Assembly (NCBI GenBank): GCA_963701085.1
Contig: OY969561.1
Coordinates: forward strand, 288,001 to 352,000
DNA length: 64,000 nt
Source: an uncultured bacterium
GTDB lineage: Bacteria; Babelota; Babeliae; Babelales; Vermiphilaceae
Direction of reading: 5' to 3'
The translations under genes were made by a program, and so were the position numbers. Numbering within the stretch: the stretch's first letter is position 1; each line of letters begins with the position of its first letter. Positions 1 to 64,000 of the stretch are shown one piece after another. The notes beneath the pieces were generated by a model that was given only the letters and a program-made list of their open reading frames with translations, was not told the origin of the DNA and ran no database searches.

Positions 1-9675: not shown

Positions 9676-9749
9676 GGTGAATGGTGGGGCTCGAACCCAC
9701 GACATCCAGGACCACAACCTGGCGCTCTGCCAACTGAGCTACATCCACC
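9673..9749 (-). tRNA. tRNA-His(GTG) with encoded G-1
   Basis: G-GTGGATG...CCAGG-TTGTGGT-CCTGG...TTCGAGC...CATTCAC-C-CCA. Confidence 0.96.
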
Positions 9750-9903
9750 ATGTCAAGCTGTTTTTAAGTATACGGTTTTGCAGATAAAAATCAAAAAAAC
9801 CTTTCATATCCATGAGATCCCATTTGTCTAAAATGGAAATATTTGCTATTATATACTAATGATAAATAATATAGAGTAGTTTTTACTAAGTTGGAAAAAA
9901 TAT

Positions 9904-12583
9904 ATGAAAAATAACGTTAAATCCCAATTAATGGCTCATTGGATCCATGTTTTTGGGGCTCGTGAGCATAATTTAAAAAACATTGATGTCAGTATTCCTA
10001 AAAATAAGCTGGTTGTTATCACCGGCCCCTCTGGATCAGGTAAAAGCTCATTGGCGTTGGACATTCTCTTTGCGGAAGGTAAAAGGCGCTATGTAGAGTC
10101 TCTTTCTTCCTACGCACGTCAATTTTTGGGTATTTCCAAAAAGCCTGATGTTGACCGTATTGATGGCCTTTGTCCAGCAATTGCCATTGAACAAAAGACC
10201 GTTGGATCAAATCCTCGTTCCACCGTTGGTACCATTACGGAAGTATATGATTACTTTCGTATTCTTTTTGCGCGTATTGGTAAGGTTTTTTGCCCCAATT
10301 GTCGCTTAGAAATCAGGGCTGAGTCAGCTGAGGCTATTTGTCAGATGATGCATAAAGAATTTAATCATAAAACAATCTCAGTGTTGGCTCCTATTATCCA
10401 TGAGCAAAAGGGTGAATTTGTTCAGGAACTTATTCGTCTTTTTGAAAAGGGATACTATCGCATAAAAATTGATGGTGAGCGTTATAAATTTAGATCGTGC
10501 GATGAGATCAAAAGCTTAAATTTAAAAAAAAGTTATAAGCATTCCATTGATGTTATTATTGATTCCCTTGAAGTTAATAGTGATGATAGTGGGCGATTGC
10601 AAGAAGCTGTTGAAGCAGCGTTTAAGTTGGCCGGAGGCAGTTGCAAGATTACTATCGGTGAGCAAGAATATATTTATTCATCGCATCGTATGTGTATAGC
10701 ATGTTCACAATCAATTCCTGAATTAGAACCGCGCTGTTTTTCTTTTAACTCTCCTATTGGTGCTTGTAAAGGGTGCGAAGGTTTGGGAACTATTAATGAA
10801 TGGCCATGGAATGATGGTGACAAAGATTCATGGAAGGCCGAATATCCCGAATTTTTTGGTAATAAGTACGCAACGGTAAAAACATGTAAAGAATGTAACG
10901 GTAAGCGTTTGAATAAATATGCGTTGGCAGTACTTGTTGGCGGTAAAGATATTTATGAATTGAGTGAGCTTTCCATAAAACAACTTTTGCAGTTTTTTGA
11001 TTACTCTGGTGCTTAATCCGACAGAGTTGGAAATAGCTCAGGGTTTAATTCGGGAAATTAAAAGTAGACTTACCTTTATTAACGATGTTGGATTGTCATA
11101 TCTTACTTTAAATCGTACTGCACGTACGCTTTCCGGTGGAGAAGGGCAGCGTATTAGACTTGCATCGCAAATTGGTTCGGCATTAAGTGGTGTGCTTTAT
11201 ATTCTTGATGAGCCAAGTATTGGTCTGCATCAACGCGATAATGATCGCTTAATTGAAACATTAAAAAGCATTACGTGATCAAGATAATACGGTGGTTGTT
11301 GTTGAGCATGATATTGATACGATTACACAAGCTCGATTATGTCATTGATATGGGCCCTGCGGCAGGAGTGTTAGGAGGCAGAGTAACTGCTGTTGGAACG
11401 CCAACTGAATTGGGCAATAATAGTAATTCGTTAACGGGTGCATATTTAAGTGGAAAAAGATCTATTGTTGTGCCAAAGCAGTTAAGAAAACATCAAGGCA
11501 TGATGGTATTAGAGCATGCTGATAAACATAACTTACAAGATGTTACCTTACACGTGCCGCTTGGTGTGCTGTGTGGTGTATCTGGGGTATCTGGTTCTGG
11601 TAAAAGTACGCTTATTATGGATGAATTAGTTTCTGCGGTAAAACGTGAATTTTCCGGTGGATATAAGAGGGTCTATAAAAATAGTGTTGATAATTCAGTG
11701 AATTTGCAGGGTGCTGAAAGCTTACAAAGTTTGGTTGTTATTGATCAAAGTCCTATTGGCCGTACGCCACGTTCTAACCCCGCAACATATCTTGGTATTT
11801 TTGATGAAATAAGAAAACTTATTTGCAGCACTACCTGAAAGTAATGCGCGTGGATATACGGTAGGGCGTTTTAGTTTTAATGTTGCTGCAGGAAGATGTT
11901 TTGAATGTCGTGGTGATGGTGTTATAAAAGTTGAAATGCATTTCTTGCCGGAAGTTATTATGACGTGTAAAGCATGTGATGGTACGCGTTATAATAGTGA
12001 AACATTATCTATTACTTACAAAGGTAAATCTATTGCTGATGTGCTGAACATGACCGCTTATGAAGCATTATTATTTTTTGAACATCACAAAACAATCGCT
12101 AAACGTTTACAGTTATTATGTGATGTTGGTCTTGATTATCTTGCTCTTGGTCAGCCATCAACAACATTATCGGGTGGTGAAGCGCAACGTATAAAATTGG
12201 TAGATGAGTTAGCAAAGCGTGAACAGCATACGTTATATATCTTGGATGAACCGACAACGGGGTTACATAACAGTGATATTGAAAAATTACTGCAAGTTCT
12301 GAACTGTCTTGTTGATAAAAATAATTCAATGATACTGATTGAACATAATCTTGATGTGCTTAAAACGGTAGATTATCTCATTGATTTAGGTCCTGAAGGT
12401 GGTGATGGTGGTGGGCGTATTATTGCTCAGGGAACACCGGTGCAGGTTGCACAATGTGATGAAAGCTATACGGGACGGTACTTAAAGCCTTATTTTTTCA
12501 AGCCAGGATCAATTGAGAAATCTGATCCTTCGATACATTTTTTGAAGACAAAAAACACTCAGGATGAGCGGAAGAAAAAATAA
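9904..12583 (+). CDS. uvrA: Excinuclease ABC subunit A, split by about 4 single-base insertions (near 11001, 11266, 11334, 11820)
   Basis: [36 protein letters not shown] and [11 protein letters not shown] motifs spread over successive frames. Confidence 0.93.
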
Positions 12584-12645
12584 TACCAATCCCCGCTCGC
12601 CCTGAGTGTTCTACGAAGTGTAACGCAGTAGAATGTATCGAAGGG
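12526..12645. repeat. Family A doublet overlapping the uvrA 3' end
   Basis: tccttcgatacat..acactcaggatgagcgg, spacer gaagaaaaaataataccaa, then ccgctcgccctgagtg..tatcgaaggg. Confidence 0.9.
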
Positions 12646-12709
12646 TTGGGCGAACATTGAGAAAGTTATTGATTTTGTTACTCTTGAGCATAGAAAAATA
12701 AATAGTTTT

Positions 12710-13558
12710 ATGGAGTGCTTTATGAATTATTCAAAATTATTGTTATTGCCGTTAATTTTTATTTCATCGTGTACATGTGCATATGAAGCACGATTACTCA
12801 ATCAGAAAAACATTAGTCAACAAGCTGTAATTATAGAAGCAAAAGTGACACGTGATAGATATATAGTATATAGTTTAACAGCATTGAGTATTGCTCAACA
12901 AATTTATCCATTGATTGCTTTGTTTAAAAAGGGCGGTGAAAATGCTCAGGCAAATCAAGATGAAAAACTTTCTATGGTGCAATCAATAAAAGCAGCATTT
13001 AATCATCTTTTTTATACAAAAGAGGGTTGGGTTTCAATGGTACAAGCCGGAGTGAGCCTTGGTGGTAGCATTGTTATTTCCAATGTATGTAATAAATTTA
13101 TTCATCCTGATACCTTGCGTTGGTATGTTCATTCATATGCCCCATATACCGTGACGATTGCGATGATAAAAGAACAATTAGTTATGTTACAAGATGAGTC
13201 TTGTGATACGCATCAGGCAACTGATTCTCAACGTTTTTTGCATCTATTGTATGATCGTTTAGTGCGTCAAGGTGAGGCAATGTGCGCATACATGGTGTAC
13301 AAAAATAAACGTCTTGATGATGAAGAAAAAGAGATTGCGCAGCGTGCAGCACGTACATTGTTAATTGTTCAAAATCATTATTTACATGATATTTTTGCAC
13401 AGCTAAATGCTGATGACATTGATTATCAAGGTCTTGATAAAATTTTATGCATGTATGAAGAAGCTATTGATACTCAATTAAATCATTTTTCTATTATAGA
13501 AGGTGAGACTTTGGAAGATCGTCATGTTGTTAGGCAGCGGGTTAAAAGAGCAGCGTAG
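12710..13558 (+). CDS. Hypothetical exported/membrane protein
   Basis: 282-aa ORF with signal-like N-terminus (probable start 12722). Confidence 0.7.
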   Translation: MECFMNYSKLLLLPLIFISSCTCAYEARLLNQKNISQQAVIIEAKVTRDRYIVYSLTALSIAQQIYPLIALFKKGGENAQANQDEKLSMVQSIKAAFNHLFYTKEGWVSMVQAGVSLGGSIVISNVCNKFIHPDTLRWYVHSYAPYTVTIAMIKEQLVMLQDESCDTHQATDSQRFLHLLYDRLVRQGEAMCAYMVYKNKRLDDEEKEIAQRAARTLLIVQNHYLHDIFAQLNADDIDYQGLDKILCMYEEAIDTQLNHFSIIEGETLEDRHVVRQRVKRAA

Positions 13559-13576
13559 ATTGTTTCATTATAATTT

Positions 13577-13633
13577 AACGGTATACTTGAGATACGTTTA
13601 TAGAAATATAAAACACAACTCAGATATACCGTT
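13577..13633 (+). repeat. 57-bp hairpin element, copy 1
   Basis: aacggtatacttgag...ctcagatataccgtt followed by a T-tract; near-identical to 14873-14929. Confidence 0.85.
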
Positions 13634-13655
13634 TTTTAATGATGTGGGGTTTTTG

Positions 13656-14333
13656 ATGAATATAATGAAAAATATCATAGTGGTTCTTGTGATGGTGAAT
13701 GTTGTGCCATTGTTTGCAATGGAAATAGAGACATATAAAAAGTCTGAGTTTGCAATGGACGTAGAGTCGCAAAAATTTGATGATTGTTCTTCAGTAAAAA
13801 ACGTATTATTTTTTGCTCAAGCAATGCAAGAACGTGGCGTAATACCCAAAGATGTTGCTGATATTATTGTGTACAAAACTTGTTTATTCAGAAAGGATTC
13901 AATATATAAACAGTTTGATTCATTTTTTCATTTTGATAATGACAATTATGCCAAAATGATATCTGAATATAATGAGAATAAAAATTTATTTATTAATGCA
14001 GCTACTGATCTAGTGATTAAACACTTTGAGGAGATTTTTTTTATAGCTCTCCATCGAAGGTGCCGAAAATTTGATATTCTAGAGCCGCACCATTTGATTT
14101 TTCTTACTAAAAAACAAGATAAAATTTTATCGTCATTAATTGCTCGGCCAGGATGTTTTCATGATTGTAAAGGCACATATTCTTTGCAGATGACGGAAAA
14201 AGAAAATGAGAGTTATTTAATGCTTCCATCTGAATTGAGAGAATTATTAAGTATATATCCTATATTTGTGAATTATAAATCATTTTCTTGGTTGGATGAA
14301 GGTTCTGATTCTAATATGGATGTTATTTTCTAA
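13656..14333 (+). CDS. Putative secreted hypothetical protein
   Basis: Signal peptide ending ..VPLFA-ME; F-box-like VIPKDVADIIV; start approximate. Confidence 0.65.
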   Translation: MNIMKNIIVVLVMVNVVPLFAMEIETYKKSEFAMDVESQKFDDCSSVKNVLFFAQAMQERGVIPKDVADIIVYKTCLFRKDSIYKQFDSFFHFDNDNYAKMISEYNENKNLFINAATDLVIKHFEEIFFIALHRRCRKFDILEPHHLIFLTKKQDKILSSLIARPGCFHDCKGTYSLQMTEKENESYLMLPSELRELLSIYPIFVNYKSFSWLDEGSDSNMDVIF

Positions 14334-14356
14334 AATATATAAAAATTTGTTGTTAG

Positions 14357-14395
14357 ACCCCTTACGTAGAGTAAAAAGTATGTGAGGGGTTTTTT
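14357..14395 (+). terminator. Rho-independent terminator
   Basis: accccttacgta...tatgtgaggggt followed by a T-tract. Confidence 0.65.
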
Positions 14396-14463
14396 ATGGT
14401 ATTCATGCAGCTTTTGCTGTATTATGGTACTGGAATAAAATTATATTGTAGAGGAGTTGTTGG

Positions 14464-14835
14464 GTGAATAAGTTAGTTCAAATCAAAAGAATTACAGCGT
14501 TATGGTGTGTGCTTGGTATTTTGCCATTGTGTGCAATGGAAAATAAGAAAAGTAATGTGATAAGTGATGAAGATCTTTTGGCTAAAAAAAGTGCATTTGC
14601 ATTGGAACTTAAAAGGCGGAAATCACAAGAATTTGAATTTTTACATTATCCAAAAGGTTCAAATATTAAAATAGATGTGGAAGTTTTGAATAAAGAATTA
14701 GGGTTATTAGATCTATACAAGGTGATCAGTTTTGGTGATATGTTTCTCATACCTGCAGGAATGGATGAAAAATTTGTTCATAAAACATTGGTTCCTGAAC
14801 GAGTTCCTGATTTTGAAGTAGAGATGGGTCAGTAA
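14464..14835 (+). CDS. Putative secreted hypothetical protein (paralog of 14948-15267 region)
   Basis: GAGGAG RBS; signal ..LPLCA-ME; E.l.YP..ID..IP.GM motif shared with the next gene. Confidence 0.7.
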   Translation: MNKLVQIKRITALWCVLGILPLCAMENKKSNVISDEDLLAKKSAFALELKRRKSQEFEFLHYPKGSNIKIDVEVLNKELGLLDLYKVISFGDMFLIPAGMDEKFVHKTLVPERVPDFEVEMGQ

Positions 14836-14872
14836 ATACAAAAATATTATTGTAATTTTAATTTTAGAATTT

Positions 14873-14929
14873 AACGGTATACTTGAGATACGTTTATAGA
14901 AATATACAACACAACTCAGGTATACCGTT
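14873..14929 (+). repeat. 57-bp hairpin element, copy 2
   Basis: aacggtatacttgag...ctcaggtataccgtt plus T-tract directly before the RBS gagg. Confidence 0.85.
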
Positions 14930-14946
14930 TTTTTTTGAGGAATAAC

Positions 14947-15267
14947 ATGAAAAAAATGATAATAATATTAACGATGATGAGTTTTGTACCATTTTTGTGT
15001 GCGATGGAAAAAGAACAACCTTGTTACACAGAAATAATGCGACCTACGCATGTGGCTCCTCCCGGATGTGAATTGGTATGTTATCCAAACCATGTACATA
15101 TAGATGAAAAAAAATTACCAGAAGGTGCAGAGTATAAGGGTTGTAATATTGTTCAAATTCCTGTAGGAATGAGGGATAGAGAATATATGAGAAAAATTCA
15201 TCCAATAATAGTAGATCCTGAGCGATCAACAGAATTTACTGTTTTTGCTAGTAAGCATTTTGATTAG
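14947..15267 (+). CDS. Putative secreted hypothetical protein
   Basis: MKKMIIILTMMSFVPFLCA-ME signal; GAGG RBS; start approximate. Confidence 0.7.
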   Translation: MKKMIIILTMMSFVPFLCAMEKEQPCYTEIMRPTHVAPPGCELVCYPNHVHIDEKKLPEGAEYKGCNIVQIPVGMRDREYMRKIHPIIVDPERSTEFTVFASKHFD

Positions 15268-15270
15268 GTT

Positions 15271-17877
15271 ATGATTAAGAACCAAGAACATACGCCATTG
15301 ATGCAGCAGTATCATGATATCAAAATTGATTATCCTGATACGCTTCTTTTTTTTCAAGTCGGTGATTTTTACGAACTTTTTTTTGATGATGCAAAGCAAG
15401 CAGCAGCATATCTTGGCATTGCGTTAACAGCGCGTGGCAAAAGTAAAGGTGAACCAATTCCGCTATGTGGTGTGCCAATACATGCCATTGATCATTATTT
15501 ATCAAAACTCGTTAAAGGTGGCTTTAAGGTTGCACTGTGTGATCAGTTAGAAGCGCCGCAGCCTGGCTCGTTGGTAAAGCGTGGTGTAAAGCAAGTATTA
15601 ACACCGGGCACGCTGACGGATAGTAAACTGCTCGATGATCGATCAGCATCCTATCTTTTTTCATTTTATCCTGCGGGTGATTCATGGGGATTGGTTTTTA
15701 GTGAATTGCTAACCGCACAAATTTTTATCACAACAATTCCGGCCGGATCAGAAAAATTATTGGAATCAGAACTTGTTCGCTTTTTTCCTGATGAAATTTT
15801 AATCCCAAGCGCAGTGCGCACGCAGGAATTTCAGACTTATTTTAAGCGTTTGGGATATTTTACTACGGTAGTGCACAGCGAAGAATCATTAAAAGATGAT
15901 GCAACACAATGGTTGCACAAACAGTTTTCCCAATTATCGTGTACACACATTGAATCTGATGATGCGCAGCGAGAAGCGTTGTTTTATTTTTATGCCTACA
16001 TGTCAAAGCACCAACGATCATCACTTGATCAGTTTACAACGCTCTTTTTTTATAAGCCTGATGATTTTCTGATTATGGATGCGGCAACGCAGCGTAATTT
16101 GGAGTTAATTAAAAATGCACATGATGGCACGAATAAAAATACGTTGTTGAGTGTGATGGATAGAGCGAGAACCGCGATGGGTTCCCGTATGATTAAAAAA
16201 TGGTTGCTGCGGCCTCTCATTAAAAAAGAGGCGATAGTGCAGCGCCAAGATGTTATAAAGCTTTGTTATGATGATATAGCATTGGTTAATGTTCTTGAGC
16301 AGTTATTAAGTTCTACTGGTGATGTTGAACGGGTTGTAGGGCGTATAGCATTGCAACGTGCATCGTTATTGGATTACAGTGCATTATCGCGGATGTTGAT
16401 GATTATTCCGCAACTGAAGTGTAGCGTGTTACAGCGCAAAGATGTTGTATTGATGCGTGTGATTGCAGATCATTTGGGTGAATTTAAAGGGTTGTCTGAT
16501 TTGTTACGTGCAGCGTTGTCTGATGAACTATCATCAGAACTGATTATAAAGCCGGGGTTTGATGCGCAACTTGATCAGATGAGAATGCTCGTTAATAACA
16601 GCAATGAGCGCATCCTTGAACTTGAAATTGTTGAGCAAAATGCAACCGGTATTCAATCGTTGAAAATTCGTTACAACGCAATTCAGGGATATTATATAGA
16701 AGTTACGAATGCCAATTTGAGTGCAGTTCCTGAGCGGTATCACCGTTTGCAAACGCTGGTTGGCAGGGAACGTTTTATTACGCCAGAGTTGCAACAGCTA
16801 CAGTACGGCATTGAATCCGCGCGTAAAGATATTGTTAATCATGAACAAGCGTTATTTGATGGTATTAAGAAGGAAGTTGCTTTACACATTTCTGCTTTGC
16901 GTAAATCAGCGCATGCCATTGCGCATATTGATGCGTTATTATCTCTCGCGCGTTTGGCATATGATCATGGGTATGTACGACCAAGTTTGCATGATACCCG
17001 TGATATTATTATTGTAAAAGGGCGCCACCCGGTGGTTGAACAAGCGCTTTCACACAGCTTTATTCCCAATGATACAATGCTCACTGATGAACAATCTTTG
17101 TGGATTATAACGGGTCCTAATATGGGTGGTAAATCTACCTATTTGCGCCAAGTTGCGCTTATTTCTGTTATGGCACACGTTGGTTCATTTGTACCAGCAC
17201 AAAAAGCTGATATTGCGTTGTTGGACCGTATTTTTACGCGTCTTGGCGCAAGTGATAATGTTGCAGAGGGTAAAAGTACCTTTTTGGTGGAGATGGAAGA
17301 AACGGCAATGATATGCACCCAGGCCACCGAAAAAAGTTTGGTTATTTTGGATGAAGTGGGACGTGGTACGAGTACTTTTGATGGGTTAGCTATTGCCCAG
17401 GCGGTTGTTGAGTATATTTTTACCACTATTGGTGCACGATGTTTGTTTGCAACCCATTATCATGAATTAACCTATTTGCAGCAGACATACCCTGGCATTG
17501 CGGTCTATCAGGCGGCAAGTAAAAAAACAGATTACGGGATAGTGTTTTTGTACACAATAATGCGTGGTATTGCTGATGGCAGCTTTGGTATTGAGGTGGC
17601 AAAACTTGCTCAATTGCCTGCCAAGGTTATTGCCCGTTCAACTGCATTGGTTGAATCTTTTGCGCAGGGGGGCATGATGCAGGTTGTTCCAGCGGTTATC
17701 TTGCAAGAAATTCCCTCCCCCTTAGTTGAAATGATGGCTCTAAAAGCGGAGAATAAGAAGCTGATTGCCGAGCGGGATAAGGCCATAAAAATGATGAATC
17801 TCCTCCAGGAGCTCGATTTTGACACGTTGTCACCAAAAAAGGCGTTCGATTTGCTGTGGGAATGTAAAAAAAATTGA
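15271..17877 (+). CDS. mutS: DNA mismatch repair protein MutS
   Basis: TPLMQQY, GDFYELFF, TGPNMGGKSTY, STFLVEM, DEVGRGT and FATHYHEL motifs. Confidence 0.98.
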   Translation: MIKNQEHTPLMQQYHDIKIDYPDTLLFFQVGDFYELFFDDAKQAAAYLGIALTARGKSKGEPIPLCGVPIHAIDHYLSKLVKGGFKVALCDQLEAPQPGSLVKRGVKQVLTPGTLTDSKLLDDRSASYLFSFYPAGDSWGLVFSELLTAQIFITTIPAGSEKLLESELVRFFPDEILIPSAVRTQEFQTYFKRLGYFTTVVHSEESLKDDATQWLHKQFSQLSCTHIESDDAQREALFYFYAYMSKHQRSSLDQFTTLFFYKPDDFLIMDAATQRNLELIKNAHDGTNKNTLLSVMDRARTAMGSRMIKKWLLRPLIKKEAIVQRQDVIKLCYDDIALVNVLEQLLSSTGDVERVVGRIALQRASLLDYSALSRMLMIIPQLKCSVLQRKDVVLMRVIADHLGEFKGLSDLLRAALSDELSSELIIKPGFDAQLDQMRMLVNNSNERILELEIVEQNATGIQSLKIRYNAIQGYYIEVTNANLSAVPERYHRLQTLVGRERFITPELQQLQYGIESARKDIVNHEQALFDGIKKEVALHISALRKSAHAIAHIDALLSLARLAYDHGYVRPSLHDTRDIIIVKGRHPVVEQALSHSFIPNDTMLTDEQSLWIITGPNMGGKSTYLRQVALISVMAHVGSFVPAQKADIALLDRIFTRLGASDNVAEGKSTFLVEMEETAMICTQATEKSLVILDEVGRGTSTFDGLAIAQAVVEYIFTTIGARCLFATHYHELTYLQQTYPGIAVYQAASKKTDYGIVFLYTIMRGIADGSFGIEVAKLAQLPAKVIARSTALVESFAQGGMMQVVPAVILQEIPSPLVEMMALKAENKKLIAERDKAIKMMNLLQELDFDTLSPKKAFDLLWECKKN

Positions 17878-17905
17878 TTGTTGTTATTCTCTTAATTTTT
17901 ATCCC

Positions 17906-18029
17906 GCGCTCGCCCTGAACTTGTTGAAGGGTATCCTGGAGCGCTCAAAGATATCCTTTATTCCCCAATTTCCACTTCGTTCCAATCGGGGTCCCCATCG
18001 AAAGAATGAAGATGGGGTTAAACGAGCGC
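17906..18029. repeat. Composite family A element (~124 bp)
   Basis: gcgctcgccctgaacttgttgaaggg...gagcgctc...ccccaatt..cgggg-t-ccccatc..gatgggg-ttaaacgagcgc; matches 20584 (inverted) and 34461. Confidence 0.92.
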
Positions 18030-18157
18030 AAAAGAGACAAAATTTAATAAACGGGGTGTATATTTCGCTGGACGATAGGGGCTTTTTTTGATATAGTGGG
18101 TATAAGAAATTTTTAGTTTCCAGTTCGGAAATATGTCAATTTGTAGGGAAAAATCTG

Positions 18158-18490
18158 ATGGTACATCAAGAAAAATACGATAAATACGCGATATTCGCAA
18201 ATGGCGGTAAGCAATATCAAGCAATTGAAGGTCTTACTGTTGCTATTGAAAAAATAGAAGGCGAAACAGGCGACAAGTTTGAAATTAACACTGTTTTATT
18301 CCGTAAATTAGCTGACGGCCAGTTTGAAATTGGTCAACCGCATGTCGATGGAAAAATCAGTGCGACAATCGTCAAGCAAACCAAAGATCCTAAAGTGATC
18401 GTGTTCAAATTTAAAAGACGTAAAAAAGTTCGCGTCAAAAATGGACATCGTCAACCAAAAACGATTATCAGAATTGATTCAATCGCGTAA
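18158..18490 (+). CDS. rplU: 50S ribosomal protein L21
   Basis: YAIFANGGKQY and KVIVFKFKRRK..GHRQ motifs. Confidence 0.96.
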   Translation: MVHQEKYDKYAIFANGGKQYQAIEGLTVAIEKIEGETGDKFEINTVLFRKLADGQFEIGQPHVDGKISATIVKQTKDPKVIVFKFKRRKKVRVKNGHRQPKTIIRIDSIA

Positions 18491-18515
18491 TATGCATGAT
18501 TGAGTTGAAGAATTT

Positions 18516-18545
18516 AAGAGACCTTAAACCGGTCTCTTTTTTTTG
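18516..18545 (+). terminator. Rho-independent terminator after rplU
   Basis: aagagacc-ttaaacc-ggtctctt followed by a T-tract. Confidence 0.75.
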
Positions 18546-18710
18546 TTTTAATTTCTTTACTAAGAAAAGATAGCACCGTAACTTTTCTTAGTGAGATTTG
18601 CTAAAAAAAGTTAAGAGGCCTTTAATCGGGCCTTTTTTTTATGCCAAAATGTTTGTTCTGTATTATGCTGTGGGTGAAGTTTTATCACAGCACTAAGAAG
18701 GAGTAGATTT

Positions 18711-20552
18711 TTGATGAACAAAACATGGTGTATGCAATTGATAATTATGGTGGTAGTAGTGATGCCAATCATATGTATGGAAAAAGGACGTGTGGTGAAA
18801 TTTTTTGGAGATATTCACGATGTTCCTATTAAAGAATCTAATTTGCAATTAATGAAAGCGTGGAATAATCACTATAAAAATCATAAAAATGTTGTTGATA
18901 AAGGTGGTACTATTCCAATGTTTGCGAATGTATCTGCACGAGCATTGTGGTTAGTTAATAATGCACTCAATGTGCGGCCGGATCAGTTTGCAGATTATTA
19001 TAATCGCTTGCCATCAGATAATCGCACTTGTCTTATAAAAGTATCAGGACAGTATAATGATGCTGGTAAAAAGGTAATGTTGGATATTCCTGAGATTACC
19101 AAGCGGTTAATTGATGTCTGTTTTGAAGCTAAAGATGTATGTAATCATATAAAAAGCTATCTTAGAAATGAGGATGAAGATTATGTGCGTAACTTTTTTA
19201 AAGAGCAACTGATTAATAGCAAACGGTTATTGAGTTTAAAGCAACCGACGTTTAATGGAACTATACGTGATAGGTTATGTGAAAATATTTATTTAGGATC
19301 AGTTTTTTTGGATGCCGGTCATACTATTCATCCGTACGATTATTCTGTCTCCTTGCACACGGGAGATAAAGTGCGGAAAACATATGCAATTTGTTTTGGT
19401 ATTGATAATTATGAATATCGCATTACTGATGTACGCGATAATCAGTGTCTTTTGTGGGTTATTAATCACAATAATCCAGATGCTACATTTTCCACGCTTA
19501 TTAAACATAAGGAAAATATTAAAGGATGTTGCTTTAGTAGCACAAAAACTGATGTTGAAGGTGTGCTGACATATTCCGATTTTGGTATGGTCTTTTCAAC
19601 AATAACTACGCAAAATGGATTGTCATGTGTTGAATCTATTTCTGTTAAGAGTCCTCATCAGATTGTTGATGCTTGTTTTTCTCCTGTTATTGGGAGTGAT
19701 TTTGGGAATGATTGGATGGTGGGATCATATGAAGGTCTTGAGTCCGTAACAAGACGTTGGAGCATGCAGGGTGAATTTAAAAGAAAGGGTCATTCTTTGC
19801 CATTCAAGCACTATGGATTATTGGAAAAAATGGCTATTTATCAGACAGGTTCTGATTATTGTTTGGCAGAAATATATGGTGTTGCTAATTTATATTCAAC
19901 AATGATAAGCAAACCATTAAGTAATGGGCTTTATCAACTGGTTGAAAGCACTCCATTAGAGTCTGTAGGTGATCATAATTTAACTTATTATACAAAAATT
20001 ATTAAAGTAGGGGATTCGATTGCTATGTATAATTTGAATTATCCTTTTTTTGGAGAAAAAGATGAAGGTAATTTTTGGTCTCAGCCAGAGAATAAGGTGC
20101 ATAGGGTCTATAGTCCAGAAGGTTCATTTTTGATGAGTAATTCACTTAAGAAAAAATTGGGTATTCTGTATGTTGAAACGGTGATACAAGATGCGGTTAC
20201 TCATAAGCAGATACTTTCCATTGATAGTTTATATGCAGGTTTTTCGGGAGTTGGTTTTACGCATGATGAAACAGAGCTTATTTTTTTGAATGCCGTAGGA
20301 CCACATTATAAAGTGTCTTTGTTGAATTATGAAGATAAACAAGTGCTCTCTCAGATTGAGGATATAGCATGTGCACATCTTGGCGTGGCATCACTGGTAA
20401 AGCGATTATGCATGGAGTGCAGGAAAAAAGGGTCTTTATCATTACGTGAAGATGATTCCACGTATACAATGTTAATAGATTGGTCGCGTAAATCTCCTGC
20501 TCTGTTGGAATTGCTTAAGAAATGCTTGCCAATCACAAAAATAAAAAAGTGA
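18711..20552 (+). CDS. Putative secreted beta-propeller (WD40-like) protein
   Basis: AGGAG RBS; signal ..PIIC-ME; H...I..CCFS, ACFSP, YSPEGS and GFTHDE repeats. Confidence 0.65.
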   Translation: MMNKTWCMQLIIMVVVVMPIICMEKGRVVKFFGDIHDVPIKESNLQLMKAWNNHYKNHKNVVDKGGTIPMFANVSARALWLVNNALNVRPDQFADYYNRLPSDNRTCLIKVSGQYNDAGKKVMLDIPEITKRLIDVCFEAKDVCNHIKSYLRNEDEDYVRNFFKEQLINSKRLLSLKQPTFNGTIRDRLCENIYLGSVFLDAGHTIHPYDYSVSLHTGDKVRKTYAICFGIDNYEYRITDVRDNQCLLWVINHNNPDATFSTLIKHKENIKGCCFSSTKTDVEGVLTYSDFGMVFSTITTQNGLSCVESISVKSPHQIVDACFSPVIGSDFGNDWMVGSYEGLESVTRRWSMQGEFKRKGHSLPFKHYGLLEKMAIYQTGSDYCLAEIYGVANLYSTMISKPLSNGLYQLVESTPLESVGDHNLTYYTKIIKVGDSIAMYNLNYPFFGEKDEGNFWSQPENKVHRVYSPEGSFLMSNSLKKKLGILYVETVIQDAVTHKQILSIDSLYAGFSGVGFTHDETELIFLNAVGPHYKVSLLNYEDKQVLSQIEDIACAHLGVASLVKRLCMECRKKGSLSLREDDSTYTMLIDWSRKSPALLELLKKCLPITKIKK

Positions 20553-20583
20553 ATAATACATTAATAAAGATATACGATTTATA

Positions 20584-20707
20584 GCGCTCGTTTAACCCCA
20601 TCTTCATTCTTTCGATGGGGACCCCGATTGGAACGAAGTGGAAATTGGGGAATAAAGGATATCTTCGAGCGCTCTAAGATACCCTTCAACAAGTTCAGGG
20701 CGAGCGC
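20584..20707. repeat. Composite family A element (inverse of 17906-18029)
   Basis: Near-perfect reverse complement of 17906-18029, between convergent genes. Confidence 0.92.
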
Positions 20708-20736
20708 GAGAAAAGAATATCAGCTTTGTGATTCTT

Positions 20737-21465
20737 TTATAACTTTAGCCTATTATAAATCCAATCTGGTGCGAGATATAATCCCCATGCAACAAGGCGC
20801 CAGATTGGTGAAACGTACACAATTTTCTTTTTGTGTACAATGCCATTAAAAATATAGTGCGCTGCTTTGTGCGCAGAAATCATCCAAAATGGTTTTGCAT
20901 AGGTGTGTGCCATGACGGTATCAACAAATCCCGGCTTAATATCAGTAACATCAATGCGCAGGTTTTCATGAGCAATTTTTTTCCGCAATCCTTGTAAATA
21001 ATTAGAAATAAAAGCTTTAGATGCGTTATATGCTGGCGCGGTATCATTGCCACGAATGCCAGCGATGGATGAAATTACAACTAAGTGGCCATGATGTTGT
21101 GCAATAAAATGATGCATGCTGGTTGTTGCCATGGCACAAAATCCTGTCACGTTAACATCAATAGTTTGCTTATCGAGTGCAAATAATAAGTTGGGGTTTT
21201 GCGGGCCAATGCCCGCGCATATCACCACAATGTCAACGCCATTCATTTCATTAATAAGCTGAATAAGTTTATCCCGTGCATCCTCAGTGCGCACATCAAT
21301 AATTTGGCGATATGTTGGTGAAGGAATTTCCTGCTGCAGTGATATAAGTAGATCTTCTTGGGGGGCTGCAATGCCAACAATGTAGCCATGAGTAGCCATA
21401 ACTTTTGCAAGTTCGCGCCCCATGCCAGAGGAAGCACCGATGATTATTACCTTGTTTTTATTCAT
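20737..21465 (-). CDS. Short-chain dehydrogenase/reductase
   Basis: GASSGMG and YNASK motifs; PGFVDT. Confidence 0.92.
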   Translation of the reverse strand: MNKNKVIIIGASSGMGRELAKVMATHGYIVGIAAPQEDLLISLQQEIPSPTYRQIIDVRTEDARDKLIQLINEMNGVDIVVICAGIGPQNPNLLFALDKQTIDVNVTGFCAMATTSMHHFIAQHHGHLVVISSIAGIRGNDTAPAYNASKAFISNYLQGLRKKIAHENLRIDVTDIKPGFVDTVMAHTYAKPFWMISAHKAAHYIFNGIVHKKKIVYVSPIWRLVAWGLYLAPDWIYNRLKL

Positions 21466-21477
21466 TGCATATTTTTT

Positions 21478-22119
21478 TTATAACTTCGCTAACTTTTCCA
21501 AATTTTTATTAGGGCCTGCAAAAATGAGTTTATCCAATTCTTTAATAACATAATCAGGGCCAATGGAGATAATTTTTTCTTCCTCTTTTTTCCCAATACA
21601 ATGCACTTCATATTCTCCAAAAAGATTCAGTTCGCCGATAGTTTTTCCAATAAATTCTTCTGGTGCAACAATATTGGTGACGGAGAAGTTTTTGGTAAGA
21701 CGGGTGACATCAACAAATGGTGAACTTAAGTTATCAGCGAGGCGGATGCCAATTTCTTTTTCTGGCAAAATAACGCGATCAGCACCAACCAGTGTTAATA
21801 TTTCTTTATTCAGATCATCAATTGCACGCGTGATAACATACGGAGTTTTGAGATGTTTTTTCAGCAGTGCGGTAATGAGAATTGATTCAGTGCTATCTTC
21901 CCCCATGGCAACAATAACGGTATCAATTTCATCAACGCCAACGCTACGCAGGGAAGCTTCATCAGTTACATTCATAACAATCGCATGAGCAACAGAATCA
22001 CGAATTGAAGCTACGATTGATTCGTTGCTATCAATTGCCAATACTTCCATTCCATTTTCTGATAATACGGTAGCTACTTGATAGCCAAATCTTCCAAGTC
22101 CAATGACACAAAACTTCAT
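21478..22119 (-). CDS. trkA: Trk/Ktr potassium uptake NAD-binding subunit
   Basis: VIGLGRFG Rossmann motif; RCK_C domain. Confidence 0.9.
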   Translation of the reverse strand: MKFCVIGLGRFGYQVATVLSENGMEVLAIDSNESIVASIRDSVAHAIVMNVTDEASLRSVGVDEIDTVIVAMGEDSTESILITALLKKHLKTPYVITRAIDDLNKEILTLVGADRVILPEKEIGIRLADNLSSPFVDVTRLTKNFSVTNIVAPEEFIGKTIGELNLFGEYEVHCIGKKEEEKIISIGPDYVIKELDKLIFAGPNKNLEKLAKL

Positions 22120-22137
22120 CTGTTTCCTTTATAATTG

Positions 22138-23493
22138 TTATCCAAGCATCACACGTTCTTCGGGGTAGGAAAATTCAATAGTATCTTTTCTTTTTCTTAA
22201 TTTAAGACCTAGGATAAATGTTAATGACCCGATGCGGCCGATAAACATGGTTGCCATAATAAATAGTTTGCCAAAATCTGACAAATTCTGTGTTCCTTTG
22301 ATTGAAAAACCTACGTTGCTGAATGCTGATACTGTTTCAAAAAAGACATCCGTGAATGACCAGTTTGTTTCTGTTAACAATAAGCAAAAAGTGGTGAATA
22401 AAATCCAACCAAGGCTTAATGATATAATGGCGATTACTTTATATATTTGATCCATTGGTATTTCACGCTCAAAGGTATCTACCGATGATCGACCGTTAAT
22501 TGCTGCTCTGATAGTGCTCAAAAAGAGTATGAATGAGGTAATTTTGATACCACTTCCCGTTGATCCTGGTGATGAACCAATAAGACCAACAAGTAAGATA
22601 AAAAATATGGTTGCGGCATGAAAATCAGGTAAATTACCAAGAATAAAACCACAACTTTTAAATGATACTGCATGAAAAATGGCATTAGCACATTTGAGTG
22701 GTATTGGCAGATTGAGTAAGGTGTTGTTGTTTTCTAGTGCTAAAAAAAGAACTGCTGTGATCAGTAACAATGTTCCCGTTCCGTATAAAATAATTTTACT
22801 GTGTAATGAAAAACGGTGTGGTTTTTTGGAAAAAAAATAAGCACGGCCACGCAGCATAATCTCATGCCAGGTGATAAATCCTAGTCCGCCAAAAAAAGTT
22901 AAAAAACTTGTTGTTGCAAGAAAAAGATAATTGGTGCTGTAACGTTCTAGATTTTGTTCCGTTAAGAAGTGGAAAAATGATACACCCGCGTTACAGAATG
23001 CTGATATTGAGTGGAAGAATGAATAGAAGATGGCGCTGCCTAGTGCGTATTCTGTTTTAAATATTGAATAAAAAGTTAATGCACCAATAATTTCCAACGT
23101 GAATGTTGATGCAAGGGTAAAGATTAATATTTTTTTTATATTTTGCCATGAATCAAGTTCAAAAAGTTGACCCGCCATAAATCGAGTTCCCAACCCCAGA
23201 TCGATAAAGAGTGAAACAATAAAAAGGCTCATGGTTGCAAGTCCTAGAGCCCCTATCTGAATCAATCCAAGAATGACTGCTTTGCCAAAAAAGGTAAAAT
23301 TGCTTAATGGTATGGTGAACAGTCCCGTAACACAGGTGGCTGATGTTGCGGTGAAAAAAAGATCAATAAACGCCATTGGTTTAATGTGCGCTATTGGCAA
23401 TGCAAGAAGGAGTGTCCCGCACATAATGAGGATGAAAAATGAAAACAAAACTATATGGGCGGGTGATATATCAATTACTTTATTCTTACTCAT
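22138..23493 (-). CDS. trkH: Trk/Ktr potassium uptake membrane subunit
   Basis: TSATCVTGL, SAFCNAG, GSTGSGIK, FETVSAFSNVG and MFIGRIG motifs. Confidence 0.92.
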   Translation of the reverse strand: MSKNKVIDISPAHIVLFSFFILIMCGTLLLALPIAHIKPMAFIDLFFTATSATCVTGLFTIPLSNFTFFGKAVILGLIQIGALGLATMSLFIVSLFIDLGLGTRFMAGQLFELDSWQNIKKILIFTLASTFTLEIIGALTFYSIFKTEYALGSAIFYSFFHSISAFCNAGVSFFHFLTEQNLERYSTNYLFLATTSFLTFFGGLGFITWHEIMLRGRAYFFSKKPHRFSLHSKIILYGTGTLLLITAVLFLALENNNTLLNLPIPLKCANAIFHAVSFKSCGFILGNLPDFHAATIFFILLVGLIGSSPGSTGSGIKITSFILFLSTIRAAINGRSSVDTFEREIPMDQIYKVIAIISLSLGWILFTTFCLLLTETNWSFTDVFFETVSAFSNVGFSIKGTQNLSDFGKLFIMATMFIGRIGSLTFILGLKLRKRKDTIEFSYPEERVMLG

Positions 23494-23548
23494 ATAAACT
23501 TATATTACCTATATTTAGTCATTATCTTTGCCCGTCTGACTGCTTTTT

Positions 23549-23624
23549 TGCGCTCGTCCTGAGCCTGTCGAAGGATATCTTCGAGCGCTCTAGGAAACCC
23601 TTCAACAAGTTCAGGGCGAGCGCA
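23549..23624. repeat. Family A short doublet with central gagcgctc palindrome
   Basis: gcgctcgtcctgagcctgtcgaagga-tatcttcgagcgctctaggaaa-cccttcaacaagttcagggcgagcgc. Confidence 0.92.
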
Positions 23625-23654
23625 GGAGAAGATGTTAGACAGAGTGGGCATAAC

Positions 23655-24977
23655 TTAACGTCTTATGTTTAACATGGTGGTAAGATATAATTCAATCATT
23701 TCAATATTAATACGTTCTTGTTTGAGTGTATCGCGGTCGCGAACGGTAACACAATTATCATTGAGGCTGTCAAAATCATAGGTAAAGCAAACGGGCGTAC
23801 CAATTTCATCATGACGGCGATAACGTTTACCAATTGATCCTGATTCATCAAATTCCACGCTGAATCCTGCGTTGGCAATATTGCGATATATGGGGCGCAT
23901 GTTTTCACTCAATTTTTTGGTGAGTGGTAAAAATGCTGCTTTTATTGGTGCAATAGAAGGATGTAATTTAAGTACTGTACGTTCTTCTCCGCCGAGAGTA
24001 TCAATGTGGTATGCATCAAAAAGTGTTGTCAAGAATAGGCGATCAGTTCCCACTGAACATTCAACAACGTTTGGCATAAATGATGTTTGTTGCTCTTCAT
24101 CAAATACTGATAAGTCTTTACCAGAAAATGTGCTGTGTTGTGTTAAATCAAAATCACCACGGTGCGCGATACCTTCAAGTTCTTTCCAGCCAAAGGGGTA
24201 TTCATATTCAACATCACTTGTTTGTGATGAGTAGTGGGAAAGTTCATCTTTTTCATGCGCACGCAGACGGATGCGATCCGTGTTAATACCAATTGCTTTG
24301 TAGAATGCAAGACGCACTTTACACCAATAATCAAAATATTCGTATGAACTTTCTGCGGTGCAGAACCATTCAATTTCCATTTGCTCAAATTCACGCATGC
24401 GGAAAAGGAACTGTTTTGGGGTAATTTCATTACGGAAAGATTTACCAATTTGTGCAATACCAAACGGAATTTTTACGCGGTTTGATGACATGACATTTTT
24501 AAAATTGATAAAAATTGATTGAGCTGTTTCTGGGCGCAGGTATGCAACAGATCCATGGCCCGCGAGTGCGCCAAGATCTGTTTTAAACATCATGTTAAAT
24601 TGTCTAACTTGCGTCCATGCTGTTTTTCCGCAATGGGGGCATGGACCAGTAATATCAACATCAGGATCATCAGCGCGGTAGCGTTTTTTGCAGTTCATGC
24701 AATCAATCATTGGGTCATTAAAGTTGTCAGCATGCCCTGATGCCTTCCAGATAGCTTCTGGTCCGAGTAATGAACCTTCCATAAATAAAACTGTTGTATC
24801 AGGAGATGTGATTGATTTTTTCCACATTGCGCGGAGATTATCTTTTATGAGTGCGCCGAGCGGGCCAAAATCGTAAATACCATTTAAGCCGCCATAAATT
24901 TCTGCTGATTGGAATACAAAACCACGTCTTTTACAGAGTGCAACGATATCGTCAAGAGTTGGTCTTTGGGATGACAT
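23655..24977 (-). CDS. glyQS: Glycine-tRNA ligase, homodimeric (alpha2) type
   Basis: CKRRGF..IYGG, LRPETAQ, FRNEITP, RMREFEQME and IGKRYRRHDEIGTP motifs. Confidence 0.96.
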   Translation of the reverse strand: MSSQRPTLDDIVALCKRRGFVFQSAEIYGGLNGIYDFGPLGALIKDNLRAMWKKSITSPDTTVLFMEGSLLGPEAIWKASGHADNFNDPMIDCMNCKKRYRADDPDVDITGPCPHCGKTAWTQVRQFNMMFKTDLGALAGHGSVAYLRPETAQSIFINFKNVMSSNRVKIPFGIAQIGKSFRNEITPKQFLFRMREFEQMEIEWFCTAESSYEYFDYWCKVRLAFYKAIGINTDRIRLRAHEKDELSHYSSQTSDVEYEYPFGWKELEGIAHRGDFDLTQHSTFSGKDLSVFDEEQQTSFMPNVVECSVGTDRLFLTTLFDAYHIDTLGGEERTVLKLHPSIAPIKAAFLPLTKKLSENMRPIYRNIANAGFSVEFDESGSIGKRYRRHDEIGTPVCFTYDFDSLNDNCVTVRDRDTLKQERINIEMIELYLTTMLNIRR

Positions 24978-25018
24978 ACATAAGTCCTTAATTAATTTTT
25001 AATTCACCGTTTGTTTTT

Positions 25019-25059
25019 TGCGCTCGTCCTGAACTTGTTGAAGGATATCTTCGAGCGCA
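25019..25059. repeat. Truncated family A element
   Basis: tgcgctcgtcctgaacttgttgaaggatatcttcgagcgca. Confidence 0.85.
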
Positions 25060-25343
25060 TTTTAATTCTTATTGATTGTACTATGATAGCTGTTTAACGT
25101 AATTTTGACAACTGACGTTGGTTGTAGGGCGTGCTTTTTTTGTTATTTTCATTTTTCCCAATTTTCGATAATAGCAGGTTTCTTATTTGCACCAACGCTA
25201 ATAACAATTCTCACTATTTTCATTTTTTGATCTTTTTGAAAATAATAAATATCATTATTAGCGAATTTTGACTTTTTCGAAAATAAGCAGCATCCTCAAT
25301 TATGGAGAAAAATAGATTACAATTACTAAAAAAGAGGTGCTTT

Positions 25344-26510
25344 ATGGATATTAAAAATTCGCCAGCAGGCAGGGTTATAAAGGCGGCTAGTGGTAATTAT
25401 TCTGCATTTATTCCTAATAATTTGCCGCCACACATTGAGTGGGATAATGCATTAGTGAGTAGTTTATCACGTGCTGATTATATTGTGGGTAAGCTATCGC
25501 AAGAAGGGGCAAAGTTGCCAAATCCACATCTTTTGATGCGCCCGTTTATAGCACGAGAAGCGGTTCTTTCCAGCAAAATAGAAGGGACCCAGACTACTTT
25601 AGGGGAAATTTTAGCTCAGGAGGCTGGAGCGCAGATAGACCGTAGTCCTGCTGATGCACAAGAGGTGAATAATTATATTGTAGCTCTTGATTATGGGTTA
25701 GAGCGTCTTAAAGAGTTACCATTATCTTTGCGGTTGATTAAAGAAATGCATGCAAAATTAATGCAGGGTGTGAGGGGTGCTCATGCAACTCCTGGGGAAT
25801 TTCGCAGATCGCAAAATTGGATAGGCAGTGCTGGATGTACATTATATAATGCAAAATATGTACCTCCAACTATAGAAGAATTAATGAATGTTTTGGGAGC
25901 ATTTGAAGATTTTTTACATGATAGAACTTTGCCGCCACTTATTCATATTGCTCTGTGTCATTATCAGTTTGAGGCTATACATCCATTTTTAGATGGTAAT
26001 GGACGTGTTGGGAGATTGCTGATCGTCATGCTTTTAATTGAACGAAAACTATTAGCATCACCATGTTTGTATATCAGTGCCTTTTTTGAAGCAACACGTG
26101 ATGAATATTATAGACAGCTTTATAATGTGAGCAGCAAGGGAACGTGGCATGAATGGTTGTCTTATTTTTTGAATGGTGTCGCGGTGCAGGGGCTTGATGT
26201 GCTTTCTCGCACTGAGCGTATTAATGCATTGATTGCTCATTGGCAAAGTCAGGTTGATGGAGGGACTGTACGTGCTATTGTAACGCATTTGGCGATTAAT
26301 CCTTATATAACAACCAAAAAAATAGCTGAGCGGCTTGAAATTGCCTTCACAACGGTGCAAAGGGCTATTGAAAAACTTGAAGAAATGGGCATCATTGAAC
26401 AAACGTCTGAGGGAAAAAGGGATCGTGTGTATTGTGCTACGGCTATCTTGAATATTTTAGAAGAACCAACTAAAATTTCTGAGAATCTTGAAGGGATATT
26501 GCAACCATAA
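25344..26510 (+). CDS. Fic family protein (DUF4172-like N-terminus, Fic domain, C-terminal wHTH)
   Basis: EAVLSSKIEG; canonical HPFLDGNGRVGR; start 25344 after GAGG. Confidence 0.92.
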   Translation: MDIKNSPAGRVIKAASGNYSAFIPNNLPPHIEWDNALVSSLSRADYIVGKLSQEGAKLPNPHLLMRPFIAREAVLSSKIEGTQTTLGEILAQEAGAQIDRSPADAQEVNNYIVALDYGLERLKELPLSLRLIKEMHAKLMQGVRGAHATPGEFRRSQNWIGSAGCTLYNAKYVPPTIEELMNVLGAFEDFLHDRTLPPLIHIALCHYQFEAIHPFLDGNGRVGRLLIVMLLIERKLLASPCLYISAFFEATRDEYYRQLYNVSSKGTWHEWLSYFLNGVAVQGLDVLSRTERINALIAHWQSQVDGGTVRAIVTHLAINPYITTKKIAERLEIAFTTVQRAIEKLEEMGIIEQTSEGKRDRVYCATAILNILEEPTKISENLEGILQP

Positions 26511-26577
26511 AACAACGGCATGATTTTTAATTAAACGTGCAAATAAAGCATGAAAATCTTAAGGGAGGTTGATTGAG

Positions 26578-27138
26578 ATGAATTATATGAATATGCGGTA
26601 TGTCGTAAGTATGCTTGTTATGTTGCCATTGGCGATGAATGGCATGATGTGTCACAAATTAGCACCGGTTAAGAAAAAAGTTGTTTTTCAACAGCAATTG
26701 ACGCGGCGTTCATTTTTCCACAAGAATAGCTATTTTGATACGTTAATAGATGATCCACAATGGAGTATGATTGATGCTGATGAAGCGATTAGGAAAGAAG
26801 TAGCAACCGCTACATTATCTGGTAACGTTTTATGTCGTAACAACATAGCTGAAGTTCAAAACAAGATTGTTGATAAAGCAATTAAGTATAAGTCTATTAA
26901 TACAGTACTGCAGTATAGATTTGATAGAATAGATACACATAATAATGATTTTAATAAATACAGCTCCGATACAAAATATGCGTATCTTTTGAGGCAATTG
27001 CATCGACATGTAGAAGGAAAAGTTTGTAGTTGTAGGATGCATGAGAAAAGTAATGCGTGGTATAGTGCTTATGAAAATGATTTGGACAATATATCTTATG
27101 AATTGGATGCATTTGATGAAAGTTTAGAACGAGAGTAA
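26578..27138 (+). CDS. Putative secreted hypothetical protein
   Basis: GGAGG RBS; signal peptide followed by a basic, acid-free segment; start approximate. Confidence 0.65.
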   Translation: MNYMNMRYVVSMLVMLPLAMNGMMCHKLAPVKKKVVFQQQLTRRSFFHKNSYFDTLIDDPQWSMIDADEAIRKEVATATLSGNVLCRNNIAEVQNKIVDKAIKYKSINTVLQYRFDRIDTHNNDFNKYSSDTKYAYLLRQLHRHVEGKVCSCRMHEKSNAWYSAYENDLDNISYELDAFDESLERE

Positions 27139-27156
27139 TTTTTTTGGATATACATA

Positions 27157-27202
27157 AGTTGCGGCGTGTTGTGTTGAATAAGAGCATGCCGCAGCTTTTT
27201 TT
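27157..27202 (+). terminator. Rho-independent terminator
   Basis: aagttgcggcgtg...catgccgcagctt followed by a T-tract. Confidence 0.65.
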
Positions 27203-27273
27203 GTACCCTCATCTATTATGCTGTATACTGACAAACAGTTAAAATAGTTCATCATCAAAAAAGGTCGCTTAGT

Positions 27274-28920
27274 ATGTCAGTTAAAAACAGTGTAATAATC
27301 AGCGTGACGGTGTTTTTGGTTATTTTTTTTAGTAGTTTTGTTGTATATGTCTATAGAAATCAGCTGAGGTTAGAAAATCAGTGGGAGCAGTCGCAACAAA
27401 AAACGTTGTTTGCTCCCATAAATCAAACAAATTCTCATGTTGTTGAAAATGTTGTGACTAGCGCACAGATGTGGCGGCCTGTGCAAGACCGTGTGCGAGA
27501 TACAGTTATTCAACTGTTTGCGCAAGTTTCTGCCATAGATTTGTTAGAACCCTATAAAACTCCGCAACAAGGCACAGCCTGTGGTAGCGGTTTTTTTATT
27601 AATGATGAAGGATATCTCATTACCAATGCGCATGTGGTAATTTCTGCAAAAACGGTGTGGGGACAAGTTCCTTCTTTGGGTAAACGTATTATCGATATGG
27701 AAGTGGTTGGCATGAGTCCTGAGCGTGATTTGGCACTATTGCGTGTGACGGAAGAAGGGCGTGAGCTGATTACTAAAGAATTAGGTGGCATTCCGTATTT
27801 ACCTTTGGGAGATTCTGATCTTGTGCGTCGTTCTGATGATGTGCTTGCGCTTGGTTATCCACTTGGTCAGCAATCATTCAAAAGCACGAATGGTATTATT
27901 AGTGGTCATGAGCATCATTTAATTCAGATGAGTGCACCAATCAATCCAGGCAGTTCTGGTGGGCCACTATTGAATATTAAAGGTGAAGTTATTGGCGTCA
28001 ATTCATCAGGAATAACTGAAGCACAAAATGTTGGGTATGCTATTCCTATTAATACACTCAAAACTATTTTAAATGATTTGTATGAAGTAAAAATATTACG
28101 TAAACCATTTTTGGGTGTGAGATTTAATAATAGTACAGAAACATTGACCAAGTTTTTGGGTAATCCTTTGCCGGGTGGTTGTTACGTGATTGAAACGGTT
28201 AAAGGAAGTCCATTGGAAAAAGCGGGTGTGATGAAGGGGGACATGATTTATGAAATTAATGGTCATGCGGTTGATATGTACGGTGATATGAGTGTGCCGT
28301 GGAGTGAAGATAAGATATCTATCATTGATTATCCATTGCGTTTATCAATTGGAGATACGGTGACTATTGTGGTGTTTCGTAAAGGACAAAAGAAGGTGTT
28401 CACCGTAAAATTTGATTTACTTGAACCGCAAGCAATTCGTTCAATATATCCTGGTTATGAATCAATTGATTATGAAATTTTTGGTGGCATGGTTGTGCAA
28501 GAATTGAATGTTAATCTTATTCGTCTCTTGGGAGAGCATGCAGCAGGGTTACGTAAATATGGTGAACTGAAGTATCAATCAGAGCCAGTTCTTATTATTA
28601 CTCACGTGTTTCCTGATACGCAGTTATATAGAGGGCGCAATATGCCACTCGGTGCAACGCTCAATGAAATTAATGGTACCAAAGTAAAAACATTGGAAGA
28701 ATTTAGGCAGGTGCTCAAGAATAGTGCGGGCAAAGAATATTTTACTATTTCAGCGGATGACAATGTAACGCGTGCATCAGAAACTATTTTTATAGTACTT
28801 GATATGCATAAAATTATTGAAGAAGAACCACGCCTTGCACGTGATTATCGTTACCAACTTTCTGAGACGGCAAAAGAGGTGTTGCGATTGGCAAGTGCGG
28901 AGAAAGCGTTGAGTAATTAA
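27274..28920 (+). CDS. HtrA/DegP-like serine protease with PDZ domains and N-terminal membrane anchor
   Basis: GSGF, TNAHVV, DLALL and INPGSSGGP triad motifs. Confidence 0.92.
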   Translation: MSVKNSVIISVTVFLVIFFSSFVVYVYRNQLRLENQWEQSQQKTLFAPINQTNSHVVENVVTSAQMWRPVQDRVRDTVIQLFAQVSAIDLLEPYKTPQQGTACGSGFFINDEGYLITNAHVVISAKTVWGQVPSLGKRIIDMEVVGMSPERDLALLRVTEEGRELITKELGGIPYLPLGDSDLVRRSDDVLALGYPLGQQSFKSTNGIISGHEHHLIQMSAPINPGSSGGPLLNIKGEVIGVNSSGITEAQNVGYAIPINTLKTILNDLYEVKILRKPFLGVRFNNSTETLTKFLGNPLPGGCYVIETVKGSPLEKAGVMKGDMIYEINGHAVDMYGDMSVPWSEDKISIIDYPLRLSIGDTVTIVVFRKGQKKVFTVKFDLLEPQAIRSIYPGYESIDYEIFGGMVVQELNVNLIRLLGEHAAGLRKYGELKYQSEPVLIITHVFPDTQLYRGRNMPLGATLNEINGTKVKTLEEFRQVLKNSAGKEYFTISADDNVTRASETIFIVLDMHKIIEEEPRLARDYRYQLSETAKEVLRLASAEKALSN

Positions 28921-28931
28921 CAAAGGGGTGT

Positions 28932-29720
28932 TTGATGAAAAAGTACATGATACCGCAATTAATACTGGTATTCTTTTTCATAGGTAATGCAAATGCTATG
29001 GAGGTAGTATTGCAGCCTTGTTATCTCGCGCAAATGCCCTGCGATATATTGGATAACATCGTGAGTTTTTTGATGGAAACAGATGAAGAATTTATTGCAC
29101 GAACGCGTGTAAAAAAAGAAATAACAGAAGAGTGTAGGATTTTTTTTAATGATCTTGATATGAAATGTCAACGTTGGTCATTTTGTCCTGATAAAACTAA
29201 GCTTGTAGCTGCGGTGCATCATCCTTATGAGATTCCTGATTATGCCACGCCTTTGTATTATTTAATGATAATCGATCTGCACAAAAATAATGACATAAAA
29301 ATTAAGTATAAAGAACAACTTTTTTACCATCCTGTGAATGGTTATTATAGTGTGAATCATTATGATCGTGTTGCTCTTTCTCCTGGCGGTAGCATGATTG
29401 CCATGTTCCATGCAGAAAGAGAGTGTCGCAATGGTGAAATGCATTGTGAGTATATTTTTCACATAAGAAGAGTTAATGAAGAAAAAGAACGGAAAATTGA
29501 TTTCCCTTATTCATTTTATCCTGAAATAATCGCTTTTAATAAGCAGGGAACGCTTCTTGTTGCGCATGGTCAAGATAAGTCTACTCAAAAAGATGTACAT
29601 CAGATTTTTTCATTAAAAACTGTTGATTCAAATACACCGTACAAAGTAGATTGTTCAAATAAGTCGCAGAATTACTTAAAAGATAAGTTTGTATGCAATA
29701 AATTATGTAGGTCGTTATAG
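28932..29720 (+). CDS. Putative secreted F-box-like plus WD40-like protein
   Basis: Signal ..ANA-ME; LAQMPCDILDNIVSFL; FCPD, ALSPGG and AFNKQG repeats. Confidence 0.65.
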   Translation: MMKKYMIPQLILVFFFIGNANAMEVVLQPCYLAQMPCDILDNIVSFLMETDEEFIARTRVKKEITEECRIFFNDLDMKCQRWSFCPDKTKLVAAVHHPYEIPDYATPLYYLMIIDLHKNNDIKIKYKEQLFYHPVNGYYSVNHYDRVALSPGGSMIAMFHAERECRNGEMHCEYIFHIRRVNEEKERKIDFPYSFYPEIIAFNKQGTLLVAHGQDKSTQKDVHQIFSLKTVDSNTPYKVDCSNKSQNYLKDKFVCNKLCRSL

Positions 29721-29723
29721 ACA

Positions 29724-29751
29724 ACAAGCCCTGATATTATCAGGGCTTGTT
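29724..29751. terminator. Bidirectional terminator hairpin
   Basis: acaagccctgat-att-atcagggcttgt between convergent genes. Confidence 0.75.
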
Positions 29752-29770
29752 TGTTGTAGGAAGAGCTTTG

Positions 29771-32248
29771 CTACTGAGCGTAACGCATAAGAAAGGGGAT
29801 GACGGTGTCAGGTGTTAGGGATAGCGAATTAATTCCAGTATCGATCAAAAATTCTGCGAGATCAGGAAAATCAGATGGTGCTTGGCCGCAGATACCGATG
29901 TAAGTACCAATTCTGTTAGCAGCTTGTATCGCCATCGTAAGCATTTTTTTAACCGCCGGATCACGTTCATCAAAGATTGCGCTCACTAATGCAGAGTCGC
30001 GATCAATTCCCATTGTTGTTTGCGTAAGATCATTTGAACCAATTGAAAATCCGTCAAAGTATTGGCTGAATTCTTCGATCAGCATGACGTTGCAGGGTAG
30101 TTCGCACATCATGATTACTTCAAGGCCATTGACGCCACGTTCTAAGCCATTATTACTCATTTCTGTAATCACGCTTTCTGCTTCTTTGAGTGAACGTACA
30201 AACGGGATCATCATTTTTACATTGGTAAGTCCCATGCGCTCGCGAACAATTTTCATTGCTTGGCATTCAAGCGCAAATGCATCGCGGTATTGTGGATGAT
30301 AATAACGGGATGCACCACGGAACCCAATCATGGGATTTTCTTCAATTGGTTCAAAATAAGATCCGCCAATTAAGTTGTAATACTCGTTACTTTTGAAATC
30401 TGAAAAACGAACAATAATTGGACGTGGATAGAATGCTGCAGCCATCATGCCAACGGCACAGGCAAGTTGTTCAACAAAAAATTCCGTTTTGCTCGTATAT
30501 GCGGCGGTCATCTGTTCAATTTTTTCGATGATTGCATTGTCAGTAATCATGTCAGGATAGACAAGTGCCATGGGGTGCACTTTAAGTGCATTGGTAATAA
30601 TAAATTCTAGGCGCACTAATCCAATGCCAGCTGTTGGTAGGAATGATGTTTTGAATGCGCTATCAGGATCGGCGATGTTGACCATTATAGGAACAGGAGC
30701 ATTGCCAATGTTGTCCAAAGAAACGTTCGTGATATCAAATGGAATAAGGCCGTCATATACAATGCCAATGGTTCCGCCGCTGCAATCAAGGGTAATGTTT
30801 TGCCCAGATTTTATTTTTTCTGTTGCATATTGTGTGCCAACAATTGCAGGAATACCTAGTTCTCTGCTCACAATTGCTGCGTGACATGTTCTGCCGCCAC
30901 GATTGGTTATAATGCCAGCCGCTTGTTTCATGGCAGGAACCCAATCGGGATTTGTCATATCAGTGATAATAACATCGGTTGGACTGATGTGATCGATGTC
31001 TTCTATTGAGTTGATAATGCGTGCAGTGCCAGACGCAATTTGTTGACCAACGCTTATTCCTTTTACCAGAATGCTCCCTGCTAATGTTGCACGATCAGCT
31101 GAGAGTGTAAAAAGATGAAGACTGTTTTCTCGTATGCCGGTATGTACCGTTTCTGGGCGAGCTTGTACAATGTAGAGTTTGCCATCGATACCATCTTTTG
31201 CCCATTCAATATCCATTGGTGTCCAATTATTTCCAGTGCGTTTTTGGTATTGACGCGAATAATGTTGTTCAATTGTTATCACCATGTGCGCAAGTTCAAG
31301 AATTTCATCATTGGTTAAACAATAGTGCATTTGATCATCTCTTGAAACAGAAACAGTTTCGATTAGATTACTTTGTTCATGACTATAAATTATTTTTGTA
31401 TTTTTGATTCCCAACTGCTTTTTAATGATTGGTGCAAATCCTTGAGTTAGTGTTGTTTTATGTACAATGTATTCATCAGGAGTAACCGCACCTTGTACAA
31501 TTGCTTCTCCAAGACCGTATGATCCATTGATAACGACTACATCAGAAAATCCACTTTCTGTGTCGAGCGAAAATGCAACACCTGAGCATGCAATATCTGA
31601 GCGAATCATTTTTTGTACACCAACTGAAAGTGCTATTTCCATTTGATCAAAGCCTTGTTCTTTGCGATAAGCAATTGCGCGATCATTAAATAATGAAGCT
31701 ATACATTTTTTATAATAGGTGAGAACATGTTCTGCGCCTTGTACGTGTAAAAATGTATCTTGTTGGCCTGCAAAAGAAGCATCGGGTAAATCTTCTGCTG
31801 TTGCAGATGATCGTACCGCAACATCGCATTGTTCTTCATTATAATATGTTGATAACTCCTGATATGCTGTATATATTTCGGTTGCAAGATCTGGAGGGAT
31901 CTGCCCATGTTCAATGAGTGCGCGAATTTCTTCACTGATATTTTTGAGTGTTTTTAAATCACTTATATCGGTGATTTGGTTGGCAAGATTGGTAATTTGT
32001 TGCGTTAAATTATTGTAATTCATGTAAGCATTATAGCCATCAACAGTGACCGCAAATCCTTGAGGCACTCTAATTCCCTGTGAGCTGAGCGCGCTGATCA
32101 TTTGCCCCAGTGAAGCATTTTTTCCGCCAACAAGATTTAAATCAGAAAGTTTTACATCTTGTAGTGATCTAATATAACGATAGTGCGGTTTTGTTTCTTC
32201 TGGTGTGGAGAGAAAAATGAGCAAAAGAAAATAGTGTAATGCTTTCAT
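29771..32248 (-). CDS. ppsA: Phosphoenolpyruvate synthase
   Basis: VGGKNASLG, VRSSATAEDLP.ASFAGQ, GGRTCHAAIVSRELG and IGSNDLTQ motifs. Confidence 0.96.
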   Translation of the reverse strand: MKALHYFLLLIFLSTPEETKPHYRYIRSLQDVKLSDLNLVGGKNASLGQMISALSSQGIRVPQGFAVTVDGYNAYMNYNNLTQQITNLANQITDISDLKTLKNISEEIRALIEHGQIPPDLATEIYTAYQELSTYYNEEQCDVAVRSSATAEDLPDASFAGQQDTFLHVQGAEHVLTYYKKCIASLFNDRAIAYRKEQGFDQMEIALSVGVQKMIRSDIACSGVAFSLDTESGFSDVVVINGSYGLGEAIVQGAVTPDEYIVHKTTLTQGFAPIIKKQLGIKNTKIIYSHEQSNLIETVSVSRDDQMHYCLTNDEILELAHMVITIEQHYSRQYQKRTGNNWTPMDIEWAKDGIDGKLYIVQARPETVHTGIRENSLHLFTLSADRATLAGSILVKGISVGQQIASGTARIINSIEDIDHISPTDVIITDMTNPDWVPAMKQAAGIITNRGGRTCHAAIVSRELGIPAIVGTQYATEKIKSGQNITLDCSGGTIGIVYDGLIPFDITNVSLDNIGNAPVPIMVNIADPDSAFKTSFLPTAGIGLVRLEFIITNALKVHPMALVYPDMITDNAIIEKIEQMTAAYTSKTEFFVEQLACAVGMMAAAFYPRPIIVRFSDFKSNEYYNLIGGSYFEPIEENPMIGFRGASRYYHPQYRDAFALECQAMKIVRERMGLTNVKMMIPFVRSLKEAESVITEMSNNGLERGVNGLEVIMMCELPCNVMLIEEFSQYFDGFSIGSNDLTQTTMGIDRDSALVSAIFDERDPAVKKMLTMAIQAANRIGTYIGICGQAPSDFPDLAEFLIDTGINSLSLTPDTVIPFLMRYAQ

Positions 32249-32400
32249 AGAGAGATCCTTAGTTTGTTTTTTATGATCATAAATTGATTATCATGTATGG
32301 TACTAAAGGGTAATTTGTAAAAACAATATTTTGTTTTTTTTGTGTGTTGATAGGTGATACTCTGTGCGAGTAGTGCAAAATTTTAAAAAAGGTAGAAGTT

Positions 32401-33882
32401 ATGAAAGAAAAAGCAGAAGTGTATCTTGTTCAGGAAAGTATGGTTTGGTCGGTAATTTGTGCAGCAGCACAAAACACTATTGTTCAAGTTTTTGCACAGA
32501 TTGGACAATTTGATTGGTGTGAGCCGTATCGCATAGAAGCGCAATATGAAAGCTTTGGTAGTGGTTTTTTGATTGATGATAATGGGTACGTGGTTACTAA
32601 CGCGCATGTTGTTGAGAGTGCAAAATATATTTGGATTCAGGTTCCTATTCTTGGTAGACAAAAGCTTGACGTAGAAGTGGTTGGTATTTGTCCTGATCGT
32701 GATATTGCATTGTTAAAAGTGAGTGACAGTGGTATTGAAATGTTACGTCAATTATTGGGGTCAATACCATTTTTATTGTTAGGTGACTCTGATGTGGTGA
32801 AAAATGCTGACGGTGTTTTGGTGCTTGGTTATCCACTGGGGCAGTACCACGTTAAAAGTACCACCGGCATTGTTAGTGGCCAAGAATTTGTGATATCAAG
32901 TTCTTTGTTACAAGTGACTGCTCCTATTAATCCTGGTAATTCTGGTGGGCCGTTGCTCAATGCACAGGGTCAGGTGATTGGTATTGCGGTTGCTATAGCA
33001 GCGAGCGCGCAAAATGTGGGGTATGCAATTCCTATTAATGAGCTAAAAATTATACTTGATGATTTGCGTAGTAAAAAATTTGTTCGTCGGCCTTATTTGG
33101 GCGTGCGTTTTGTGAGTGCAAGTGATGAAAAAGCGAAATTTCTGAATAATCCAGTTCCCTGTGGTTTGTATGTTGCGCAGGTGTTTACGGGGACTATTTT
33201 TGCCCGCGCGGGTGTGCAAAATGGAGATATGCTTTATGAGTTTGATGGTTGCGCGATTGATGCATACGGAGAAATGTATGTTGAGTGGTTGCGCAATAAA
33301 ATGTCAATATACGATCTTATTACGCGTATTAAGGTCGGCGATAAGATACCGCTTGTTATTTATCGCAATGGAGAACGTAAAGAATTGACCTGCGTGATCG
33401 ACGATGAACCTCCCTTCGCTATACGAAAAAAATTCCCTAATTATGAACCTGTTGCGTACGATACTATTGCAGGTATGGTTATTATGGAGCTTGCAGAAAA
33501 CCATCTTGAGGTTTTGATGGAAGATTATCCAGAATTGGTGCAGTTCCATCAGCCAGAGAATCGAGTTAATTCAGCGCTTATTATTACGAATATTGTTCCT
33601 GGTTCGTATGCATATCAAGTGGAATCATTAAATCCGGGAAATATTATTGTTACCGTCAATGATATTCCGGTGCAAACGCTCGCTGATTGGGAAAAAGCGC
33701 TTGAAAAAAGTGTAACAACAGGATTTATTGCATTAAAAACAGATCATAATGTGTTGACCGTGTTGTTATTAGAAAAAATTCTTGCAGATGAAATTAAGTT
33801 AAGTAAGGCGTTTGAGTATCCACTTTCTGAAACGGTAAAGAGATTGCAATCAATGGCACAGTATACACATAAGGATGACTAA
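32401..33882 (+). CDS. Second HtrA/DegP-like protease (paralog of 27274-28920)
   Basis: GSGF, TNAHVV and INPGNSGGP motifs; no N-terminal anchor. Confidence 0.92.
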   Translation: MKEKAEVYLVQESMVWSVICAAAQNTIVQVFAQIGQFDWCEPYRIEAQYESFGSGFLIDDNGYVVTNAHVVESAKYIWIQVPILGRQKLDVEVVGICPDRDIALLKVSDSGIEMLRQLLGSIPFLLLGDSDVVKNADGVLVLGYPLGQYHVKSTTGIVSGQEFVISSSLLQVTAPINPGNSGGPLLNAQGQVIGIAVAIAASAQNVGYAIPINELKIILDDLRSKKFVRRPYLGVRFVSASDEKAKFLNNPVPCGLYVAQVFTGTIFARAGVQNGDMLYEFDGCAIDAYGEMYVEWLRNKMSIYDLITRIKVGDKIPLVIYRNGERKELTCVIDDEPPFAIRKKFPNYEPVAYDTIAGMVIMELAENHLEVLMEDYPELVQFHQPENRVNSALIITNIVPGSYAYQVESLNPGNIIVTVNDIPVQTLADWEKALEKSVTTGFIALKTDHNVLTVLLLEKILADEIKLSKAFEYPLSETVKRLQSMAQYTHKDD

Positions 33883-34394
33883 GAAATTATACATAGGCAC
33901 GCGTGATCGTCATTGGTCTGAGTATTTTTAAGCGAAGCTTTTTTATATTGTATAATCCTTTGTTCTTCGGTTCTAACATATTTATCAAGTTCTTGTTGTA
34001 ATTTCTTTTTTTCTTGCTCAACATACTTGTTAAAAATGGGAGTGGATGCATTGTGACTATAAAATTTTGCGTATTCAAGAACGTTTTGCACGCAAGAAGA
34101 GTCAAAGAGTGGTTTTTTTGTATGTAAAATCCATTCAAGAAAATTGCTATTGTTTGTATGACAACTATATACCAAGAGAGATGTTATTTCTTCTTCTTTA
34201 CGAGGAAGTATTTTTTTTGCCTCTGTTATATTGTTATCCAGAAATAGTTCATAAATTGTTTTATTTAAACCTGATAAATTTGAACGATAATTTATCTCTA
34301 ATGTAGAAATGATTTTTAAAAAGTTTACAGGTTCCATAGTATAAGCTGTTGAAGCAGATACTAATAGTGTGCAGAGTAATAATTTATAGAGCAT
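33879..34394 (-). CDS. Putative secreted ankyrin-like protein with C-terminal CaaX (CIIS)
   Basis: Signal MLYKLLLC..AYT-ME; ankyrin-like NNSNFLEWIL; ends CLCIIS. Confidence 0.7.
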   Translation of the reverse strand: MLYKLLLCTLLVSASTAYTMEPVNFLKIISTLEINYRSNLSGLNKTIYELFLDNNITEAKKILPRKEEEITSLLVYSCHTNNSNFLEWILHTKKPLFDSSCVQNVLEYAKFYSHNASTPIFNKYVEQEKKKLQQELDKYVRTEEQRIIQYKKASLKNTQTNDDHACLCIIS

Positions 34395-34460
34395 GCTATT
34401 TTCCTGATTGACCAATAAAAGTATAATATAGCAGGATTCACAAAGACATACACTATTTCC

Positions 34461-34589
34461 CGCGCTCGCCCTGAACTTGTTGAAGGGTTTTCTTCGAGCG
34501 CTCGGGGATATCCTTTATTCCCCAATTTACACTTCGTTTCAATCGGGGTCCCCATCGAAAGAAACTGAAGATGGGGTTAAACGAGCGCG
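34461..34589. repeat. Composite family A element
   Basis: Same structure and orientation as 17906-18029. Confidence 0.92.
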
Positions 34590-34630
34590 GGGAGGATATT
34601 TAATATTTTTCAGTTTTAGGGATAGGCTTA

Positions 34631-35284
34631 TTAAAAAAGTATACATTTTTTGTATCCGGCTACGTTTGGCATATATCCTGTATCATCAGGTCGATACAAT
34701 GGTTCTGGTATGGCTACAACTTCATCATATTTTCCCATTTCATCGTCCCAGTATTGCATCGCTTGAATTTTGACATAGTCATTGAGCAGTTGAGTTATTT
34801 CATTATGATTCAGTTGTTTTGAGTTTGCAAGAGAGCGGTCTATGAGGGGAGATTGAAAATATGGTTTTCTTGTGTTGAGTAGCCAGCGCATAAAATTTAT
34901 ATTGTTTTGTTCTATGCCATACAAAAAAAGATCTGATACATCAACTTGGTTGCGCGGTAATTTTGTGCTGAGTTTTGGTTTGTTGTTAAGAAATAGTTTG
35001 TAAGCTTCTTCAGCAAGTTTTAGAGCGCCTTGCCTGCGCAAATCATTTATGAGAACTGCATCATTTTTGTTACACGCGCTGTTATATCGTTCATTTAATA
35101 TATGTTGAGGGATAATCATTTTGAATAATTTTTTATTAGTAAGCTTAAGAGCTATACGATCATCCCGGTCAAGTTGCGGAGCAATATTATAGGTAATGAT
35201 CTGGCTATTTTCGAATACAAGTTTCATGGCATGCGTTGCTGAGATGGGAAAGAGGAGTAGACCGAGTAATAATTTATGGTGCAT
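34631..35284 (-). CDS. Putative secreted F-box-like/ankyrin-like protein with C-terminal CaaX (CILF)
   Basis: Start MHHKLLL at 35284; signal ..THA-MK; NNINFMRWLL; ends KKCILF; paralog of 33879. Confidence 0.7.
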   Translation of the reverse strand: MHHKLLLGLLLFPISATHAMKLVFENSQIITYNIAPQLDRDDRIALKLTNKKLFKMIIPQHILNERYNSACNKNDAVLINDLRRQGALKLAEEAYKLFLNNKPKLSTKLPRNQVDVSDLFLYGIEQNNINFMRWLLNTRKPYFQSPLIDRSLANSKQLNHNEITQLLNDYVKIQAMQYWDDEMGKYDEVVAIPEPLYRPDDTGYMPNVAGYKKCILF

Positions 35285-35377
35285 ATTATTTCCTGGTAAT
35301 AAAATTAATGGAATTATGATTATACTATATCTGAGGCAGGTAAATGAGTCAATTTGGTGGTTTAATGGGTAAAATGT

Positions 35378-36112
35378 ATGGCTAAAATAAAAAAACGTCT
35401 TGATGTGAGATTGCAGGAATTGTTGCCAGAATATGATGAGCGACACATTCAAAGTTGGATTATGCAAGGGAAAGTTTTTGTTGATGACGAGCGCGTGACA
35501 ACACCAGGAACACAAGTTGCTGAGGATGCAAAGATTACTCACACCATTGAAGAGCCAAAGTTTGTCAGCCGTGCTGGTTTAAAGCTAGAAAAAGCACTTG
35601 ATCATTTTCATATAGATGTGAAAGGTTTAACTGTTTTAGATGCGGGAATTTCCACCGGTGGATTTACTGATTGTTTATTACAGCGCGGGGCAAAAAAAGT
35701 GTATGGTGTTGATGTTGGTTATGGTGATGTTCATGAAAAAATACGTACCGATGAACGTCTGGTTTTATTAGAAAAGACAAATGTACGGTTGTTGGAATCG
35801 GTTGGTGAGCCTGTTGATCTGATAACACTCGATTTATCATTCATTTCTGTTTTAAATGTCATGCAGACTGTTTGTAAAATTTTAAAAAAGGATGGCAAGC
35901 TTGTTATTCTTATCAAGCCACAGTTTGAAGCAAGTAAGCATGAAGTTGGCGCTGGCGGAATTGTGCGTGATGATAAAATTCGCCAAGCTATTGTAGGTGT
36001 GGTTGTTAAAGGAATTGTGCAGTATGGTTTTGAATCTGTTGGCGTGATTGATTCACCAATTTCAGGCGCAAAGGGTAATAAAGAGTTTCTGGCGTATTTT
36101 TTACGCAAGTAA
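35378..36112 (+). CDS. tlyA: TlyA family rRNA 2'-O-methyltransferase
   Basis: S4 domain KRLD; FVSRAGLKL, DAGISTGGFTD, DLSFIS, IKPQFE and GN.EFL motifs. Confidence 0.95.
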   Translation: MAKIKKRLDVRLQELLPEYDERHIQSWIMQGKVFVDDERVTTPGTQVAEDAKITHTIEEPKFVSRAGLKLEKALDHFHIDVKGLTVLDAGISTGGFTDCLLQRGAKKVYGVDVGYGDVHEKIRTDERLVLLEKTNVRLLESVGEPVDLITLDLSFISVLNVMQTVCKILKKDGKLVILIKPQFEASKHEVGAGGIVRDDKIRQAIVGVVVKGIVQYGFESVGVIDSPISGAKGNKEFLAYFLRK

Positions 36113-36661
36113 TGTGCGCAATAGTTGTCTATTGGTATCAAGGGCACTAGTAATTGTTTGTTGCTTGCCCTTCGACGTGTCCTCCGAAGCCTTGGCGAAG
36201 GAGGAAGCTTCAGCGGAGTAGGGCTTGTCCTTCGAAGCTTCAGCGGAGTAGGGTCGATTATCGATACTTGCAAAAATCTTGCTCAAATCATTAACCGCAG
36301 CTAACAATTTTTGTTCTAGCTGTGCTTCTTTTGTTACAATGGCAATTGATCCAATGGGCCCAAGTAATGCCAGACCAGGTGAATTTTTTTTGTACTTTTC
36401 CTCAATGGTTGCAAGTTGGTCTTTGATCTCCCCAATGGCATGCGCATAGGTGTGGGCGTGCAACGGGTGTTCTTCCAAAAAGTGCAGCTGGCGTTGAGCT
36501 GTATATATTTGATCAATAAAGCTGCGATCAAGCTCATGAATCATTGATTCTTTGTGTTCGGCTAAAAATGAAAAAGTACGATCAAAAGCCGTTTTTACGA
36601 GGAAAAACAGCATGCATAGTAATAAAATGTCCCTAATTCTACTAAAAAATGAGTATTTCAT
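36101..36661 (-). CDS. Hypothetical membrane-anchored protein with in-frame family B insertions
   Basis: Probable start MKYSFF; contains PYSAEASKDKPYSAEASSFAKASEDT encoded by GC-rich repeats; start approximate. Confidence 0.65.
   Translation of the reverse strand: MKYSFFSRIRDILLLCMLFFLVKTAFDRTFSFLAEHKESMIHELDRSFIDQIYTAQRQLHFLEEHPLHAHTYAHAIGEIKDQLATIEEKYKKNSPGLALLGPIGSIAIVTKEAQLEQKLLAAVNDLSKIFASIDNRPYSAEASKDKPYSAEASSFAKASEDTSKGKQQTITSALDTNRQLLRTLLA
36164..36253. repeat. Tandem and nested family B hairpins inside a CDS
   Basis: cttgcccttcgac[gtgtcctccgaagccttggcgaaggagg]aagcttcagcggagtaggg followed by cttgtccttcgaagcttcagcggagtaggg. Confidence 0.88.
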
Positions 36662-36860
36662 GGTTAAAAACCCCCTAGGTTTATAGTCCTTTGTCCCTAT
36701 TTTTAGGATAACATCTATAAGTATGATGGTCAAAAGGGTCTATTTTACGGTGTTTTTTGTGTATTTAGGGAGGTTTTTTTAAAGGAGCTTGTTAATTACC
36801 TTCCTTTTTCTATATAATAATTACAGGTAGGGTTTGTTTTATAAAAAATAGGGAAAGCGT

Positions 36861-37961
36861 ATGAAATCAATTAAAAATATCGTTTTTACGGTAATTTTAG
36901 GTGCTATTTGTTGTGAAAGTAATGGTAGCGAAGCCGTGAATACAATGACTACCATGGCACAAGGAATTACTGCAAAAGTGAGAAATTTGCGAGATAAGAT
37001 TGTTACCATTGATCCTGAGAAAGATATTCAGCAGAAGGAAGAAGCTATTCTTGAAATAAATAATTTAGAAAAACCGCTTCATGATTTAAAAATATTTGTT
37101 CAAAAAGAGAAACGTAAAAATCCCGGTTTTATCAATCAATTGAATACTGAGGGGATGCCGCCACGTATAATCGAAGAAGAGGTTGAGTTATGTTTTAGGC
37201 ATGATTTGGATGCGATAGGCATGTCATTGGGCATAGGAGCAGCTGAAGAGAATTACGATATATGGAAATTGGGAGATGAAGAATGGAAAATTTATAGTAT
37301 GATCGAAAATTTGTCAGGTCCGGTGGTTATATTTAAAAATCTTGATAAACGTTATAAGAATTATCTTGAATTTGTTGCTGAAAATAAAAGATATAGTCCT
37401 CAGGAGGCACATGTTATTTTGCATATTGCTACGTATGTGATTGCTATGAGAGAGTGCCTTGCTCTTGCTGAAAAAGATGCGGGACGTTATTTGTTTAATT
37501 TGCTAAAGACTTATGTTGATTGGTTGCCAGAGGCAACTCATTTTGGTGAAAATGTAGAAATAATTATGCAGCATGGTAGCCTCATAAGCGTTATGGATAA
37601 AAATAATAAAACAATGCTTGATTGGACGAATGATTTAATCAACCAAGTAAAAGTAAAAAGTGAATCATTGAAAAAAAGGAATATATCAACTATTTATACG
37701 GATGAGAGTTTGAAACAACTTCGCGAAATAGCAATGATGTTAAAAGGAATTATCAGAATAGAAACGGGTAAAAGAAAACTTGCAACAAGAGATCCTTTGA
37801 GGTTAAAGAAAGCTTTTAATCCCGCAGCTATTCCTGGATATGAAAGCCCATTAACTGAAGAAGAAAAAAAGAATATAGAAAGATTAAAAGCATTAAATCT
37901 TTCAACAGAAAAAAAACTTATTGATGTATCGTATAAGGCACAACAATCATATCCACGTTAA
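36861..37961 (+). CDS. Putative secreted hypothetical protein with an ankyrin-like segment
   Basis: Signal peptide; HGS.IS.MDKNNKTMLDW. Confidence 0.65.
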   Translation: MKSIKNIVFTVILGAICCESNGSEAVNTMTTMAQGITAKVRNLRDKIVTIDPEKDIQQKEEAILEINNLEKPLHDLKIFVQKEKRKNPGFINQLNTEGMPPRIIEEEVELCFRHDLDAIGMSLGIGAAEENYDIWKLGDEEWKIYSMIENLSGPVVIFKNLDKRYKNYLEFVAENKRYSPQEAHVILHIATYVIAMRECLALAEKDAGRYLFNLLKTYVDWLPEATHFGENVEIIMQHGSLISVMDKNNKTMLDWTNDLINQVKVKSESLKKRNISTIYTDESLKQLREIAMMLKGIIRIETGKRKLATRDPLRLKKAFNPAAIPGYESPLTEEEKKNIERLKALNLSTEKKLIDVSYKAQQSYPR

Positions 37962-38007
37962 AATAAGAACCTATTCCTAAAGTCGAAAAATATTGAATTT
38001 CCTCCTC

Positions 38008-38083
38008 GCGCTCGTCCTGAGCCTGTCGAAGGATATCTTTGAGCGCTCAGAAAGAAACCCTTCAACAAGTTCAGGGCGAGCGC
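38008..38083. repeat. Family A short doublet (like 23549-23624)
   Basis: gcgctcgtcctgagcctgtcgaagga...gagcgctc...cccttcaacaagttcagggcgagcgc. Confidence 0.92.
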
Positions 38084-38216
38084 AAGAAAAAATTAGTTTA
38101 GGGATAGGCTTTAATTTTAAAAAGAGGGTATTTTTTTATTTGTTATTACATAAAACATTGATTTGCTGGTCAAATAAGCTTTTTTCTGGTACAAATAATG
38201 ATATAATTTCTTGATA

Positions 38217-38270
38217 TTGCGCCCCCTTCGACAGGCTCAGGATAAACTCCGCTCATGAGCTAGGGCGCAA
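38217..38270. repeat. Hybrid A/B hairpin upstream of tRNA-Arg(TCG)
   Basis: ttgcgccc-ccttcgacaggctcaggataaa-ctccgctcatgagc-tagggcgcaa. Confidence 0.75.
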
Positions 38271-38287
38271 AAGAGTTGAAAGATATT

Positions 38288-38364
38288 GCGCCCGTAGCTC
38301 AGTCGGATAGAGCGCCTGACTTCGAATCAGTAGGTCGCAGGTTCGAATCCTGCCGGGCGCGCCA
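38288..38364 (+). tRNA. tRNA-Arg(TCG)
   Basis: GCGCCCG acceptor stem, CTGA-CTTCGAA-TCAG anticodon arm, GTTCGAATCC, CCA end. Confidence 0.94.
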
Positions 38365-38430
38365 TACTATGCTCCTCCTTTGGAGGACTTTTTTTATACA
38401 AAAAAAAGCAAGGCTTCGTATGGCAGGCCA
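38362..38430. repeat. Family B-type element starting at the tRNA CCA
   Basis: ccatac-tatgc-tcctcctttggagga-T8..A8-..gcttc-gtatgg-caggcca. Confidence 0.8.
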
Positions 38431-38442
38431 TCTTCTTAATGA

Positions 38443-38640
38443 TTATTTTTGTTTGTCTTGTAGGAGCTGCACTTCTTCGCCTTGTGCTTCACATACATTT
38501 TTTAGTGCAAGTAAAAATACACGAGGGTCTTCATTTTTAAGTGCTTCATTAAGATAAAGACTTGCTTCTTCTGGATCTTGCAAATCTTGAATCAATTTTT
38601 CTTGGTAATCTCTAAATTCTCTTTTTACAGTTCTTTTCAT
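38443..38640 (-). CDS. Addiction-module antidote protein (truncated), copy 1
   Basis: L.DPEEASLYLNEAL..EDPRVFLLALKNVCEAQG. Confidence 0.75.
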   Translation of the reverse strand: MKRTVKREFRDYQEKLIQDLQDPEEASLYLNEALKNEDPRVFLLALKNVCEAQGEEVQLLQDKQK

Positions 38641-38653
38641 AATGATTCAAAAC

Positions 38654-38960
38654 TTACGCCTTAAAGACATCTTTTGGTTCTTTACCCATAAGTGCCAAAA
38701 AATGAGCAAAGCTTGCCAATGTTAAATTTGCTTGCCCACGTTGTATCTTAGCTGCTTGAGATGGACTTGTAGATAAACGACGAACAACTTCGTTAAAACC
38801 AACTTTATTTTTCTTCATATACTCTGCCATAGTATCTGCAAGTATTTTTTGAATTGATCTAAGGATAGCAACTTCAAGTTGTGCTTGTTTTTTGATTTCA
38901 ATCAAGTTGTTCTTGAGAAAGTTTTGTTTTTATCAAATCATCAAAACTTTTTGTTTTCAT
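38654..38960 (-). pseudogene. XRE/HigA-like HTH antitoxin, frameshifted near 38900
   Basis: MKTKSFDD start; HTH EVVRRLSTSPSQAAKIQRG; ANLTLAS. Confidence 0.7.
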
Positions 38961-39277
38961 TATTCTCTCCATGCGTTTGTATGCAGTTTTAATATCTTTA
39001 TCTTGTGATTTTTTATCACCAGCAACAAGTAAAATAATCAGTTTATTTCCCTTAAAACAATAATATAATCGATAACCGAATCGTCGTTCACGCAACTCAA
39101 AAAGCCCTTTACCAAGCGAACGGCTATGTGGAAGTTGTAATTCATTTCCTAAATCCTCTAACATGCGGAGTTCCTTAGTTACCGATATAGCTTGTTCTTC
39201 GGTTAGCTTCTGAACCACTTTTCAATAGGACTTTTTCCGCTTTCATTAGCATAATACCGTATAATCCATCTTTCCAA
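38960..39277 (-). pseudogene. RelE/HigB (gp49-like) toxin, frameshifted near 39215 and read through into the antitoxin
   Basis: YYANESGKSPIEKWF, LPHSRSLGKGLFELR, YRLYY and GDKKSQDKDI motifs. Confidence 0.8.
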
Positions 39278-39443
39278 ATGTTTACTCCTATAAAAAGTAG
39301 TACTACTATAAAAGATATAGAATAGTGGGTGCGATGTCAACTTACTGTTAATTTAGTAAATTTCTGGTTTAATTTAAATGATGAATATACCGTCTGGATC
39401 ATTGTAAGCCAACGGTTATATTCACTTCACCGTTTCTGAACAT

Positions 39444-39495
39444 GTCTGGCAGGTGGCGCCATACTTCGCATAAAGCTAGGTATGGCACGCCAGAC
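39444..39495. repeat. Family B element like those at tRNA 3' ends, with no tRNA
   Basis: gtctggcaggtggcg-ccatac-ttcgc-ataaa-gctag-gtatgg-cacgccagac. Confidence 0.8.
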
Positions 39496-39621
39496 TTTTT
39501 TTAATGTCCAAATCTATTGATTTCCTATTTGTAAATCTAGTATTATGATAGTGATGGAATATGAACTAATATATTCGATAAAGGATTTTCAAATATGAAA
39601 AATATAAAAAATGGGACCAAA

Positions 39622-41480
39622 ATGAACCAATTATTGCATCTAACTCTATTATTGGGGGCTTTTTGCTCAATAAATCTTTTGCCCATGCGTATGACTGAAA
39701 AAGGTAAAGCTTCAGCAAAAAGATGGCTTGGGTTGCAGCAGAGAGAAGAGGCGATAAGCAAAAAAAGAGGATTATTGATCTTTTTGGATGAGCAGGAAAA
39801 AGATGAATTTGGAGCAGTAAGCTCTAATTTATTGATAGCTCTTTATCAAGAAGCTGGGCCTATAATTGTTTCCACATCGTTATTATACGGCTTACGTGAA
39901 TATTGGCAAAAGGATAATCGGCCTATCGAAGATTTATTAAATGACCCACTATTAAAAAATCTTCCGTTATTAAATGGCCCGCGTCAAGAAACCGAATCTT
40001 TATTAAATATAATATTAAGCAGAACATGTTTTAAAGAGGAGCGTTGGATTATAAAAAAAGTTAATAATTCGTTGAATCTTTTAATTCCATTGAGGCATTT
40101 GCAATCTCTTAAGGTTAATCAAGATAAAATAAAAAATTTTGATAGCACGATGGAGACAAATGACGTATTCGCTATTGAACTGCAGTTAGGTCTTAAAGTT
40201 AATCATATGGAAACCATTGATTTTAGATCAATAATACCTTCTTATTATACGCAAATTTCGACTTATTTTTCTTTCTCACAATCAGCGAGTTATTTTGTTG
40301 ATTCTTTGGATATTATTTTTTGTAAAAAATCTGATTATATAAATAAACAGGTTACTATTCCTGAATGGTGCATATTTATAGATGGACATGGAGCAATTAA
40401 TCATTCTATTGCATATCTCACTTTAAATGATTTTAAAAAGTTCTTAAATTTTTTAGAAAAGGAAATGATTACCACGTTGTTGGTGATTCTTTCTTGTTAT
40501 GCTGCAGGGGTGAATGCGGGTAAAATTTATGGGGAATTATCGTTAGAAACACAGCGATATTATTCATTTCCTATTATTATTAAAGGTTTGAACGATATGG
40601 TCACGGGTGGTCCTGTTGTAGGCATTGATTGGAGTGCTTGGAAAGATCAGAAAAAGATATCTTTAAACACCAAGATTAGTTTTTTTGATTTTCTAGAAAA
40701 AGCAAAACGTTCAGAAGGGAATTATAATGAAATTATAAAGCCTATATTGTACGATTATTTTATAGGAAATACTCCACAAATCAAACTGCCAGGTCTTGAA
40801 TGGTTTTCAGTGATGGATATGGGGAACAAAATTGTTGCAATAGGTTCAATTTTCAGCGCAAACAAGAGATCCTCAAAAACCATTAGATATTGTTTCTTTT
40901 TTTAAGAAAGATCCAGAAGTGATCTTATTATATACCGATAATATTCCCTTTGGACTTGTGTGCTTAGTTCAAAAGATGTAATAACAGCGATTTGTTCTAT
41001 GGTTTCATCAGGGCCTATGCCTAATAATCCAGAGCTTGTTATTAACCGAATAAAAAAAATATCCTCTGATAGGGGTTATTTTTCAATAATCAATAGATTT
41101 GTGGTGGAAAGTTCTATGAAATGGTTTTTTATTGATGAAATCGATGAAAGCAAAGATATGTATAGAAAAGATGTTTTAATTTTTGCTGCGTCAGAAAAGC
41201 GATTCTATATGACTGGTAAGAACAAACAAAATGTTATTTTAAAGATAAAAATAATGATTTATTTAAACAAGAACTTTGGAATTATGGCAAAGTTGAAGCA
41301 AATTTTTGGGATAAAAGGGATTATGAATCTAAAATGAGTGAAGTGCGAAAATATTTACATTCATCTGAAAAGAAATGAATGATTACTCTGAGCATATTGA
41401 AAAAATAAAAAATGTATTAACTGAGCAACCTGCTGAAAGACAAAAAAAATTAAAAGAAGCATATACGGTATCAGAACCTG
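39622..41480 (+). pseudogene. Large secreted hypothetical protein, frameshifted after ~40850; possible clan CD peptidase-like
   Basis: Signal peptide; FIDGHG and VILSCYAAG; continuation ORF 40960-41337; end approximate. Confidence 0.5.
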
Positions 41481-41737
41481 AAGTTGATTAGAATATAATA
41501 AAAAAGCAGACGATGGGTAGAAGAAGCTATCGGCTGCTTTTTTGTGCTTTTCTTATAAGGAGAAATAAATTTGTCTCCTTGAGCTTCACATACGTTTTTT
41601 AGCGCAAGTAAAAATATACGTGGATCTTCATCTTTAAGGGCTTCATTAAGATAAAGGCTTGCTTCTTCTGGATCTTGCAAATCTTGAATTAATTTTTCTT
41701 GATAATCTCTAAATTCTCTTTTTACAGTTCTTTTCAT
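41471..41737 (-). CDS. Addiction-module antidote protein, copy 2
   Basis: MKRTVKREFRDYQEKL.. nearly identical to 38443-38640. Confidence 0.7.
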   Translation of the reverse strand: MKRTVKREFRDYQEKLIQDLQDPEEASLYLNEALKDEDPRIFLLALKNVCEAQGDKFISPYKKSTKKQPIASSTHRLLFYYILINFRF

Positions 41738-41750
41738 AATGATTCGAAAC

Positions 41751-41915
41751 TTACGCTTTAAAAACATCTTTAGGTTCTTTATTCATAGTATCTGAAAGTA
41801 CTTTTTTGATTGATTTAAGAATAGCAACTTCAAGTTGTGCTTTGCGTTTGATTTCAATAATTTCCTCATCAGTAAGTCTTGTTTTTAGGTAATCATCAAA
41901 ACTTTTTGTTTTCAT
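41751..41915 (-). pseudogene. Antitoxin copy 2 with HTH deleted in frame (54 aa)
   Basis: MKTKSFDDYLKTRLTDEEIIEIKRKAQLEVAILKSIKKVLSDTM-NKEPKDVFKA; preceded by a toxin 3' fragment at 41915-41978. Confidence 0.75.
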
Positions 41916-42150
41916 TATTCTTCCATGTGTTTGTATGCAGTTTTAATATCTTTATCTTGTGATTTTTTATCACCAGCATTGGTTATAGTATTTAAAGAGA
42001 GAGAACGTCTGGTCTCTTAAGATATCAGAAATTTGACTTTTGAGGGTATATTGTTTTTTTATAGCAAATTTTTTTTTCGCCAGTCATACTTTTTATAATT
42101 GACTAGATAAACCATTATTCCAAACAAATTTAATTAAAGTAAGGTATATA

Positions 42151-43509
42151 ATGAAATCTCAAAAAATTATCTCATTAAATCCTAGCAAAAATTATGAAGT
42201 GATTGGAGAAGTTGATCCTTCAACACGTCATGAAATAGATACAAAAATTATTAAATGCTCGTAAAGCACAACCAGCATGGTCACATCTCACTGTTGGTGA
42301 AAGAGTTACATTCTTGAAAAATTGAATCAAGAATTTATAACAAGAAAAAATGATATACGATCTATCTCGCAAAAAATGGGTATACTCATTTCGTTTGTAA
42401 TCAAATAGATATTAATTCTCATTTAATTTTTATGCGAGGAAATTTATTTTGCCCAACAATGGCTTACGCTTGAAATCACTTAATGAAACCAAGGAAGAAA
42501 ATCATAATCTTTTTTTTAACAAAAAAGAGTGCGGGAGATAATTTTCTTCGAAAAATCCTTTTACTCTTTTTATCTGGGAGGTAATGCAAAATTCGATTGT
42601 TGGAAATAGTAGTTTATAAATCTGGAGAAAAATGTTCGCTTACCGGAAACTTTTAGAAGAGATAATGCAATCAGCAACCTTGATGGGTTTTTAATGCGGT
42701 ATATGGTGATGGTAGTGACATTGGTGAGTATTGATGAAAAGCTGAATCGATCTTATTTGGTTTACGGGAAACACCGGTCTGGGGAGAACATTCAAATAAA
42801 AATGCTTCTCAAAGAGTAATTCCTGCAATTTTAGAGCTCGGTGGTTCAGCGCAGGAATTGTTTTTAAAGATGCTGATATACAAATGACTATTGAATCAAT
42901 TTATTTTCATCGTTTTATTAAATAGTGGCAAATTTGCCATGGACTCAAGCGCCTATGGTGCGGCAGTATTATTTTTGATGCAGTAGTTCAGGGATAAATA
43001 TTTAATACTCGCTAAAAGAGTTGCGCCTGCGGATATTGATAAGTGATCTTGGTTTATTGTTGCTGAACTAAGTAGTAAATCTTGAACAACAACTTGTGAT
43101 GCATTACAAAAAGGCGACAAATATTGTAGGCGGAAAACATTATGTCAATTAAAAGGTGCTTATTAACGAACCAATTATTCTTAGAATATACATTTGATAT
43201 GGCTGTGTGGAAAGAAGAAGTCTTTGGCCCAGTGTTGCCTATTATTCCTTTTGATTCTGAAGATGAAGCGATAGCATTCGCAAACGATTCTCAATATGGT
43301 CTTGGTGGTTATATATATACGCAAAATAAAGAACGTGCATTAAAGGTAGGCCGGCATTACAAACTGGTAACATTAGTATTAATGAGCAAATTATGTGATT
43401 CCACAAGATCCATTTGGTGGATACAAAAATTCAGGGCTTGGTCGCGAACATGGCAAAAGAAGGCTTGCGTGAATTATGTTCACTCAAACTGATAGCGTTA
43501 AAAAAATAA
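42151..43509 (+). pseudogene. Aldehyde dehydrogenase, heavily frameshifted
   Basis: ISLNPS..EVIG N-terminus, WFTGNTG (~42757), LELGGS (~42831), EEVFGPV and ANDSQYGL motifs. Confidence 0.85.
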
Positions 43510-43644
43510 GAGAAAAAGCGTCTAGTTGGCGCCACTTCTTCTGTGTTGAATAAAAAATAGGCGACTGTATAAAAAACCACCGCCTGATTTTATTTAACGT
43601 TTATCGTCTTTTATATTCAAACGGGTTATCGTTTAAATTTTGTT

Positions 43645-44848
43645 TCAATTAAAGTTGAATGCAATTATTTTTTGAACATCATCGGGCACATCATGCTGAT
43701 TAAGACACTCTTTTAATAAAAACCAATAAAGATAAGGTAATTTTTCTGTTGTATTATAAAGTACCTCAAAAGGAACTGGAAGAGTTATGCATTTATCAGG
43801 TAGCACAACCATGAGTTTTTTTCCATCGGGTGAAAAAGCAATATTTTTATGAATGTGACGGCTGCGACGTAGGGAAGGGTGGCATTGTTGTGATGAGTTG
43901 CTGAGTTATAACATCCCAATAGAATACAATTTGATGAGGTTCATGATCGATACATAATGGCATTACTGTTGCTAAAACAGCACTGTTTGGGTGGAACAAT
44001 ATATCTACCCAGGTATCATCTGCAGAATATTGAATAGCAGTGAGCGTATCAGTGACCGGATTTATTATGAATTGTATTTTTTATTGTTGGTAGCTTAATT
44101 TTTTCTGGAATCCAAAGTGTTGTTTTGAGTCGTATGTTTTATGATATAAACAGCTTTGTTTCCATTTTGAACTGCTATCAGGGATCCATTAGGGCTGCAG
44201 AGTATATGAGTAGGATTGCAATGGTAGCCTAATCCGATTCTGTCTGTTTGCTGTAATGTAGTTGGCTATAAATTTCTATGCATGGATTTGAAAACCAGCC
44301 GCCAATAGGATGGCACATATAAACAATTTTTTGTGTTGGATGAAATGCAACAAAAGAAATTCTTCCAGCTCCCATTCTTGCTTATGGCCTGTTTCACAAT
44401 CATAGGACGTACTATAGCCATAACTGTCTTCCAGTAGGATATTGTTATGTAATGGATCAAAGACGGGTTTTGTGATAGATAGATGATTTGTTTTATAAGA
44501 ACTTCTAGATCTCCTGAGCTGCTGTATATTGCAGGATTTTTTCCAGCAAAAGCAATTTTTTTGTAGTTGGATGTATTGCAAAATGATGGAGCTTGTACAT
44601 CTATTTTTTTAATTTCCTTATTTGTGGCTGGGTTAATAATACTACATCCATCTTTACCATTAACATAATACGATCTTCTGCAAGATATTCGGCCTGCAAT
44701 GGTTCTTTGATGGAGGTTATTTCTGAAAGAATTTTAGGTTTTTCGAAAAGATTATATTTTTTGAGATCTAATAATTCCTTTCCATTGCAATTGATGAGGA
44801 TACTGCAATTAAACAATGAATGATTATGAGATGTAGATTATTTTTCAT
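43645..44848 (-). pseudogene. Secreted WD40-like protein, frameshifted
   Basis: MKNNLHLIII..SIA-ME start; FHPN and IAFSPDGKKL repeats; several frames. Confidence 0.6.
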
Positions 44849-45018
44849 GATGTTTTTTTGGCCTTATATTATTTATTTTTGCTAGTAATTAGTATATTTA
44901 AAAATTTATAAAGAATAAATCTTGTTTTGTAGGTAATATAGTGTTTTTTAGGCCATTTTTTTGGTACAATTCTTATATTCCGTTCATGCTTGCCTCGTAG
45001 CTCGTAGAGCGGACTAGG

Positions 45019-45095
45019 GCGCCCGTAGCTCAGTAGGATAGAGCGACAGATTCCTAATCTGTAGGCCACAGGTTCAAATCCTGTCGGGCGCACCA
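45019..45095 (+). tRNA. tRNA-Arg(CCT)
   Basis: GCGCCCG acceptor stem, ACAGA-TTCCTAA-TCTGT anticodon arm, GTTCAAATCC, CCA end. Confidence 0.95.
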
Positions 45096-45209
45096 TACTT
45101 TGCTCCTCCTACGGAGGACTATTTTGATACAAAAAAAAGGCTACGTATGGCAGGCCAGTCTTCGTTTATTCCGCTCATCCGGAGCCTGTCGAAGGACGTA
45201 TGGCAGGCC
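45093..45209. repeat. Family B-type element starting at the tRNA CCA plus a family A arm (45171-45196)
   Basis: ccatac-tttgc-tcctcctacggagga..gctac-gtatggcaggcc; ccgctcatccggagcctgtcgaagga; second cgtatggcaggcc. Confidence 0.8.
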
Positions 45210-45212
45210 TCG

Positions 45213-46478
45213 CTACTTATCCCACACACTTGCCATAGAAAAGAGTTGGAGATTGGTGAATGTATCGCGAATTTTTCCCTGTTTATCTTTTCGTTTAATC
45301 ACTTTTTTCTCAAAATAGGCATCAGTCAAATCTTTGTATGTTTGATTCCTTCAAACACTTTTCCAATTGGTATTTCATGTAATTTTCCATATCCGTGTGA
45401 GTATGAACGCGCTTCGATAGTAAGTTTTTGTCTGTATCAGAGACAACCATGACATGGCCGCGGATTAAAATAAGATCGCCGTGTGTTAATACTTGTTCAG
45501 GTTTGAGAGGTGCAAGGCAGTGTGGTATGGTTGCGGTATTTTTACAAAAATAAGGAATGCCGCATATTTGTGTTGCGCGTGCAATAGCTCCTGAGCAATC
45601 AAATCCACTTTTTGGTGAATTGGTGTCTTTTTCGTATTCATATGATGAGTAGTCGCTATTGTTGGTTTTGTGTGTTACTTCTTTAAAATTGCCATGAGTT
45701 GTGTGTGCAAAGCTTGTTCCGCCCCATGTGTAAGGAATGCATCCATGTTTGGTGTGAGCCCATTTTTTGAGCAGATTGACGTAATCGGTAATTTGTTCAG
45801 TTTTAGTTTTTGTTGGGTCGGCAATCATGCATTTTTAGATGGTATTTTTATCTGATGCTCTTGCATGGTTTTATAATCAATGGCAAAGACTGTTATGTAA
45901 GAGGGTCTTTTTTTTGTGGTGATGGTACCCGTGTAAAGCGCGTTCCTACGGAAAATGTTGTGTGTAATGTTGTATCATGGTGTGGTTCCGTTAATGTTAC
46001 AACGTCAGGATGTTTGAGTGCGTGGTGTGATTTGTCAGAAAAATCTATAGGGTTTGGCAGATGGGCTGTTGGGATGTTGTGTGCAGTAAGATCATCAAGT
46101 AGTGTAATGTTATTTTTTAATATCCAGTATTGTGCCTGCCTGTCCGCCGATGTCCGCCGTAGCTTTAGCGAAGGCGGATGGAGCAACGTAAAATGCATGA
46201 GCAATGCGTATCTGTGCTTCATCATCAGTAGTTTTTATGACATCAATAATATCGTTATAGAGTAGCTGGTGTAGACGTGGGCATGCATATGTAGAATTGA
46301 TTTGCCCTCCGCAAAATGCTATTGCATGATATGCAGTATGTGGTGATTCATTGGGGCGCATTGTTGTTATTGATTGTCCGAGTAAATCTGCTATTGGTAC
46401 ATTGATAACTGCTTTTTGCGAGGTGTATGTATTAAAACAAGTTAAAGTGCATAGTGCAAGCGATTGGAGTATTTTCAT
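45213..46478 (-). pseudogene. NlpC/P60 cell-wall peptidase with SH3-like N-terminus, about 4 frameshifts
   Basis: Signal MKILQSLA; PYTWGG, GFDCSG and GDLI..GHV motifs; IEARSYSHGYG in another frame. Confidence 0.8.
46134..46180. repeat. Family B insertion inside the NlpC/P60 gene
   Basis: gcctgcctgtccgccgatgtccgcc-gtagc-ttta-gcgaa-ggcgga (SAFAKATAD). Confidence 0.85.
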
Positions 46479-46497
46479 GGGATTCCTTTGTAGTAAG

Positions 46498-46604
46498 ATT
46501 TTCGTAATTTTTAAGACAAACTCAGGACGAACGGGGAAAAGAAATCTTTTTGCGCCGTTCGCGGTGAGCCTGTTTAACCCCATGTCCAGTGGTGTATCGA
46601 AGGG
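46498..46604. repeat. Degenerate family A doublet
   Basis: ..aagacaaactcaggacgaacgg and ccgttcgcggtgagcctg..gtatcgaaggg. Confidence 0.65.
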
Positions 46605-46873
46605 TTTACCCATATTGGAACAAATGAAAATTTCGTGAAATACCATACGAATTTCGTATACAAAGTTAGCATAGCCAAATGATGTTGTTATTAGCCACTG
46701 TTTATGTATGATATTTTTTATTTCTCTTAGAAACATTGATAATTAAATATATTAAATGTTATTATTAATATGAAAAACAAAACAGCAATATACGGTGAAT
46801 AGGGGGATGAGGAAATGGTTAAAATAATAATGGTGATGCTTTTGTGGCTTATGCCACTTTTTGGGAGTGGTAG

Positions 46874-47860
46874 GTGAAGGGAATCGGGATTGGACGTGGA
46901 TATATCGTAAAAATTTTGCAGAAAATCTGCGTACAGCAGATAGAAAACAAAAAATCATTAATGTTTGCGCACGATAATGTTTCTCCATTTACGCAGCTTA
47001 TTTTTTCATGGAATGCATTTCGGCCTGAAGAAGGCCATTTTTCTTTTTACGTACAGGTGCGTGATGCTGCAACAAAAAAATGGGGGACATGGCATCGCAT
47101 GGTTGATTGGGGAAAAGATGTACAGCAGTCATATTTGAGCAAAAGTGATGGGTTTTCTTCATACGTTCATGTGCGCCTGGAAACTGAAAATAAAAAAGGT
47201 GCTGATGCGTTTAAGATAAAAGTTGAGCCGCAAAAATCGGCATCATTATCCTTGGTGCATGGCATTTGCGTGGCGCTTTCTGATTTTAATAGTTTTAAAG
47301 CAGAGTCGCATAAAAATATTGATAGTGGGTTACCGTCTGTTCATCTATCTAATATTCCATCAATTGCGCAATTTGCATTGGAGCATGAAGATAAGGGGCG
47401 TATCTGTTCTCCCGTTTCATGCAGTATGGTTGTTCATTATATGACAGGTAAATATAAAGATCCGCTTGATTTTGCTGCAGGTGCGTTTGATATAGGGCTT
47501 GGTGTGTATGGAAGTTGGGGATGTAATACGGCGCATGCGTTTGAACATTCTGATGGAAAAATACATTTTTTTGTCAGACGCATGAATGGATTTGCTGATA
47601 TACATCAACAATTGGTTCAAAGTTTACCGGTTGTGGTGAGTGTGCGTGGGAATTTGCCTGGTGCTTTAAAACCATTTCCGCAGGGTCATTTGATTGTTGT
47701 TGTTGGGTGGGATAGTGATACGCATGAAGTGTTGTGCCATGATCCTGCTTGCGATAATCATGGTGATGTATTTAAGCGGTATCCTCTTGAGCCTTTCTTG
47801 CGTGCATGGGAGTGTTCTCACAGACTTTCGTATGTTGCTGATCCGGTGCGCAGTAAATAA
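46874..47860 (+). CDS. Peptidase C39-like protein
   Basis: ICSPVSCSMV, YGSW, PVVVSV, GHLIVVVG and HDPA motifs; true start uncertain, possibly a frameshifted signal peptide near 46815. Confidence 0.8.
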   Translation: MKGIGIGRGYIVKILQKICVQQIENKKSLMFAHDNVSPFTQLIFSWNAFRPEEGHFSFYVQVRDAATKKWGTWHRMVDWGKDVQQSYLSKSDGFSSYVHVRLETENKKGADAFKIKVEPQKSASLSLVHGICVALSDFNSFKAESHKNIDSGLPSVHLSNIPSIAQFALEHEDKGRICSPVSCSMVVHYMTGKYKDPLDFAAGAFDIGLGVYGSWGCNTAHAFEHSDGKIHFFVRRMNGFADIHQQLVQSLPVVVSVRGNLPGALKPFPQGHLIVVVGWDSDTHEVLCHDPACDNHGDVFKRYPLEPFLRAWECSHRLSYVADPVRSK

Positions 47861-47884
47861 ATAGATAATGTATATATGATTTCC

Positions 47885-48016
47885 CCGCTCGCCCTGAGTG
47901 TCCTCCGAAGTGTTAACGGAGGAGGATGAATCGAAGGGGTAAGCGGAAAATATAAAGTCATTGTTCGATTGCACCCTTCGATACTTTTTTGCAAGCAAAA
48001 AAACTCAGGGCGAGCG
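47885..48016. repeat. Family A inverted doublet (arms 47885-47938 and 47974-48016)
   Basis: Same geometry and spacer ends (taagcggaaaa..attgcaccc) as 40-179; left arm holds a B-type hairpin cctcc-gaagt-gtta-acgga-ggagg. Confidence 0.9.
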
Positions 48017-48177
48017 CATTAAAACAATCGCAAAATTAAAATTTTAATAGATTTTGTATATTAATAGTTATTTTTTATATTAAATTAAATGTTATTGACT
48101 ATTTGATATTCTAAATGATATTCTTAAACCAGAAAAGGAAATGAATGAGGGAAGCATAAAAAAAATAAGGGGATGAG

Positions 48178-49325
48178 ATGAGTAAGATAATAGAGTATTT
48201 TTTAATACCACTTTTTGTGGTGGTGAGTGTGTTATACGCATTTAATTCATCTGGTAGTGATGGTACTATCCAGTTACATAAGGTGTATCATCATACGACG
48301 CATAGTCCAGTTCTTCTCGAACGGGCGAATGTGTCATTTTATTTTTCAGGTGATCCGCAGGTGCAGGAAATAAAAAGTAAAAAAGCTCAAGATGTGCAAT
48401 CATCTGCTTTTTTTTCCCACAAGCAGTCATTACTAAAGGTGAATGTGAAGCGATGGTTAAACGTTTGAATGATTATCGTGATTGTTACACGGTAACTATT
48501 GAGGAAGTTGCAAGGCCCACAAAAGGAATTATGCTTGTTTTTAATTGTGATCCGAATAAATTTGCCGTCAGTTATGAACGGTTTGATTCTATTGGTTTAC
48601 AAAAAGGAGTTGTTTTTAGGTTGCATAATAAAGAACTTTTAAGGCAAATTGAGCAAGCCAATAATCAACCTGTTTTACGTACTTTGTGGCATACGAGTAA
48701 GCCTTGCATTGCAATTGATCCTGGGCATGGTGGTGCTGACTGTGGGGCGATAGGTCATGGTGGTATTCAGGAAAAAGATATTTGCCTGGCGATTGGTACC
48801 GCGGTGGGTAATTTATTGGAGCAGCATGGATGTTCTGTTGTGCTCACAAGAAACAGTGATTGTTTTATTGCTTTAGATGAACGTACATCCTACGCAAATG
48901 ATCATCATGCCGATCTGTTTGTTTCTATTCATGCAAATTATGCCGCAAATCAGCGCGCGATTGGTGTTGAGACTTTTTGTTTGCAACCATCTTTGTTAAA
49001 ACGTGGCTTTTCTCAGTTATCAGATCGGCAACATGGTATAGTTTCTGATCTGATGAATCAACGGTTTGAAAGTTCATGTGCTTTAGCGCAATCGGTACAG
49101 CGTCATCTTTGTAATGCGGTGTCAGAATTGCATGATGAACCGATTGATCGTAAAGTTAAGCATTCTGTAACACAAGTGCTTCTTGGAGCGCAGATGCCCG
49201 CGGTGCTTGTTGAAGTTGGTTTTGTTTCGCATAAAAAAGAAGCGGCTTTATTACGTGATGTTCAGTATCAAAACAGTGTTGCGCGCGGCATTTGCGATGG
49301 TATTTTATCCGCTATTGCTTCCTAA
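48178..49325 (+). CDS. N-acetylmuramoyl-L-alanine amidase (Amidase_3), one frameshift at the T-run ~48410
   Basis: IDPGHGG, EKD, LTR, FVSIHAN and PAVLVEVGF motifs; signal peptide in the upstream ORF 48178-48468. Confidence 0.88.
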
Positions 49326-49461
49326 TCGTTCTTTTAAAAAAACTTATATTTCTTATTGTTGCTTCATTAAAAAGGTGGTACTATACGTTATCCCAACCAC
49401 ATAAACTTTGGTGGGATTTTTTTTATGGTAGGTACTATTCTTTTTAGGTGGGTTAATAGTT

Positions 49462-50889
49462 GTGATGCATTTTATTTGGGAAGATTTTTTAACTATTGTT
49501 AGAGAAGAGCTTGGTAGCCGTGTTGTAGAAACATGGTTTAAGGCTGTTTCCATGACCAAATGGGATAGTGCTGAAAAAGTTATTTATTTACAAACGCCTA
49601 ATGCATTTGTGTGTAACTGGCTCGAAAAAAATTACCGTTCTGTTTTTCAAACGCATCTTGGACGATTGCTTAATGTTGCTGATCCCAAAGTTGTATTTTT
49701 AACGACATCTTCCAAAAAAAGTGAACCTATTTTAGAGCAAAGTACTGAGTTGCAGGTCTCGCTTAATGATTCTCAAACACCACAGGAAAAAATGTATCGT
49801 CCGGCACAGGTTATTCCGTATGGTGCTAAAAAAAATACACTGACGGTTTCAAAATTGTCAGAACGGTACGGTCATATTAATAAAAAGTATGTGTTTGAAA
49901 CGTTTGTTGTGGGGCCAAGTAATTCTCTTGCGTATGCAGCGGCGTGTGCTGTTGCACAAAAGCCGGGTGAATTATATAATCCATTATTTCTTTATGGAGG
50001 TTCTGGCCTTGGTAAAACACATTTGCTCCACGCAATTGGCAATGCTATTCAAGCGAATAATAAAAAAGCCCTTGTTTTGTATCAAACAGCAGACCGATTT
50101 GTGAGTGAATTTATTAATGCAATTCGCTTTGATAAAATAGATCGCTTCCAAAAGAAATATCAGTTGGTTGATGTATTATTGATTGATGATATTCAATTTA
50201 TTTCTAATAAAGATACAACGCAAGAAGCTTTTTTCCATATTTTTAATTCACTCTACGATGCGCGCAAGCAGATTGTCTTTTCCAGTGACACTTTTCCACA
50301 AAATATTAATGGTATTGCTGAGCGGTTACGTTCACGCTTGTCATCAGGTATGATTGCTGATATTCATCAGCCGTGCATTGAAGTTAAAACAGCTATTTTA
50401 AAAAGAAAAGCTGAATCAAGTGGTGAGGTTTTGAGTGATGAAGTTGCTCATTTCCTGGCATCGCACGTTACTTCTAATATTAGAGAGTTGGAAGGAGCGT
50501 TGATACGAGTAATTGCCTTTGCACATTTAACCAAAGAGCCAATTGATTTGGCGCTGGTTCAAAAAGTTTTTTTTAATGATGATGAAGGTGTGGAAAAACA
50601 ATCAGTTGATTTTAAGGCGGTTGTTAAGGCTATTACAAAGCACTTTCCCTATTCATTGGATGAACTAAGATCAGAGAATAGGAACAAAGAGTTAGTTTTG
50701 GCGCGTCAACTTACTATGTATATCATGAAAAAACACACCAATAGATCTTTGCGAGAAATTGGTGCTTATCTTGGTGACCGTAATCATACAACGGTCAAAC
50801 ATGCGTTATCTAAAATAGAAGAATATCTTATTGAAGATGTAAAACTCCAACGGCAAATGAGCGCGATAGAAAAAGAGTTTGATCGGTAA
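49462..50889 (+). CDS. dnaA: Chromosomal replication initiator DnaA
   Basis: F.TFVVGPSN, YNPLFLYGGSGLGKTHL, LIDDIQF, RELEGAL and RNHTTV motifs. Confidence 0.97.
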   Translation: MMHFIWEDFLTIVREELGSRVVETWFKAVSMTKWDSAEKVIYLQTPNAFVCNWLEKNYRSVFQTHLGRLLNVADPKVVFLTTSSKKSEPILEQSTELQVSLNDSQTPQEKMYRPAQVIPYGAKKNTLTVSKLSERYGHINKKYVFETFVVGPSNSLAYAAACAVAQKPGELYNPLFLYGGSGLGKTHLLHAIGNAIQANNKKALVLYQTADRFVSEFINAIRFDKIDRFQKKYQLVDVLLIDDIQFISNKDTTQEAFFHIFNSLYDARKQIVFSSDTFPQNINGIAERLRSRLSSGMIADIHQPCIEVKTAILKRKAESSGEVLSDEVAHFLASHVTSNIRELEGALIRVIAFAHLTKEPIDLALVQKVFFNDDEGVEKQSVDFKAVVKAITKHFPYSLDELRSENRNKELVLARQLTMYIMKKHTNRSLREIGAYLGDRNHTTVKHALSKIEEYLIEDVKLQRQMSAIEKEFDR

Positions 50890-50908
50890 ATTACCACTTC
50901 AATGCACA

Positions 50909-51136
50909 CCCTTCGATACATTTTTGCAGGCAAAAACACTCAGGGCGAGCGGTCCTTCGCTACATTTCGAAGACGAAATACTCAGGATGAGCGGAAGAAA
51001 AAAGATTATAATACCAAACCGCTCGCCCTGATCCATCGATACGTTTTGAAGACAAAACACTCAGGATGAACGGAAGAAAAAATAATACCAAACCGCTCGC
51101 CCTGAGTGTTTTTGCTTGCAAAAATGTATCGAAGGG
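50909..51136. repeat. Cluster of five family A arms downstream of the GIY-YIG gene
   Basis: Arms at 50909-50952, 50953-50994, 51019-51031 (partial), 51032-51073 and 51093-51136. Confidence 0.92.
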
Positions 51137-51149
51137 TGCGGATTAATTA

Positions 51150-51440
51150 TCATCTGTTAAATTTTTTCTTTGCTGATAATGAAAGATCTGCCCAATTTCC
51201 TTTAATTAATGCCTCTTTTTTACGTCGGTTCCATTTTTTTATTTGACGTTCAGCATGAAATGCTTCATCTCGGGTCCCAAAGGATTGCACAAACACAATT
51301 TCTATAGGTAAGCGATGGGAAGTATAGCCATTATATTCACTCAGATGGTGTTCAGAAATTCGTTTTTCAATATTATCAGTATGTCCAACATAATAAGAAT
51401 CATCACTACATTTTAAAATATAAGTAAAAAAATCGCTCAT
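51150..51440 (-). CDS. Small GIY-YIG nuclease (UPF0213/YhbQ-like)
   Basis: YILKCSDDSYYVGHT..R..EH..YT..RLP..ERQIKKW.R.KK.ALI; GAGG RBS. Confidence 0.92.
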   Translation of the reverse strand: MSDFFTYILKCSDDSYYVGHTDNIEKRISEHHLSEYNGYTSHRLPIEIVFVQSFGTRDEAFHAERQIKKWNRRKKEALIKGNWADLSLSAKKKFNR

Positions 51441-51483
51441 TTTACCTCAAAAACATTAATAAACACGTTATTTTTAATGTGCA

Positions 51484-51658
51484 CCCTTCGATACATTTTT
51501 GTAAGCAAAAACACTCAGGGCGAGCGGAGGGGGGACATGTATAATATCTTCCGTGTATTCTGAGTGCCCCATCAGGAGCGTATTGAAGGAACGCTCATTT
51601 CTTCCCGCTCATCCTGAGTGTTCTCCGAAGTTTTAACGTAGGAGAATGTATCGAAGGA
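51484..51658. repeat. Cluster of three family A arms upstream of the GIY-YIG gene
   Basis: Arms at 51484-51527, 51551-51590 (degenerate) and 51605-51658. Confidence 0.9.
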
Positions 51659-51663
51659 TAAAA

Positions 51664-52728
51664 CTACCATTTCAATGCACAAGGGTTGATTTTGCATTGA
51701 GCCATGCGGCGATCATTTTTTGTTTGAAGAAATGCGTCTTGGAAGTATTTTGCCCCGAGATAGAGGTACCATTCAAGATGGTTATTGAAAAATGGTTCTT
51801 CTTGTAATCCAACAATTGATGGAAAGTGTTCAGTGTCCACAATGCTCATATGATATTCATCGGTGTCTTTTTGGTGCTTAATAACAAAGTTGTCCGCGTG
51901 AGGATCAACAAACAGGTGGAGATCCATGCAAAGCTCCATGATAAGTTCGCTCTTTTGTTGGGATGATAATAGTGGTGCATTTTCTTTTATATCAATAGTA
52001 TCAGCAACGATAGCATAGACACTTGGCATAAGCGTGGATATCTCTTTTTTGCCACCGATGTTGTAGCCCTTAATTTCCATCCAACGATGTTTTTGAGGTA
52101 GCCAATACCATTTGCGTGGTGTTTTTATTTTACCATTCCAACGGGGATGGTCATCTATCTGTTTTTTCACTAATTCGAGATTTTTGACTCGGGTTAATCC
52201 TGCAATATGACGATTCATGCCACCAGACATGTAAAAAAAGAACTGGTTCTCAAATCCCTTGCAATAAGGATCGATAAATGATTTTGGTGTTTCCATGAAT
52301 AGTTTTAGGACAAATGGATAGTTTTTAAATTGCAATACCAACAGGCCGCATTTTTCTTTATAATTAAAATTTTTGTCTTGTAAGACTATAAAATGAGTGT
52401 ACAGTTTTTTCTGTTTTTTAAGTTCCCTAAGCAACCGCTCGATGCATGAATTGAGCTCGAGACAATTAAATGATGTGCTAGGGTCGTTTATATCATTGAT
52501 ACAATCAGTCGGCAGCATGTGATTGAAGAAATATTCTTTATTGAATGAGGTAAAGATTGGGTACTCTTTATACGCCCAATTGGTGTGAGAGATTACTTTT
52601 TTTACATTTTTCCATCCGATGGTTATTTTAGGCACATCCTTGTCTTTTTTTCTAAAAGGACTGCGCGCTAGCAGATTGGATGAAAAAGTTAAAAAAGTAC
52701 AAATAATGAGAAGTATGGCTCTTTTCAT
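51664..52728 (-). CDS. Putative secreted protein with kinase-like motifs
   Basis: Signal peptide; FVLKLF, DPHADNF and IVDTE motifs. Confidence 0.55.
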   Translation of the reverse strand: MKRAILLIICTFLTFSSNLLARSPFRKKDKDVPKITIGWKNVKKVISHTNWAYKEYPIFTSFNKEYFFNHMLPTDCINDINDPSTSFNCLELNSCIERLLRELKKQKKLYTHFIVLQDKNFNYKEKCGLLVLQFKNYPFVLKLFMETPKSFIDPYCKGFENQFFFYMSGGMNRHIAGLTRVKNLELVKKQIDDHPRWNGKIKTPRKWYWLPQKHRWMEIKGYNIGGKKEISTLMPSVYAIVADTIDIKENAPLLSSQQKSELIMELCMDLHLFVDPHADNFVIKHQKDTDEYHMSIVDTEHFPSIVGLQEEPFFNNHLEWYLYLGAKYFQDAFLQTKNDRRMAQCKINPCALKW

Positions 52729-53032
52729 GGTCTTAGCTCTTTATCTTCGGTCATTTTTATATGAATCTTATTTAGTATACCACAATCTAGAAAAAAGGCT
52801 TGCTGGAAGTTGCCAAATACTGTTTTTTGTTTCTATTTGGCAGATGTTGCTATAATTAACGGTCGTTTTGCTGGCAAACGACTATTTTTTTGTGGGCAAT
52901 TTTGGAATTATTGCTTAAAAAAAGGGGGTCATGGTAAAATAAATCAGTGCAATTTGAGAGTAGTTGCAGTTCAGGGTAAGGTGGGGTATGTTGTGAGAGA
53001 GAGTAGTAGGAGGATGGTGAGAAGGAGTAGTT

Positions 53033-53569
53033 ATGAAGCCAGAGTTGTTGATGTATCGAAACGCCCAAATTGCTGATAGTTTGAGGCGATTGCCGAGAAA
53101 AATGTTACAGCTACATGGTCTCGAAAACATGCCCGACTTTGTTTTGCATGAGCTGTGCAGTAGGGACTGTTTTAATCTACCAAAAGCGGCTTATTTTGTT
53201 GATAATCCCGCTTTTAATTGTTTAAAGGGTGTTGTAGGAGTTTCTGGAGCAGAATTGCAGGGTGTTGAAAATATTTGGACCAGTCCTGATCAATTTATTA
53301 AAACAATCGCTCAATCGCCATTTAATCAGAAGGTACGTGCTTTTACCTATGAGAGTCGTAAAAATCGTGGTCATTCGCCAGAAGAGATGGCGCAAACAAT
53401 TGCGCAGGAGCTTGGTCTGAATGATTATGGTTTTTATTCTTGGGATATGAAGCATGATAATCATGGGTTTGTAGTGTGTGAAAAGAATAAAGCAGAAGAT
53501 AGCGAGCATCCTCAGGATGATGTTATAGTTGATGGGCTTAGTTTATTGAGTTTTTGTCCCATTTATTAA
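53033..53569 (+). CDS. Hypothetical protein (possibly GAF-like fold)
   Basis: AGGAG RBS, clean 178-aa ORF. Confidence 0.7.
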   Translation: MKPELLMYRNAQIADSLRRLPRKMLQLHGLENMPDFVLHELCSRDCFNLPKAAYFVDNPAFNCLKGVVGVSGAELQGVENIWTSPDQFIKTIAQSPFNQKVRAFTYESRKNRGHSPEEMAQTIAQELGLNDYGFYSWDMKHDNHGFVVCEKNKAEDSEHPQDDVIVDGLSLLSFCPIY

Positions 53570-54738
53570 AAGTCTTCTTCAAAGGCAGCTAATCCGGGTA
53601 ATAACGTATCGCTGAGATAGGCCAATGCGGCACCCCCACCTGTAGAAAGATGATCAATTGATTGGTAGTTTTTGGTATCCAAGGCAATATCAACGGAATC
53701 ACCACCGGCAATGACAGTTTTTGCTGACGATTTGGCCATTGCATTGATAATGTTTTTGGTGCTTTCTTGTGTTTCTGGCCTACGAGCAAAGCCCATCGCG
53801 CAGTTTAAGAATATCGTTTTTGCCTGATTAATTTCTTGTGTTAAAAGTTCAACGGTTTTTGGGCCGATTGATATGCCAATCGCATCATCAGGGAATGTAG
53901 TTGCGGTGATAATGGAGAGTTTTCCGTCGAGTGTATTGTGAGCAATTTGATAATCAACAGGAAATAGGTAAGCAATGTCGGAGCTTTCAGCTTGAAGGAT
54001 GATTTTTTTGCATGTAGTGAGCATTGAATCATCAACCAGAGATTGTCCGATTGGTTTGCCTAATGTTTTGAGAAATGAAAAGCAGATGGCGGGGCACAAT
54101 GCAATCGCATCAACTTTTTTTAATAAGCTCTGAATAAGAGGAATTTTATCTTTTATTTTTCCGCCACCAAGAATTGCAATAAACGGACGTGGTGGATTTT
54201 TTTTGAGTATAGTGAGTGCGCGTAGCTCTTTTTCCATTAATAATCCAATACTGCGTCTATTTTCGGGAAATTCATAGGGTAACAATGAGACAGAACAATC
54301 ATTGCGCTGAATCACGCCAAAAGCATCATTGATATAAAAATGTGCACTGTTGGCAAGTTGTTTTGCAAAAAAAGGATCTCCATTTTTTTCCCCCGGGAAG
54401 AAGCGGAGATTTTCAAGTAAAAGAATGTGCTTGGGAACTGTTTGCATGGATGGGATGGTGGCGATATCTTTGACGAATGTGATTGAATAGCCATGTTGTT
54501 GAAACCATGGAATGAGGATTTGCGTGGAAAGTTCGGGCTCATTATGTGTTGGACGGCCAATATGCGTTGCCAAGATAATGTTGCCATTGTGGTTGAGAAT
54601 ATAATCTATTGTTGGAAGTATGCTTTTAAGGCGAAAATCGTTGGTGATTGTTCCATTGTTTAAAGGAACATTGAGATCAGCTCGAAGAAAAACTCTTTTG
54701 TTTTCCATTTTCCATTGTTGGAATGTTGTAGAGATCAT
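53566..54738 (-). CDS. pgk: Phosphoglycerate kinase
   Basis: RADLNVP, THIGRP, LLENLRF, NDAFG, GGDS and STGGGA motifs. Confidence 0.96.
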   Translation of the reverse strand: MISTTFQQWKMENKRVFLRADLNVPLNNGTITNDFRLKSILPTIDYILNHNGNIILATHIGRPTHNEPELSTQILIPWFQQHGYSITFVKDIATIPSMQTVPKHILLLENLRFFPGEKNGDPFFAKQLANSAHFYINDAFGVIQRNDCSVSLLPYEFPENRRSIGLLMEKELRALTILKKNPPRPFIAILGGGKIKDKIPLIQSLLKKVDAIALCPAICFSFLKTLGKPIGQSLVDDSMLTTCKKIILQAESSDIAYLFPVDYQIAHNTLDGKLSIITATTFPDDAIGISIGPKTVELLTQEINQAKTIFLNCAMGFARRPETQESTKNIINAMAKSSAKTVIAGGDSVDIALDTKNYQSIDHLSTGGGAALAYLSDTLLPGLAAFEEDF

Positions 54739-54741
54739 TTT

Positions 54742-55974
54742 TTATCCTTCAAAGCGTAAAACACGTGAGATATTAATAGCGCGAATGCGTTGTATTGGTA
54801 ACCATGTCGCAAAGAAACTAAAAAGAATAACAACACAGAAAACAGCGCAAACAATGTGGCCATTCATTACAACGGGTAGTTGTGTAACATAATACGTGTC
54901 TGGCAATGTAATGAATGGATATCGTTGCAATAGCCAACTTGCACAAACTGCAGCCAGTAAACCAAAAAATGATGCAATGCAACTGATTGTCATGCCGATG
55001 ATGAAGAAAATTGAACTGATTGAACGGTGAGACATTCCCATTGCTTTGAGAATGGCGATATCAGGACGCTTTTGGGTGATTTGCATAAACAGCAGTGAAA
55101 TAATATTCATGCTTGCAACCAGAAGTATGAGGGCGATAATAAAAAATGAAACATATTTTTCTAACTTTAACGTTGCAACAAGAGATGGATATAAATCTTT
55201 CCATGAATAGACATCGAGTCCAAGGCGATTGTGCAGTTTTTGTATAATGGTTTGTTCGTCAGTATAGGGAGCAAGAGAAATATTGATTTGTTCAATTTCT
55301 ATGTTGGGGAAAAGTTGTTCTAAAAATGGTAGTGAGCAATAGACAACACCGTTATCAAATTCATCAATTCCGGTATCAAAGATGCCGCTTACTATAGCTG
55401 GTTGCGAATCAAAAATAATTTTTTTACCACGTATTTGCCCATCGCGTAAAAAAAGAAGTTCTACCGTGTCGCCGATAGTAATTTCATTATTGCGTGCGAG
55501 TTGTTTGCCAATGATGATCTGATTGGTAGTAAATAATTGGGAAAATTCTATTGGTGAAGGGTTAATTATTTTTTTTGCTAAAGAGCTGGTTAACACTTCT
55601 GTTTCAGGATCAATTCCTTTAATCATTGCCACTATTGGTGTATCTTCTGATTGATCTTTGGTGCGCAATAATATGTGATGCGTAGCCATGGGAGAAAATG
55701 CATTGATTTCAGGAAATTCTTTGCGAAGTATTGGGGCAAGAACATCTTTATTAATACCGCTTTTGTATGATTGTATGATAAGGTTGGCATGGATGCCTTG
55801 CATTTTTTCATGAATAACAACTTCAAAGCCATTCATAATTGCCGTGACGAGCGCTAATGAAAACGAACCAATAAAAATACCAGCAAAGCAAATAATGGTC
55901 ATAGTAGAAATACTTTTTTGGTATACATGCGTGAATAATATGCGTTGAGCTAAAAAAAATGCTGTCATGTTCAT
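54742..55974 (-). CDS. LolC/E-type ABC transporter permease (MacB/FtsX family)
   Basis: AIMNGFE, periplasmic domain, VASMNIIS..IAILKAMG, and C-terminal LRFEG. Confidence 0.88.
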   Translation of the reverse strand: MNMTAFFLAQRILFTHVYQKSISTMTIICFAGIFIGSFSLALVTAIMNGFEVVIHEKMQGIHANLIIQSYKSGINKDVLAPILRKEFPEINAFSPMATHHILLRTKDQSEDTPIVAMIKGIDPETEVLTSSLAKKIINPSPIEFSQLFTTNQIIIGKQLARNNEITIGDTVELLFLRDGQIRGKKIIFDSQPAIVSGIFDTGIDEFDNGVVYCSLPFLEQLFPNIEIEQINISLAPYTDEQTIIQKLHNRLGLDVYSWKDLYPSLVATLKLEKYVSFFIIALILLVASMNIISLLFMQITQKRPDIAILKAMGMSHRSISSIFFIIGMTISCIASFFGLLAAVCASWLLQRYPFITLPDTYYVTQLPVVMNGHIVCAVFCVVILFSFFATWLPIQRIRAINISRVLRFEG

Positions 55975-56058
55975 GGCTGCTCACCTTTGTGCTTGTAAAG
56001 AATCATTGTTTTAATTAGGATACTAGTAACATTAAAGGTTACAAATAAAGAGAGGAAT

Positions 56059-56688
56059 ATGAAAGTATTAATGAAAATTCATACATTATCGAGTATCGTG
56101 ATGGTTTTGTTATTGTTGCCAAGCTGTGGAAGAGTGATTGATTGGGGTAACAGGACTTTTGCTCAGACACCATCATTGGATTCCAGTGTGACTGCTGCGC
56201 AGAAGTATATTCAGTCAGTGACATCGTATGATCAGTTAACAACGCGTGCACGTTTTGATGTGTTATGGTTATCAGATGATGTACGCATTAATTATGCAAA
56301 TTTGTACGCATTAAAATTTGGAAAAACTGAAGAGCAGAAGAAAATATTTTTACGACGACAACTTGAAGAAAATAATCATTTTATATCATTCTATGTATTA
56401 AGTTTATATGATCAACCGCTTGGTGATACCAATAGTGAATGGACGTTATTCTTAACTATTGATGATAAGCATTATGCGCCGATTGAGATCAAATCAGTAG
56501 AACTTTCCCCTGAATATATTTATATATTTGGTAAAAAATATAATAGATTTAAGGTTCCATACAGCGTAAAATTTGATACTAAAGATATTAATGATCAGTC
56601 TTTGATTACTGATGAAACGAACCATATTACTCTCCATTGTAGATCGCTCGGTTCAGAAGTTACATTTGTGTGGGACATTGCACATTAA
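56059..56688 (+). CDS. Putative lipoprotein
   Basis: Lipobox LPSC after a hydrophobic stretch. Confidence 0.7.
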   Translation: MKVLMKIHTLSSIVMVLLLLPSCGRVIDWGNRTFAQTPSLDSSVTAAQKYIQSVTSYDQLTTRARFDVLWLSDDVRINYANLYALKFGKTEEQKKIFLRRQLEENNHFISFYVLSLYDQPLGDTNSEWTLFLTIDDKHYAPIEIKSVELSPEYIYIFGKKYNRFKVPYSVKFDTKDINDQSLITDETNHITLHCRSLGSEVTFVWDIAH

Positions 56689-56703
56689 AAATGGAGATTG
56701 TGT

Positions 56704-57138
56704 ATGAAAATTGCTATTGGTGCTGATCATCGCGGTTTTTTGCATAAAGAGTTTATTAAAGAACATATGCCATCAATTGAATGGATTGATGTTGGCACGT
56801 ATAACCAGGATCGCACAGATTACCCCATTTTTTCTGACAAGGTTATTGATTTGATACATACTCGTGCTGTGCAACTAGGGGTGTTAATTTGTGCCTCTGG
56901 CGGTGGTATGGCGATAGCGGCAAATAGGAATAAACATATCTATGCTGTTGTTGCATGGAATGTTGACATTGCGCGGCAGTGTAAACAAGAAGATAATGCT
57001 AATGTTTTGGTGTTACCGTCTGATTTTGTTTCTTGTGATGATGCCGTTGTAATGATTACTGAGTGGCTTGCGCAAGAGTTTAAGGGTGGGCGGTATGCTG
57101 AGCGTATTGCAATGATTGACCCTTCGATACACCCCTGA
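56704..57138 (+). CDS. rpiB: Ribose-5-phosphate isomerase B
   Basis: IGADHRG, DYP, ICASGGGMAIAAN, NANVL and FKGGRY..R motifs. Confidence 0.93.
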   Translation: MKIAIGADHRGFLHKEFIKEHMPSIEWIDVGTYNQDRTDYPIFSDKVIDLIHTRAVQLGVLICASGGGMAIAANRNKHIYAVVAWNVDIARQCKQEDNANVLVLPSDFVSCDDAVVMITEWLAQEFKGGRYAERIAMIDPSIHP

Positions 57139-57260
57139 CGGGGCACTCAGGGTGATCGGGGGAGATGTATTTAGTCTTGGAGAGAGTGCATTTTATTTTA
57201 TGAGATTGTTACCATCCCGCTCGCCCTGAGTGTTTTTGTCCTCAAAAAAGTATCGAAGGG
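57120..57260. repeat. Family A doublet overlapping the rpiB 3' end
   Basis: cccttcgataca-cccctgacggg-cactcagggtgatcgg and ccgctcgccctgagtg..tatcgaaggg. Confidence 0.88.
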
Positions 57261-57289
57261 TAAAGCGGGGTAAAATAAATGTTTTATAA

Positions 57290-57326
57290 AAAAACAGACT
57301 TTCTGGATTTCAGAAAGTCTGTTTTT
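57290..57326. terminator. Bidirectional terminator
   Basis: aaaaacagactttctg-gattt-cagaaagtctgttttt. Confidence 0.8.
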
Positions 57327-57347
57327 GTTATTTATTCTGACGTTATC

Positions 57348-59909
57348 TTAGGCAATCGCTGGTTCTGCCCTATCATCTTCAAGTTCAGCAAGATCGTCAT
57401 TCGTGATGATTGATGTTTTGCCTTCAGCTTTATCAATAACTGCTTGTACTTCTTTATCATTCATGATTTTTTTATCCATGAGTTCATCAATGAGAGCGAT
57501 GAGTGCATCGTTATGATCTTGCAGAAGTTGCATAGCATCAACATGACATTGTTGCAGCAAGTTATATGCTTTGAGTTTTAACTCTTGTTTTACCTTTTTA
57601 GGAAGTGCATCTGGATTAAGGCCACCAAAAACAAGGTCTTCAATCAATTTGAATGCACGGTCACGACTGTGGCTATGGCAGGTAAAGCCGCATGATCCGA
57701 GCATCAATTCCTCAGCAGCAAAGCCAGCAATGAGCGTTGTTGCTTCATTGATGATGGTGGTTTCTTTTTTGACATTGATGGAGTCATGAGCTTGTCTTGT
57801 GGTGATACAACCATATTCAATTCTTTTTTGACGATCTTTTTCTTCTTTTTTCTCATAGTTTGCCCATACGCCTTCCTCTCTTAAATCATTCATGTGGGCA
57901 TGTATGGTAACTTTATCAAGTTGTGAATGTGTTTCAAGATGCATTGCGGCAAGGGCTCTGCCGGCAAAATGCGTTGCGATGATTCGTGTTTCATGCTCTG
58001 GAAGATCTTTGTGATCAGATGGTATGATATGATGTATTTCCGTATCAATACTATGCTCAAGGAGTTTTTGGGTTAATGATTCTCCATGGAGCCATGCACG
58101 TGTCATTGCATTGCGAATAATTGCTTTTAAATCTTCAAACGTTTTTTCATTTGTTTTATCTGCGAGAGCTTCAATATCAAATTGGCTAAGATCAAGAGCC
58201 ATGCTTCTGAGTTCACGTTTGATGTATTGGATGCGGTATTTTCTTGCAGGATAGTCAAAACAAATTTCTTTACCAAAGCGACCATTTTTACGGAGTGCTT
58301 GGTCGATGTTTTGAGGATTATTAGTTGCCGCTATAATAATAACCACTTTGGATGGATCTGCAGTCATGGAGTTTTGCATTGCGGTAAGGAAATCACTTAA
58401 GAGTTGATTGTTGCCAACGCGTTGGAGACCGAGCAAATCGATTTCATCAATAAATATCACCGCAGGCGCATTGGAGCTTACTTGATCAAGAATTTCTTTG
58501 ATTCCATATTTATTTACCAAAAACGCGTCTATGTTAAAGAATTTTATGGTGTCTGCTTTGCCACGTTTTTTCATCAAGAGTTCTATTTCACCGCAGAGAC
58601 AGTCAACGCTAAATGACTTACCGGTACGTGATGGTCCGGTAAGTAACCATCCTTTTTCTGGGGTAGCTTCAAGGCGCATGAGTTGTTCAGGATCATCGAT
58701 GTATTGAATAATTTGAGCAAACTGTTCTTTAACTTCATCAAGTCCAACCATATCTTTAAAGGTATAGGTTGGTTTTATTTGAGCAAGGCCAGTTCTTTGA
58801 ATGTTGCGATATTCTCCACCACGCAGGAAGTTCCATACAGCATCTCTTTTTTTAGCCAATGCAGGGTAAATGCTTTCATTCCAAACTGATTTTCCTTCCA
58901 TAAAAAGCATACCACCGACAAATGCTGCGATTGGTTCATTTCCCAATAAAAATTGTGAAATTGAATAATCCAAGAGTGCTATTCGGCCTGGATCACTCGT
59001 ACCAGGCTGAGTTGCGAATGGATTTGGAGCGCTACTGTGTTTTGACCCTATTGGACGTGGTAGACCGGTATGTGGGTCGCGTTCAAGAAGAGGAAAGGTT
59101 TTTTGCAAACCCATTATTAATGTATCGAGATATGTTTTCTGTTTTTCATCACTGGCATTTGGGCTTAAAATATTGCCCCCCCATTTGCAGAGGGAATAAC
59201 TTGTAACAAACGCTATTCCTGCACTATAAAGCGCGATGTTTGGAAGATTATATTTGTTTGCCGGCGTTACAACATATGTATCAACAGCACGGGCAACCTT
59301 GTTGTACCAGGTAAGGCCAATATTTTTTACGCTGTGCTTGAGTGCCGTAAGTTCTGTTTTAGTTTGTTTGAGGCCTTTTGTGAGTGATTCTTGTTTAAGA
59401 TGCTGGCCGTGTGATCTTGTTTGCCCTTTATTCATGTCAGAGACAAAGCGTTTCATGTTAAATGGCTTTGCGTCGGCAAAGCATTTTTTGATCTGATCGT
59501 TTAAGTAGGGTATGAAGGCGTTACAAAATTCGGTGATGATAAATGTATATTGTAAATGAGCGCGTGGATCTTGGGTGGCCATGAGTTCGTCTTGAGCGCT
59601 TAATAATCCGTTGACGATCATTTTGTTTTCAGTGAGCAGTTCCATTATTTCATGGAGTTTAGGCCCAGGGATGTTTAAGGAGCCTTTTCTGACTAAAAGG
59701 GCAACTTCCGTTAGGGTGTTTTCAATCTTTTGTAATGAGCTGAATGCCTTTACACAAGATTTTTCAGCAAATTCTATGATTTTTATGATTTCTGCTTGTT
59801 GTGCAGCAGTTAATGGTGCGTCTTGAGGTTCGTTTATTTCTGCTTGAATGATTGCGCTGAATGATAATGCGCAGAGGATGAGTGATTGTATCATTTTAAT
59901 CCGTTTCAT
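57348..59909 (-). CDS. FtsH-like AAA+ ATPase with degenerate M41 protease domain
   Basis: F.DMVGLDE.K, PEKGWLLTGPSRTGKS, IFIDEID, AATN, ALRKNGRF; HFAGR in place of HEAGH. Confidence 0.85.
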   Translation of the reverse strand: MKRIKMIQSLILCALSFSAIIQAEINEPQDAPLTAAQQAEIIKIIEFAEKSCVKAFSSLQKIENTLTEVALLVRKGSLNIPGPKLHEIMELLTENKMIVNGLLSAQDELMATQDPRAHLQYTFIITEFCNAFIPYLNDQIKKCFADAKPFNMKRFVSDMNKGQTRSHGQHLKQESLTKGLKQTKTELTALKHSVKNIGLTWYNKVARAVDTYVVTPANKYNLPNIALYSAGIAFVTSYSLCKWGGNILSPNASDEKQKTYLDTLIMGLQKTFPLLERDPHTGLPRPIGSKHSSAPNPFATQPGTSDPGRIALLDYSISQFLLGNEPIAAFVGGMLFMEGKSVWNESIYPALAKKRDAVWNFLRGGEYRNIQRTGLAQIKPTYTFKDMVGLDEVKEQFAQIIQYIDDPEQLMRLEATPEKGWLLTGPSRTGKSFSVDCLCGEIELLMKKRGKADTIKFFNIDAFLVNKYGIKEILDQVSSNAPAVIFIDEIDLLGLQRVGNNQLLSDFLTAMQNSMTADPSKVVIIIAATNNPQNIDQALRKNGRFGKEICFDYPARKYRIQYIKRELRSMALDLSQFDIEALADKTNEKTFEDLKAIIRNAMTRAWLHGESLTQKLLEHSIDTEIHHIIPSDHKDLPEHETRIIATHFAGRALAAMHLETHSQLDKVTIHAHMNDLREEGVWANYEKKEEKDRQKRIEYGCITTRQAHDSINVKKETTIINEATTLIAGFAAEELMLGSCGFTCHSHSRDRAFKLIEDLVFGGLNPDALPKKVKQELKLKAYNLLQQCHVDAMQLLQDHNDALIALIDELMDKKIMNDKEVQAVIDKAEGKTSIITNDDLAELEDDRAEPAIA

Positions 59910-60144
59910 AATCCATTACTCCTCGATTTAGCTGTTAATTTATTTATAAAAAAGTTACTAATAATACAAATTTAGCATTTTTTTTTGATTCTGTGAATTT
60001 TTTTGGCCTTAAAATGGCTGTTTTTGGCCGTTTTTGATGAAATAAATGCTAAGTCTGGCAAATTTAAATATGATTTTATTAAAAACATTGCAATTTGAAA
60101 ATTTTAAATGATATGATGAGGGTAGGAAAAACAAAGGTTAAAAA

Positions 60145-61245
60145 ATGATTTTATTAATGGGGGAGGAAGCAATGTTTCCGCTCAAAAAGGCTGAAAGTTT
60201 ATCAATGAGACGTATACAAGGGCGCATTGTTATTATTTTGTCTATTTTTCTTCAGGTTCCTGCTCTTTGGGGGGCTATGATAGATGGTTTTCATGGCCAT
60301 GTTGTCCCGGAAAAGACTAAAATAGCCAACGGAACGATTGTTGAGCACGTTGTTCTGTATCCGCAAGAGGCGCATGATTCATCTAATCGAATTGCTCGCC
60401 ACGGTATTTTAGCTCGTAACGATGGGGCTAAGGCAACAATTTTAGTATGTCATGGATTTATGTGTGATAAATATGATGTGGGTATGTTGAGAAGGATATT
60501 TAAAAAAAGCCACTTTAATGTAATGACATTTGATTTTCGTGCGCATGGACAAGATGGTAATGGGCAATATTGTACGTTTGGCCGTGATGAATCTTTAGAT
60601 GTAATTGCCGCAGCAAAATTCTTGCGCAATCATTCAGAGTTGGAAGGGATGCCACTTTATGCATATGGTTTTTCCATGGGGGCAGTTTCTGCCATAGAAG
60701 CGCAGTCTTTATGCTCAGATTTATTTGATGCAATGATATTAGATTGTCCTTTTGATTCTAGTGAGCGAGTTATTAAAACTGGTCTTGAGGGGTTAAAATG
60801 CTCAATTTTTGGTTATGAGTTTGATGCACCTGGTAAAGATCTATTGCAAAAATATGCATTTCATCCCTATGTTCAAGCGTTGGTTAAAGCCGTGTTAAAA
60901 ACAGTTTCGCAGATGGATGCTACCGGTGTTAATACCAATTTTTGTCCGTTATATCCCGCTGAATCGGTTAAAAAAATAGTTGTTCCTGTGTTTTTTATTC
61001 ATTGTAAAAATGATCAAAAAGTTTCTGTTGAGCAAGTTAAACGTGTGTATGATGGTGCTGCTGGTTATAAACGGTTATGGTTAACCAATGGTCGTCGTCA
61101 TTACGATTCATTTTTTTATAATCCTGAAAAATACACTGAGCAGGTACGTCAGTTTTATAATCAGGTTACTAATGGTGATATACAAGGAATGCCGCAAGAA
61201 GGAATTGTTGAAGATGATGAAGAAGATGATCATCTGTTTGGATAA
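60145..61245 (+). CDS. Alpha/beta hydrolase
   Basis: VCHGF, FDFRAHG, nucleophile motif GFSMG, and IHCKND. Confidence 0.88.
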   Translation: MILLMGEEAMFPLKKAESLSMRRIQGRIVIILSIFLQVPALWGAMIDGFHGHVVPEKTKIANGTIVEHVVLYPQEAHDSSNRIARHGILARNDGAKATILVCHGFMCDKYDVGMLRRIFKKSHFNVMTFDFRAHGQDGNGQYCTFGRDESLDVIAAAKFLRNHSELEGMPLYAYGFSMGAVSAIEAQSLCSDLFDAMILDCPFDSSERVIKTGLEGLKCSIFGYEFDAPGKDLLQKYAFHPYVQALVKAVLKTVSQMDATGVNTNFCPLYPAESVKKIVVPVFFIHCKNDQKVSVEQVKRVYDGAAGYKRLWLTNGRRHYDSFFYNPEKYTEQVRQFYNQVTNGDIQGMPQEGIVEDDEEDDHLFG

Positions 61246-61277
61246 AAGTAATTATATAAAAAAAGGGAGGATTGGGA

Positions 61278-61862
61278 ATGGAAAAGTATAGTAATAAATT
61301 GATGATGTTGACGATTGTGTGTCTGCTATTTATCGGTGGCGTATCACATACAAAAGTAAGAACGGTTACGGGGCGTAGAGATTTGGAGCGGAGTATAGCA
61401 AAAGAAAGTAAGGTAGTTGTGTTGTTTTATGATGATAGGGATAAGGATCTTGCGCGGATGTATGAAGATGTGAGTGCTATACAACGCTATGATGATGCAG
61501 ACGTTATTTTTCTTAAGGTAAATGCAGCACGTAAAGAGTTGCGTGACTTGGCTCAACTCTATGGTGTTACCGCAATGCCAGCATTTATATTTTTCAGTAA
61601 AGGTAAGCGTCTTGTTAATAATAAGGTTGCACCAGGTGTTGTTATGGGCGCACCGGCTATGCTAACGGGTTCTGTTTCTCGCGATAGATTGCAATCGTTT
61701 ATAGACGAATATTATGGTGTGGAAATTGAGCAGTATATTGCAAAAAAAGATGCAAGAAATAAGCAGCGATTAGTGCAAGAAAAAGAAAGCTGGAAACCTT
61801 ATTTTTATCCACGCGATATATTTGTCCGCAGTTACGGTCCAGAGGAACGTGACTTGGAATAA
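61278..61862 (+). CDS. Thioredoxin-fold exported protein lacking CxxC
   Basis: VVVLFY, FLKVNA and YGVTAMPAFIFF motifs; no CxxC. Confidence 0.75.
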   Translation: MEKYSNKLMMLTIVCLLFIGGVSHTKVRTVTGRRDLERSIAKESKVVVLFYDDRDKDLARMYEDVSAIQRYDDADVIFLKVNAARKELRDLAQLYGVTAMPAFIFFSKGKRLVNNKVAPGVVMGAPAMLTGSVSRDRLQSFIDEYYGVEIEQYIAKKDARNKQRLVQEKESWKPYFYPRDIFVRSYGPEERDLE

Positions 61863-61865
61863 TAA

Positions 61866-62001
61866 TCCTTCGATACATTTTTGAAGACAAAAACACTCAG
61901 GATGAATGGAAGAAATTTTCTCCGCTCGCTTGCCCCATCTCCAGCCTCTTTCGATGGGGACCCCGATTGAAACGAAGTAAAAATTGGGGAAAAAGGGTGC
62001 A
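61866..62001. repeat. Family A doublet; right arm carries two nested hairpins
   Basis: tccttcgataca..ctcaggatgaatgg followed by ccgctcgcttg-ccccatc..gatgggg-a-ccccgatt..aattgggg-aaaaagggtgca. Confidence 0.88.
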
Positions 62002-62100
62002 GAAAAAATAATAACTTTAATAATGTGGTTCTACTTTAAAGCAGGGCCTTTTTTTGTTATTCTAGTGGGCATATGTAACCATTTTAATGGAGTGAAAAGT

Positions 62101-63642
62101 ATGCTGACCATTTCTCTTTCAACTGAAAATTTATTATCGCAAAAAGTTGATTGCTACGCTTATATTGTTGAGAAAAATTTTGATGTAAAAAAATTGAGTG
62201 ATGCTACAAAAGTGTGCCCCGATCTTGCTGCTGTTATTAAACATCGCGGATTCACCGGTAACTTACAAGAAGTTATTTCCGTGCCTTTTTCAGTCGAGGA
62301 CCTGCCCGCAGAAGCCTCGGCGAAGGCGGGACGTCTTGCTTTTTGTATTGTTGTTGGCATGGGTGATCAAAGCGTAAAAGCTGTGTCTGTTGTTGAGCGC
62401 TATCGTCGTGCTCTTGGTCAACTGGTTAAAGAAGTGCGTGCATGCAAAGGTAAATCTCTTGCTTTGCATGATGCTGCTGATTTGTTAGGCAGTATTGCTC
62501 ATGACTATTGTGCTGAGCAAACAGTTATAACACTTAAAACAGCACAGTATCATTTTGATGATTATATTACGGAAAAATCACGTAAAGAAAATTCTTTTGT
62601 TGAAGCAATTCTTGTTACTGATGCGCAACACAAAAACGAAGTGCAACGTGGAATAACGCAAGGAATTATTATTGGTGATGCGGTTAACCAAGCACGTCAT
62701 TGGGTTGATATGCCACCATCAGATTTAACGCCACAACATTTGGTCCATAAAGCACATGATATTGCTCAACGCAATAATCTTAAAATTACCGCATTTAATG
62801 AAAAAGAAATTATACAAATGGGTATGGGTGGCTTAGCGGGTGTTTCTCGTGGATCTGATGTTGATTGTGCGCTTATTATTCTTGAATATAAGTCTGCAAA
62901 AAAAGATGCGCCAACGCTTTGTTTTGTTGGTAAAGGTATTACCTTTGATTCTGGTGGATTAAGTTTAAAACCAGCAGAATCAATGGAAACAATGAAAGAA
63001 GATATGTCAGGTGCGGCAGCAGTTATTTCTGCTATTGATGCACTTGCGCAACTGCAACCTGATGTCAATATTGTTGTCATTGCACCAACATCAGAAAATT
63101 TACCAAGTGGTCATGCAACAAAACCAGGTGATATTTTAAAATTTTATAACGGTAAAACAGCAGAAATTAAAAATACAGATGCGGAAGGGCGCTTAATTTT
63201 GGCAGATGCGCTTTCTTACGCGGTTAAACATTATAAGCCGGACGCAATGGTTGATTTGGCAACATTAACTGGGGCATGTGCATATGCGCTCGGGCCAGTG
63301 TATAGTGGTTTATTTAGTGAGCATCAAGAATTGATTGAAAAATTGCAAGCAGCAGCTGATCTTTCTGGCGATCGCTTATGGCAGATGCCAATGGGTGATG
63401 ATTATAAGAAAGCGATAACTTCTACTGTTGCTGATATTTGTAATATTGGTAGCAAGCAGATTAGAGCGGGTGGTACAACAGCTGCGCATTTCTTACAAAA
63501 TTTTGTTGATGATACGGTATGGGCTCATATTGATATTGCTGGTACGGCATTTGATGTGCCCAATATTTCTTACTTCCGTCCTGGCGGAACCGGGGTTGGT
63601 GTACGTCTGTTGGTTGCATTGGCAATGAACTGGAAAAAGTAA
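62101..63642 (+). CDS. pepA: Leucyl aminopeptidase (M17)
   Basis: VGKGITFDSGG, MKEDMSG, NTDAEGRL, ATLTGA and WAHIDIAG motifs; start 62101 after GGAG. Confidence 0.96.
   Translation: MLTISLSTENLLSQKVDCYAYIVEKNFDVKKLSDATKVCPDLAAVIKHRGFTGNLQEVISVPFSVEDLPAEASAKAGRLAFCIVVGMGDQSVKAVSVVERYRRALGQLVKEVRACKGKSLALHDAADLLGSIAHDYCAEQTVITLKTAQYHFDDYITEKSRKENSFVEAILVTDAQHKNEVQRGITQGIIIGDAVNQARHWVDMPPSDLTPQHLVHKAHDIAQRNNLKITAFNEKEIIQMGMGGLAGVSRGSDVDCALIILEYKSAKKDAPTLCFVGKGITFDSGGLSLKPAESMETMKEDMSGAAAVISAIDALAQLQPDVNIVVIAPTSENLPSGHATKPGDILKFYNGKTAEIKNTDAEGRLILADALSYAVKHYKPDAMVDLATLTGACAYALGPVYSGLFSEHQELIEKLQAAADLSGDRLWQMPMGDDYKKAITSTVADICNIGSKQIRAGGTTAAHFLQNFVDDTVWAHIDIAGTAFDVPNISYFRPGGTGVGVRLLVALAMNWKK
62301..62330. 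repeat. In-frame family B insertion in pepA
   Basis: cctg-cccgca-gaagc-ctcg-gcgaa-ggcggg encoding LPAEASAKA. Confidence 0.88.
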
Positions 63643-63650
63643 TATAAATA

Positions 63651-63690
63651 AAATAGGCTTGCTCATTGTAGTATGAGCAAGCCTATTTTT
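63651..63690. terminator. Bidirectional terminator
   Basis: aaataggcttgctcat-tgtagt-atgagcaagcctattt. Confidence 0.85.
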
Positions 63691-63699
63691 TATTTGTTA

Positions 63700-64000
63700 C
63701 TAATTTGGCACATAGTTGCTCCATGGGTCTTTCGCTTCTACTACTTTGTTAGTTTTTTTATCGGTCCATTGAGGCTCAAGTTTAGACTGAAACACCTGTA
63801 TATCGACTCGCATATCTTTCTGTGGAAAATATGTATCATAATCTTTATTAATTTGCTTAAATAATTTAACTGCATCATGCCATTTTGTCATTTTACTGTC
63901 CAAGTCGGCTTTTCGACATCCTATCTTTTTAATTTGATTTTGCAAATTTAGATTGGCTGTCCCATTGATGGGTAGGGAAAACTCAGTGCTTTCACCATTT
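63700..64000 (-). CDS. Partial hypothetical protein (5' end outside the window)
   Basis: Frame stays open from the window edge to the stop at 63700. Confidence 0.6.
   Translation of the reverse strand, partial: NGESTEFSLPINGTANLNLQNQIKKIGCRKADLDSKMTKWHDAVKLFKQINKDYDTYFPQKDMRVDIQVFQSKLEPQWTDKKTNKVVEAKDPWSNYVPN

Follow-up and report, generated by a model that had tools for sequence, protein, structure and literature searches.

A UPF0213-like GIY-YIG nuclease gene and its inverted hairpin repeats in a Dependentiae genome: a probable nuclease-plus-repeat system of the Ssn/NTS build

How does a repeat multiply when its sole partner enzyme cuts DNA and cannot join it? This question is raised by positions 50909-51658 of the 64,000-nt stretch of DNA analysed here (the window), where a small nuclease gene lies among inverted hairpin repeats, hereafter arms, in the single-contig, 1.2-Mb and 92.6% complete genome of a member of the Dependentiae (TM6). 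Each arm consists of a covarying 5-bp stem (P1) that closes a conserved loop TCGA..CTC and is followed by a GA(G/A)CGG tail; in the arm type of the window the loop contains an extra variable hairpin. An earlier note on this DNA had counted eight arms around a 96-aa GIY-YIG gene, of which six are clear, one is degenerate and one is a truncated 13-nt tail. The features in and around the cluster are:

50888-50908, plus strand: first copy of a 21-nt direct repeat, duplicating the 3' end of the ORF at 51664-52728
50908-50952, plus strand: outer arm, 94% complementary to 51092-51144
50954-50994, plus strand: arm with inner hairpin ATTTCG/CGAAAT, then a conserved spacer
51019-51031, minus strand: truncated 13-nt arm, tail only, CCGCTCGCCCTGA
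51031-51073, plus strand: arm with inner hairpin GTTTTG/CAAAAC
51093-51527, no strand assigned: cassette of 435 bp (left arm, nuclease gene, right arm), the unit common to non-syntenic copies in sister species
51093-51139, minus strand: left cassette arm, head towards the gene; P1 stem, TCGATAC, inner hairpin TTTTTGC/GCAAAAA, ACTC, GAGCGG tail
51150-51440, minus strand: gene for a 96-aa single-domain GIY-YIG nuclease, from PF01541 and UPF0213 structure matches
51481-51527, plus strand: right cassette arm, head towards the gene
51551-51589, minus strand: degenerate arm
51605-51659, minus strand: outer right arm with long inner hairpin TTCTCC..GGAGAA
51661-51681, plus strand: second copy of the 21-nt direct repeat, the true 3' end of the ORF at 51664-52728 (minus strand)

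As the note had stated, the pair of arms closest to the gene is inverted; it lies in two 80-nt segments (51093-51172 and 51448-51527) that are 83% complementary, with heads inward. The arms at 50908-50952 and 51092-51144 form a tail-to-tail doublet with further arms enclosed. The whole 773-bp cluster, at the dnaA site, is bracketed by the 21-nt direct repeats, which are 90% identical and are present as a single copy in the empty-site sequence of the related genome G001.

The encoded protein matched the Pfam GIY-YIG family PF01541 (E 1.6e-17) over residues 5-75, with no second Pfam domain in its 96 aa, and NCBIfam gave no family for it. Its best solved-structure matches in the PDB were the UPF0213 proteins 1zg2 (E 1.7e-13) and 1ywl (E 2e-11). 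Identity was 28% to E. coli YhbQ (ungapped, 50.1 bits, pairwise E 1e-14), 41-43% to Firmicute YazA-type genes and 38% over 89 aa, with gaps, to an NTS-flanked orthologue of SsnA (45.8 bits). The Ssn enzymes, to which SsnA of Neisseria meningitidis, of the cd10448 clade, belongs, were shown to bind ssDNA hairpin-specifically and to cleave just upstream (Chenal et al., Nat Commun 2025, PMC11893778); the note's remark that no mechanism had been demonstrated for repeat-flanked GIY-YIG genes is outdated by that paper. Residues Y7, Y17 and E64 of the window protein align with Y6, Y17 and E64, the residues mutated in SsnA (numbers from the primer names in PMC11893778), and these catalytic Tyr/Tyr/Glu positions are invariant in the four paralogues of the genome. 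The three further paralogues were detected by tblastn at 58-60% identity; the four copies come from two clades, and three cassettes belong to clade B, one clade-B gene lying at 1102879-1103169 of the genome. A tree was built from 29 of 115 rows, taken from three groups. There the window protein fell into a clade of its own (support 93/87), drawn beside YhbQ-like proteins and outside the NTS-flanked clade. The split of window clade plus YhbQ-like proteins from the SRM clade had support 92/84, and an AU test did not reject the window and SRM clades as one group (p 0.31). Together with the matches to 1zg2 and 1ywl, the tree makes the previously suggested placement in a UPF0213 subclade a reasonable one.

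The arms are under selection, each to form the P1 stem around the conserved loop. Among 50 arms, 88.8% of P1 cells were paired against 66.1% in shuffled data (0 of 500 shuffles reached 88.8%), double-sided changes numbered 64 against 23.5, and controls in which P1 was slid were 24-47% paired; for 173 arms the count was 621 of 865 cells against 500 +/- 9. Pairs seen were GC, AU, CG and GU. The inner hairpin occurs as 51 distinct sequences with more than 10 stem classes in one fixed frame, and reaches at least 5 bp in 71% of cases against 20% after shuffling. Single arms alone fold weakly (z 0.5 to -0.75). A strict whole-arm pattern had 187 matches in the genome against 0, 0 and 0 in three first-order Markov genomes, a reversed control pattern had 0 matches across 41 genomes, and the 10-mer arm head with at most 2 mismatches had 53 matches where 31.9 +/- 6.0 were expected (none of 100 shuffles reached 53). 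Within the window, we count about 27 arms at 14 loci when the hairpin-less variant is included, close to the about 30 arms at about 15 loci estimated before. A self-cleaving ribozyme (hammerhead or twister-like) was considered as well and dropped; for the cluster and 20 cross-phylum loci Rfam gives only weak hairpin look-alikes far below the cut-off.

In the genome, arms are mostly intergenic (44 of 187 lie in ORFs, at a coding fraction of 83%) and often stand directly after stop codons. Pairs are head-to-head in 36 cases, tail-to-tail in 21 and tandem in 3, and no replichore or strand bias was seen. Some arms sit within the loop of another arm and some stand alone, and one of the paralogues reads through the arm on its right. 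The conserved structure with G-U pairs, the position between genes and right after stop codons and this read-through would also suit arms that act as RNA, that is as terminators, stabilisers or regulatory hairpins, with cis-regulation as their link to the nuclease. We regard such a role as highly improbable. The arms are equal on both strands and stand mainly in inverted pairs, and the same motif inverted on both sides of the gene across phyla is the pattern of a DNA element. At gathering scores, the Rfam matches in the window were four tRNAs and nothing else; at relaxed E-values, the cluster and 20 cross-phylum loci gave no match. SsnA is reported to be inactive on RNA (PMC11893778).

Nuclease and repeat form a pair, as the earlier note had supposed, and their link is not due to chance, because all three other paralogues of the genome are tightly flanked by inverted arms (44-55 nt, 91-95% complementary) and because an inward-facing arm was found within 250 nt of 92 of 103 distinct homologues (at least 44% identity), against 6 of 188 control windows placed 700-990 nt away. 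Both arms face inward at 57 of the 103, and 11 lack an arm by pattern. A pattern restricted to TCGA, which misses the TCAA variant, gives 76 of 103 and is thus an undercount. The TCAA loop variant also occurs in the genus. Below 44% identity only 1 of 15 homologues has an arm, and from 53% upwards almost all have flanking inward arms. The homologues come from Dependentiae, Proteobacteria, Chloroflexota and others, and the same motif was found at cross-phylum loci in Sphingomonadales, Burkholderiales, Chloroflexota, Myxococcota, Binatia and others.

Furthermore, nuclease clade and arm type go together, both within the genus and across phyla, with the repeat type following the nuclease clade. 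Leaving aside the window's own locus, hairpin-bearing arms are found at 7 of 8 loci with at least 65% identity, and most loci at 54-64% have plain arms. Hairpin-type arms number 37-107 in the six genomes of the genus with a clade-A nuclease, against 0, 2, 9, 12 and 88 in five genomes without one; the genome with 88 (G004) has a nuclease gene of clade B only. Over all genomes, arms occur in 14 of the 16 that have a close homologue and in 10 of the 25 that lack one (medians 37.5 and 0, with kin not independent). G005 has 46 arms and no detectable close nuclease, and G017, G018 and G034 likewise have arms without one; either the enzyme is lost earlier than its arms or the gene falls into a gap of the assembly. 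Among close species the distribution is patchy: the pattern matches 189 times in G000, and G001 has 0 arms.

The window also contains arm pairs that lack a gene:

40-179, no strand assigned: gene-less head-to-head doublet of hairpin-bearing arms, predicted to fold as ssDNA into a four-way junction (-46.6 kcal/mol, z -11.4)
12525-12646, no strand assigned: tail-to-tail doublet with a conserved spacer also found at 50995-51018
23550-23623, no strand assigned: 74-bp head-to-head doublet of the hairpin-less arm type (predicted fold -21.7 kcal/mol, z -4.8)
38008-38083, no strand assigned: 76-bp head-to-head doublet of the hairpin-less arm type (predicted fold z -5.5)
47885-48017, no strand assigned: gene-less head-to-head doublet
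57121-57261, no strand assigned: tail-to-tail doublet, left head directly after a stop codon; region shorter in G001

Those at 40-179 and 47885-48017 are the doublets that had been noticed before (the second given as 47885-48016), and both are real and head-to-head. At 57121-57261 the intergenic DNA of G001 is too diverged for a base-level comparison of an empty site. The predicted doublet folds pair arm with arm and not within P1. Thirty of the 36 head-to-head doublets of the genome are gene-less palindromes of 65-76 bp that correspond to the clade-B cassette minus its gene; the doublet at 23550-23623 is such a gene-less form of the genome's other three nuclease cassettes. Gene-less doublets outnumber cassettes about 10 to 1. 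In the clade-B cassettes (n=3), the gene segment sits exactly at the palindrome centre and has 3-8-nt direct repeats of the central GAGCGCTC at its borders. The gene-less doublets look like cassette derivatives, in line with the earlier view of them as non-autonomous.

Many GIY-YIG enzymes are homing endonucleases, and the nuclease might therefore be a homing-type passenger. The doublets would then spread by other means, such as errors of host replication or repair or another enzyme, and the nuclease ORF would invade their centre by cutting gene-less copies that are repaired by copy-in. The central position of the clade-B gene between its short direct repeats fits this idea, as does the excess of gene-less doublets over cassettes. 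We nevertheless judge it quite unlikely. It does not account for the multiplication of arms in a genome without a match to any of the four transposase families that were searched, and the number of arms follows the presence of the nuclease. Single arms are found by themselves and nested as well, and Ssn enzymes left dsDNA, which classical homing needs to be cut, uncut (PMC11893778).

The 435-bp arm-gene-arm cassette is a discrete unit. Blastn homology to copies in five related genomes (G010, G007, G002, G009 and G003) runs from about 1406-1441 to 1770-1875 of locus L007. It reaches both arms in G010 (L009), G007 (L010) and G009 (L029), and in none of the five does it continue into the 1.5-kb flanks. 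The copies lie at non-syntenic chromosomal sites in sister species, and empty sites of the kind that had been called for exist in relatives. Cassette copies are 82-85% identical, about as diverged as host genes (76-83%), and movement is therefore not recent. By eye, no regular target-site duplication or target motif was seen beside 52 two-armed cassettes, the sole duplication found being the 21-nt one at the dnaA site. The transposase search covered four families: the genome has no match to the Y1 transposase (PF01797) at E<=1 and thus no RAYT/IS200-type gene, which extends to the genome what the note had stated of RAYT for the window, and none to PF00665 (rve), PF01609 (DDE_Tnp_1) or PF07282 (TnpB).

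Among public runs no RNA run was listed, and the best DNA runs share 0.27 and 0.25 of the query words. In contigs from four runs no excision joint was readable across 50300-52300, the contigs being short and mostly repeat copies from elsewhere. One joint in these contigs was another copy and not an excision, with 38 other letters between its sides. Plasmid and phage collections gave 8 and 7 records with matches. The best, with 38-46% identity, were on one Methylobacterium replicon and on two plasmids of Sphingomonas; the rest were YazA-type genes, so that no vehicle is evident.

A domesticated host function has to be weighed against these observations. The pair could serve ssDNA restriction or recombination control, as proposed for SsnA/NTS in Neisseria, with arms kept by benefit to the host and not by transposition. 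Knockout of SsnA raised transformation with NTS-bearing DNA about 5-fold (PMC11893778), and such a function would be consistent with arms that lie mostly between genes, with cassettes as diverged as host genes and with arms that persist in genomes without the gene. Such a function appears unlikely to us in view of the non-syntenic cassette sites with sharp boundaries, the four nuclease copies of two clades in one genome, the arms nested within arms, the patchy distribution among close species and the near-identical motifs across phyla. These latter points look like those of a mobile element, and the host-function and mobile readings are not exclusive.

The explanation that we favour, at a probability of about 0.6, is a selfish or semi-domesticated nuclease-plus-hairpin-repeat system that has the build of Ssn/NTS, with a GIY-YIG enzyme from a separate, UPF0213-like clade and with a different hairpin. 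That the window protein binds, nicks or spreads the hairpins, as the earlier note proposed, is what we infer from the Ssn enzymes. This analogy is limited because it crosses clades and spans 38% identity with gaps. The tree position beside YhbQ and not SsnA counts against it as well. In the mechanism that we envisage, an arm would fold when its DNA becomes single-stranded during replication, repair or uptake, and the nuclease would bind loop and tail sequence-specifically and nick at a distance of a few nucleotides. Should the arrangement be that of NTS-flanked ssnA, where the conserved tag points outward and the cut lies on its 5' side, nicks would fall at the outer ends of both arms, and these predicted sites are where homology between cassette copies stops. 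A GIY-YIG enzyme cannot rejoin DNA, and new copies would therefore have to arise through host repair or replication from the nicks, either through copy-in at the loops of hairpins or through a switch of template from arm to arm. Insertion into hairpin loops would fit both the nested arms and the gene at the palindrome centre.

More tentatively, this favoured system might represent a second family of mobile nuclease-plus-hairpin elements that is possibly independent of Ssn, with a UPF0213-like clade in at least six phyla and a near-invariant recognition loop. It would be a true nuclease-only transposon, whose enzyme nicks arm ends in ssDNA, while arms, doublets or the entire cassette reach the loops of further hairpins through copying by host repair. 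We find this possible and on balance doubtful; if true, a GIY-YIG enzyme would for the first time be the driver of a bacterial DNA transposon.

In either form, the system widens the nuclease-plus-repeat lifestyle to a clade other than the published Ssn one and to the Dependentiae, whose small genomes may carry about 190 arm copies, here without a match to Y1, rve, DDE_Tnp_1 or TnpB. Should the enzyme cut at the hairpin, the site-specific ssDNA nucleases, which are sought as tools, would gain a specificity that is both new and very widely conserved. The motif would be different in kind, with recognised bases in a loop closed by a stem that is free to vary. Cassette boundaries, empty sites, gene-less derivatives and nested arms moreover provide testable predictions.

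Literature searches returned no description of the arm motif, nor of the nuclease clade as a mobile element. Like MITEs, the system has terminal inverted repeats, a gene-bearing form and many short gene-less forms with the same ends, and insertion polymorphism among relatives; unlike them, it shows no transposase of the four families searched and no regular target-site duplication, and its ends are structured hairpins instead of plain TIRs. With REP/REPIN-RAYT systems it shares an enzyme gene that stands between inverted copies of its own short hairpin repeat, the occurrence of these repeats between genes as inverted doublets and mosaic clusters, and one or few enzyme genes per genome. However, there is no Y1/HUH gene and no GTAG tag here, and the enzyme is a hydrolytic nuclease of the GIY-YIG type, incapable of strand transfer. 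UPF0213 genes are typically of a single-copy, housekeeping type. The UPF0213/YhbQ/YazA proteins give the best structure matches, an ungapped alignment (YhbQ) and, with modest support, the sister group in the tree, but the window clade is multi-copy, non-syntenic and repeat-flanked, whereas two YhbQ-like genes (L170, L174) have no flanking arms of either type.

The CGTC-tagged palindromic repeats, as described by Di Nocera, De Gregorio and Rocco (2013, PMC3733652), resemble the arms in being short and palindromic, often dimeric and without a dedicated transposase. They have an unpaired CGTC tag and a CCA-like tail and include the dRS3 repeats of Neisseria, later tied to Ssn, whereas here CGTC occurs only in some variants, within the covarying stem, and the tail is GA(G/A)CGG.

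The closest parallel is Ssn with its NTS/SRM repeats, for which the account of Chenal et al. already draws the IS-like appearance and the parallel to RAYT (PMC11893778). SsnA and the window protein are both single-domain GIY-YIG proteins of about 95 aa with the catalytic Tyr/Tyr/Glu positions kept, and both genes lie between inverted hairpin repeats that are also dispersed, mostly between genes, in tens to hundreds of copies. The only Dependentiae row in that paper, Babela, has 0 SRM and no Ssn. The published SRM pattern (HGTCWY..RNCYNB) had 0 matches in our genome (0, 1, 0, 0 and 0 in simulated ones) and overlapped none of 91 arms; it was found near 0 of 103 close homologues against 5 of 15 distant ones. 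In the NTS, going by the text, Methods consensus and oligo table of PMC11893778, conservation falls on the CGTC tag and on the sequence of the stem, whereas in our arms the conserved bases lie in the hairpin loop and 3' tail and the stem covaries freely. The nuclease-plus-repeat architecture as such is thus already published for Ssn (Chenal et al. 2025); it is the branch of the enzyme and the hairpin that differ here.

The host genome of the window is a single contig of 1,198,634 bp with a G+C content of 37%. A 773-bp repeat cluster starts directly after dnaA and encloses a 96-aa ORF, for which GIY-YIG was the sole domain matched in Pfam:

49462-50889, dnaA, directly before the repeat cluster
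51150-51440, minus strand, 96-aa GIY-YIG ORF (PF01541, E 1.6e-17, residues 5-75)

The cluster contains six clear repeat units (arms) plus a degenerate arm and a truncated tail. The arms adjoining the nuclease gene form an inverted pair, with both heads (the stem and loop side, opposite the GA(G/A)CGG tail) pointing at the gene. Re-mapping of arms and ORF confirmed the cluster coordinates of the earlier note and its two gene-less doublets (pairs of inverted arms) at 40-179 and 47885-48017; its rough arm count also held, with about 27 arms at 14 window loci when a hairpin-less variant is included. Beside the cluster, a 354-aa ORF (51664-52728, minus strand) without a Pfam family is conserved genus-wide and convergent with dnaA, and its start resembles a signal peptide.

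The hairpin-bearing arm reads (GC)ACCCT-TCGATACA-(variable hairpin)-CACTC-AGGGC-GAGCGG, and a second, plain arm type without the inner hairpin occurs in the same genome, e.g. ATCCT-TCAACAAGTTC-AGGAT-GAGCGC. The strict arm pattern gave 187 matches in the genome versus none in each of three simulated genomes, and the reversed pattern, used as a control, gave none in all 41 genomes searched. Genes are avoided by the arms: 44 of the 187 lie mostly within long ORFs, whose share of the genome is 83%. Neither strand nor replichore bias was detected among the 187, and pairing is almost only inverted (36 head-to-head, 21 tail-to-tail and 3 tandem pairs). Many 74-bp doublets are adjoined at one tail, on either side, by the 16-nt module AAACTAATTTTTTCCY, others by another, AGCGAAGATCTGAACG-like module. 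Examples of doublets flanked by extra modules are:

genome 208018, 363311, 793285, 909780, module on the left side
genome 26681, 326083, 680320, module on the right side

This mosaic build from arms and extra modules resembles that of BIMEs. Within the window, a composite repeat (45171-45207) in which CCTGCCATAC.. is fused to a plain arm lies about 80 nt behind a tRNA gene (45019-45092), and the same composite is found again at genome position 56111. The arm repeat had no match among Rfam families.

Arm structure was analysed on an alignment of 50 distinct hairpin-less arms that lie beside nuclease genes of many phyla and were chosen only by their anchors in loop and tail. Stem P1, formed by the five positions preceding TCGA and the five following CTC, is paired in 88.8% of cells, versus 66.1% in shuffles, none of 500 of which reached the observed value. 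Double-sided changes numbered 64 versus 23.5 expected, slid controls were paired in 24-47% of cells, and in a wider set of 173 arms 621 of 865 P1 cells were paired versus 500 +/- 9. Each arm is therefore a small stem, free to change in sequence, that closes a fixed loop. The loop anchors TCGA and CTC and the following GA(G/A)CGG tail are fixed, in part because arms were selected on these anchors. The arm type of the window carries a second hairpin in its loop, with 51 distinct versions in more than ten stem classes and one fixed frame; at least 5 bp are formed in 71% of these versions versus 20% when shuffled. Folding is predicted to be weak for lone arms (z 0.5 to -0.75), and very stable four-way or long hairpin folds are predicted for doublets as single-stranded DNA (z -4.8 to -11.4).

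Four lines of evidence, namely paralogues, relatives, cross-phylum loci and genome-level counts, tie the nuclease gene to this repeat. Three more small paralogues in the genome (58-60% identity to the window protein, tblastn) are all tightly bracketed by inverted hairpin-less arms (44-55 nt, heads inward); we refer to this type as clade B and to the window type with hairpin-bearing arms as clade A. In one clade-B paralogue (genome 1091357-1091704; L003:1489-1836) the frame runs without a stop into its right arm, and read-through of this arm adds about 20 repeat-encoded residues. A fifth small GIY-YIG frame (locus L005, genome 843882-844097, minus strand, 84-aa open frame, PF01541 E 3.2e-15) shares only about 26% identity with the window protein, and no flanking inverted arms were found there. 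Among 40 relatives, homologues of at least 53% identity are almost all flanked by inward arms, which are plain at most loci of 54-64% identity; arms are hairpin-bearing at seven of eight loci of at least 65% identity, the window's own locus excluded. Two peptide words, scanned against 185,579 species genomes, gave 113 relatives; the best 80 of these were examined and come from Babeliales, Sphingomonadales, Burkholderiales, Chloroflexota, Myxococcota, Binatia and others, with nearly the same motif at most of them. The earlier note had asked whether the nuclease clade is enriched for flanking repeats, and this is the case: at least one inward arm lies within 250 nt of 92 of 103 distinct homologues of at least 44% identity (on both sides in 57), versus an arm in 6 of 188 control windows 700-990 nt away. 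Some of the 11 arm-negative homologues have diverged arms visible by eye, and below 44% identity an arm was found for 1 of 15. Of 16 genomes that have a close homologue, 14 carry arms, versus 10 of 25 that lack one (median count 37.5 versus 0; Fisher p 0.0035, with relatives that are not independent). Within the genus, six genomes with a clade-A nuclease hold 37-107 hairpin-type arms versus 0, 2, 9, 12 and 88 in five without; the exception, G004, is a 90-contig assembly with arms at contig ends.

There are clear signs that the cassette of arm, nuclease gene and arm is mobile. Between cassettes from different genomes or sites, DNA similarity extends from arm to arm only and never into the 1.5-kb flanks, which sets the limits of the window cassette at 51093-51527. 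For one paralogous cassette, copies with 85% and 82% identity lie at unrelated positions in two compared genomes, G004 and G006. Cassettes are also polymorphic for presence and absence, and the empty sites that the earlier note proposed to seek in relatives do exist at two positions: dnaA and the convergent downstream gene either abut or are separated by about 20-70 bp in G001, G006, G008 and G010, and the serS-like and DUF58-like neighbours of another cassette are separated by 11-21 bp in G004, G005 and G007. A 1.35-kb insert holds a 187-aa membrane-like ORF (L002:685-1248, genome ~230842-231405) beside arms and a nuclease cassette; in three sister species, 11-21 bp separate the two genes that border this insert. 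The whole dnaA-site cluster is bracketed by a 21-nt direct repeat (50888-50908 and 51661-51681, 19/21 identical), which duplicates the final codons of the downstream gene together with its stop and is present as one copy in G001; in the left copy, a pseudo C-terminus of that gene, with its stop, is retained immediately behind the dnaA stop codon. Such a duplication is unusually long for a transposon, and we know of no mechanism that explains a length of 21 nt. No regular duplication was seen beside cassettes at other sites, and the Y1, rve, DDE_Tnp_1 and TnpB families had no match in the host genome.

Of the 36 head-to-head doublets, 30 are palindromes of 65-76 bp, equal to a clade-B cassette minus its gene; in clade-B cassettes the gene sits at the palindrome centre, flanked by direct repeats (3-8 nt) of the central GAGCGCTC. 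Plain arms are also nested within the inner-hairpin loop of other arms, with a complete plain arm inside the loop of a hairpin-bearing arm at:

genome 526562-526634
G004:C8:6914-6975
G002:C1:9325-9390

This nesting hints at hairpin loops as insertion targets, and the hairpin-bearing arm type may have arisen by nesting of a plain arm.

By analogy with the Ssn nucleases, the arm would most likely fold in single-stranded DNA, where the nuclease would read loop and tail and nick nearby. The Ssn cut was mapped 5′ of the tag, according to the text of PMC11893778, and tags face outward at an ssnA locus flanked by NTS, the Ssn hairpin repeats. If this geometry holds, the substrate would be the strand beginning CCGCTC and nicks would fall at the outer ends of both arms, which is where cassette homology stops. 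Since the enzyme cannot ligate, copying to new sites would have to use host repair or replication, and the nested arms together with the gene at the palindrome centre suggest hairpin loops as preferred targets. This mechanism is an inference; the analysis itself demonstrates the pairing of gene and repeat, the arm structure, the cassette limits and the presence/absence polymorphism. These observations are also compatible with a domesticated function in the control of recombination, as in Neisseria, which may coexist with mobility.

The nuclease-plus-hairpin-repeat system described here is real and well supported; its architecture is not new and has been known since 2025. The text of the Ssn paper describes a single-domain GIY-YIG family (CDD cd10448) encoded between hairpin repeats (NTS/SRM), further copies of which are scattered over the genome. 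Four Ssn proteins were purified and bound the hairpin exclusively in its ssDNA form, with cleavage a few nt upstream, and NTS-ssnA-NTS was likened to an insertion sequence and compared with RAYT/REP (Chenal et al. 2025, PMC11893778). The idea of the earlier note, a GIY-YIG nuclease as partner of REP-like hairpins, had therefore largely been published. One genome from a Burkholderiales-level sample (G111; L169, L174, L175) contains 27 NTS repeats, a homologue that shares 55-56% identity with the window protein and has the arm motif described here nearby, and two further small GIY-YIG genes, one YhbQ-like (L174) and one in the SRM clade (L175); both repeat systems can therefore coexist.

The published Ssn substrates, as far as that text presents them, all carry a CGTCAT-type tag outside a conserved GC-rich stem (PMC11893778), whereas here the loop bases are conserved and the stem is variable. 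The arms likewise fall outside the definition of CGTC-tagged repeats in the text of Di Nocera et al. 2013 (PMC3733652). The published SRM search pattern had no match in the host genome or beside any of the 103 close homologues, and occurred beside 5 of 15 distant ones, including NTS-flanked SsnA orthologues. Identity of the window protein is 38% to an SsnA orthologue flanked by NTS (gapped alignment), 28% to E. coli YhbQ (ungapped) and 41-43% to YazA-type genes; among solved structures, UPF0213 proteins are its best relatives. A careful tree built on 29 rows places its group in a clade of its own (support 93/87), drawn beside YhbQ-like proteins and separate from the SRM-flanked clade (92/85). 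An AU test does not reject the union of window and SRM clades (p 0.31), so the window protein may or may not belong to Ssn in the strict sense. The single Dependentiae genome covered by the Ssn paper had no SRM and no Ssn (PMC11893778), and no naming of this arm motif was found in the literature searched, which covered the text and oligo table of the Ssn paper. Compared with the published systems, the architecture occurs here in a distinct enzyme clade and with a hairpin that is both distinct and conserved widely, and the phylum is an unsampled one.
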